IMG/VR virus record: IMGVR_UViG_3300032328_000119
Span: 1 to 34,648 of that record
Source: a virus
Taxonomy: Duplodnaviria > Caudoviricetes
Length of the DNA stretch: 34,648 nt
Reading direction: 5' to 3' (one strand)
Part shown: one piece after another, positions 1-34,648 of the stretch
How the letters are laid out: every line of letters begins with the position of its first letter
How positions within the stretch are numbered: position 1 is the first letter of the stretch
Program-made: the position numbers and the translations under genes
Notes under the pieces: generated by a model
Seen by the model: the letters and a program-made list of their open reading frames with translations, nothing else
Databases searched by the model: none
What the model was told of the DNA's origin: nothing

Positions 1-567
1 ACCTTGAGCTGCACCTTTTTGTGCGCCCATTAATCTTTCTCCTTCTTGGGCAGTACCAGCACCAGTTAATCCCCCAGCTCCTGCACCAGCTCCAGATACT
101 CCAGCTACTGTTCTAAAGCTAGATGGAAGTTTAGATAATAGGTTAGCAACTTCTGGGATCTTACCGGCAGCTTGTACAGCAGTTTTACCAGCAGCAAACG
201 CTACAGGCAAACTACCAGCAATCTCAGATGCCATTGCTTGATAAGGTTTTTCTGCCTCAAATTCTTGTTTAGCAAATTGAACCGCAGCAAGGTTTTGCTC
301 GTATGGTCTTTTGTTCTTAAGGGTCTTAATGACTGCCTCAAACTCATCACCAAATCCAAAAGTTAAGCCTTGAATACCAGCCTCAATATTGCCATAGGTA
401 GAAGTTGCACCTTTGGCTTTAGAATAGTTTTCAGCAGCACTTTTAAATCGAGCTGCCGTATAACCCTCTGCGCCTAAGTATTGATTAATGTCTGCTGGAT
501 TAACATTAGGATTAGCTAATAATTTATCTACATTACGAATAACTTTTTCGAACTTTTCGTATGCCAT
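1..567 (-). CDS. N-terminal part of large internal virion/DNA-ejection protein (runs off the left edge; probably continues at the right edge)
   Basis: Not in the ORF track. ATG at 567 overlaps the TAA of the upstream gene (TAATG). Open for 189 codons to base 1: MAYEKFEKVIRNVDKLLANP...QGLTFGFGDEFEA...GAQKGAAQG. The GLTFGFGDE motif and Gly/Ala-rich stretch are typical of podovirus ejection proteins. Confidence 0.75.
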   Translation of the reverse strand, partial: MAYEKFEKVIRNVDKLLANPNVNPADINQYLGAEGYTAARFKSAAENYSKAKGATSTYGNIEAGIQGLTFGFGDEFEAVIKTLKNKRPYEQNLAAVQFAKQEFEAEKPYQAMASEIAGSLPVAFAAGKTAVQAAGKIPEVANLLSKLPSSFRTVAGVSGAGAGAGGLTGAGTAQEGERLMGAQKGAAQG

Positions 568-1730
568 TATTTTTCAAGTCCTTGTTCTTCTTTAAATGTC
601 TTAAGATCAAATGTCTTTGCTTTGCCTCTAGCAATGTCAATAGATTTTCCAGCAGCACCAGACTGTTCTCTAGCTAATGTAACGATTCTAGCAAAACGAT
701 TATTTTTGTCTTGTATAACATCAGGCGTATCACCTACTTGTGGGAAATAAGCCTTGGCATATCCTTTTAACTGTTCCGATGTATATGCAGCACCAGTTCC
801 AAGTGTAAGGGCAGCATCTAAAGCATCTAATTGCGCTGCCTCTGCTCTTAAACGCTCAGAAGATGATACTTTTCCAGCAGCCATTTCTGCGCCAGGAACA
901 AATGAAAGTTTTTGTAGCAAAGATGGAATAATCTCTGGTTTTTGAGCAGCTAAATCAATTTTACTCAAATCTCCTAATGCGCCTTCTAAACGACCAGCAA
1001 GAGTAGCTGTTTTCTTTTCACCTTCTGTTGGTTTTTTATCTTGTGCCTGTTTGTCTGCTCTTTCACCAGCAGCAATTTGACGGCTAATATAAGAATCTTC
1101 CATTTTTGCTAATGAGTCTAAACGCTTATAAGCAGTTTCCTCATCAATTACACCAGTTTTAAATCCTTGCTCTAATTGAGATGCCAAAGTTCTTACTTGT
1201 GGGCTTGTGGCTTGTGTATAAGCAGCAAATGGGCTTGGAGCTTGTCCAGTACCGCCACCCATTAATCCAAGTTGGCGCAAAGCCTTTGTGCTATCAGCAA
1301 TATCTTTAATAGCACCAAACTGTCCACTAGCCTGTAGTTGAGGAAGAATTTTGGATATATCAAAAGAGCCTGGTGTTTCTGTAACAGCAGGGCCTACTTC
1401 TGAAGGGATAGCAGTTTGCTTGCCTGGAGTATATGCACTTTGATATAGCTGATTTAATTGTTGTGCTTGTTTTTGCTTACGCACTAATTCTTGAACCTGA
1501 GTAGCTTTAAGCATATTTTGCAATGCAGTATCTACTTGTCCTTGGTAGCCAGTTTGGAATCCTTGGAGAGCATCGCTAATTCCACTACCTTGTGGCATAA
1601 AAGATGGTGCGCCAGCTCTAGAAAATGCTGCGCCTGCGCTTAATAATCCAGATGCAAGTGCTTGAGTACGCAGAGATGACATATCATCTTCTGATAGTAA
1701 GCCTTCGTAATAGGATGGAATATATGCCAT
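567..1730 (-). CDS. Putative internal virion (DNA ejection) protein
   Basis: 387 aa, Ala/Gln/Gly-rich and helical-looking; lies in the ejection-protein block after the tail genes. Confidence 0.6.
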   Translation of the reverse strand: MAYIPSYYEGLLSEDDMSSLRTQALASGLLSAGAAFSRAGAPSFMPQGSGISDALQGFQTGYQGQVDTALQNMLKATQVQELVRKQKQAQQLNQLYQSAYTPGKQTAIPSEVGPAVTETPGSFDISKILPQLQASGQFGAIKDIADSTKALRQLGLMGGGTGQAPSPFAAYTQATSPQVRTLASQLEQGFKTGVIDEETAYKRLDSLAKMEDSYISRQIAAGERADKQAQDKKPTEGEKKTATLAGRLEGALGDLSKIDLAAQKPEIIPSLLQKLSFVPGAEMAAGKVSSSERLRAEAAQLDALDAALTLGTGAAYTSEQLKGYAKAYFPQVGDTPDVIQDKNNRFARIVTLAREQSGAAGKSIDIARGKAKTFDLKTFKEEQGLEK

Positions 1731-1737
1731 ATTTGCC

Positions 1738-2520
1738 TTAGATTAAAGATATTCTAGGTTGTCTTGATTGTTGCTCTCTGTCTTGCAATAAAGAAAGTAG
1801 TGCAGTAGTTGTATCAACTGCTTGTCCTCTACGCATCATTGCTTGCTGTTGAGCCATTCTGTTTTGTTCTGCTTGTTGAGCAGTATTTTGTTCTTGCATC
1901 TTAGAGCCACTTTGTGTAAGTTGGCTAAGTGCTTTTTGTTGAGCTTGTTTCTTTAACAAATCTGTTACTGTTTGACCAGATGCTTGTTTAGCTAGTCCTT
2001 CTTGCTTGTATAAACCTTGCTCAGTATTGCCTGTTAGTCTATCAAATAAACTTGCATTGCCAGCATCAACACCTTGGTATTGTGCAAGGCTATTTAAGTA
2101 TTCTGGAGTATAAGCAGACATTGGCAGTTGGAAAGCCTCTTGACCAGCAAATGAACCAGCATCACCTAAGCTAAGGCTAGATAAAAGACTGTTCATTCCA
2201 CCAGAGCCGATTGATCCTTCTGCACCAGCAGAGCCACCCAATGAAAACAAATCTCCACCAAAAGTACCGCCAGCTCCACCTAGTGAACTTAACATTCCAC
2301 CGCCAGCAGTAGCCCCAGTTCCTTCGGCAGCTCCAAGGCCAGCAGCACCGCCACCTTCAGCAAAAGCAGGAATAAGATAAGGTGCAAAATAGGCAGCAGT
2401 AAGGGCAGCAGGAAAGCCCCACCCAGAATCAAATGGCATCTCACGCTTTACAAATTTGTCGGTATCAGCTAAACCACTACCAATTCCACTAAAAAGATCA
2501 TCTAGGAAACTTAAGTTCAT
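1738..2520 (-). CDS. Putative internal virion protein with hydrophobic segment and Gly-rich linker
   Basis: 260 aa; hydrophobic stretch GFPAALTAAYFAPYLIPAF, Gly-rich middle, Gln-rich C-terminus; synteny. Confidence 0.55.
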   Translation of the reverse strand: MNLSFLDDLFSGIGSGLADTDKFVKREMPFDSGWGFPAALTAAYFAPYLIPAFAEGGGAAGLGAAEGTGATAGGGMLSSLGGAGGTFGGDLFSLGGSAGAEGSIGSGGMNSLLSSLSLGDAGSFAGQEAFQLPMSAYTPEYLNSLAQYQGVDAGNASLFDRLTGNTEQGLYKQEGLAKQASGQTVTDLLKKQAQQKALSQLTQSGSKMQEQNTAQQAEQNRMAQQQAMMRRGQAVDTTTALLSLLQDREQQSRQPRISLI

Positions 2521-3374
2521 TTGAACACTCCATAGAGTTGTGCGCCTGTACCAGCAAGTCCTAGTAAGTTTCCTAAACCTTGTTGTCCTGGGTTAGAGTA
2601 GATAGGCTGAGTAGAGGTAGAGATACCGCCACTAGGTGCGCCATATACGCCACTTAAGAATGATTGCAGTTTAGCTTGTGGAAGATTTTGCTCGTAGTTA
2701 TAACGATTGATTTGGTCTTGCAATGCTGTCTGAGCATAACCTTCTCTGCCCTGTCCAATTGCTAGTAAACGCTGAATATCTCCGTAGTCTGCCTCTGCCA
2801 TGCCAGGTGCAGCAGCAGTAGCAGCAGCCTGTCTTGCTCTTTCGTCTGAGTAATTCTGATAGGCTAGTTTGCCAGCAGTATCAGTAAGCGCATTAGCAAA
2901 AGTACCACCAGCACGATCTGTTAATTGACCATAAGCACCAGAGCCATAGCGACCAGCACTAGAGGCTTTAGAGGCTACATTTTGGATAGCATCGTAATAG
3001 GATTGTTGAGCAGCCTTGGCAGCAGGATTAAATGCGCCTTGAAAGAAAGGGTTTCCACCTAAGTATTGACCCTGTACATTAGCTAAGTTTTCAGCTTGCG
3101 CTGCTCTTAGCAATGGACTTCCAGCTCCAGCTCGTTGCTCACCAGCTTGTAGCGCAGATAAGGTAGTTTCTGTAGGGCTAACATAGGTCTGCCCTGGGAA
3201 GTAAGATGGGCCTTGTGTTTCGTATAAGCGTCTTGCCTCGCCTAGACCAAACTCTACATAAGGCTTGAGCATTGGATCAATTTGGTTTGTAGTAGTAGTA
3301 GTTCTATCTTGAACTTGCTGACCACCGCCACCACCACCAAAGATGCCCCCAACTGTGCTTGCTATTCCGCCCAT
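2517..3374 (-). CDS. DNA ejection/pilot protein (P22 gp7-like position)
   Basis: MGG...GGGGGG-TTTTT N-terminus, AGRYGSG motif, Gly-rich hydrophobic C-terminus. Confidence 0.65.
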   Translation of the reverse strand: MGGIASTVGGIFGGGGGGQQVQDRTTTTTNQIDPMLKPYVEFGLGEARRLYETQGPSYFPGQTYVSPTETTLSALQAGEQRAGAGSPLLRAAQAENLANVQGQYLGGNPFFQGAFNPAAKAAQQSYYDAIQNVASKASSAGRYGSGAYGQLTDRAGGTFANALTDTAGKLAYQNYSDERARQAAATAAAPGMAEADYGDIQRLLAIGQGREGYAQTALQDQINRYNYEQNLPQAKLQSFLSGVYGAPSGGISTSTQPIYSNPGQQGLGNLLGLAGTGAQLYGVFK

Positions 3375-3375
3375 A

Positions 3376-3762
3376 TCAAATATCCTTTATCCATTTTCTA
3401 GGTCTAAACCCATATTTTCTTGCTATCACATCCCATCCTTTACGATGAGAGTCAAAAGTTACTGTACTTGCTCCACCAGCCTTGGCGATCTCTAATAGAG
3501 CTTGCCAACATGGATCAAGGTTATGCTCAAAATAAGAACACCATATATGTAGATTATCGCCTTGGGGTTGCAGAACCGAGAATCCTACTATTCGGTTGTC
3601 CTGCGAGAAAGCCCATAAAAGAGCCTTGTTATTGAAACATTCTACATATACATCCTCAGGAATCCACCCCTCAGGAGTCTTACTTAAAATCTTTAATAAA
3701 CCTTTTCTAACATAATCCCAGTACAACCTCAAATCCTCTGGTTTCACATAGATTTTTTGCAT
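3376..3762 (-). CDS. GNAT-like protein of the tail/ejection module
   Basis: 128 aa; IVGFSVL...LHIWCSY...AKAGGASTVTFDSHRKGW...YGF pattern resembles a degenerate GNAT fold; sits between tail and ejection genes. Confidence 0.55.
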   Translation of the reverse strand: MQKIYVKPEDLRLYWDYVRKGLLKILSKTPEGWIPEDVYVECFNNKALLWAFSQDNRIVGFSVLQPQGDNLHIWCSYFEHNLDPCWQALLEIAKAGGASTVTFDSHRKGWDVIARKYGFRPRKWIKDI

Positions 3763-3799
3763 ACCATAATTTTACCTACAATTGGTAGAAAAGTGGTAT

Positions 3800-4102
3800 T
3801 TATCCAACTATTACATATCCATAGGTTTTACCAGCAACTATATTGGCTGCATGAGTAATTGTTGCGCTGCCATTACTTTGTGCGCTTGCATAAACTGTAG
3901 TAGCAAAAGCATCAGCAGTTTTAGGCACTAAGATAATCACAGAATCTCTACTTATTCTAGGGTCGCTCAGAGCTGTAGATGTTGCACCGCCCACAGCCAA
4001 TGTAATAGTGCCAGTATTATTAGTTTTGCCATCCATCATTCCATTGACTATCTCGGCTACAGCTCGTTGATCGCCACCAGCAGGGGGTAATCTGCGAAAC
4101 AT
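3800..4102 (-). CDS. Small virion/tail protein
   Basis: 100 aa; translationally coupled to the tail tube gene; beta-rich C-terminus ending YGYVIVG. Confidence 0.55.
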   Translation of the reverse strand: MFRRLPPAGGDQRAVAEIVNGMMDGKTNNTGTITLAVGGATSTALSDPRISRDSVIILVPKTADAFATTVYASAQSNGSATITHAANIVAGKTYGYVIVG

Positions 4103-5526
4103 TATCTACCGCCTTGTTGGACTAAATCAATCTCAACGCCAGCAGCCGTTTTCCAGTTAGCACCGCTAGGGTAAACCCTTACTCTATGGTATTTACCACC
4201 AGAGCGCAGGGATGCCCTATTCTCTGTGTCTGCTGCTACGGCAGTACCAAAGCTAGGGACTTCGCTTAACAACGCTCTAGATGCTACAGAAACGCTTGCA
4301 GAGCCATTATCTACCTTTGGCTTGGCTAACATAATGATTGACTGATTGCCGTTACCTAGATCGCCTGTAGTAATGTAGCCAGACTTATTAGCCCCAGTAA
4401 AAGTAACAATTTTGGTATCTTTTACGCCAGCAAGAACAAACTTACCGCCAGCCCATAGACGGCTATCAAAAGAGGTTTCGATGCTGTCCATTGTTCCAAA
4501 GGTGTCTAAACCCTCTAAGGTTACGCCAGCCTGTGCTGCACTACCTAAAAAGCTAGTGTCTGTTTCAGCCTCAGACCATTTCTTAGTTTGGAAGTTGTAG
4601 ATCATCAAACGCTTTTGGGCAAAGATGTCTGTAAATTGCCAGATCACTAATTTACGGATCACATCAATTGTAGAACTCATCTCGCTTAACTTAGATTGAT
4701 CTACAAAGGTAAAAAAGAAACGATCTATCTTCTCTGCACCAATCGGAGTGACTGTCTGCCCATCACAAACATAGAATCCATCGTCTGATAGGAAGAATGT
4801 AAGGTTTCCAAATTGGGCTACAGAATTAGATTCATAGCACCCAATGTTTTTAGCAATAGTATCGAACTGGAAGAATAGTGGCGCACCTACATAAGTCATC
4901 CTAGATATAGCTCTCTCTAGCAATACTAGGCCATACTCACCACCAGTAATGCCACGAATATCTCCACCATCAGGAAGAACCTGGTTATCAGATTGGCTTG
5001 TAGCTCCAGAAGTCCAATCAGCCTCATCGTTAATATCAGACCAATAAACCTTATTTTCTTCGCCAGCCACATTAGCAGCCACCACAAAATCTCGAACTGT
5101 AGTTACAAATTTAGCAGCAGGAGCAGCAGCAGCTAGATCAGCAAATAATGATGAGCTACCTAAATTGAATACTTGGAGCTTTGCCACTCCATTAGCCGCA
5201 ATTAGGGATGGCCCAAACTGGGTAAACATCCAGCGATTTGTGCCTGTGTAATTTCCTGACTTAGACACATTGTCCATGCTTAAATCTGAGGAGTCGAACT
5301 TGTAGAGCTTAGTAAAGCTACCGGCAAACATGGTAGTAGTGCCACCATACTTAGTAACAAATACATTGTTAAGGCTTGAGTCTGCTGCTGCTGAAAGATC
5401 TACTGTATTGGGGAATGGGCCGTAACCTATTGCCTGGGGAACGACATTATAGGCATCCTGTATAGATCCAGTTATTCCAGCTTGGTCTGGTAGCCATTCG
5501 CCAAATTCTACTATTGAGGTAGCCAT
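4102..5526 (-). CDS. Tail tube/nozzle (packaged-DNA stabilisation, P22 gp10-like) protein
   Basis: 474 aa; FGEWLPD start, VYWSDINDEADW and FFLSDDGFY motifs, beta-propeller-like repeats; position. Confidence 0.7.
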   Translation of the reverse strand: MATSIVEFGEWLPDQAGITGSIQDAYNVVPQAIGYGPFPNTVDLSAAADSSLNNVFVTKYGGTTTMFAGSFTKLYKFDSSDLSMDNVSKSGNYTGTNRWMFTQFGPSLIAANGVAKLQVFNLGSSSLFADLAAAAPAAKFVTTVRDFVVAANVAGEENKVYWSDINDEADWTSGATSQSDNQVLPDGGDIRGITGGEYGLVLLERAISRMTYVGAPLFFQFDTIAKNIGCYESNSVAQFGNLTFFLSDDGFYVCDGQTVTPIGAEKIDRFFFTFVDQSKLSEMSSTIDVIRKLVIWQFTDIFAQKRLMIYNFQTKKWSEAETDTSFLGSAAQAGVTLEGLDTFGTMDSIETSFDSRLWAGGKFVLAGVKDTKIVTFTGANKSGYITTGDLGNGNQSIIMLAKPKVDNGSASVSVASRALLSEVPSFGTAVAADTENRASLRSGGKYHRVRVYPSGANWKTAAGVEIDLVQQGGR

Positions 5527-6116
5527 GTATTACTTCCCGTTGTTTTGTCTGTCCAAGAGTTACTTGTAACATTTGATGCTGTCCAAGTATTGCTATCTAC
5601 TGTTTTGTTTGTCCAATTGTTTCCTGTAACGGATGCTGCTGTCCATGTATTAGTACCTATAGCAGAATTACTCCATTCCTCACCAATTCTGTACCCAATA
5701 GCAATTATAGAGGCTATGCCAGTAATTGATGAGTTTCCAGATAAGATTGCATTGCCGTTTGCATCAACTGTACCAATGCCAATTAGTGATCCTTCTCCGG
5801 CAACAACAATACCGCCTAATCCTGTGATAGTTCCAACGCCAATTACAGATCCTTCAGCGTTTTGTATTCGAATGGCTACAGCATCTACTGTGCCAATTCC
5901 ATTAATTGAAACTATGCCATTCTGTACTCTAATGCCTAATGCAGATGTAGTTCCAACTCCATTAATAGATCCAATGCCAGAGAGGATAGCAATAGGACTG
6001 CCACTAGCTGTGCCTATGCCATTAACAGATCCAGCTCCATCTGTAGCTAATACATCTCCTACTGCATAGATGTAATCCCAGTATCCATAAACTACATATT
6101 GGTCTGCGTAAGCCAT
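5511..6116 (-). CDS. Virion/tail protein with G(S/I)xxG(I/V)GT repeats and W-T C-terminal repeats
   Basis: 201 aa; recurring GSVNGIGT-like units and ~10-aa N(T/S)WT repeats. Confidence 0.6.
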   Translation of the reverse strand: MAYADQYVVYGYWDYIYAVGDVLATDGAGSVNGIGTASGSPIAILSGIGSINGVGTTSALGIRVQNGIVSINGIGTVDAVAIRIQNAEGSVIGVGTITGLGGIVVAGEGSLIGIGTVDANGNAILSGNSSITGIASIIAIGYRIGEEWSNSAIGTNTWTAASVTGNNWTNKTVDSNTWTASNVTSNSWTDKTTGSNTWLPQ

Positions 6117-6374
6117 TTAAATTAATCTATTGGCTTGTTCAGCTTTAAATGTCTCATAAGCAGCTTTAACTTCATCAGTCCATGCTGCATTGCAGATGTC
6201 TTGTACTTTCTGTTCTTGATTGCTAATGTCCATATCAGGAGTTAATACCCAACGATGAAATGTTCTTGATACAAAGTCACCATCTCGTTCAATAACAGTA
6301 GCTTGGCGAACTTGAATATTCCAATCCCTAACTATTTCAATTTGGTCAATGCTTGTATTTTCTGTAAGTGCCAT
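6117..6374 (-). CDS. Small tail-fibre-associated protein
   Basis: 85 aa, IQVRQATVIERDG...SRTFHRWVLTP...VQDICNAAWT; this type usually follows genes carrying the LDDYEEGT motif. Confidence 0.6.
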   Translation of the reverse strand: MALTENTSIDQIEIVRDWNIQVRQATVIERDGDFVSRTFHRWVLTPDMDISNQEQKVQDICNAAWTDEVKAAYETFKAEQANRLI

Positions 6375-6383
6375 TATTTTTCC

Positions 6384-6935
6384 TTAAACTGAATATGTAC
6401 CAGTTATTGTAAATTCTGCGGAAGAATCATAAGCAACTGCTTGTGTTGCACCACCGCCAGCAGGATATGAATAAAATTCAATTCCTGTGTTTGTGTTTTG
6501 CACAAAGCCAGTTAATATACTAAGTGCTGGTAAAGTTAGGTTATTTACATAAGAAAATGATACTGCTGGGAAAGTTCCTGCGGAAGAATTTGTAAAAGGT
6601 AAACCTTTAAGTTGCAAATTTCCAGTTCCAGTTCCACCAGTCCAAGCCAAATAAATTTCAAATTGAACTAAGCGACCAATTTTTGTGTATCTTGCACTTT
6701 GAGAACCATAAGTTGCAGTTCCAGCCGTTGTTGAACCTGCAATAGTCGGAGTAAAAGTACCTTCTTCATAATCATCTAATGTATTAGCATCAGATGAAGC
6801 AGACTGAGAAGCAGGGAATGTAATACCAGCACCGCTAGCGGATGGGGTTGCACCACCTACACCAATAGTTGAAGCTGAAATAACCGTACCTGAGTTAGTT
6901 GTGATACCTAAAGTACCATCGAGGACTAATGCCAT
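6384..6935 (-). CDS. Tail fibre/receptor-binding module
   Basis: ANTLDDYEEGTFTP and YTKIGRLV motifs, characteristic of fibre tip domains. Confidence 0.7.
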   Translation of the reverse strand: MALVLDGTLGITTNSGTVISASTIGVGGATPSASGAGITFPASQSASSDANTLDDYEEGTFTPTIAGSTTAGTATYGSQSARYTKIGRLVQFEIYLAWTGGTGTGNLQLKGLPFTNSSAGTFPAVSFSYVNNLTLPALSILTGFVQNTNTGIEFYSYPAGGGATQAVAYDSSAEFTITGTYSV

Positions 6936-7636
6936 TATTCTACTCCTTTAAGCGCTTGAATTTCTAATGCTTGTGCATCTACTTTAGCGTTTAGTTCTTG
7001 TATAGCTTTAATTAGCATTGGAATAAAAACAGAATATTTAACTGTTTTAGTGGTAGTGCCTAAATTTTTTCCATCTCCATCCTTATCATCAATTTCATCA
7101 ACAAGCCCAGCAAATATTTTCTCAAGTTCTTGTGCAACAACGCCAATTTGTTTATGGGTTTGATCTTTTTTAAGGTTATATTGACGAACTTTAACTTTGC
7201 ATAAATCTTCAAGTTTAGGGGTTGCATCAACAATATTTTCTTTTAATTTGACATCAGAAAATGCACCATATGAGCCATTGGTATTTTGACAATTACCGCT
7301 ATCTAAAACATAAAAACGATAAGCACCAGCACCAGCATTATAATAAGTATATGGTCTAGTTGTTCCATCTGTTGTATTTCTTGTTACAGCTACTTGAACA
7401 ATATCTCCACTTGCATCACCTTTTGTATTTTGCACATAAACAGTTAAATTGGCAGTACTTGATGCTACGCTTAAAGGATAAGGAGGGCTAGTATTACCAA
7501 TACCAACATTTTGTGCAGTTGTAATAGTTACCGCAGTAGTGCCATTATTAGTTTGTAGAGCTAAAGCACCGCTAGTATCACCAGAAATTGCTAATGCAGT
7601 TCCACTTGTAGTTCCAGCCGATATAGTAGATGCCAT
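6935..7636 (-). CDS. Tail fibre protein with C-terminal intramolecular chaperone (peptidase S74-like)
   Basis: SDVKLKENI...GVVAQELE...LIKAIQEL plus terminal coiled coil; start reassigned to ATG 7636 (MASTISAG), coupled to the upstream stop. Confidence 0.8.
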   Translation of the reverse strand: MASTISAGTTSGTALAISGDTSGALALQTNNGTTAVTITTAQNVGIGNTSPPYPLSVASSTANLTVYVQNTKGDASGDIVQVAVTRNTTDGTTRPYTYYNAGAGAYRFYVLDSGNCQNTNGSYGAFSDVKLKENIVDATPKLEDLCKVKVRQYNLKKDQTHKQIGVVAQELEKIFAGLVDEIDDKDGDGKNLGTTTKTVKYSVFIPMLIKAIQELNAKVDAQALEIQALKGVE

Positions 7637-7980
7637 TATGCTATTTCCTTCCAACTTATTGTTGATTCATCCCAAACATAGTGTTTGTTATCAGTTGGAT
7701 AAGATATTGGTGATTCCCATAACCAAGTAGAATTATTTAATGTCCAACTTAAAAAAGGCTGCGGGGCATAAAATACATCGTTTATTCTGTCGTATGTATA
7801 ACCAACACCAGCAAAATTTCCACGCAAAGGGTTATTTTTAGGGTGTTGATTACCATGTGTATTGTAGGAAGTTTGAATCCATTGTCCTGGAGTTGTATCT
7901 ACAAAACTATTAAAAAATTCATGTTCAGCAACAATAACTTGAATTACTTTGCCGTCTAAAACTTTAGCAAAATGGCTCAT
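7636..7980 (-). CDS. Tail-fibre-associated protein
   Basis: MSHFAK...WIQTSYN...LRGNFAGVGYTYD...WDE pattern that typically follows Gly-rich fibre genes. Confidence 0.65.
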   Translation of the reverse strand: MSHFAKVLDGKVIQVIVAEHEFFNSFVDTTPGQWIQTSYNTHGNQHPKNNPLRGNFAGVGYTYDRINDVFYAPQPFLSWTLNNSTWLWESPISYPTDNKHYVWDESTISWKEIA

Positions 7981-8891
7981 CCTGTATAACTCCCTGAAGC
8001 AGTAAATTTAATAATTGTGTTAGAGCCTGATGTTGTAATAGTTGGTGACCCAGTAGTTGTGCCTGAATAATTTACAGTTGGTACAGAAAGAATTATCACT
8101 CCAGAGCCACCTGCACCACCAACAGCACCAGAAGATGTATAACCGCCACCACCACCACCACCACCTGTGTTAGCTGTACCAGCTGTAGCTGTAGTATCGT
8201 TATTTGTACCAGCACCACCGCCTCCAGCACCACCAGCGCCTGCTACTCCACTACCTACACTATAAGCTCCACCACCGCCACCACCAGCATAAGTTACAGA
8301 AGATCCTGTGATTGAAGATGCTGTTCCTGCTCCACCATTACCCGATGTAGTTCCTGAAGCAGTACCACCAACTGCCCCAGCGCCGCCGCCACCACCACTA
8401 GTAGCGCTACCTACCCCAGCACCACCAGCATTGCCTTGTCCAGTAGTTCCAGAACCACCAGTACCAGTATTGTATGCGCCACCACCTGAACCGCCAGATA
8501 CGCCATTTCTAACGCCAAGCTGACCACAAGCACCGCCACCGCCACCAACAGCAGTTGTCAATGATGTAAAAGATGAATTAACGCCATTACTTCCGTTTGT
8601 AGAGTTATTTCCACCAGCTCCACCTGCCCCAACGGTAACTGTATAAACAGTTCCTACAATAATAGTTGCTGTGTTAGCTAATAAACCGCCAGCACCACCA
8701 GCAGCCCCAATACCGCCACCACCGCCACCGCCACCAGCTACCATTAAATAAGAAGCAGCATAAGGTAGTTGGTTAGTTAAAGCTACAGTTCCAGCAGCAG
8801 CAGGAAGATTAATTGTATTAGTACCAGCTACGGCAGGAGCAGCTAAAGTAATAGCACCTGATGTATCTCCGCTTATAACAACTGAACTCAT
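7977..8891 (-). CDS. Glycine-rich tail fibre protein
   Basis: YLMVAGGGGGG...GGSGVIIL...IIKFTASG Gly-rich domain; start reassigned to ATG 8891 (MSSVVISGDTSG), overlapping the upstream stop. Confidence 0.75.
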   Translation of the reverse strand: MSSVVISGDTSGAITLAAPAVAGTNTINLPAAAGTVALTNQLPYAASYLMVAGGGGGGGGIGAAGGAGGLLANTATIIVGTVYTVTVGAGGAGGNNSTNGSNGVNSSFTSLTTAVGGGGGACGQLGVRNGVSGGSGGGAYNTGTGGSGTTGQGNAGGAGVGSATSGGGGGAGAVGGTASGTTSGNGGAGTASSITGSSVTYAGGGGGGAYSVGSGVAGAGGAGGGGAGTNNDTTATAGTANTGGGGGGGGYTSSGAVGGAGGSGVIILSVPTVNYSGTTTGSPTITTSGSNTIIKFTASGSYTG

Positions 8892-9592
8892 AGAACCACC
8901 CACCTTTGACCTGATGCAATTGTTACTAAATATCCTGATGCAATTGTTATTGGCCCAACAGATAAACAATTGTTACCTGATGTAGTTGTAATATCCTCTG
9001 CAATGCTTGTAGAGTTGTAAGCAATAGCCTTAGTAGCAGCAGTACCAAAGTATTGACCACCACCACTAGCTGTAGCCCAAGTAGGTGTTGCCCCTGCACC
9101 AGCAGAAGTTAATACTTGACCAGCAGTTCCTTGTGAGCCATCAAAGCTAGTAGTGCCTGTAACGCTTAAATTAGTAAAGCTACCAGCAGCAGCAGTAGTA
9201 GCTCCAATAGTAATATTGTCCATCTCTCCAACATAAGTAGGAGCAATTTCAACAGAATTAACGCCTGTTGGCTTTATATGGACATGACCAGTACCAGTAG
9301 GACTAATGTCAATTTGTGCATTTGTACCATTTAAATTAGTAGAAACATTGATTGCCATGTTATCGCCACCACCAGCACCCATGCTCATTTGCGTAGTGCC
9401 AGCAGAGTTTTTAAGTGCTAAACCAGCAGAGTTTACAGCCTGTACAGATGGCGTAGTTAGCGCAGTAATAGTTAGCGCAGCAACAGTATTGCCAGACTGA
9501 ATTTTGTCTGTGTTTAGATTGGTAAAGTTAGCATCTACCTCGTTATGGGTAAGTGGCGATCCTTTACCAGCACGAGTTACAAGAGTAGACAT
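8888..9592 (-). CDS. Tail fibre adaptor/proximal fibre protein
   Basis: TRAGKGSPLTHNEVDANFTNLN N-terminus, GQVLTSAG repeat, SVGPITI...WVVL C-terminal module. Confidence 0.65.
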   Translation of the reverse strand: MSTLVTRAGKGSPLTHNEVDANFTNLNTDKIQSGNTVAALTITALTTPSVQAVNSAGLALKNSAGTTQMSMGAGGGDNMAINVSTNLNGTNAQIDISPTGTGHVHIKPTGVNSVEIAPTYVGEMDNITIGATTAAAGSFTNLSVTGTTSFDGSQGTAGQVLTSAGAGATPTWATASGGGQYFGTAATKAIAYNSTSIAEDITTTSGNNCLSVGPITIASGYLVTIASGQRWVVL

Positions 9593-9600
9593 GGCTTACC

Positions 9601-9990
9601 TTAAGCTAAAGTAACTGTTACGCTAGATGTGGCAAACTTAAATACATCTCCGCTTGCAATAGTCTTAGATGTAGTTAGCGCACCATGATACAAAAGGTTT
9701 CCACTTGTTAAGGCATCAAAGATACCAAAGTGAGTAATTGTTCCCCATGAGCCTGTAGCCTGGTCGAACTCACAAGCAGCAGCAGAGTTAGTTGTTACTC
9801 CGTTAGAAGGAGCAGCAAAGGTAATGGCCTTACGAGCATAAGATCCACCGCTTACCTCTGTGCCTGACCCTGCATCTGTTGGATCAGAAGTAAATAGACC
9901 AGCATAGACTGTAGTTGGCGATGTATAAGTAGTATTGCGTAGAGTAGCGTTAATTAATGCGTTCTCTAGGTAGTTTGAGATTGCAGACAT
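9601..9990 (-). CDS. Conserved virion/tail protein
   Basis: SNYLENALIN...GTEVSGGSYAR...WGTITHFGIFDA...GNLL motif set. Confidence 0.7.
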   Translation of the reverse strand: MSAISNYLENALINATLRNTTYTSPTTVYAGLFTSDPTDAGSGTEVSGGSYARKAITFAAPSNGVTTNSAAACEFDQATGSWGTITHFGIFDALTSGNLLYHGALTTSKTIASGDVFKFATSSVTVTLA

Positions 9991-9997
9991 GATTTTC

Positions 9998-10618
9998 CTA
10001 TCGTGATGTTAATTGCATTGTTAGTGGTACTCCAGCGTACTCTGAGCTTTCGTCTGAGCCATTAATATCAGAAGTAGCTCTATCGTATAAGGTAGCCCAA
10101 GTCTGTACTCTGGCATCGTTCATAAGATAAGGCTCTGCCTCTGCTAAAGATGCGTAAAGCAAGGCATCTGGGAAGTTAGCTAGATACGCATTAGAGGCAA
10201 CACTTGTAGATAATGGCGTTGGCTTGTAGTAATAAATCATCTCTACAACATAAGCTGAATCAGGCACAGGAGCAAATTGGATTTCATCACCAATAATGGT
10301 GTAGTACACAGGCAAACCAGATTCACCAGCTCTAGCGTTGCGAGAGAACAAAGAAGGCGATAAATAGCTAATAGTGTTTCTTGGATTGCCTTGTGTAAAT
10401 ATATCTCTCATCTCTAAGAAGTCTGTAGGCAAGCCAACAGTAGAATCACCAGATGTCATTGAGGCTGTCGCTACTTTAAGGGTTTGGCGAGTACGGATCT
10501 CTCTAGCAAGGCGAATCTCTGCAAAGCTAATGAAGTCAGGAATGACAGCAGTCAAATCTGAACGACCTAAATAGTTAGCTATTGAAGTCTTTAGTTCTGT
10601 GTATGTTGCAAAGCCCAT
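9998..10618 (-). CDS. Head-tail adaptor protein
   Basis: TYTELKTSIANYLGRSDL...FISFAE...PDALLYASLAEA; position after capsid genes. Confidence 0.75.
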   Translation of the reverse strand: MGFATYTELKTSIANYLGRSDLTAVIPDFISFAEIRLAREIRTRQTLKVATASMTSGDSTVGLPTDFLEMRDIFTQGNPRNTISYLSPSLFSRNARAGESGLPVYYTIIGDEIQFAPVPDSAYVVEMIYYYKPTPLSTSVASNAYLANFPDALLYASLAEAEPYLMNDARVQTWATLYDRATSDINGSDESSEYAGVPLTMQLTSR

Positions 10619-11247
10619 TAGGACACCTCAATATTATGCCAGCCGTATGTGTAATTACCTATGTGACCTATCTCCATTGAGAGATCGTGATCTACATAAG
10701 TATCTATTCCTGCATCTTTTGCTTTAATGCAAAAGTAAATATCCTCGCCTAATAACTTCCCATTTGGCAATTGCTCAAAGTAGAAGTAAGGCTTTTCAAT
10801 CTTTTTAAATGCTGAGTTTTTAATGAGAATGACACCGCACCCTATGGCATCTACTTTCTCTATTCCTTTTTTGACATTGGAATAAACAGGCAGCCAGGAT
10901 ACAGAACCATCTTCCTCATAATTAATGTTTTTGGCAGTAGGCTTTACTGGCTCTGAGCGAGTAGTAGCATTAACGCCAACAATGTCCTTATTATGCTTTA
11001 AAAGACGAACAAGCGCATCTTTTGGAAAGCGCATATCAGCATCAATAAACATTAGGTAATCACATCGCTCATTGATAACAGAGTCTACTAGCGCATTGCG
11101 CTGATCGAATATTAATGTGCCTGTAGATGTGTACAGATTAATATCGTGCTTTGTATTTTTTGCTGTGTAATTAACTAATGCAGATAAGTCAAACGATGTG
11201 GATATTTCTACTTGTCCTCTTGCCGGAACACAGATACCTATCCTCAT
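10618..11247 (-). CDS. GT-A fold (GT2-like) glycosyltransferase
   Basis: RIGICVP N-terminal strand, QRNALV, LMFIDADM (DxD), GCGVILI, GEDIYFC, IGHIG. Confidence 0.8.
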   Translation of the reverse strand: MRIGICVPARGQVEISTSFDLSALVNYTAKNTKHDINLYTSTGTLIFDQRNALVDSVINERCDYLMFIDADMRFPKDALVRLLKHNKDIVGVNATTRSEPVKPTAKNINYEEDGSVSWLPVYSNVKKGIEKVDAIGCGVILIKNSAFKKIEKPYFYFEQLPNGKLLGEDIYFCIKAKDAGIDTYVDHDLSMEIGHIGNYTYGWHNIEVS

Positions 11248-11588
11248 ACTGTGCCACCTCTAGTACGGAAAACCCTATTGTCAGGATTATTCAACCACTT
11301 TACTAAGGCCTTTTGGTCTAGTATGTAGTAGCCACGCATTATTCCTTCTTTGTTAAGAGTGTTAATAATCTCAGCAGGAAGTGAAGCAATTTTATTTTTA
11401 GGGTCGTATACGCTATCACCCCAGCCAGTTTTACCACTTCTAGCATTAAATTGCTCCTTAGTATGTTCAGTAAAGTCTGTTAAATCTACTTCTGATTTGA
11501 TGATTAAACCGCCATCTCCATCTGCAAACGCAGTACGAATGACTCCATCTACTACACCAAGATTGCCTTTTTTGCCTAGATCAGACAT
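11244..11588 (-). CDS. Hypothetical head-region protein
   Basis: 114 aa ending WLNNPDNRVFRTRGGTV, AGGAG SD; a type usually adjacent to this capsid family. Confidence 0.65.
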   Translation of the reverse strand: MSDLGKKGNLGVVDGVIRTAFADGDGGLIIKSEVDLTDFTEHTKEQFNARSGKTGWGDSVYDPKNKIASLPAEIINTLNKEGIMRGYYILDQKALVKWLNNPDNRVFRTRGGTV

Positions 11589-11600
11589 AAATTCTCCTAG

Positions 11601-11628
11601 AAAAAGGGGATCAGTTTCCCAATCCCCC
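11601..11628 (-). terminator. Rho-independent terminator after major capsid gene
   Basis: Minus strand GGGGATTGG-GAAA-CTGATCCCC followed by TTTTT. Confidence 0.75.
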
Positions 11629-11641
11629 TATTCTACATTAC

Positions 11642-12586
11642 TTATGACAGATCGAAAACACCGCCATGTGCAGCCTCGTTACGAACTTCCAATGTGAACT
11701 CAGCCAAGATTTGTGTCTTTTCTGCATCACCAACACGAGCTAACTCGTTAGTTTGGAATGGGCGTAAGTAAGCCAATGCTGCATACTCAGGATCGAGGAT
11801 GAGAGCATCACGAGTACGCATGAAACGATCTGGAACAATTGACAATACACCAAAGTCGGACTGATAGAGATCAGCACCAGCTAGGATTGTCGCTTGACCA
11901 TTAGTAGGCACTTGGTAACGCTGTGCAGCCAAACCAGTAAAGCCTGATACTACTTGCTTTTGTGTTGGGCTAACAAACAGAGTTGAAGGTGTACCACCGT
12001 TAGTGAACACAGATGCGATAACAGTCTTGAGCATTGCCTCTGTGAAAGTACGAGTTGTACCATCTGTACGAGTAGAAACACCAACTGTTACAGGGTCTAC
12101 ACCAGTTACAGAAGTACCATTCTTGCTTGTGTTGCTCTTAATGTATGAGAGCAAAGCGCCTAATGTACGAGCAGTAGTGGAGTTACCAGCAGATTGACCC
12201 TGGTTAGCTGTGATGATGGTTTCCATATCACGCTTGATTTCAGAAGAAATCTTAGCCAATTGATAAGCCTTCTCAGACTTACGACCAGCCTTGTCTACGG
12301 CCTCTAAAGTGCCAGAAACCATAACTGTCTTACCAACGATCTGGGTGTAGTTACCCAAACGAGTTGTAGGAGAAACAGTAATGTCAGATGCAGTTGCACC
12401 TTCAACTAAAGCATTAGCAGTAGTGTTAGCTGCCAATGAGTCAGTCTGCCACTCGTGGTAAACAGCAGTAGCCTTAGTCTTGCCAATAGATGACATGATT
12501 GGGGTATCTGTTGGGGAGATAGAATAGATTACATCGGACAAATCTTCACGATTGCCGATTGATTGATATACCTGATATGTTGCCAT
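11642..12586 (-). CDS. Major capsid protein (DUF5309/SU10-like, HK97 fold)
   Basis: GNREDLSDVIYSISPTDTP, HEWQTDSL, NYTQI, SDFG, EFTLEVRNEAAHG; follows scaffold; AAGGA SD. Confidence 0.9.
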   Translation of the reverse strand: MATYQVYQSIGNREDLSDVIYSISPTDTPIMSSIGKTKATAVYHEWQTDSLAANTTANALVEGATASDITVSPTTRLGNYTQIVGKTVMVSGTLEAVDKAGRKSEKAYQLAKISSEIKRDMETIITANQGQSAGNSTTARTLGALLSYIKSNTSKNGTSVTGVDPVTVGVSTRTDGTTRTFTEAMLKTVIASVFTNGGTPSTLFVSPTQKQVVSGFTGLAAQRYQVPTNGQATILAGADLYQSDFGVLSIVPDRFMRTRDALILDPEYAALAYLRPFQTNELARVGDAEKTQILAEFTLEVRNEAAHGGVFDLS

Positions 12587-12598
12587 GATTTTTATTCC

Positions 12599-13558
12599 TT
12601 AAATAAATTGTTCAAAAAGTTTTGCTGCATCAGCCTTCTTGCCGGTCTTTTGTAGGCGAGAAAACTGCTTTTTCATCTGTTCATTCTGTGAACTGCCAGG
12701 ATTGGAAGTTCCAGCCTTTAATACCTTTGGCGCATCCTGTACTTTCTTGACGGCTGCACCCTTATTGCCTGATAGCTTTTCGTACATCATTGCGTTGTAT
12801 AGCGTTTTAACTGCTCTAGGGTCATACACTTGAGCTAGTTCTTGGTCGCTAAATCCGATTGATTTTGCATAGGTACGAATGTCTCTACGCACAATTTCAG
12901 CTTTAGCGGCATCCCTAAACTCTGGAATCGCCTCTTTCAGTTGCTCTGCTGCCTCTGCAAGATGTTTCTGTAATGCTTGCTGTCTGTCGGCATCCTGCTG
13001 TTGGGCTAGATTTCGTCTTTCAGCTTGTACGGCTTGAAGTTGCTTTTCCTTCTCACTACGCTCCGCTACCGCTATCGCATAACCAATAGGATCGGTTTCT
13101 TTTAGCTCTTGTAAGTTATCTACATTGCTTTGGCTTTGTAGAACACTCTCAATTGCCTCAAGGCGTTGTGCGTAAAGATCACGCATCTTCTTGCTTTCTT
13201 CGACTACCACTCTTTCAGCCTCTACAGCCTTCCGAGTTTCAGCCAAAGCCTGAGTTTTTTTAGTATAGTCTGCTGTCCTACTGTAGCCACTTAGGAGTTC
13301 ATCTTCTGAAACTTCGACTTCTTCATTGCCAACTTTGACTTTGAATGTCTTAGCTCTAGGAGTTTCATCCTCATACTCTACAGTTTCTTCCGCACTTTCA
13401 TCTTCGTAGGATTCGTCTGAATCCGTTACTTCCGATTCTTCAGATTGCGATTGAGCTTGCGCTTTCTCCTCTGGTGAATCCATCATAGACAAAAATGCGT
13501 TAGCCGCATCACTTACTGTATTAACACTTCCCTCTACAGGATTGGTGTTTTCACTCAT
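12599..13558 (-). CDS. Capsid scaffolding protein
   Basis: Acidic N-terminus, FKVKVGNEEVEVSEDEL..GYSRTADYTKKTQ motif, coiled coil; between portal and capsid. Confidence 0.85.
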   Translation of the reverse strand: MSENTNPVEGSVNTVSDAANAFLSMMDSPEEKAQAQSQSEESEVTDSDESYEDESAEETVEYEDETPRAKTFKVKVGNEEVEVSEDELLSGYSRTADYTKKTQALAETRKAVEAERVVVEESKKMRDLYAQRLEAIESVLQSQSNVDNLQELKETDPIGYAIAVAERSEKEKQLQAVQAERRNLAQQQDADRQQALQKHLAEAAEQLKEAIPEFRDAAKAEIVRRDIRTYAKSIGFSDQELAQVYDPRAVKTLYNAMMYEKLSGNKGAAVKKVQDAPKVLKAGTSNPGSSQNEQMKKQFSRLQKTGKKADAAKLFEQFI

Positions 13559-13578
13559 GTTGTTTACCTTTTAGGTGG

Positions 13579-13815
13579 TTATAAAATCTTCCAGCGTTTC
13601 TGGGCAATTTGCTTATCATCAGCTAATGCCTGGATTGTCGCTACAAATTCATCCATCACTTTAAGTTTGAGAAAGTTCTTTTCTCGCACTTCTACATCGT
13701 ACTCATTGCTATCAAATATGTTGTTAGAATACAACGATTTTTGACTTTCGACAAGTTCTAGGAAGAACTCATCTGACAAATATGCTCTAGCTCGTTCTGA
13801 CTTGTTATAGGACAT
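13579..13815 (-). CDS. Small conserved protein between portal and scaffold
   Basis: 78 aa helical ORF overlapping the portal stop; typical position. Confidence 0.6.
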   Translation of the reverse strand: MSYNKSERARAYLSDEFFLELVESQKSLYSNNIFDSNEYDVEVREKNFLKLKVMDEFVATIQALADDKQIAQKRWKIL

Positions 13816-15844
13816 TAGGGATATTAGCCGTTGGTGATAGTTTTGCGCCTAGTTGTAATGCCTTTAACTGAGCCTCGTACTCAAATTCCTGTTTCTTAAG
13901 AGCCATAGTCATCTCGAACTCTTGCTGCTTGAGTCTGATCTGAGCCTCTGCCTTAACTTGGGCAATCTGAATATCGTTCTCAGCCTTGGCGTTATCTGCT
14001 GCCATCTTAGCTTGCATCTGAGCCACATAAGCCTCCATTGCTGGATCTTGTTGCTGCTGTTGCTGTTGGCCTTGCAACTCCATCTGCTGCTCTTGCTCTG
14101 GGGTAATCTCCATAAAGAACTCGTTAGAGTCCTTAAAGCCAGCAGCCTCAATAAACCGACCAAGTGTCTGTCTATAGTTTGTAAGGCTTACCAATGGATT
14201 GTTAATTCCTACAGTCTTTAGGATTTCCTCTTGCTTACCTAGAACCATAGCAATCATCGCCATCTGCTCTTGCTTGTTGCCTGTACCTAGACCAACATTG
14301 ATAGAGATGTCAAAGCCATTAGTCCACTCACGAGGATCAATAGAGACATACTTACCACGCAAACGCACAATGCGCTCTTTATCTTGGTACTTGCAGAGCA
14401 ATTGTAGAATCTTCTGGAATAGGTCTTTTACGCCTGTTTCAGCAAATACCCTAGCGATTAGCTCTACCTTGCCTGCTGCGCTACTCTGCATCATGGCTAC
14501 TGCTGTAGCTGTGCTGTTCTGCAACACATCTGGATTAAGGCCGTTCATCTGGTCTGATACACCAGTTCTCTTAGCCTGTACAGAATCCAAGTATTCCAGT
14601 AATGGGAATGATTGGTTAGCAGTAGGTGGTACTGTCAATGGCACAATGGCTTGGGTATTTTTCATACGCACAATGCCATTAGCTGTAACTGTTAGCAGAT
14701 CATCTAGGTTTACTTGACCTTCTACAACACCCATTCTTGGGCTATTAGTCATATACAAGTTATCTAGGATTTGGCGAGTAACTGTAGACTTAATCAGTTG
14801 GATGTCTACTGCTCTATCTGCCAGGCTATGTCCAAAGAACTTATGTGGCATAGGGATTGGGCATACGGAACAGAAAGGCACAAAGTCTGCCTCCTCGTTA
14901 TCAAGGATCTCTGTGCCAGCATAGGTAATCTTACGCAACTCAGCAATACCATCGCCATCAAAGTCTACCTTGATATAGACTTCCATTACCTCAATCTCTT
15001 GCATGGTAAAGTCTAAACTTGCTTGATCGCTTGGCTGCTCACCTTGATCGAACCTTGCCACATTCTCTTGGTTATAAGTAAGGTCTGCATAAGTAGGAAG
15101 GTTATCTACAATATCCTTCTCATAGCCCATTGCAATCAACTCTGAGCGAGTAGCTAGTTTTCTATGGGCTACGAATGGTGCATCAGCAATAGTCCTAGCC
15201 TTCTTGGAGATTAAGAACTCCTCTGGTGGCACATTTTCTACAATTACCTTGCCAGTTTTCTTAGTCTTTTTGAGCTTAACATCGTAAGAGAAAACGGCTG
15301 GAATCATCATCCCCATAGGGTCAATGCCTGCCGGAGCAATCTCTGTAGTCTTTTGGTTTACTACTTCTACCTCTGGATCAGTAAGCAGCATCGCTACTTC
15401 GTCTTGAGTTAGGTTTTGATACTTCTCTTTGCTGACATCAATCTTCTCATCCCAATAGACTTTAACGATTCCGTTCTTTTGCAAGAGCGCATCCTTAAAC
15501 CAATTGTGCATAAGCAATACGCCATCGTTATCACGATTCATTACCCAGTTCACATACTCTGTGGCTTGCTTTGCTTTTTCTTCATCGCCTGGGCCTTTAG
15601 GCTCAAAGCGCACAATCTCGTCTGACTGTGTAAAGATACGCAGTAATTGTGGCAGCGCACCATCTACTACTTCGGCTACTTCGCCTGTAACGATCTGGCT
15701 ACGACCTTCTACTTCATTGCCGTATTCGTAACGATTGTAGTATTCAAGGGCTTTTCTACGATCATCTGTAGTTTCGCTCTCGATAAAGCCAATAGCGTTA
15801 TCTATCTCGGCATCGAGTATGCCTTTTAGTGTGCCTTCATCCAT
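13805..15844 (-). CDS. Portal protein (P22-like, with long C-terminal helical barrel)
   Basis: 679 aa following terminase; FKDALLQKNGIVKVYW, ENVPPEEF, VGLGTG motifs; Gln-rich coiled-coil tail. Confidence 0.9.
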   Translation of the reverse strand: MDEGTLKGILDAEIDNAIGFIESETTDDRRKALEYYNRYEYGNEVEGRSQIVTGEVAEVVDGALPQLLRIFTQSDEIVRFEPKGPGDEEKAKQATEYVNWVMNRDNDGVLLMHNWFKDALLQKNGIVKVYWDEKIDVSKEKYQNLTQDEVAMLLTDPEVEVVNQKTTEIAPAGIDPMGMMIPAVFSYDVKLKKTKKTGKVIVENVPPEEFLISKKARTIADAPFVAHRKLATRSELIAMGYEKDIVDNLPTYADLTYNQENVARFDQGEQPSDQASLDFTMQEIEVMEVYIKVDFDGDGIAELRKITYAGTEILDNEEADFVPFCSVCPIPMPHKFFGHSLADRAVDIQLIKSTVTRQILDNLYMTNSPRMGVVEGQVNLDDLLTVTANGIVRMKNTQAIVPLTVPPTANQSFPLLEYLDSVQAKRTGVSDQMNGLNPDVLQNSTATAVAMMQSSAAGKVELIARVFAETGVKDLFQKILQLLCKYQDKERIVRLRGKYVSIDPREWTNGFDISINVGLGTGNKQEQMAMIAMVLGKQEEILKTVGINNPLVSLTNYRQTLGRFIEAAGFKDSNEFFMEITPEQEQQMELQGQQQQQQQDPAMEAYVAQMQAKMAADNAKAENDIQIAQVKAEAQIRLKQQEFEMTMALKKQEFEYEAQLKALQLGAKLSPTANIPNVL

Positions 15845-17125
15845 TTATACGATCCACTTTGTGTTAATTTTAATCGGTTGCGACCAAGATGTAGTCTGCT
15901 CTAAGCCTAAAGCCAAATACCTAAAGGAGTCGCTAGAGTGCGATGCCCAGTCGTGCAATGGCTTGTCATAGAACACATTACGCTTTTCGTCATACTCTCG
16001 CCTATAGTTTCGTAGGCAATCTAAACCCTGTTTTACCTTTGGCACATTAAACCAGCACTTAGGTAGTAATCTTCTAACTGCTTGTATGCCATCATCTACT
16101 GAGAGCCTTGGTAGAACTTTGCAGTCCAATCCAGCCTCTCTCAGCACTTCTATCCTGCTCTTGCCTGTGCCTAGCTCTCTTACTTCCACATCATGCGGAA
16201 GGAGCTGCTCTGCCTTATGCCAGTTGTTTTCTTTTAGCCATTCTACATACCAATCCAGACCTTGACCATGATTCTCTACATGATCCATCACTCTGAACTC
16301 TTGCCCTGCTATCTGCATTACAAAGATTGCAGTTGAGTCCCCAATTCCTAAGTCCCAGGCGCAGTATGTCTTGCACAGATCATCTCTAGTAATCTCGCAC
16401 ATCCGACCTTTTTCTTCTAGGTCGTTTATTAGCTTTCCGTAGTAACTTCCTTCTACAGCAGCATTAAATGAACACTCGTACTCTTGGTTGAACTTATCAT
16501 CACCCATCTCTTTACGAGCGTCTTGCAGCTCTGTTTCTAGGATGATGCCTGTTTCACTTGCCTTAAACTCTACAAGACCCCAATCAGCGTTTAACTCTGC
16601 TCGATCTCTTAGGTCTTTAAAATGGTTGTTTCCCTTTGGCGTACCGATAAATAAGCATTTGCCGTTTCTATCGCTAAGAGCTGGGCGAATGATCTCATTC
16701 CATATCTTAGGGTTTTGATCGCCAATCTCGTCTAGCACTACCATGTCAAAATATTGACCACGCAAACTGTCTGGGTTATCTGATCCGTATAACTGAATCC
16801 TACGGCCCATAAAGTCTACACGCAACTCTGATACATTAATTACTGCACCTAATGGCCTTGTGTACTTGCACAAGTAATCGAAAGCTACCCTTTTAGCCTG
16901 CCCATAAGTCGGGGCTATATATGCGTATCTTGGGGCTTCTTGTTCGTTTTCAAGGGCTGACTTGATAATGTGATTAAGTGCAGCCACAGTTTTACCCATC
17001 CTACGATGAGCGACCCCAACAGTAAATCTATGTGCATCTATCACCTCATGTAGTTTTAACTGAGGCTCTCTAGGCTTATAGGGAATGATGATCTGTCTTA
17101 CATCATCTTGTTCTACTTCTCCCAA
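15845..17125 (-). CDS. terL: Terminase large subunit
   Basis: Walker A HRRMGKT, Walker B VVLDE, FIGTPKG coupling motif, nuclease AWDLG, HDWASHSSDSFRY. Confidence 0.95.
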   Translation of the reverse strand: MGEVEQDDVRQIIIPYKPREPQLKLHEVIDAHRFTVGVAHRRMGKTVAALNHIIKSALENEQEAPRYAYIAPTYGQAKRVAFDYLCKYTRPLGAVINVSELRVDFMGRRIQLYGSDNPDSLRGQYFDMVVLDEIGDQNPKIWNEIIRPALSDRNGKCLFIGTPKGNNHFKDLRDRAELNADWGLVEFKASETGIILETELQDARKEMGDDKFNQEYECSFNAAVEGSYYGKLINDLEEKGRMCEITRDDLCKTYCAWDLGIGDSTAIFVMQIAGQEFRVMDHVENHGQGLDWYVEWLKENNWHKAEQLLPHDVEVRELGTGKSRIEVLREAGLDCKVLPRLSVDDGIQAVRRLLPKCWFNVPKVKQGLDCLRNYRREYDEKRNVFYDKPLHDWASHSSDSFRYLALGLEQTTSWSQPIKINTKWIV

Positions 17126-17412
17126 GAAATCACCATCTTAAATGGCTCACCATCTGCACCAGAAACATTGTTTTCTATTGGCAATAGTCTGCCGTATATC
17201 TTGTAGAACTCGCCCTGATTCTTAGCATCTAACTTAGCCCAATTGACTAAACCTTCTATGCCACCTAAGTCCTCAAATGCTCTTATGATGTTCTCTTTTG
17301 CTACCCTAGGGATCTTGTTAGTAGCACCCTTTGGTCTACCAGCTCCAGCTCGTAAACCACCATGACTTGATTTGTCTTGTTCTAAATTATCAACTTCTAT
17401 AGCGTTTTCCAT
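17113..17412 (-). CDS. terS: Terminase small subunit (putative)
   Basis: GGLRAGAGRPKGATNK motif and FYKIYGRLLP; directly upstream of terL. Confidence 0.7.
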   Translation of the reverse strand: MENAIEVDNLEQDKSSHGGLRAGAGRPKGATNKIPRVAKENIIRAFEDLGGIEGLVNWAKLDAKNQGEFYKIYGRLLPIENNVSGADGEPFKMVISWEK

Positions 17413-17461
17413 TCCATTCCTAACGGGTGATGGTTGATGATGTTGCTATTCTACAACACTT

Positions 17462-17731
17462 TTACCACTTAACCTTATTTGCCCAAAATGCTGCGCTCAT
17501 CTTGCCTTTGGCAATGTTCTTAGCATGGCGAGCTTTGAACGATTCATTTCTAGCACTACCCTCTGGGCTGCCTTTAACGCCTTGCTGACCAAATCTAATT
17601 GTCTTAACCTTATCGCCTTCTTTAGCTACTACTACATGGCTTTTAGTAGGATGGCTTGGAGTTCTTTTGGGTTTGTTATACCCAGCTACACCTATGCGCT
17701 CAAATATCTTGGCAGCATCCCTAATCTTCAT
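17462..17731 (-). CDS. Small basic hypothetical protein
   Basis: 89 aa, Lys/Arg-rich; KTIRFGQQG...SFKARH...SAAFWANKVKW motif. Confidence 0.7.
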   Translation of the reverse strand: MKIRDAAKIFERIGVAGYNKPKRTPSHPTKSHVVVAKEGDKVKTIRFGQQGVKGSPEGSARNESFKARHAKNIAKGKMSAAFWANKVKW

Positions 17732-18219
17732 CAGAAACGCTTTCTATAAAACAAACTGTAGAAAGGATCATTCTTAATTGGGTCTTTAGCGTAAGATGCT
17801 CCGAACTCTTGGTTTCTAGCTAAATCCCTAAGTGTGGCATCTATTCCTGTAATGTCTGATCTAGCACTTCTGCCTTGGTATGGAGTACCCATGCCATAGG
17901 TAACATCGTTAGCCGTTCCGCTAATGCCAAGGTTTAGCATCTGCTGTTCACTTAATGGCAATTCTGCACTTAATCTACCGCCATAAGCCACGCCCTTAGT
18001 ATTGCCAGAGTTAAACCCTGCGCCATTGCTAGTTAAACCAATTGGAGAAAATTCATTTTGTTGCCCACCTTGAAACAATTGCGCCATATATTGCTCAAAC
18101 GCAGGATTAATTTGATCTGGTCTGGTGTATGGACTTGTTTCTTGTGGCAAAGGCTCAGTATATCCACCTCTTTGATATACCATGCTCTGCAAAAGAGATT
18201 GTAACTCTTGATCTGTCAT
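17731..18219 (-). CDS. Hypothetical protein with amphipathic beta-strands ending in Phe
   Basis: 162 aa; C-terminal ...FYSLFYRKRF; no signal peptide. Confidence 0.55.
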   Translation of the reverse strand: MTDQELQSLLQSMVYQRGGYTEPLPQETSPYTRPDQINPAFEQYMAQLFQGGQQNEFSPIGLTSNGAGFNSGNTKGVAYGGRLSAELPLSEQQMLNLGISGTANDVTYGMGTPYQGRSARSDITGIDATLRDLARNQEFGASYAKDPIKNDPFYSLFYRKRF

Positions 18220-18221
18220 TT

Positions 18222-18878
18222 TTAGGCCATTGTTATCTGTTTTTGTATCCTAGAAAGTAGATCAGTTCCTTCTTCTACTAACCATTGGTTGTATTTACTT
18301 ACCTGACCGCTAAAGTCTGTATAAGAGCTTTGGTAAGTTTCGTCTTTTTCAATCCCTGTTGTTTCTGGTGTGAAATGAGTGCTTTTAACATCAGTTTTTG
18401 CCCAGTTTTGACAGTTCTTTGCTACCAGCTCCCACCAATCATCACCGCACAGATGCCAGGTGCAAGGTGGAACTATAAATTGGCAGAACCTAATTAATTC
18501 ACCACCAAATAAAGTAATTCCAGACATTCTAGAATCATTTTTGTTGATGCTGTCTTGGCTAGTAACAATATTCCAATCGTTTACAGCCTCAATCAGTTTC
18601 TTATCCCATTCATCTTCTTGAGGCATTTGGTCATCGCAAAGACTTCCATACCATTTTTCATTGGGATATTTATTAAATGCATAATTTACTGCGCCAACTA
18701 GACCTATATTGCTTTCAAACTGTTCAACAGTCCATGTATTAGGATACTTAATACCACTATAAATTTCAGGGTTTCCCTGTATAAATACAAATACTGGGGC
18801 TATTGCCTTAGTGTCTTTATACGCTTGAATAAGGTTTTTAAGTCTTTCTGGGCGTTTATATGTTGGAACAATAAACAT
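18222..18878 (-). CDS. GT-A fold glycosyltransferase-like protein
   Basis: FIVPTYKRPERL start, NIGLVGAVN, LCDD, CGDDW. Confidence 0.7.
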   Translation of the reverse strand: MFIVPTYKRPERLKNLIQAYKDTKAIAPVFVFIQGNPEIYSGIKYPNTWTVEQFESNIGLVGAVNYAFNKYPNEKWYGSLCDDQMPQEDEWDKKLIEAVNDWNIVTSQDSINKNDSRMSGITLFGGELIRFCQFIVPPCTWHLCGDDWWELVAKNCQNWAKTDVKSTHFTPETTGIEKDETYQSSYTDFSGQVSKYNQWLVEEGTDLLSRIQKQITMA

Positions 18879-19432
18879 TATTGGTCTACAGTTCCAGGTA
18901 TGTGCATAACTTGATAATTGGTGGTGATGCGTTTGCTGCGGTAGTGTTTTAATTGCTTAATGAATTCCCAATCATGCCCATAGCCATCACCCCATTTGCA
19001 ATCTAATGTCTTTTTATGAGCTATTGCAGAAGTGCCTATATGCCCTATCTTAAACCATACTGGGCGTATTTGACCATCTACATAGTCATCCCAATAAAGC
19101 CAATCTGTATCTACATTGTCTGCTATTGTTTTTAGATGGCCTTTACCAAATACATCATCGTTATCTATATAAGCAATGTAATCGTACTTAGCGTTTTGTA
19201 TCCCAATGTTTCTAGGTGTTCCGCTAAAGTATGGTTGTTTATCTATTAAAACAGTCTTTACAGGGTATTTAGATGCTATCTCTACTGTTTTTTGGCATCC
19301 ATCTGCCACAACTATTAACTCGCCTATTTTTTGATCTAAAAAGCTATCTATTGCTCTAGGGAGCTTTTGTTCTCTATTGCTTGCTGCTCTTGGGTAATCA
19401 CCTAGATAACTAGGCATTACTACACTAATCAT
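18878..19432 (-). CDS. GT2 family glycosyltransferase
   Basis: ISVVMPSY, ELIVVADG, RNIGIQNA, YIAYIDNDD (DxDD), GHDWEF. Confidence 0.85.
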   Translation of the reverse strand: MISVVMPSYLGDYPRAASNREQKLPRAIDSFLDQKIGELIVVADGCQKTVEIASKYPVKTVLIDKQPYFSGTPRNIGIQNAKYDYIAYIDNDDVFGKGHLKTIADNVDTDWLYWDDYVDGQIRPVWFKIGHIGTSAIAHKKTLDCKWGDGYGHDWEFIKQLKHYRSKRITTNYQVMHIPGTVDQ

Positions 19433-19590
19433 TTTTTATAGCGAGCTTTTTTAGTAGCTTCTGAAATAGCAATGGCAATAGCTTGTTTAGGGTTCTTAAC
19501 TACCTTACCGCCCTTGCCGGAATGTAAAGTACCTTCTTTGTACTCGCCCATTACCTTGCCAATCTTGGCTTGCTTTTTGCTCATCTTCAT
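19429..19590 (-). CDS. Small basic protein (DUF6496-like), 53 aa
   Basis: Below ORF-track cutoff: MKMSKKQAKIGKVMGEYKEGTLHSGKGGKVVKNPKQAIAIAISEATKKARYKK; ATGA overlaps at both ends. Confidence 0.75.
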   Translation of the reverse strand: MKMSKKQAKIGKVMGEYKEGTLHSGKGGKVVKNPKQAIAIAISEATKKARYKK

Positions 19591-19748
19591 TTCTTTTTAG
19601 CCTTCATAGGTTTGGCAGTCTTAACCGCTTGCTTAAAATCTTTGGCAGTAGGAGCGTTTTTGCTACCTACTTTGTTCATTTTCTCACCTGATCCAGCAGC
19701 GATACGCTTGCGTTTAGCGTTGATATTTCCGTAAAGACTATTCTTCAT
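19587..19748 (-). CDS. Small Lys-rich protein, 53 aa
   Basis: Below cutoff: MKNSLYGNINAKRKRIAAGSGEKMNKVGSKNAPTAKDFKQAVKTAKPMKAKKK; GGAG upstream, coupled to next gene. Confidence 0.7.
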   Translation of the reverse strand: MKNSLYGNINAKRKRIAAGSGEKMNKVGSKNAPTAKDFKQAVKTAKPMKAKKK

Positions 19749-20109
19749 CTTTCATCTCCATTTCTTCTTCTTTGCCCATAGCTTCCCAGGCATCGCATCC
19801 GTTGTTCTGGCTGCACATAAAGTCGTAGATTTCGCAATAGCCCATTGTCTTTTCAATTCCACAATCAGGCATATCTTTTGGTGTGCAGAAGTATTGACAG
19901 GCTTTGCACTTGCCTTCGCCATCGCCCTTCTCGCCATAATTGGCTGTCAGAATGGCTTTTTTCATGTTGCCCTTGTTAATGTCGGCATCTTGAGTAGCTA
20001 ATGGGCATGAGCTTTTGTCCTCTGCCAATAAACCACCTTCTTCTTTTTCGCCCATCTTTGGCTTATCACCAAGCAAGCCGATCATAATCGTTGTTTTTTG
20101 TGGTTTCAT
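19738..20109 (-). CDS. Cys-rich protein, HiPIP-like Fe-S/metal-binding candidate
   Basis: Y...CKACQYF...GYCEIYDFMC...GCDAW spacing resembles the HiPIP CxxC...C...CxxW pattern. Confidence 0.5.
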   Translation of the reverse strand: MKPQKTTIMIGLLGDKPKMGEKEEGGLLAEDKSSCPLATQDADINKGNMKKAILTANYGEKGDGEGKCKACQYFCTPKDMPDCGIEKTMGYCEIYDFMCSQNNGCDAWEAMGKEEEMEMKDEE

Positions 20110-20147
20110 GGTATCTGAGGAAATTTAAGGCGAACTTGCCCAAGACA

Positions 20148-20176
20148 ATTTTAACGCTTTTTTAATCAAACCACAA
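20148..20176 (-). promoter_or_regulatory. Candidate late (pR'-like) sigma70 promoter
   Basis: Minus strand TTGTGG-17-TAAAAT ahead of the uninterrupted late gene string and downstream of the Q-like gene. Confidence 0.4.
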
Positions 20177-20845
20177 CTTGTACAAGTCTGGCATAGAGTT
20201 TCTAATCCATGCCCTAGCCTCGTCATCATTCTTTTGGTGATCCATTCCTACAGTCTGGCTGCCAACATGGTGTACATAAGACCGACTAACATAATTGTTA
20301 TATCCAGCAGCTCGGATCTCTAAACATTGAATATCGTCTGAATACCAGTTAATCGGTTTGTAATCTATCCATGCCTCTCTAGAGATAATCCCAAATAAAG
20401 GGGAAAGTACATCACTTTGGAATATCTGATCTTCCTCTACAAATTTAATTCCATTGCGTACTTCGCCATTCCTAATATTCTGTAGCCCACGCACATAGTC
20501 CGATCTACTGCATAGCCAGCCTAAACTGTGGTTTTGAAGCAACACTTTATCTTCTATTAGCGTATTAAAGCTACTAGGGGTTAATACTATGTCATCGTTT
20601 GCCACGATAATCTCAGGAAACATCTCAAACGCATAGCGCACTACATCGTTATAGGATTCCCCATAATTATTGCCGTTGTTGGGAAGATTGATAGTATTGT
20701 GCCTAGAACACTCTAGATCGCTCCCAGCAACGATAACTGTTACTTCCTTTGGCACATACTCATCTATTGATGCAAACAGCACAGGCAAGCATTTAGCGTG
20801 TTTTGTCGCTATTACTATGGCAAGATTGGCATACGAATCGTTCAT
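20162..20845 (-). CDS. GT2-like glycosyltransferase
   Basis: AIVIAT, NYGESYN, IIVANDDIVL, WYSDD, YVHHVGSQT. Confidence 0.8.
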   Translation of the reverse strand: MNDSYANLAIVIATKHAKCLPVLFASIDEYVPKEVTVIVAGSDLECSRHNTINLPNNGNNYGESYNDVVRYAFEMFPEIIVANDDIVLTPSSFNTLIEDKVLLQNHSLGWLCSRSDYVRGLQNIRNGEVRNGIKFVEEDQIFQSDVLSPLFGIISREAWIDYKPINWYSDDIQCLEIRAAGYNNYVSRSYVHHVGSQTVGMDHQKNDDEARAWIRNSMPDLYKLWFD

Positions 20846-20975
20846 TTAATCCTTCGTTGTAAGATTGTAGAACTCCATCTTTAGTAGTTTTGTTGATCTT
20901 GCAACTTGTACAAGTTCTGATGGTAATTTGACTTGGTTTTCTTATCCAGTTCTTGCTGGAGTCGTTTTTTTGCAT
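20793..20975 (-). CDS. Small Zn-ribbon protein overlapping both neighbours
   Basis: CTSC...CQSC pairs in 60 aa. Confidence 0.4.
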   Translation of the reverse strand: MQKNDSSKNWIRKPSQITIRTCTSCKINKTTKDGVLQSYNEGLNERFVCQSCHSNSDKTR

Positions 20976-21285
20976 TATGTAAATCTGTTTCTAATTTATG
21001 AGGTGTCGTTCTAGCATTATGCGCTAACTGGTTTAGTGAGGCGTAAGGATGGCTGACATATCTCATTTTAAGCACTTGTCTTAATTGTAATGGCAAACCC
21101 TTAATTGCCTGCTCTATCAGATCTCCGTCTACATGGTCTGGCTCGTAGTGTGGCTCTGGGTCTGCGTATAAATTGCCCAGCTCTGGAACATAGTTCTTTT
21201 CAAAACTGCGACAAGTAGTTTCCACTTGTGGGCCAATAACTCCCCAAGTAACATACCAAGCCCAATTTTTTAGCCTAGATTCCAT
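20881..21285 (-). CDS. Antiterminator Q-like / sigma70 region-4-like late regulator
   Basis: RLKNWAW start, IEQAIKGLP..LRQVLKMRYV and HTH-like C-terminus; upstream of late genes. Confidence 0.6.
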   Translation of the reverse strand: MESRLKNWAWYVTWGVIGPQVETTCRSFEKNYVPELGNLYADPEPHYEPDHVDGDLIEQAIKGLPLQLRQVLKMRYVSHPYASLNQLAHNARTTPHKLETDLHNAKKRLQQELDKKTKSNYHQNLYKLQDQQNY

Positions 21286-21286
21286 G

Positions 21287-21326
21287 TTGTCATTTAATTT
21301 TAATTAATTTATTGTATTATATTCAA
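21287..21326. promoter_or_regulatory. Overlapping divergent sigma70-like promoters
   Basis: Plus strand TTGTCA(21287)-17-TATTGT(21310); minus strand TTGAAT(21326)-18-TAAAAT(21302). Confidence 0.45.
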
Positions 21327-21332
21327 TATCTT

Positions 21333-22325
21333 ATGGCAAAGGTAGATATGAAACGATCTAATGCAGCAGATGAGAAATTTATAGAGTGTTGGAAAAGACT
21401 TGGCTCTCCTACTTTAGTAGCAAAAGAGCTAGGTATTAACCCTAGGAGCGCATTAAATAGACGAGCTGCGCTAGAAATCAGGCACGATATTAAATTGCCA
21501 ACTCTTAATTCTTTAAGAGATCCACCAAAAAAGCTAGAACAAACTCCAGGTCATGTAAGGCGAGGAATTGAAATAAAAGATAAGGGTAAAGTTATTGTAT
21601 TTTCTGATGCTCACTTTCAGCCTGGAGAAATAACACCAGCATACAAAGCATTATTAAAAATGATTAAGACCTTCAAAAGTGATTTGAAGGCTGTCGTGGC
21701 TAATGGGGATATGTTTGATGGATCTGGTCAAGTATCTAGTCATCCACGAATGGGATGGGCTAAAGCTCCTACTGCAAAAGAAGAATTAGAGTGCTGCATT
21801 GAAATGATGGCTGGGATTGAGGCAGTCGTACCAAAAGGCGTACCACTAATATGGACTGCTGGAAATCACGATGCTAGGCTAACTAATTACATTGCAAGGA
21901 ACGCTCCAGCATTAGAAGGTTTGCCAATGACTGAATTAAAAGATTTCTTCCCCTCATGGAAATCTTGTTGGTCGTTCTATGTAAACGAAGATACTGTAAT
22001 TAAACACAGGTTTCGTGGTAACGGATTTATCAATACCAAAATGTCTGGTATTAATATCGTAACTGGTCATACCCACCAGCTTAAAGTAGAGCCTTGGACA
22101 GACCTATCACCAAACTTTAATATGGGTACTCGCTATGGAGTGCAAACAGGAACATTAGCTAATCCGCACTCAATGGCCTTTGAGTATGTAGAAGATAATT
22201 CAAAGGACTGGCGTCCTGGAGGCGTTCTTTTATCTTGGGAAAATGGTAGATTAATATTGCCAGAAATTTTCCAAGTAAGCGGAGAAGATGAGTATGAATT
22301 TAGAGGACAGATTCATAAAATATGA
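21333..22325 (+). CDS. Calcineurin-like metallophosphoesterase with N-terminal HTH-like region
   Basis: All five motifs present: SDAH, NGDMFD, GNHD, KH, GHTH. Start uncertain (ATG 21333 or 21348 rather than the track start at 21312). Confidence 0.85.
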   Translation: MAKVDMKRSNAADEKFIECWKRLGSPTLVAKELGINPRSALNRRAALEIRHDIKLPTLNSLRDPPKKLEQTPGHVRRGIEIKDKGKVIVFSDAHFQPGEITPAYKALLKMIKTFKSDLKAVVANGDMFDGSGQVSSHPRMGWAKAPTAKEELECCIEMMAGIEAVVPKGVPLIWTAGNHDARLTNYIARNAPALEGLPMTELKDFFPSWKSCWSFYVNEDTVIKHRFRGNGFINTKMSGINIVTGHTHQLKVEPWTDLSPNFNMGTRYGVQTGTLANPHSMAFEYVEDNSKDWRPGGVLLSWENGRLILPEIFQVSGEDEYEFRGQIHKI

Positions 22326-22669
22326 GGATTACCCCATTTATTCTGGAACAAATGTATTTGTCTTTTTCTTGCTGCCATCCGCTAAGAAAATGGGACTTAC
22401 CACCACCAGAATTAATCCAGTTCAAGGTAACTAGGGAAAAGGATGCAATGGCTACCTACCGCTATCAAGAAGATTTAGATAGACCTCACATTATTACAAT
22501 TAGCAGATTAAAAAATGAACAGTTGGGAACAATCCAACGCTCGTTAATACATGAGGTATGTCATATGAGCTTTTGGAAAACAGGCGCATGGGATAAGCAT
22601 GGCACAGCATTTAGAACTCGCACCAGGCAAGTAGCCAGGGAGTTTGGCTGGGACTCTCTAGAGCTTTAA
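22322..22669 (+). CDS. SprT-like zinc metalloprotease
   Basis: ITIS...LIHEVCH (HExxH)...HGTAF; ATGA-coupled to the phosphoesterase. Confidence 0.75.
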   Translation: MRITPFILEQMYLSFSCCHPLRKWDLPPPELIQFKVTREKDAMATYRYQEDLDRPHIITISRLKNEQLGTIQRSLIHEVCHMSFWKTGAWDKHGTAFRTRTRQVAREFGWDSLEL

Positions 22670-22842
22670 TGGCTGCCTTCGCTATTCTGATTTGCCAATA
22701 GCGACTTATACATCTTAGACTGATCCTCTAGATCTCTAATTAGCTTAACAACCCTAAACAATACTTCATTTTCATGCTGTGTCATTATCTTGCCTGTGTA
22801 CAAATCTACTAACTCATTAACAATCTTGTTCGTTTCGTTCAC
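22666..22842 (-). CDS. Hypothetical protein, 58 aa
   Basis: Below cutoff: GTG start, MNETNKIVNELVDLYTGK...SEGSH; overlaps the stop of the Ref-like gene, AAGGA SD. Confidence 0.5.
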   Translation of the reverse strand: MNETNKIVNELVDLYTGKIMTQHENEVLFRVVKLIRDLEDQSKMYKSLLANQNSEGSH

Positions 22843-23132
22843 TTATCATCCTTTCCAAGTTTCTGACTGACTTGCTCCAACAACTCCTCACAGGATATTT
22901 TCCATTTTCTTTCAAAATGGCACACACCCAAGTGGTGAAGGCTATCGTTTCCAAGCCTATGGTGTTCTGGGCAAAGAGGCAGGATTGGGGATGTAGCCCG
23001 TTTAGCTCCATACCTTCTAACATGATGGAGTTCTGCCGGAGTGCCTTCAATCCCAAGGACTTCGGAGCATAAAATACATCCGAGTTCTGCAATCTTATTG
23101 AGTGCGTTCTTTTTGCCATGTTTAGTTACCAT
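22839..23132 (-). CDS. Ref-like (RecA-dependent) HNH nuclease
   Basis: IAELGCILC...AELHHVR...ILPLCPEHHR...LHH...FERKW; start set at ATG 23132. Confidence 0.75.
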   Translation of the reverse strand: MVTKHGKKNALNKIAELGCILCSEVLGIEGTPAELHHVRRYGAKRATSPILPLCPEHHRLGNDSLHHLGVCHFERKWKISCEELLEQVSQKLGKDDK

Positions 23133-23205
23133 TAAAAGCAAGCCATATAGAAACTATTGTAGATGCAATTATAAATATACCTATGTAATAAGGTAGATCG
23201 CTCAT
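23122..23205 (-). CDS. 27-aa membrane peptide
   Basis: MSDLPYYIGIFIIASTIVSIWLAFNGN; ATGA-coupled to upstream gene and fills the gap exactly. Confidence 0.45.
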   Translation of the reverse strand: MSDLPYYIGIFIIASTIVSIWLAFNGN

Positions 23206-23528
23206 TGTGTAGCCCTATCAATAGTACGATTAGTAGCTTCTTGACTGCGCCATATCTCTATTCTTGCTTGAGCTGCTATCAGTTGCCATTTTAACTTTTC
23301 CTCTACTTCTACAGCCTCTTTTAGCCCTTGTAAGAGTTCTACATAATCATCTGTAGCGTAGGCTTCCATCTCTTTAGCAGCGATACTAGGAGCTGTAGAT
23401 TCCAGCATGAGCTTACTTTTAGCAGATCGCAGATAGTTCTCTATATAAGTTCTATTTGCTTTGGCAGATGCAAAGACTCCTGATTGTTTGATGATAAATT
23501 CGACTGCTTTGTTCGGGTCAATTTCCAT
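23202..23528 (-). CDS. Conserved hypothetical helical protein
   Basis: 108 aa; AKANRTYIENYLRS...IEIWRSQEATNR. Confidence 0.65.
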   Translation of the reverse strand: MEIDPNKAVEFIIKQSGVFASAKANRTYIENYLRSAKSKLMLESTAPSIAAKEMEAYATDDYVELLQGLKEAVEVEEKLKWQLIAAQARIEIWRSQEATNRTIDRATQ

Positions 23529-23680
23529 TGTCTTTCCATTTCGTCTTTTAGTTTAAGTGTGGCTTCCCATCCACGCTTTTCTAATACTAAAGCTAACTGT
23601 TTTCGTCTAGTTGCTATAGGCCATGTTAGTAGCTCTCTGGCCTCACATTCATTGCGCCATTCCTCGCTGCTCGTATTCAT
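23441..23680 (-). CDS. Hypothetical protein
   Basis: SEEWRNECEARELL...KRG motif; GGGGA upstream. Confidence 0.6.
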   Translation of the reverse strand: MNTSSEEWRNECEARELLTWPIATRRKQLALVLEKRGWEATLKLKDEMERQWKLTRTKQSNLSSNNQESLHLPKQIELI

Positions 23681-24911
23681 TTATTCTTTCCCCAATCCAA
23701 CGCATTACCGGCACAGCCATAGAATTACCTAATGCTTTGTACCTTACACCACTTGGGCAGTTTTCTTTAATGTTAGTGTAATTGTCTGGGAAACCCTGTA
23801 ATCTTTCGCACTCTATTTCTGTAAGTCTGCGTACTGCCATATTTCCAATAATAGGAATATGACCACCACCAGCACCCATAGCATTAGTTAAGGTTGGGCT
23901 AATATTTTCTCCAATAGCAGCATTTGGATGTTGTCCACCTATACAGCCAACGCCAGCTCTCTGTCCTGTAGTTAATGTATTAGATTGATTTTCTAAAAAA
24001 TTCATTTCATCGGGTCTAGCGTTTGTATTAAAACCAAAAACATTTTGCACAAAAGGTATATTTCCACCACCTGACCCCCAGGTGCTTGTAACAGTTTGGC
24101 AAATATCACCCATTTCTTTAACTCTACTATCAGATGGATGATTTTCGTATGCAATCATAGTAAAACCATCTGCCCTTGAATAATCATTGCAAGTTGTTTC
24201 TAAGCAATTAGCAATTTTTGGTGTTGCTACCATTTTCATATAGCGTTCATTACAATCGTCTGAGCTTATTCCTTTGTAATCTCTTGCTGTGAGTGGGCCA
24301 CAGAGTTGAGTGCTGATTCCAGCATCGGTGGTAGTTTCTTTCCACGAGCTTCTGCCCTTCGCAATATTCCCTGACAGGCTTTCGGACTCAAATAATACTT
24401 TTGCGGAAGATTCCCAACCTCCAAGACATCCGACAACAAACACTCGTCTGCGCCTTTGTGCGACTCCGAAGTTTTGAGCATCAAGCACCCTGTAGGCCCA
24501 CCCATACCCGAGTTCAACCAACGCACCGAGGAAGCTGCCAAAATCTCGCCCCCCCCCAGAACTGAGGACACCTGGCACATTTTCCCATATGCACCACTTG
24601 GGTCTAAACTTGTCAAGAATTCCAACATAGGTGAGAGCAAGGTTGCCTCTTGGATCGTCAAGTCCTTTGCGTAAGCCTGCAACGCTAAATGATTGGCAGG
24701 GAGTTCCTCCGACCAAAAGTCCGATTGAGTCATCTAATTTCCATTCTTTATATTTAGTCATATCACCAAAATTGGTAACTTGTGGGTAGTGATGTGCAAG
24801 TACCTGGCTTGGAAATTTCTCAATTTCGCTAAATCCTACTGGTTTCCAGCCCATGTGATGCCATGCTACTGTTGCTGCCTCTATGCCAGAACAGACCGAT
24901 AAATAATTCAC
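23649..24911 (-). CDS. DNA (cytosine-5)-methyltransferase
   Basis: Motif I SVCSGIEA, IV GGTPCQSFSVAG, VI WENVPG, VIII QRRRRVF, IX RRLTEIECERLQGFPD, X YKALGNSMAV. Confidence 0.95.
   Translation of the reverse strand: MNYLSVCSGIEAATVAWHHMGWKPVGFSEIEKFPSQVLAHHYPQVTNFGDMTKYKEWKLDDSIGLLVGGTPCQSFSVAGLRKGLDDPRGNLALTYVGILDKFRPKWCIWENVPGVLSSGGGRDFGSFLGALVELGYGWAYRVLDAQNFGVAQRRRRVFVVGCLGGWESSAKVLFESESLSGNIAKGRSSWKETTTDAGISTQLCGPLTARDYKGISSDDCNERYMKMVATPKIANCLETTCNDYSRADGFTMIAYENHPSDSRVKEMGDICQTVTSTWGSGGGNIPFVQNVFGFNTNARPDEMNFLENQSNTLTTGQRAGVGCIGGQHPNAAIGENISPTLTNAMGAGGGHIPIIGNMAVRRLTEIECERLQGFPDNYTNIKENCPSGVRYKALGNSMAVPVMRWIGERINEYEQRGMAQ
24266..24733 (-). CDS. Nested +1-frame ORF within the methyltransferase, M.EcoHK31I beta-polypeptide-like
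   Basis: 155 codons open inside the MTase; RWLNSGM...LSDVLE...KYYLSPKACQGILRRAEARGKKLP; GGA about 7 nt upstream of ATG. Confidence 0.6.
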   Translation of the reverse strand: MTQSDFWSEELPANHLALQAYAKDLTIQEATLLSPMLEFLTSLDPSGAYGKMCQVSSVLGGGEILAASSVRWLNSGMGGPTGCLMLKTSESHKGADECLLSDVLEVGNLPQKYYLSPKACQGILRRAEARGKKLPPMLESALNSVAHSQQEITKE

Positions 24912-25300
24912 ACTTGCTCCTCAAGTTGTTTAATCTTCTGTGAGATTCTGGCTCTCCATTGCTGCCATCCTTCTCCAGCATAAGCCTGGACTCCTATCTC
25001 TTGAGCTTTTTTCATTGTGAGTTCTTCTGAGCTATACCAAGGCAACTCAGGTCGTTTATTTATCTTTGGTTCTTCTATTACAATCTCATCCTCAAACCTA
25101 TACTGGTTTAACCAAGTGGTTGCATGGCAGATATACTCCAGCTCTGTATTCTTTGACTTCCAGTATGCAATATGGTTTGGCAGAGCCTCTACTGCTTGCT
25201 CTCGCTCTACTGGCGTTAGCTTATAAAAGCTACGATGCGCCATACGCTTACTAACTTTCCTTGGATACAAACTCCAAAACTGCTCAAATAAATCTGACAT
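24908..25300 (-). CDS. Protein resembling the C-terminal domain of phage replication initiators
   Basis: FEQFWSLYPRKV...HATTWLNQYRFEDE; AAGGAG SD before ATG 25300. Confidence 0.6.
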   Translation of the reverse strand: MSDLFEQFWSLYPRKVSKRMAHRSFYKLTPVEREQAVEALPNHIAYWKSKNTELEYICHATTWLNQYRFEDEIVIEEPKINKRPELPWYSSEELTMKKAQEIGVQAYAGEGWQQWRARISQKIKQLEEQV

Positions 25301-25310
25301 TATTGCTCCT

Positions 25311-25550
25311 TCACGAGTAATAGACACCAACTACATAAAAAAAGACTGCTACAAATTCTACAATGAACAATGGTATATCTTCTTGGTATATACCAACTAA
25401 CGCCCAGATAGCACTACCGATTAAACCAAAATGAAGGTTGATTGGGTAGAAATTTAATGAGGTGAGAAATATCCCGATCAAACACAGGATTGTTCCGATC
25501 CATTTTGCGACCTTCAATCTGTTCCAGGCGTTGTCTTTCAGCAACTTCAT
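25311..25550 (-). CDS. Small membrane protein (about 3 TM)
   Basis: KWIGTILCLIGIFLTS...YPIN...; AAGGAG SD. Confidence 0.65.
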   Translation of the reverse strand: MKLLKDNAWNRLKVAKWIGTILCLIGIFLTSLNFYPINLHFGLIGSAIWALVGIYQEDIPLFIVEFVAVFFYVVGVYYS

Positions 25551-25574
25551 GTAGAAGTATCTCCTTAAAGTTTT

Positions 25575-25694
25575 TCATGTGTTCCTATGATAAAAGTCTT
25601 TGGGGTTGTTAAGCATAGCTATACACAGTTCATCTATATTTTTAAACCATTGGATTACTTTCATGCCATCATGCGTATAGATTGTGAAACTCAC
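25575..25694 (-). CDS. Hypothetical protein, 39 aa
   Basis: Below cutoff: GTG start overlapping upstream stop; MSFTIYTHDGMKVIQWFKNIDELCIAMLNNPKDFYHRNT. Confidence 0.5.
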   Translation of the reverse strand: MSFTIYTHDGMKVIQWFKNIDELCIAMLNNPKDFYHRNT

Positions 25695-25894
25695 TTCTCA
25701 CTAGCCTTTTTTAATATTGCTCTGACAAATTTATAAGGTACATATTGAGATAAGAAAAAGTCTTTAGCAACTAACGCTATTTCCTCATCTGTTAGTTCCT
25801 TATAAGCTACATATTCACCAGCCATGTGGCTTGCAGTTCTATCAAAAGATTCATCAATCTTTACCATTCCAGCAAAAGGTATTGGCTCTAACAT
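25691..25894 (-). CDS. Hypothetical protein
   Basis: 67 aa, AGGAG SD; ELTDEEI...FVRAILKKASEK motif. Confidence 0.6.
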   Translation of the reverse strand: MLEPIPFAGMVKIDESFDRTASHMAGEYVAYKELTDEEIALVAKDFFLSQYVPYKFVRAILKKASEK

Positions 25895-26227
25895 TTAGAC
25901 TCCTAGGGTTTTATTACTACGCATGGCTAAAAGTTCTTTATCTAAGCCTTGCTCTGGCTTGTAGGAAAGCAACTCTAGGGCATCGGATGTGCAGCATTTA
26001 CTACCTTTGTAGCAAGTGCCTGTAATGGCATCCATTATTAACCCTGTTTTATGCTCGTCTGTCCCAAAAAACACAGGCGTACAGATGATCTCGCCAAGGT
26101 TAGTAGTTCCCTTGTAGAGAACTCTATTCTTTAGCCAATCTAGCTTAAGGGATTTCTTTTGCCAAGTAGGAAAACAACTGCTGGCATCGGCACATAGACC
26201 AGTCATGGATTTTCTAATTTCTCTCAT
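25895..26227 (-). CDS. Hypothetical protein (probably leaderless mRNA)
   Basis: 110 aa; promoter -10 lies 7 nt before the ATG. Confidence 0.55.
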   Translation of the reverse strand: MREIRKSMTGLCADASSCFPTWQKKSLKLDWLKNRVLYKGTTNLGEIICTPVFFGTDEHKTGLIMDAITGTCYKGSKCCTSDALELLSYKPEQGLDKELLAMRSNKTLGV

Positions 26228-26234
26228 AACTTAG

Positions 26235-26264
26235 ATCTTAATCTACAAATCTACATTGATGCAA
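26235..26264 (-). promoter_or_regulatory. sigma70-like promoter with two TGTAGA boxes in the spacer
   Basis: Minus strand TTGCAT-18-TAAGAT; TCTACA at 26242-26247 and 26250-26255. Confidence 0.55.
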
Positions 26265-26423
26265 GTGTTTTATTTTTGTAGCATATACGCTACATTTTTT
26301 TATTAAAGTTTCATGCACTTTAACAATGAGAAAAGTTATGTAAAAAGCATAAACCTACATAAGATTCTTATAAATTTATACATATAAGTATTGATATATA
26401 TACCTATGTATTAGTCTTTAGGA

Positions 26424-26621
26424 AGGTTACTGCTCTTTCGGTGAACGAACCTAGCCTACCTAGATTCGCCTTCATCTGCTCCATCGGAGTTACAGAACCC
26501 GTCAGTCGTTCAAGGAATAGGCACTAACCTCGCCACCTATATTGTGCTGTTTCATCCTTTACCCCCAGTAGCACTATTTCTCCTAAGCCCCTGGTATGTC
26601 GTTAGAGCCTCGAACTTAGGA
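26424..26621 (-). ncRNA. Candidate structured non-coding RNA (five stems plus possible pseudoknots)
   Basis: GC-richer intergenic island with stems 26612-21/26581-90, 26570-74/26544-48, 26534-40/26517-23, 26475-96 and 26442-74; G-U pairs work on the minus strand; promoter directly upstream. Confidence 0.6.
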
Positions 26622-26627
26622 AATCGT

Positions 26628-26657
26628 ATCTTACATCACATTTCAAACTCTTTGCAA
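26628..26657 (-). promoter_or_regulatory. sigma70-like promoter for the candidate ncRNA
   Basis: Minus strand TTGCAA-18-TAAGAT; predicted start falls at the base of the first stem. Confidence 0.55.
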
Positions 26658-26953
26658 GCCCATCTGCCATTAGGCTGCTTAAACCATCCTAGAACTAGGA
26701 TCTTCCACCCAGACCGCACTAGCTCCGGCAAGAATTCAGACTCGGAGATTTTCTTAATCCTAGAGGACATATTGGATTTGCTAGTGATCTGGATGCCAAC
26801 TGTTTCCCCATTGCCAATGGCTAGGATGTCAAAAATATTGAATAAATCCTTTTTCCTTCTTGAGAAGTGATTGTAGGATTCCACTAGGTCGCACTTATAC
26901 CCCCTAGACTCCATTAGAGAGATTGTGCGAGCATTTTGGCTAACCGAGGTCAT
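26636..26953 (-). CDS. PD-(D/E)xK nuclease / Holliday-junction resolvase-like protein
   Basis: RKKDLFNIFDILAI...VGIQITS motif. Confidence 0.6.
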   Translation of the reverse strand: MTSVSQNARTISLMESRGYKCDLVESYNHFSRRKKDLFNIFDILAIGNGETVGIQITSKSNMSSRIKKISESEFLPELVRSGWKILVLGWFKQPNGRWACKEFEM

Positions 26954-27146
26954 TCTCTGTCAATCTTCCTTCTGATGCCTCTATGATCGCTGTATGCCAT
27001 TTCTTAGGGATGCCGTTCCGCATCTTCCAGGCATAGGCCGTTACATACTTAACACCGATCTTTTCGCATAGGATCTTGATAGTTCCAAATTCGGACATCA
27101 ATTTGTCAAATGAACTTGTTTGTGGCAAATTTACAACAGTATTCAT
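26940..27146 (-). CDS. Cro-like HTH regulator
   Basis: FGTIKILCEKIGVKYVTAYAWKMRNGIP...IIEASEGRL; AAGGAG SD; first gene of leftward early operon. Confidence 0.75.
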   Translation of the reverse strand: MNTVVNLPQTSSFDKLMSEFGTIKILCEKIGVKYVTAYAWKMRNGIPKKWHTAIIEASEGRLTENDLG

Positions 27147-27303
27147 ATATGCTCCTTTTGTAGACTTTTTATTCTACACCATCTAAAAACTGTGCAAAAA
27201 AGCAACACTTAATATTTATTTTTATAAAGGTGAAAAATCTCTACATTTGTGGTTTAAGATTTCTCTCAGCAGCACTTTTTAACACTCGTGAAGGAGTAGC
27301 AAA
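27147..27303. promoter_or_regulatory. Divergent early control region with TGTAGA-N8-TCTACA operator-like palindrome
   Basis: Inverted repeat at 27159-27178 overlapping a minus-strand TAGAAT -10; another TCTACA at 27240-27245 before a plus-strand TAAGAT (27255-27260). Confidence 0.6.
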
Positions 27304-27399
27304 ATGAAAGACTTTATTTTAGGTGGCATATTAGGATTTGTAATTGTAGCTTTTGTAATTACTGTGTATGGCTTTCGTATCGGTGTATATACATTATGA
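27304..27399 (+). CDS. 31-aa membrane peptide
   Basis: Below cutoff: MKDFILGGILGFVIVAFVITVYGFRIGVYTL; strong AAGGAG SD. Confidence 0.65.
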   Translation: MKDFILGGILGFVIVAFVITVYGFRIGVYTL

Positions 27400-27575
27400 G
27401 AGCCTTAATCCTGATCCTAGCGATCTCATTAGTAGGCTGTGCGCCTATCCCCATCAAACGCTATAAAACCGATGTAGTAGACCAAACGCCTTGCTATAAG
27501 ACTAATGATTGTCCTATGCAAAATCCCCCAGCGTTCTTGTTCTACAACAACTTTAACAATTCGTGGAGAAGATAA
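27396..27575 (+). CDS. Small lipoprotein, 59 aa
   Basis: Below cutoff: MRALILILAISLVG-C lipobox, then APIPIKRYK...NSWRR; ATGA-coupled. Confidence 0.65.
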   Translation: MRALILILAISLVGCAPIPIKRYKTDVVDQTPCYKTNDCPMQNPPAFLFYNNFNNSWRR

Positions 27576-27577
27576 TT

Positions 27578-27859
27578 ATGTACAACAACAATTCTTATTA
27601 TGAAGCACCATACGATGACCAGGCAGAGCAAGAGCAGTTGGATGAGCGTTTGTACGATGCAGTTAAGAATGACCCTGAGTTTGATCCTACAGATCTAGGA
27701 AACTTTGCTGAGTCTATTGGGCAAGATGTAGACGATACAGATCTACAAGAGTTTATTCGTGATTGCGTAGCAAGAAAAGACTGGGAGTCCCTAGGTCGTA
27801 AGCTGTATTACCATAGTTGGGCTTACATGGAAAAAGTAGCAGAGATCCGATTAACATAG
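27578..27859 (+). CDS. Acidic hypothetical protein
   Basis: MYNNNSYYEAPYDD...; GGAG upstream of ATG 27578. Confidence 0.65.
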   Translation: MYNNNSYYEAPYDDQAEQEQLDERLYDAVKNDPEFDPTDLGNFAESIGQDVDDTDLQEFIRDCVARKDWESLGRKLYYHSWAYMEKVAEIRLT

Positions 27860-27872
27860 TGAAGGAATCAAA

Positions 27873-28424
27873 ATGAGTAAATATTTAGAGCTTAGAAATG
27901 TAGATGTTTCTAGCAAGATAGAAAAGAAAAACAATCTTAGTTATCTGAGCTGGGCATGGGCTGTTGATACATTGTTGCAACACGACCCAGAGGCTACATG
28001 GACTTATGGTCAGCCTGTATCGTTTGGCGATACAGTAATGGTCTTTTGTACAGTAACTGCCTTTGGCAAGTCTATGACCGCCCAATTGCCTGTAATGGAC
28101 TACCGAAATAAGGCTGTGCCTAACCCTGATGCCTTTGCCGTAAATACTGCTATGCAGCGTTGTCTGGCTAAAGCAATAGCTCTACATGGTCTAGGATTAA
28201 GCCTATATGTAGGGGAAGATTTGTGGGATGATGTAGATACAGAAGATACGCTAACGGCTGATATTAAGGAAATTAGGGCAAGTAAAAGCCCTGCCGAACT
28301 CAAGGTGGCCTTTGCTCAATCTTACAAGAAATACAAGGGAAACGCTAAGTTTTTAGATGCTATCACTAACGCATACAACGAAATGAAAGCCCAATTTAAT
28401 GAAACTAGCACAGGAGCAGCCTGA
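27873..28424 (+). CDS. sak: Sak (Rad52-like, DUF1071) single-strand annealing protein
   Basis: KKNNLSYLSWAWA, LPVMDYRNK, MQRCLAKAIALHGLGLSLYVGED. Confidence 0.9.
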   Translation: MSKYLELRNVDVSSKIEKKNNLSYLSWAWAVDTLLQHDPEATWTYGQPVSFGDTVMVFCTVTAFGKSMTAQLPVMDYRNKAVPNPDAFAVNTAMQRCLAKAIALHGLGLSLYVGEDLWDDVDTEDTLTADIKEIRASKSPAELKVAFAQSYKKYKGNAKFLDAITNAYNEMKAQFNETSTGAA

Positions 28425-28596
28425 TAATGTTTGCTCCCCTTGTGGTAGCACCTGGGGAGTCCATAAACCAAAAGATCACCAATACAGAATATGGGTGGAC
28501 AAATGCGATGTATGTTTAGATTTGAGAGCCGTATGCGATGCGTCAGAATTCGGTTATTTAAAGGAAGGTTGGGATGGACAGAAAGTGGTGTGTTAG
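28399..28596 (+). CDS. Small Cys-rich (Zn-binding) protein
   Basis: CSPC...CDVC motifs. Confidence 0.55.
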   Translation: MKLAQEQPDNVCSPCGSTWGVHKPKDHQYRIWVDKCDVCLDLRAVCDASEFGYLKEGWDGQKVVC

Positions 28597-28711
28597 TTGT
28601 CAAGTTCTACGACCAGCTAGTGATTTTAAGTTGGTAAAGATTAATAAGGTAAGTAGATGGAAGTGTGGAGTTTGTTTAAAACGAGAGGCAGATAGAAAAT
28701 ATGGAAAATAA
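28574..28711 (+). CDS. Small Zn-ribbon protein, 45 aa
   Basis: Below cutoff: MDRKWCVSCQ...RWKCGVCLKREADRKYGK. Confidence 0.6.
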   Translation: MDRKWCVSCQVLRPASDFKLVKINKVSRWKCGVCLKREADRKYGK

Positions 28712-28910
28712 CTTTATTTATACCCCAAGCTCTACAGACATAGCTTTGCGCTGGAGAAAGCAGCATGGCTATATTCCAGCTAGTGAGCAAGAGTTCTACA
28801 GAAAAAAGTGGGCAGATTTTAAAGCAGAATTTGCTCGTACCTTAGACGATCAGCCCAAAAAGCTAACGCCTAGTGAAACAGTCGTTTATCAATGGAGAAA
28901 ACGAAAGTGA
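28701..28910 (+). CDS. Hypothetical protein
   Basis: YTPSSTDIALRWRK motif; overlaps neighbours. Confidence 0.6.
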   Translation: MENNFIYTPSSTDIALRWRKQHGYIPASEQEFYRKKWADFKAEFARTLDDQPKKLTPSETVVYQWRKRK

Positions 28911-29107
28911 TTAACAAAAAGTGTCTTGAGGCTTTTAATAAATTATCTGAGCCGGTATACCATCCACAAGAGTATTTCATGCTAGGATGGAACGCTGCGA
29001 TAGATGCCTTATCTGCTGAGTTCTCTCGCAAATGGGAGATGAACGAATTAGAAGATATTGATTTTATTGTTCAGCCAGAGCAAAAGCCAATGCACGATGA
29101 CGAGTGA
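28907..29107 (+). CDS. Hypothetical protein
   Basis: FMLGWNAA motif; GTGA-coupled start with GGAG SD. Confidence 0.55.
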   Translation: MINKKCLEAFNKLSEPVYHPQEYFMLGWNAAIDALSAEFSRKWEMNELEDIDFIVQPEQKPMHDDE

Positions 29108-29294
29108 ATGGTATCCTTTATGCTACCCATCAAAAAGGGATTACAAGGCTTGGCTGTATCTAAGAGATCATGCCCAAGAGGTAGTCAATATTTGCAATGA
29201 TTGCACAAAAGATTACATGGAATTAATGCAGAAACAGAACCGATGCGACCAGGCAAAGGCACAAAAACTAACTACGAATAGCAAAAAAATATGA
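29097..29294 (+). CDS. Hypothetical Cys-containing protein
   Basis: WYPLCY...ICNDCT...RC; start set at ATG 29097. Confidence 0.55.
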   Translation: MTSEWYPLCYPSKRDYKAWLYLRDHAQEVVNICNDCTKDYMELMQKQNRCDQAKAQKLTTNSKKI

Positions 29295-29449
29295 CAGATT
29301 ATTCAGAAGTTTACATAGAGATTAACCAAGTTCTTAAAAGCTACTATAACCATCAGTTAAAAAATAACCATGAACGAGCTGCTCAATCTGCAAACGAAGT
29401 AGCTACATTGGCAGAGCATTTAAAATTCTTAGCAGAGGCCAAGCTATGA
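29291..29449 (+). CDS. Hypothetical protein, 52 aa
   Basis: Below cutoff: MTDYSEVYIEINQVLKSYYN...AEAKL; ATGA overlaps at both ends. Confidence 0.6.
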   Translation: MTDYSEVYIEINQVLKSYYNHQLKNNHERAAQSANEVATLAEHLKFLAEAKL

Positions 29450-30093
29450 CCACCTTTACTACAGAGGATAGGGTAGCCGTAGAGCAGGGTACAGATGCCT
29501 GGCATCAACTTAGGCTGGGCAAGGTTACTGCTAGTCGTATGGCAGATGTGCTATCTAAGGGGAAGTCTGGAGAGTCTGCAAGTCGTACCAAATATCGTAC
29601 GGAATTGGTAGTTCAAAGGCTTACAGGATTGCCAAGCGAGTCTTTTACCAATGCTGCAATGGAATGGGGTACAAAGACCGAGCCAATGGCTAGAATTGCG
29701 TATGAGGTAGCAACAGGCAACTTTGTAGAACAAATAGCCTTTATGGATCACCCTACAATTAAGTGGTTTGGATGTAGCCCAGATGGACTTGTGGGGAATG
29801 GTCTGATTGAGATTAAGTGTCCCAATAGTAGCACCCATATTGATTATTTGATGGATGATAAACCGCCATCTAAGTATATCCCTCAGATGCAATGCCAGAT
29901 GGCTGTAACAGGGTCTAGGTGGTGCGATTTCGTATCATTTGACCCTAGGCTACCAGATGACTTGCAACTGTTTGTAACACGCCTTGAGAGGGATGATGAG
30001 TTTATCAAGGCAATGGAAGTAGAAGTAGAGAAGTTCTTAAGCGAGGTCGAAGATACATTAACTAAATTGAAAGCGAGAAAAAATGGCCTATGA
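29446..30093 (+). CDS. YqaJ / lambda-exonuclease family 5'-3' exonuclease
   Basis: QGTDAWHQLRLGKVTAS, AMEWG..TEP, GCSPDGLV, IEIKCP, YIPQMQCQM. Confidence 0.92.
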   Translation: MTTFTTEDRVAVEQGTDAWHQLRLGKVTASRMADVLSKGKSGESASRTKYRTELVVQRLTGLPSESFTNAAMEWGTKTEPMARIAYEVATGNFVEQIAFMDHPTIKWFGCSPDGLVGNGLIEIKCPNSSTHIDYLMDDKPPSKYIPQMQCQMAVTGSRWCDFVSFDPRLPDDLQLFVTRLERDDEFIKAMEVEVEKFLSEVEDTLTKLKARKNGL

Positions 30094-30343
30094 AATGAAA
30101 GATGGCAACTTTAGCCTATTCAAGAATAATCGTAAGGAAAAAGAAACACATCCTGATTATGCTGGATCAATAATGATTAACGGCAAAGAGCATTACCTTA
30201 ACGCCTGGTTAAAAGATGGCAAAAATGGTAAGTTCTTTTCGGGATCAGTCGGCAAGGAAAAACCACCTAAGGATAACTTTAAGCCTAAAGGTGCAGATGA
30301 GCTGCCAAAGAATACAATAGAGGATGACGAAGTTCCGTTTTAA
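30083..30343 (+). CDS. Small SSB-like protein
   Basis: LFKN...HPDYAG...AW...GKFFS and acidic tail DDEVPF. Confidence 0.7.
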   Translation: MAYEMKDGNFSLFKNNRKEKETHPDYAGSIMINGKEHYLNAWLKDGKNGKFFSGSVGKEKPPKDNFKPKGADELPKNTIEDDEVPF

Positions 30344-30350
30344 TTAACAG

Positions 30351-30833
30351 ATGAGATCGGCATTAACCTTCACGAAGGAGAGCCTGCACCCTTCCGATTA
30401 TGCAGGCAAACGCTTTGACCAAGCATTGCACGATAAGTATGACCCACCAGCTAGAAAAGCTGTATCCGAATGGATGAAGATGAAGTGGGGTCTAGATTGC
30501 AGGGAAAACCCTAATGTCTATGGAGTTGATCTAATCGCTTACAGAGCAAATAATCTAGTTGGCTTTGTTGAAGTTGAAGTACGGAGCTGGAACTTTTGCC
30601 ACCATCCCACCATCCATATAGCGTATCGTAAAGCAAAATTATTTCGGCAAGATCGCCCTGTTCTATTTTTTGCACTAACTCACGACTTAAGTCATGCGTA
30701 CTGGCTGAAAGCTGAGTTGGTGAAAGAGTGTCCATTGATAGAGGTCAATAATAGGGAAGTCCCTAGTGGGGAGTTCTTTTTTGATGTCCCTGTCAGTTTG
30801 TTTAAGTATGTTAATTTAACAGACCCATTTTAA
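30351..30833 (+). CDS. PD-(D/E)xK-like nuclease-fold hypothetical protein
   Basis: YGVDLI...FVEVEVR pattern; start uncertain. Confidence 0.55.
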   Translation: MRSALTFTKESLHPSDYAGKRFDQALHDKYDPPARKAVSEWMKMKWGLDCRENPNVYGVDLIAYRANNLVGFVEVEVRSWNFCHHPTIHIAYRKAKLFRQDRPVLFFALTHDLSHAYWLKAELVKECPLIEVNNREVPSGEFFFDVPVSLFKYVNLTDPF

Positions 30834-31306
30834 GATAAGTATAAAGCTCTTTCATCTTTGCGCCTGTTTGTAAGTCCTTTTAATTCTTTGCCACCAGCCT
30901 TATTCCACTTTAGAAACTCATCGGCAGCAGACTCATATTCGCCTCGATTGTGTTTCATCCGAAGGGTAGAATTTTGTAGATTACCGAGTCCAACATTGAA
31001 GGCGAAAGAAACAAGTGCGCCAAACCTACCAGGAGTAAGCCCATTAGGACATAATCGTTTAACTCCGCTTTGAAACCTATCCAAATCTTCTTCCAACAGT
31101 TTGTCCACTTCTGCCATAGAGAGAGTTCTATCCCATCCATCTGGGATTGGTAAATTTTTTCTTTCATCAAGTTTCACCTTTATATGGTTAGGGTCGATAA
31201 CTCTGCCAACTCCTACAGTCCACAGTAAAGCTGGACACCGATAAGGTCGCATTTTGCAACCTTCGTGGTGCTTAATCATGTCAATGACACGCTGATCTAA
31301 ATTCAT
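30830..31306 (-). CDS. Endolysin (GH24 lysozyme)
   Basis: IKHHEG...YRCPA..WTVGVG, ALVSFAFNVGLG, KWNKAGG..LKGLTNRRKDE. Confidence 0.92.
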   Translation of the reverse strand: MNLDQRVIDMIKHHEGCKMRPYRCPALLWTVGVGRVIDPNHIKVKLDERKNLPIPDGWDRTLSMAEVDKLLEEDLDRFQSGVKRLCPNGLTPGRFGALVSFAFNVGLGNLQNSTLRMKHNRGEYESAADEFLKWNKAGGKELKGLTNRRKDERALYLS

Positions 31307-31788
31307 TTAGATTTGAAGGCCTGCGATCCGAACCAAAAGGAAACAACGCTTGCCCAAACGATTTGTGTTTCGTTATCCCATAACATATCAAGGGCAATGC
31401 TGAAATCTACGCCAGTTTTAACGGCATAATAAAAGCCAAATACTTCTACAAAAGCAAACAAAAAGAATAGACCATAAGTAATGAATGAGCGAGTAAAGGC
31501 TCTGGCATTGATAACCCATTGAGCTGCGCCTTGACCAATAGCTATATCGTGGGCATAGAGGGCTTCACGCTCTTTCTCAGCACTTTGTATGCCAATCTGT
31601 TCAGTACGGATTTCCTCTACTCTGGCTTGGGCTACATAGCCTTCCTTGAGCATTTGTACTTCACGCTCAGTCTGCATCTTAACTAACTCTAGCTCATGTG
31701 CTTTATCTGATTTATCTTGGAAATAATCCATTAGCTTTGGCAGACCGCCAGCTAGAAAAGAAACTAAAGTAGTAAGTAAAGTAAACAT
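31303..31788 (-). CDS. Holin-like membrane protein
   Basis: Hydrophobic segments, RSFITY and SFWFGS motifs; directly upstream of endolysin. Confidence 0.6.
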   Translation of the reverse strand: MFTLLTTLVSFLAGGLPKLMDYFQDKSDKAHELELVKMQTEREVQMLKEGYVAQARVEEIRTEQIGIQSAEKEREALYAHDIAIGQGAAQWVINARAFTRSFITYGLFFLFAFVEVFGFYYAVKTGVDFSIALDMLWDNETQIVWASVVSFWFGSQAFKSK

Positions 31789-31789
31789 A

Positions 31790-31876
31790 TTAACCCCAAG
31801 TTAAGTAAATGCCAAAAGCTATCCAGGCAGATGCAACTACCCAAGCCCACATTAATACATCAAAGTCATCATTCAT
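31790..31876 (-). CDS. 28-aa Trp-rich membrane peptide
   Basis: MNDDFDVLMWAWVVASAWIAFGIYLTWG; TAATG-coupled to upstream gene. Confidence 0.5.
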   Translation of the reverse strand: MNDDFDVLMWAWVVASAWIAFGIYLTWG

Positions 31877-32328
31877 TACCACTTATATCCCCATGTGGCA
31901 TACCAAGCAATAATGGCAGCAGCTACAAAACACCAAAACTGTAGTCTTTTAATAGCCTTTAAATCGTGCTGATATGCCTCATTATCTTTTTTACGCATAT
32001 TTTCAATATCCACTTTTATCTTTAAAACCGCTTCCCACTCTTTAGCACCATGCTTTTTAACAAAGTCTATCTTTAACTTTGCTTCTTCATCGCTAATTTG
32101 TTTAGTATGTTGCCATTGTTTTAAAGCCTTGATTAATGCTTGTTCTTTTTTAAACTCTGATTCTCGTCTTGCTCGTATTCTTTCGTTTGCTTGTTTTTGT
32201 GCGACATCCAATCCATCGTGCTGTATGTTTTCAATAGACTGAGATAAGCCCTTACTTGCAGCTCTGCTTGCCTCAAGGCTGCTTGTAAGTCCTTTGACAC
32301 CTTCTGATAGTCCAAATGGGTCTGCCAC
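31876..32328 (-). CDS. Coiled-coil protein with C-terminal TM anchor
   Basis: 150 aa, charged helical body then FWCFVAAAIIAWYATW. Confidence 0.65.
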   Translation of the reverse strand: MADPFGLSEGVKGLTSSLEASRAASKGLSQSIENIQHDGLDVAQKQANERIRARRESEFKKEQALIKALKQWQHTKQISDEEAKLKIDFVKKHGAKEWEAVLKIKVDIENMRKKDNEAYQHDLKAIKRLQFWCFVAAAIIAWYATWGYKW

Positions 32329-32331
32329 ATC

Positions 32332-32514
32332 TTAGCCCACCTTAATGTGGCCTACGCCAGCAAGATAGGTTACAACGCCTATTGCTGCAACACCAATGAA
32401 CCAAAAGAATTTAGTAACTACTGATCTACCAACAGAGGTATAGACATTCTCTATAACTCTTTCAGTTACTTTCTCAACAATATCCTCAATCTCTTTTTCT
32501 GTTAAGTTAGCCAT
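32332..32514 (-). CDS. Small single-TM protein (holin/antiholin-like)
   Basis: 60 aa, acidic helix then FFWFIGVAAIGVVTYLAG. Confidence 0.6.
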   Translation of the reverse strand: MANLTEKEIEDIVEKVTERVIENVYTSVGRSVVTKFFWFIGVAAIGVVTYLAGVGHIKVG

Positions 32515-32516
32515 GA

Positions 32517-33293
32517 TTAAGTCTTAATGATAAAGTTAATACCGAGGTATGGTGGCAAGTTAGCGTTTGTGCCACTTACACCAGCAGTAGCATTAGTTGT
32601 TGCAACAGTAATTCCAGTAGAGGCTGCTGCTGTTGCTAAACCAGGACTATTGCCAGGATTAGTTAATGCAATACCAGCTCCAGCACCATTAGGTGCGCCA
32701 TTTCCTACAGAATTATGAGTATGAGTTGGATCTGTAACAGTAGATGTTGCTGTGTGGGTATGGCTTACTACTACTGCATCTGCGCTACCGCCTGTGGCTG
32801 CCAAAGTCGTACCATAAGGCATACGATTTGTATAGTTTGGCAAGTTAAATGTAGTTGATCCATCGCCTACGCCAAAAGTTGTACTAATCACCGCAAAAAG
32901 AGCAGAGTATGTAGATCTACTTACCGCAGCTCCAGCGCATAATAAATAACCAGTAGGAGCAGTTGCAGTACCCCACATATTAATAACTCCAGTAGGTACG
33001 CTATTAGCTAATGTGAAGGCAGTTGTAGCTAATTGAGTAGTATTAGTTCCAACTGATGCTGTAGGGCCTGATGGAATACCAGTAAATGTAGTTGTGCCTG
33101 TTACTGCTAGGTTTCCACCTACAGTAAAGTTATCTCCAGATGCGCCTGTCTGTTGGTCTTTTAGTTGGCTCATTAACTCACGAATAGCATTGTTAATGCC
33201 AGATGGAGCACAGCCTTCTGCAATGTTAATACTGTCTATATCCGTATTGTTAGCTGGAGTGCTATCAAATTCTGAAATCTTTGTCTTTGCCAT
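32517..33293 (-). CDS. Tail fibre protein with phage tail-collar domain
   Basis: EGCAPSGINNAIRELM N-terminus; PTGYLLCAGAAVSRSTYSALF..I...FG.GDGSTTFNLP; NLPPYLGINFIIKT. Confidence 0.85.
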   Translation of the reverse strand: MAKTKISEFDSTPANNTDIDSINIAEGCAPSGINNAIRELMSQLKDQQTGASGDNFTVGGNLAVTGTTTFTGIPSGPTASVGTNTTQLATTAFTLANSVPTGVINMWGTATAPTGYLLCAGAAVSRSTYSALFAVISTTFGVGDGSTTFNLPNYTNRMPYGTTLAATGGSADAVVVSHTHTATSTVTDPTHTHNSVGNGAPNGAGAGIALTNPGNSPGLATAAASTGITVATTNATAGVSGTNANLPPYLGINFIIKT

Positions 33294-33296
33294 TTT

Positions 33297-34648
33297 TTAT
33301 TCCAATAGAGAAGGAGCAACAACACCAGCACCTACTTGTTGTTGTAATGCTTGATTGCGTAAATATTCATCGAGTAATTTTAAACGATCTACGATCTGTG
33401 CCTGTCTTGCAGGATCTACAGAATATAGATCAGGAGCTAGTGTTTCAGCAGTTCTACCGCCTGGGCCTGTAACGGATCTCAATAGATAATCCATTCCACC
33501 TTTTACAAGTCCTTTTTCTGCCATCTGTGGTACTAGCTCTGTGCTACCTTCAAACTCTTTGGCTGCTTCTGTTCTACGCTGAGTAGGGCTACCGCCTGTA
33601 ATCTGAATATCAGTAGATCGAATAGCTTTTTCTCTAGTTAATTGTTTATTTAATGTATCAAAAGCATCCGCACCAATAAGTTCTTTTATTTGATCTCTTT
33701 TTTCTGTAGATCCAAATGTTCTACGAACCATATCTACGCCATCTGCGCCTGTTTGAATCTTGGTACGAATAGCATCATACGCACCAACAGAGAAACCATC
33801 TTTTTCTGATGGAGATAATTTATTGTAGATTTGTTTTAATTGTCTAGCATCTATATCAAAAAAGTTTTTACCATTTTCTATAGCATCTAATATTTCGCTT
33901 TGACCAGCAAATGCTTGTCTAGCTTGTTTATATTCATCAGGAGCTTGCTCATCTACATTTTTCATAAATACAGATCGTAGATTTTTAATAGAATCTACTT
34001 CTGTTTTTTCTAAACCAGATGTAGGCAGTCTGCTATAGTTAATCTCAGCATCTATGCCACGCTTAATGCGATCAATAGTTTTAAGATCAAATACATTACC
34101 TGATTCTTTTAACTCAGGTAAAGCTGTTCCAACAATATTACCAGCCTCATCTACTTCTCTTTGCGCTAATCTATCGGCTCTATCGTATGCTCTTTTAAAT
34201 GCAGGGTCTTGCATAAGTTTATCAATTGATTGACCGCCAATCAAAGCATCTTTTTCATATGCAGTTTTATATAGTGGTGCAGATGATGATTGTCTTAACT
34301 TAATGACATTGTTAGCAATTTCCATTGGGTCTGCATCTACTTGAAAGGCTTTTTGAAAGTCTGTAAGAATACGATTGCCTGCACCAGACTTGCGTTCTTC
34401 TGCCAAGTTCTCAGCCACTACTCTTGCGCCAGGATAGCTTGCAACAGTTTCTCCTAGTTGCTTAGTAGCCTTGCCACCAAACTCCATGATGGTTTCTGGC
34501 TTATATCCTGATGCTCTGATTTCATCCATTACACCCTTAATCTGTGGCAATGTAAAGCCATCTCTTTGTAGGGCTTGGATAATCTTAGTATCTGCTTTGC
34601 GCTGCATAGCATCGCCACTCATACCAAAGAAATCAGCAGTTTTACCTG
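33297..34648 (-). CDS. C-terminal part of large internal virion/ejection protein (open to right edge)
   Basis: Frame stays open beyond the track ATG at 34622 to the window end (..GKTADFFG-MSGDAMQ); GGSPTQRR motif; helical. Confidence 0.7.
   Translation of the reverse strand, partial: GKTADFFGMSGDAMQRKADTKIIQALQRDGFTLPQIKGVMDEIRASGYKPETIMEFGGKATKQLGETVASYPGARVVAENLAEERKSGAGNRILTDFQKAFQVDADPMEIANNVIKLRQSSSAPLYKTAYEKDALIGGQSIDKLMQDPAFKRAYDRADRLAQREVDEAGNIVGTALPELKESGNVFDLKTIDRIKRGIDAEINYSRLPTSGLEKTEVDSIKNLRSVFMKNVDEQAPDEYKQARQAFAGQSEILDAIENGKNFFDIDARQLKQIYNKLSPSEKDGFSVGAYDAIRTKIQTGADGVDMVRRTFGSTEKRDQIKELIGADAFDTLNKQLTREKAIRSTDIQITGGSPTQRRTEAAKEFEGSTELVPQMAEKGLVKGGMDYLLRSVTGPGGRTAETLAPDLYSVDPARQAQIVDRLKLLDEYLRNQALQQQVGAGVVAPSLLE

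Follow-up and report, generated by a model that had tools for sequence, protein, structure and literature searches.

What does an open reading frame (ORF) lying wholly within a phage cytosine methyltransferase gene encode, and does the methyltransferase depend on its product? The window analysed here, that is, the whole stretch of DNA, is an entire virus record of 34,648 bases with the terminase, portal, major head, tail-fibre, Sak-like and exonuclease genes of a tailed phage. Its closest public runs are metagenomes, freshwater wherever a habitat label is given. The methyltransferase gene sits within a minus-strand run of replication-region genes, its GTG start codon overlapping the stop codon of the replication-initiation-like gene immediately upstream, and contains no repeats of note. 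A sequence-only reading had proposed that an ORF nested in the +1 frame of this gene resembles the beta subunit of the two-polypeptide methyltransferase M.EcoHK31I, with a different split between the two chains.

The main ORF encodes a C5 methyltransferase, whose motifs are numbered here by the standard scheme and checked against alignments:

23649..24911, minus strand: main (alpha-type) C5 cytosine DNA methyltransferase, 420 aa, GTG start, motifs I to X all in frame, an orphan
24693..24701, minus strand: motif IV, catalytic Pro-Cys-Gln (PCQ, residues 71–73), main chain
24444..24458, minus strand: motif VIII, QRRRR (residues 152–156), main chain
23841..24374, minus strand: variable region, residues ~180–357, likely target recognition; length differs among relatives, low model confidence
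23787..23834, minus strand: motif IX, in the main frame here, in beta in EcoHK31I
23682..23744, minus strand: motif X, main frame

The main chain matches Pfam PF00145 over residues 1–411 (E 1.5e-55) and TIGR00675 (182.9 bits against a cut-off of 100.65); Foldseek matches it to M.HaeIII and M.HhaI, and the alignments concur on the C5 motifs. It shows the characters of PF00145, with motifs I to X in order, Pro-Cys, ENV (motif VI, residues 110–112, inside the overlap with the nested ORF), Q.R.R and a Rossmann-like fold, and across relatives the whole chain measures ~325–510 aa. No restriction endonuclease was recognised among the neighbouring genes scanned; a nearby HNH-like ORF of 100 aa has phrog_1588 as its sole identification. 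Orphan methyltransferases of mobile elements are described as guarding against restriction or regulating viral cycles (PMC12707154). The sequences ACGT and CGCG are absent from the genome and palindromes are strongly avoided, in keeping with restriction pressure on the genome; palindrome counts did not reveal the methylation target.

The nested ORF lies wholly within the main ORF on the same, minus strand, at an offset of 178 nt, which is the +1 frame, and spans main-frame codons 60–215/216, covering motifs IV, VI, VII and VIII and ~60 codons beyond VIII. Coordinates and offset thus agree with the 155-codon, same-strand +1 ORF over motifs IV–VIII that the sequence-only reading had pointed out, and the C-terminal sequence that it quoted is present. 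The gene and its parts are as follows:

24266..24733, minus strand: nested beta-type gene, ATG start, 155 aa, +1 frame, homologous to M.EcoHK31I beta residues 10–110
24734..24749, minus strand: translation-initiation region of the nested gene, a purine stretch coded by main-frame Lys-Glu-Trp, then a +1-frame stop abutting the ATG
24497..24523, minus strand: nested residues 71–79, RW.NSGMGG motif, common with EcoHK31I beta 36–43, predicted antiparallel to main-chain strand 137–142
24386..24436, minus strand: nested residues 100–116, LSDVLE...KYYLS, the in-frame post-VIII segment of single-chain relatives, predicted to contact motif IX
24290..24385, minus strand: nested residues 117–148, two confidently predicted helices; the nested frame is the conserved one here

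The nested protein has no match in Pfam or NCBIfam and a single weak one among PHROGs (phrog_16143, E 3.4e-8), and in the ESM Atlas it retrieves only unnamed viral clusters. Among public RNA runs, none contained more than 0.05 of the sampled sequence words.

We followed the nested frame in the best 80 of 239 relatives found by a main-chain search of IMG/VR, and the nested protein matches in the +1 frame in all 80. Stops were counted in 79 of these homologues, one that was cut at its 5′ end being left out. Diversity was computed from 71 sequences after removal of exact duplicates (counting the window and L002), from which four incomplete or frameshifted genes were taken out to leave 67, clustered at 97% into 56 representatives. 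Over codons 60–200, the +1 frame is stop-free in 77 of the 79 homologues and holds one stop in two; the +2 frame over the same codons has 6–17 stops, and the +1 frame outside the overlap (codons 1–59) has 3–9. When the main chain was recoded synonymously under two null models, the +1 frame was open in 0 of 20,000 recodings under each, with means of 11.4 and 7.8 stops per recoding. We checked 12 further long genes of the window: the longest stop-free +1 or +2 stretch was 92 codons, and the others were at most 60.

Synonymous variation is suppressed in the same interval. Diversity at fourfold sites is 0.58 upstream of the overlap (19 sites) and 0.57 at motifs IX–X (18 sites), and falls inside the overlap to 0.27 over codons 60–129 (32 sites) and 0.12 over codons 130–200 (22 sites; Mann–Whitney p 3e-8 and 4e-10, sites being treated as independent). 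Pairwise pN/pS over codons 62–160 is 0.19–0.26 for the main frame and 1.1–1.4 for the nested frame, which does not drop below 1 there because the main frame dominates; outside the overlap, the nested frame gives 1.5–2.0. The values are 0.29 for the nested and 0.64 for the main frame over codons 161–180, and 0.38 and 1.60, respectively, over codons 181–205. An amber stop at nested codon 121, found in two of the 79 homologues (L003 and L019), removes both helices. Nested versions in Lactococcus and Parageobacillus phages end naturally ~ten residues past KYFLS, at about the same point, and the amber allele may therefore be tolerated.

A start signal is also retained. The purine stretch has the weak form AAAGAA in the window and the form AAGGAG in 24 of the 56 representatives, all 56 of which have a +1 start codon 7–10 nt past it (40 ATG, 13 TTG and 3 GTG). 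AAGGAG accompanies 16 of 16 weak starts (TTG or GTG) as against 8 of 40 ATG starts, in sequences that are kin and represent few independent events. In 80 loci fetched from GTDB (described below), a start codon lies near the expected site in 76 and a Shine–Dalgarno-like word upstream in 56, compared with such a word in 134 of 380 control windows. Both signs by which the sequence-only reading had suggested judging the ORF, stop avoidance and suppressed synonymous variation, are thus present (77 of 79 open with 0 of 20,000 recodings; fourfold diversity from 0.57 to 0.12–0.27). Stop avoidance and purifying selection on the second frame mark the locus as overprinted, and the nested ORF is almost certainly a real, translated gene.

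The next question is whether this protein is related to a known subunit. M.EcoHK31I is an alpha/beta C5 methyltransferase of E. coli with the site YGGCCR (PMC2836561, PMC3404938), described in published accounts as an unusual architecture. Its beta chain is coded wholly in another frame of alpha, and both chains are required and have to associate (PMC2836561); alpha carries motifs I–VIII and X, plus the target-recognition domain, and beta carries IX (PMC2836561, with which PMC3404938 agrees). We located the gene with a primer from the supplement of PMC2836561, which matched 80 of 5,426 E. coli genomes. The fetched allele (L116, WP_001328257.1) specifies an alpha of 309 aa and, in the +1 frame, a beta of 176 aa, with the termini given by the primers, and adjoins an annotated restriction endonuclease; it differs from the primers at one noticed residue and is hence a near-identical allele, not the HK31 record itself. 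The likeness that the sequence-only reading had put forward is borne out, as the nested protein matches the beta of this allele by BLASTP (39% over 74 aa, E 2e-12), by the family HMM (E 3.6e-24) and by hhalign (98.7%, E 2.7e-16, 101 columns). The proposed difference in the split also holds on the allele: motif IX of its beta aligns with main-chain residues 360–381 of the window, and block profiles assign both IX and X to the main frame of the window. The variable regions of the two enzymes do not align. Deletions into EcoHK31I beta begin to lower activity at beta-delta37, on reaching the shared RW motif; part of the activity in cells persists to delta50, and a zinc-finger-tethered delta67 is still functional (PMC2836561). 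Activity kept past the RW deletion indicates that, in EcoHK31I, the RW strand helps the chains to associate without being strictly required. EcoHK31I also made use of internal Met codons.

A clue to what the nested chain supplies comes from single-chain enzymes. Bacteroides phage BT12 carries the segment in frame, past motif VIII, and has a closed +1 frame. From 64 viral BT12-type relatives, 35 were dropped by motif filters and 6 as duplicates, leaving 23; in these, the nested-segment profile matches just past motif VIII with iE <0.01 in 13 and ≤0.17 in all 23, and the +1 frame holds 8–14 stops. An hhalign comparison of the nested segment with this family gave E 1e-5 over 28 columns (probability 82%). 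None of 71 overprinted main chains contains the segment (best iE 34), and the sequence-only reading had noted its absence from the main frame here. That reading had also held that many C5 methyltransferases carry L.D.LE..KY.LS in frame after motif VIII; this is true of one Bacteroides-phage family and does not extend to 'many', as profile searches of solved structures returned no match. These searches, made with the nested protein and its profiles, gave no methyltransferase segment (best E 1.4, 0.0078 and 0.6), the 0.0078 match being an unrelated splicing factor. The RW.NSGMG strand found no match in BT12-type enzymes. Dcm- and DNMT2-like enzymes may have a similar segment after motif VIII.

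Structure prediction was applied to each chain and to the pair. Alone, the nested protein gives a good model only for residues ~101–150 (mean pLDDT 57); a Foldseek search with this model returned nothing at E < 0.001, and VIA gave a best Z of 5.5 to generic helix pairs, which is uninformative. The main chain alone models with pLDDT mostly above 85 over residues 1–170, except 71–90, and above 85 over 361–420, and residues 187–338 are not resolved in the single-chain model. The sequence-only reading had proposed a complex prediction of both chains. When the main chain was paired with nested residues 58–152, the complex scored 0.70 and the best of three controls 0.00, a result that is partly open to an artefact of the overlap. 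Of solved complexes, 116 of 157 attain the 0.70 mark, against 2 of 215 mismatched pairs; halves of split enzymes tend to pass it by likeness to solved methyltransferases. The runs agree in at least 68% of contacts, with a partner pLDDT of at least 71. In the predicted complex, nested residues 74–79 run antiparallel to main-chain residues 137–142, and further contacts involve motif IX residues 358–371 (361 with nested 114) and variable-region residues 252–291. The strand pairing centres on shared nucleotides (main 137–138 are nested 78–79), so covariation within the overlap may have seeded these contacts; the contacting residues of motif IX and the variable region share no DNA with the nested gene. 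In these models, the nested chain likely binds the main chain.

To see how widespread the layout is, we fetched the best 80 of 592 viral loci and the best 80 of 196 GTDB loci matching the nested-protein profile, a sample that leans to the window's clade because the loci were picked by likeness to that profile. The nested core lies at +1 to the ORF with motif VIII in 160 of 160 loci, and the matched core contains no stop in any of them, the loci having been selected for matching the profile. Motifs IX and X are in the same main ORF in 146 of 160 (77 viral and 69 GTDB); in the others they are in the nested ORF (1), in another ORF (4) or not found (9, of which 7 are short contigs). With EcoHK31I beta as query, 19 viral loci were found, and motif IX lies outside the nested frame in 9 of the 9 classified. 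Most of the relatives fetched share the layout with IX and X in the main chain, and EcoHK31I looks like a special case. A nested core with IX and without X occurs in ~20 of 120 length-selected proteins, from which EcoHK31I-like forms would appear to exist elsewhere. In a quick tree of motifs I–VIII (49 rows), EcoHK31I groups with two IX-in-alpha loci (support 94) and falls among overprinted forms, the single-chain outgroup being one family; these sequences suggest that IX in beta is a derived state.

The layout reaches well-known phages. In the C5 half of phage P1 dmt (AF234172), the +1 frame is open for 163 codons from stop to stop and matches the family HMM (E 8e-34), and the GenBank record lists no nested CDS. 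A tblastn search matched 154 of 50,697 GenBank phage records; among seven records from the weaker end of this list, six have the same +1 frame (Bacillus, Lactococcus, Parageobacillus, Caulobacter, Streptococcus and Mycobacterium phages), the seventh being BT12. The nested frame is thus retained from freshwater phages to P1, mycobacteriophage Dove and Firmicutes phages, and by a scan estimate ~9,900 IMG/VR stretches match short patterns of the family. Nested core, IX and X together, as in 73 of 120 length-selected proteins, were considered as a common alternative split and rejected, since DNA loci rarely show it: it occurs in 1 of the 160 loci retrieved by the profile and, when such a protein served as query, in 2 of 79 loci (L121 and L278, which are one contig). 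Another 5 of the 120 proteins have only the LSDVLE block before IX–X. Rarity at the DNA level, together with several junctions at G runs, makes slippage alleles or assembly errors a likely source of most of these proteins. No description of a phage nested gene or of the IX-in-alpha form was found in the literature searched, most subscription papers and REBASE lying outside that search.

We consider it probable that the window encodes a two-chain methyltransferase, with the nested chain providing the connector that follows motif VIII in single-chain enzymes, and, with like probability, that the enzyme needs the nested product as a structural subunit. Ribosomes would initiate internally ~60 codons into the same mRNA. 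The first ~55 residues of the product are likely a poorly folded leader; the RW.NSGMG strand would dock on the edge strand of the catalytic domain in the motif VII region, and the LSDVLE..YYLS segment and the two helices would pack on motif IX and the variable region. This packing would build a small-domain scaffold keeping the target-recognition region in place against the catalytic domain. The predicted outcome is cytosine-C5 methylation of phage DNA, likely blunting host restriction, with no recognised partner nuclease. The proven need of EcoHK31I for a beta that carries IX is not automatically transferable, because the main chain here has all ten motifs. This completeness, and a catalytic domain that models well alone, favour an accessory or regulatory partner: a real protein that binds a main chain able to methylate alone and tunes its stability, level, timing or target, or inhibits it. 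The helix-removing amber allele in 2 of 79 homologues would fit such a role, but it keeps the minimal core, as do the natural Lactococcus and Parageobacillus versions. Moreover, the post-VIII segment retained by the single-chain family is missing from the main chain and present in the nested one, and the nested frame persists across the distant phages listed above; we therefore judge an accessory role unlikely.

Other readings of the overlap fare worse. The nested protein might be real but work apart from the methyltransferase, with the overlap reflecting genome compaction, and its two helices do model confidently alone; against this, it is locked at +1 over methyltransferase motif VIII in every profile-found locus, its homologue is a proven subunit (PMC2836561), fusions to motifs IX–X exist and the complex model supports binding, which leaves a separate function scarcely probable. 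We give as little credence to an untranslated frame left open by main-frame residues, codon bias or RNA structure. Low synonymous diversity alone cannot separate a second protein from a nucleotide-level signal, and the ESM Atlas recognition score is low (1755), a score that, per the tool, does not decide whether a gene is real; but none of the 20,000 recodings is open, stops close the +1 frame in the single-chain family and outside the overlap, the frame's pN/pS is 0.3–0.4 where the main frame drifts, and it is homologous to an expressed protein. A further possibility is that frameshifting or transcriptional slippage gives access to the +1 frame and yields one trans-frame protein, for which the overlap offers a candidate site:

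24549..24557, minus strand: nine-G run within the overlap, read as glycines in either frame and prone to slippage; 16 of 79 homologues have it

A list of 120 relatives of the nested protein includes 18 fusions of a main-chain N terminus to a nested C terminus, 16 of which switch frame at this run; one contig from a public run has G10, and G runs are slippage sites in a C5 methyltransferase gene (PMC3812077). However, the other homologues have no G run there longer than four, the run is exactly nine G long in 32 of the 33 IMG/VR contigs that contain it, a switch at G9 would skip motifs VII–VIII, the start codon and purine stretch are kept in 56 of 56 representatives, and EcoHK31I beta is separately initiated (PMC2836561). 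A slip at the run yielding two reciprocal working chimeras fails on frame arithmetic, as one slip joins one pair of halves. Slippage is thus very unlikely, and we read the run as a site of incidental slippage or error, not as the mechanism.

Beyond this locus, we lean towards the view that phage and prophage C5 methyltransferases include a large class, for the most part unannotated, of obligate two-chain enzymes whose post-VIII connector has moved to its own +1 frame, and that EcoHK31I, long deemed a one-off, is a derived member that later shifted IX to the nested chain. If so, many phage methyltransferases annotated as single genes, including that of P1, would be two-chain enzymes, and codon-optimised or recoded genes would lose activity although the annotated protein is unchanged; such predicted inactive synthetic versions would matter for methylome studies and restriction–modification screens. 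The role of beta would be recast, its conserved core being the connector segment rather than motif IX, and the layout would offer a natural, smaller split point for engineering targeted methylation. The locus would also be a tractable case of a protein segment coming to lie in an overlapping frame of its own gene, in a layout that is conserved across very different phages yet unannotated even in P1. To our knowledge, there are very few descriptions of a gene that lies entirely inside another on the same strand and codes for a subunit of its host enzyme.

Comparison with known systems places the window enzyme among split and unsplit relatives. BT12-type enzymes (L357 and its relatives) share L.D.LE...KY.LS ~15–35 residues past motif VIII, where it is in frame, but are one chain with the +1 frame closed. 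P1 Dmt has the same open +1 frame and has IX and X in the main frame, but is a bifunctional C5/N6 enzyme fused to a Dam domain. In M.AquI, two chains also form one C5 methyltransferase; the cut there is a plain one in the variable region (I–VIII / IX–X), and the account in PMC3404938 describes no nesting. The window instead has an internal segment in an overlapping frame, and its main chain, rather than ending in the variable region as the large chain of M.AquI does, is continuous from motif I to X; an AquI-like topology is seen in the rare relatives with the nested chain and IX–X in one frame (1 of 160 loci, and many of the length-selected proteins). The closest parallel is M.EcoHK31I. Its beta residues 10–110 align with nested residues 45–146 at 33% identity, the N-terminal parts of the two alpha chains are 42% identical over 173 aa, both catalytic genes contain a +1-frame beta-type chain over motifs VI–VIII, and alpha holds the target-recognition region and motif X in either enzyme. 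The two differ in that the EcoHK31I nested start falls at main codon 104 rather than codon 60, that an endonuclease neighbours EcoHK31I whereas the window gene is a phage orphan, and that the C terminus of EcoHK31I beta carries motif IX, whereas the window's nested chain ends earlier and leaves IX in the main chain. Because IX is not in beta here, the window enzyme would work like EcoHK31I without being a strict M.EcoHK31I-type member.

The main chain of the overprinted methyltransferase contains a variable region (window 23841-24374) that undergoes wide length changes among the close relatives L007-L082, with the chain spanning about 325-510 aa, and parts of this region are replaced in contigs from the public sequencing runs, in which the joints are seen. 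These length changes and replacements are as expected for exchangeable target-recognition modules. The overlap of the two frames also contains a homopolymer:

24549-24557, run of nine G (G9) inside the main/nested overlap

The G8 and G11 forms of this run give rise to fusion proteins in the protein collection that join a main-chain N terminus to a nested-chain C terminus, and a G10 form is present in L092, as well as in a single contig of run X2. In one sub-clade, this variation could serve as an on/off phase switch; alternatively, it could be sequencing error.

One or the other frame is interrupted in some relatives. Nested codon 121 is the same amber stop (window equivalent 24371-24373) in L003:1035-1499 and L019:731-1171, two phage contigs that differ elsewhere, and is possibly a circulating truncated allele. 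The main frame is interrupted in a mycobacteriophage:

L361:811-1929, overprinted locus, genes 107-108 of mycobacteriophage Dove

Here, a stop separates motif VIII from the part carrying motifs IX-X, and the locus is annotated as two genes, although the nested frame remains intact. The predicted products may form a three-piece enzyme or represent a broken allele.

Across the window (1-34648), neither ACGT nor CGCG occurs, against about 54 and 29 expected sites, respectively, and GGCC reaches one third of its expected count. Moreover, many 6-bp palindromes have no site, including TGCGCA, CTGCAG, AAGCTT, GAGCTC, GTTAAC, CCATGG, TGATCA and GATATC. This strong avoidance points to a host in which restriction pressure is heavy. 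The window contains further features:

21312-22669, plus strand, metallophosphoesterase gene together with an ORF of 115 aa that contains the sequence HEVCH, both inserted within the minus-strand gene run
14199-14717, antisense ORF of 172 codons opposite the portal gene
5545-6069, antisense ORF of 174 codons opposite a structural gene

HEVCH is a zinc-protease-like sequence. No PHROG match was found for either antisense ORF.

An overprinted methyltransferase locus is present in five copies on one Thalassobaculaceae chromosome, OY829383.1 (L218, L220, L226, L229 and L231). Furthermore, a homologue of the nested gene lies unannotated in the model phage P1 (AF234172):

L001:2297-2788, +1 frame of 163 codons inside dmt

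In addition, 531 plasmid records match, mostly P1-like and from E. coli.

What the first reader, a model, noticed from the sequence alone, without database searches (positions are those of the whole stretch)
26424..26657. Promoter-driven ~200-nt multi-stem, possibly multi-pseudoknot non-coding element in the slot where replication genes should be
Seen in sequence: a GC-richer island in the largest intergenic gap. On the minus strand it begins right after TTGCAA-18-TAAGAT. It folds into P1 UCCUAAGUUC/GGGCUUAGGA (10 bp), P2 GUGCU/AGCAC, P3 AUAGGUG/UGCCUAU, P4 UCUG-CUCC-GAU-GGAG-CAGA and P5 UGAA-CGAAUCUAG/CUAGGUUCG-UUCA. Each of the first three loops has a distal complement: GCUCU (26604-08) with AGAGC (26432-36), AAGGA (26555-59) with UCCUU (26512-16), and AGGUUA (26525-30) with UAACCU (26424-29). 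The G-U wobbles only work on the minus strand, which argues for RNA. I do not recognise it as tRNA, tmRNA, RNase P or a known ribozyme. Inference: a phage ncRNA. It lies downstream of cro, where lambdoid phages carry O/P and ori, and it contains a G-run (CUGGGGGUAAAGG) and precedes an AT-rich tract. It could be a ColE1-RNAII-like primer for an initiator-poor origin, or an antitermination/regulatory RNA.
Basis: partly seen in the sequence, partly recalled or inferred. Interest (0 to 1): 0.85.

Follow-up and report, generated by a model that had tools for sequence, protein, structure and literature searches.

The report
Knotted phage RNA replacing origin-binding protein
This phage carries a catalogued but unexplained knotted RNA motif, about 70 bases longer than its database entry, in the spot where related phages keep the DNA-binding half of their replication-starter protein, so it likely marks and opens the site where copying of the phage genome begins.

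Summary
The element is real, but its core is catalogued: 26497-26621(-) is Rfam RF02932 Betaproteobacteria-1 (90.3 bits, cut-off 49.4). Conservation runs on to about 26430 (~192 nt). P1-P5 and three pseudoknots covary in 47 relatives (93.6% paired, 0/500 shuffles). The uncatalogued tail has two 12-nt direct repeats that change in step (0/20000 permutations, repeated on 44 unseen classes). Context points to replication. In 58 complete cro-to-initiator slots found through a neutral gene, all 47 with a C-half-only initiator carry this element or one of four unrelated ones; none of 11 with a full DUF1376 initiator does. In distant phages it sits beside helicase/primase genes, including cultured phage AP1. 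One clear exception has both. Near-identical initiator halves accompany different repeats, so these are not its iterons. Best reading (0.55): an RNA-based origin, ColE1-like in logic but not in sequence. No discrete transcript or origin activity is shown. Earlier notes of this scan reached the same idea on other genomes; they are not independent support.

The parts
26652..26657 (-). -35-like hexamer
   Evidence: sequence; below the scan threshold
26628..26633 (-). -10-like hexamer, 6 nt before P1; predicted start of the RNA
   Evidence: sequence; similar hexamer in 23 of 47 relatives by eye
26430..26621 (-). whole conserved element, about 192 nt, predicted RNA
26497..26621 (-). Rfam RF02932 Betaproteobacteria-1 match (5' knotted core)
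   Evidence: 90.3 bits, gathering 49.4, E 1.1e-15, model 1-120 of 120
26581..26621 (-). P1 (26621-12 with 26590-81)
   Evidence: 10 of 10 pairs with double changes
26566..26593 (-). PK1 (26593-91 with 26568-66), loop 1 to loop 2; not in the Rfam structure line
   Evidence: 97.2% paired, 2 of 3 pairs with double changes
26544..26574 (-). P2 (26574-70 with 26548-44)
   Evidence: 92.7% paired, 3 of 5
26512..26559 (-).
   Evidence: 98.7% paired, 5 of 5
26517..26540 (-). P3 (26540-35 with 26522-17) around the near-invariant GGUGGCGAAG
   Evidence: 98.9% paired, 4 of 6
26501..26528 (-). PK3 (26528-23 with 26506-01), Rfam's third stem
   Evidence: 100% paired, 2 of 6; strongest covarying pair
26475..26496 (-). 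P4 outer stem enclosing repeat 1
   Evidence: 85.9% paired, 4 of 4
26476..26487 (-). direct repeat 1
   Evidence: identity covaries with repeat 2
26442..26474 (-). P5 long hairpin with a two-base bulge
   Evidence: 88-98% paired, 4 of 13
26430..26441 (-). direct repeat 2, 46 nt after repeat 1, at the 3' edge of conservation
26230..26429 (.). AT-rich, poorly conserved tract; candidate unwinding region
   Evidence: 78% AT in the first 100 nt; mean 72% in relatives
26940..27146 (-). cro-like gene
   Evidence: weak YdaS/CI HTH Pfam hits, E 0.002-0.007, under the curated cut-offs
26636..26953 (-). 105-aa ORF whose end holds the promoter-like site; no family found
24908..25330 (-). replication initiator reduced to its C-terminal half (probable start near 25300)
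   Evidence: phrog_270 positions 175-285 of 383, E 2.5e-18; Rep_Org_C E 3e-5, under cut-off; no DUF1376 found in the genome (the same search rang in 8 of 9 control records)

Best explanation
The element is a ~192-nt member of Rfam RF02932 with three covarying pseudoknots, and it likely works as an RNA-based replication origin that stands in for the missing DNA-binding half of the phage initiator. Shown: the fold, the in-step direct repeats, the truncated initiator, the either/or pattern with full initiators, and the placement beside replication genes. Inferred: the RNA is made from the promoter in front of P1 and folds as it is made. Repeat 1 would then pair with the template DNA strand under repeat 2, which has the same sequence, and anchor a lasting RNA-DNA hybrid at the edge of the AT-rich tract, much as the rG and dC stretches do in ColE1. 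The displaced strand would let the C-half initiator or a phage helicase/primase load the fork. Whether the RNA 3' end also primes is open.
For: (1) Neutral-anchor set, complete slots, 58 distinct initiator genes: 47 of 47 short initiators carry this element (26) or one of four unrelated ones (8, 7, 5, 1), and 0 of 11 full DUF1376 initiators do. Without requiring cro: 73 of 75 short with >=2.5 kb upstream, against 0 of 19 full. No locus holds two types. (2) The full form needs 9 changes on the tree of a neighbouring gene, 6 of them forced by strong branches, and one identical neighbour protein occurs with both forms. (3) Whole records: DUF1376 in 1 of 39 element-positive records, the C-half in 36 of 39, and RF02932 in 0 of 23 full-initiator records, only 3 of them near-complete. 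(4) A second, unrelated C-half-only initiator follows the element in L405 (phrog_678 positions 217-296 of 346). (5) Of 39 further loci with >=3 kb on both sides (some on contigs seen earlier), 35 lie beside an initiator C-half-type domain, an SF2 helicase and/or Toprim primase, a Prim-Pol or a primase-helicase. One is followed by RNase H and 3 have none. In cultured phage AP1 the element fills the gap after the primase gene. (6) Repeats match their own partner better than other elements' partners: 8.74 against 7.02 in 25 classes, and 8.19 against 6.85 in 44 unseen classes, 0 of 20000 permutations each. (7) Initiator halves are 99% identical between different element types and between different repeat sequences, and repeat 2 has no cognate complement in the 5' core (5.02 against 5.00). 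That leaves a nucleic-acid partner outside the core. (8) Full initiator genes carry clustered short repeats in their linker, as lambda O does (seen, no control). Precedent: PMC4412123 and PMC5043065 (passages).
Against: G031 carries the element on the leftward arm together with a full DUF1376 initiator and a helicase-loader-like gene, and L362 may be a second such case. Two short-initiator loci (L313, L329) and cultured RHph_Y25 show none of the five element types nearby. Exclusion could partly reflect two cassettes competing for one slot. Types B-E were defined from these same gaps. The repeats differ in their middle 2-3 bases, which is odd for a hybrid. No discrete transcript is shown: RNA libraries gave only low-depth contigs. 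No hit in plasmids. The GC-skew minimum near 27000 coincides with the switch in gene direction.
Confidence: 0.55

Rival explanations
1. It is an origin part but acts as folded single-stranded DNA, such as a primosome-assembly or lagging-strand initiation site, with no RNA needed.
For: Fits the same replication context. Covariation cannot tell RNA from single-stranded DNA, as PMC5737381 notes for its plasmid motifs (passage).
Against: 277 G-U cells against 42 A-C; three short pseudoknots; a -10-like hexamer at a fixed distance in 23 of 47 relatives.
Confidence: 0.15
2. It is a cis-regulatory leader or switch (antitermination or attenuation) for the early operon, with the 5' strand of P4 pairing alternately with repeat 1 or repeat 2.
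For: It often lies at the head of the operon. Repeat 1 overlaps the 3' strand of P4, so repeat 2 could swap in. It occurs on the leftward arm beside a full initiator in G031. Its tail shares a GGCUAG motif with the ~100-nt leader of 10 of 16 full initiators.
Against: It lies after the primase gene in 9 of 39 distant loci and in AP1, and the gene that follows is highly variable. Repeat identity also holds at positions predicted unpaired (260 of 311, against 233 of 258 paired). This reading does not explain the loss of the origin-binding domain.
Confidence: 0.15
3. It is a trans-acting RNA, a ribozyme or a selfish passenger spread by neighbouring HNH nucleases, and it is only tolerated in this slot.
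For: Compact triple-pseudoknot core with invariant loop bases; an HNH-like gene ends at P1 in 3 of 47 relatives; Rfam types it as sRNA.
Against: The near-perfect link with truncated initiators, shared with four unrelated elements; most copies have no nuclease gene next to them.
Confidence: 0.1
4. The two repeats are DNA binding sites (iterons) for the short initiator or another phage protein.
For: Two spaced direct repeats with a variable middle, next to an AT-rich tract, look like protein sites.
Against: 99%-identical initiator halves go with different repeats and with other element types, and one tail class goes with initiators only 27% alike. The repeats persist in phages that have no such protein.
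Confidence: 0.05

Closest known systems
Rfam RF02932 Betaproteobacteria-1 RNA (its attribution to the 224-motif survey PMC5737381 is recalled; the main text does not name it and the supplement could not be read)
   Same: The 5' 125 nt match the whole model above the curated cut-off; P1, P2 and the third stem agree.
   Different: The model stops at 26497. It shows no P3, PK1, PK2, P4, P5 or repeats in its structure line. I found no function in print.
ColE1 RNA II primer origin (PMC5043065, PMC4412123, passages)
   Same: Predicted logic: a promoter-driven structured RNA, no origin-binding initiator, and a stretch of the RNA able to pair with downstream template DNA.
   Different: No sequence likeness or Rfam RNAI hit; about 192 nt against 550 nt; pseudoknotted; the anchor would be a variable 12-nt repeat, not a G/C run; it lies in phages that keep half an initiator or their own helicase/primase.
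Marine RNA-based (MRB) plasmid origins (PMC3035462, abstract) and the ARRPOF, PAGEV and GEBRO motifs (PMC5737381, passage)
   Same: Rep-less replicons tied to structured non-coding elements of a few hundred bases.
   Different: Those are plasmids. None of those Rfam families matched here, and no antisense RNA I was shown for this element.
Lambda-type O/P origin (PMC5043065, passage)
   Same: Same genomic slot after cro; relatives use a full initiator there (for example PfAn1).
   Different: Here the origin-binding N-half and its linker repeats are absent.
T4 R-loop origins oriF/oriG (PMC4412123, passage)
   Same: Phage origins described as R-loop-mediated and driven by a promoter.
   Different: No conserved pseudoknotted RNA fold is described there in what I read.

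Membership tests
Rfam RF02932 Betaproteobacteria-1 | covariance-model score above the gathering cut-off over the full model | tested here: met
   90.3 against 49.4 bits, positions 1-120 of 120
Rfam RF02932 Betaproteobacteria-1 | consensus stems conserved with compensatory changes | tested here: met
   P1, P2 and PK3
ColE1-type RNA-primed origin | no replicon-encoded origin-binding initiator | tested here: met
   only a C-half in this genome; DUF1376 in 1 of 39 element-positive records; other N-domain families were not searched genome-wide
ColE1-type RNA-primed origin | primer RNA made from an upstream promoter | tested here: inconclusive
   hexamer in 23 of 47 relatives; only low-depth contigs in RNA libraries
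ColE1-type RNA-primed origin | conserved rG stretch pairing with a dC stretch of the template | tested here: not met
   the G-run shrinks to GGG and partly forms PK1; in-step repeats are the predicted analogue
ColE1-type RNA-primed origin | RNase H cleavage and Pol I extension at a fixed point | not testable with these tools
   one distant locus has RNase H as the next gene (L395)
ColE1-type RNA-primed origin | sequence homology to RNA I / RNA II | tested here: not met
   no such Rfam match up to E 10; no plasmid match
ColE1/MRB-type origins | antisense regulator RNA overlapping the 5' end | not tested
   the promoter scan listed no plus-strand site inside the element, but no direct test was run
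Lambda-type iteron origin | repeats read by the phage's own initiator, so that the two co-vary | tested here: not met
   99%-identical initiator halves with different repeats
Known ribozymes, tRNA, tmRNA, RNase P | match to the family model | tested here: not met
   no match at gathering score in the window or at E <= 10 in 26000-27400; catalysis itself untested

The most novel reading that the evidence does not exclude
Small tailed phages use an interchangeable set of at least five unrelated RNA origins (this one plus four, of which three gave no Rfam match where scanned) in place of the origin-binding protein domain. This RNA is a self-targeting guide: a freely changeable repeat in its tail invades the matching DNA of its own gene, opens the duplex and hands it to a half-initiator or a helicase.
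Probability: 0.35. Interest if true: 0.9.

Novelty: new variant of a known kind. Interest (0 to 1): 0.72.

Why it matters
RNA-based initiation without a Rep protein is described for only two plasmid families (PMC3035462, abstract). If this reading holds, an orphan Rfam family gets a job, and RNA-for-protein swapping of origin recognition becomes a common phage strategy. The pattern scans estimate about 160 and 330 viral stretches and about 700 metagenome stretches. The repeat pair gives a sharp test by compensatory mutation, and the motif is present in a cultured phage. A 200-nt origin with a changeable address could also be a compact replicon tool.

Tried and rejected
Single-strand folding gave no signal on either strand (z 0.03 and -0.18). 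The G-run argument was dropped. Repeats as iterons of the short initiator were rejected. Pairing of repeat 2 with the 5' core was rejected. The window sequence found nothing in the phage or plasmid collections; a GC-rich relative found AP1 and one more phage, and no plasmid. The scan of cellular genomes gave 4 hits: three passed the Rfam cut-off (one read, L344, is a phage-like stretch in a binned genome) and one did not and lies inside a coding region; no host could be assigned. A predicted structure of the short initiator (pLDDT 88) had no clear match: Foldseek E > 1, best Z 5.8. Laying RNA-library contigs showed family members at depth 3-11, some running into flanks, so neither ends nor strand can be read; X1 and X2 gave an identical contig and may be one data set. 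GC skew is confounded by gene direction. The cro tree and the one-clade test did not finish. No covarying repeat was established for types B and C; type D shows only two alleles. No full-length covariance model was built. Literature: searches found no paper on this RNA's function; the survey's supplement was unreadable and may describe gene context.

Full report
Setting. The window is a 34,648-nt virus record rated complete, with terminase, portal and major head genes, Sak, an exonuclease, SSB and a methylase. The ORF list shows no polymerase, primase or helicase that I could recognise; 26 ORFs were scanned against PHROGs. The finding lies on the minus strand after a cro-like gene and a 105-aa ORF.

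Identity. Positions 26497-26621 match Rfam RF02932 Betaproteobacteria-1 over the whole model (90.3 bits, cut-off 49.4). Nothing else credible matches up to E 10. I found no paper on its function. The survey I recall as its source does not name it in the main text, and its supplement could not be read.

Structure. Single-sequence folding is unremarkable (z 0.03). Relatives came from a protein anchor (62 loci) and a pattern scan (120 stretches). Conservation runs to about 26430. On 47 sequences under 90% identity, chosen from 214, a 54-pair model is 93.6% paired. It has 35 pairs and 407 cells with double changes; shuffles give 78.1%, 24.5 and 127.9, with 0 of 500 as high, and slid controls reach at most 45.8%. 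The model was partly read from the same sequences, so the slid control leans in its favour. The other two proposed pairings do not (49.1% against 49.0%) and are replaced by PK1 and PK3. One 17-nt strand (26528-26512) pairs in turn with three partners, which makes a tight knot. G-U cells outnumber A-C cells 277 to 42, which favours the minus strand. A -10-like hexamer precedes P1 in 23 of 47 relatives; 15 follow a hairpin module ending in a T-run, 3 follow an HNH-like gene and 6 are unclear (by eye).

The tail repeats. Columns 46 nt apart covary by identity rather than by complement. They mark two 12-nt direct repeats, 26487-76 and 26441-30. In 25 classes (from 90 distinct tails; 12 of 231 loci could not be parsed) each repeat matches its own partner better than others: 8.74 against 7.02, 0 of 20000 permutations. 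In 44 unseen classes (181 of 199 new loci parsed) the figures are 8.19 against 6.85, again 0 of 20000. The match extends to positions predicted unpaired (260 of 311, against 233 of 258 paired; both inflated by best-match selection), and repeat 2 has no cognate complement in the core. Initiator halves 99% alike occur with different repeats and with different element types, so the short initiator is unlikely to read them.

Context. ORF 24908-25330 matches only the C-terminal part of a replication initiator. Some relatives found through the same 105-aa ORF have a full DUF1376 initiator right behind it instead of the element. I then anchored on a downstream gene unrelated to the element (80 loci) and on the C-half (80 matches). 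In the neutral set, 58 distinct initiator genes had a complete cro-to-initiator slot. All 47 short ones carry this element (26) or one of four unrelated 150-290-nt elements (8, 7, 5, 1), and none of 11 full ones does. Pooling both anchors without requiring cro gives 73 of 75 short (>=2.5 kb upstream) against 0 of 19 full. No locus holds two types. Types B, C and D, and the locus holding type E's second copy (L239), gave no Rfam match in the slot where scanned. The full form is scattered over the neighbour gene's tree (9 changes, 6 forced; quick tree with few columns), so the cassettes have been exchanged repeatedly. In whole records, DUF1376 was found in 1 of 39 element-positive records and in 8 of 9 controls, and RF02932 in 0 of 23 full-initiator records, most of them fragments.

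Distant phages. Two relaxed scans gave 199 distinct element loci, none with a DUF1376-profile hit in the flanks held. Of 39 with >=3 kb on both sides, 19 have the C-half-type domain, 12 an SF2 helicase and/or Toprim primase, 2 a Prim-Pol with helicase, 2 a primase-helicase, 1 RNase H as the next gene and 3 nothing recognised. L405 has a different initiator, again as a C-half only. Cultured Acidovorax phage AP1 has the element, with matching repeats, in the 293-nt gap after its primase gene. Cultured PfAn1 shows the C-half fused to a DUF1376-like N-part (read by eye) ahead of a gene annotated as replication protein P, with no element.

Results against. G031 has the element on the leftward arm and a full initiator with a loader-like gene on the other arm; L362 may be alike. 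L313, L329 and RHph_Y25 have short initiators and none of the five types. Two cassettes sharing one slot would also exclude each other. RNA libraries hold family members only as short, low-depth contigs. The fold of the short initiator gave no clear match.

Mechanism. In ColE1 a promoter-driven RNA forms a lasting hybrid that needs an rG stretch to pair with a dC stretch of the template. The hybrid either primes after RNase H cleavage or exposes the other strand for helicase loading (PMC4412123 and PMC5043065, passages). By inference, an RNA stretch that pairs with downstream template must repeat the sequence found there, which is what the tail shows. I therefore commit to an RNA-based origin anchored by repeat 1 on the template under repeat 2 (0.55 for the origin role; the anchoring step is less sure). 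Rivals are a single-stranded DNA origin part (0.15), a regulatory leader or switch (0.15), a trans-acting or selfish RNA (0.10) and protein-read iterons (0.05).

Earlier notes. I recorded the initiator-replacement reading before seeing the scan's notes. Seven notes on other genomes state it for this family and one for another element; one more describes the tail. The picture of the RNA gripping its own DNA through the repeats follows the wording of note e1-10069182; the repeat statistics and the protein and intramolecular controls are my own. These notes are not independent evidence.

Verdict. A real, catalogued RNA motif, longer and more knotted than catalogued, with a well-supported but untested role at the replication origin: a new variant of a known kind, interest 0.72.

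Noticed in passing
L046:2450-2680, L203, L271, L288, L292 and others (36 loci): Type B: a ~225-nt conserved element in the same slot, with visible stem covariation; no Rfam match where scanned. Also in GenBank MW202674.
   Followed up: partly
L047, L198, L225, L243, L302 and others (14 loci): Type C: a ~190-nt conserved multi-hairpin element in the same slot; no Rfam match where scanned.
   Followed up: partly
L222, L228, L275, L276 and others (10 loci): Type D: a ~290-nt element whose 3' end also has two direct repeats around a long hairpin, changing in step between two alleles.
   Followed up: partly
L030 and L239, slot after cro: Type E: a pyrimidine-rich stretch ending in two G7 runs 2-3 bases apart, recalling the mitochondrial CSB II motif (recalled, not tested).
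   Followed up: no
L051:2320-2455, L053, L116, L225, L228, L247, L057: An optional ~130-nt hairpin module ending in a T-run sits directly before elements A to E and before one full initiator. It resembles C4/CI-type regulators from memory but has no Rfam match.
   Followed up: no
L194:3864-3966, L062, L058, L187, L253: A ~100-nt leader before 10 of 16 full initiators shares a GGCUAG motif with the tail of element A (127 of 130) and with types B (17 of 34) and C (10 of 11); background 0.05 per 130 nt.
   Followed up: partly
L005:2315-2707, L017, L103, L113, L129, L138, L391: HNH-like nuclease genes are inserted right before P1, some with the stop codon inside P1; they might spread the element.
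   Followed up: no
L395:5409-5840: An RNase H gene directly follows the element, after cI and cro; a Tad2-like anti-defence gene lies further on.
   Followed up: no
L345 (G031:15000-28000) and L362: The element lies on the leftward recombination arm of phages that keep an initiator on the other arm; a possible second origin.
   Followed up: partly
L329:4620-4900 and L586:4357-4781: Other GC-rich non-coding stretches beside short initiators, matching none of types A-E; possible further classes.
   Followed up: no
window 26277-26294: A plus-strand terminator-like hairpin in the AT-rich tract, facing the element; no more than chance in number (1 found, 1.3 expected).
   Followed up: no
window 23441-23680: A 79-aa DUF7696 protein; a 70-aa gene of a different family follows the short initiator in many relatives. 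Either might be the helicase-loader partner.
   Followed up: no
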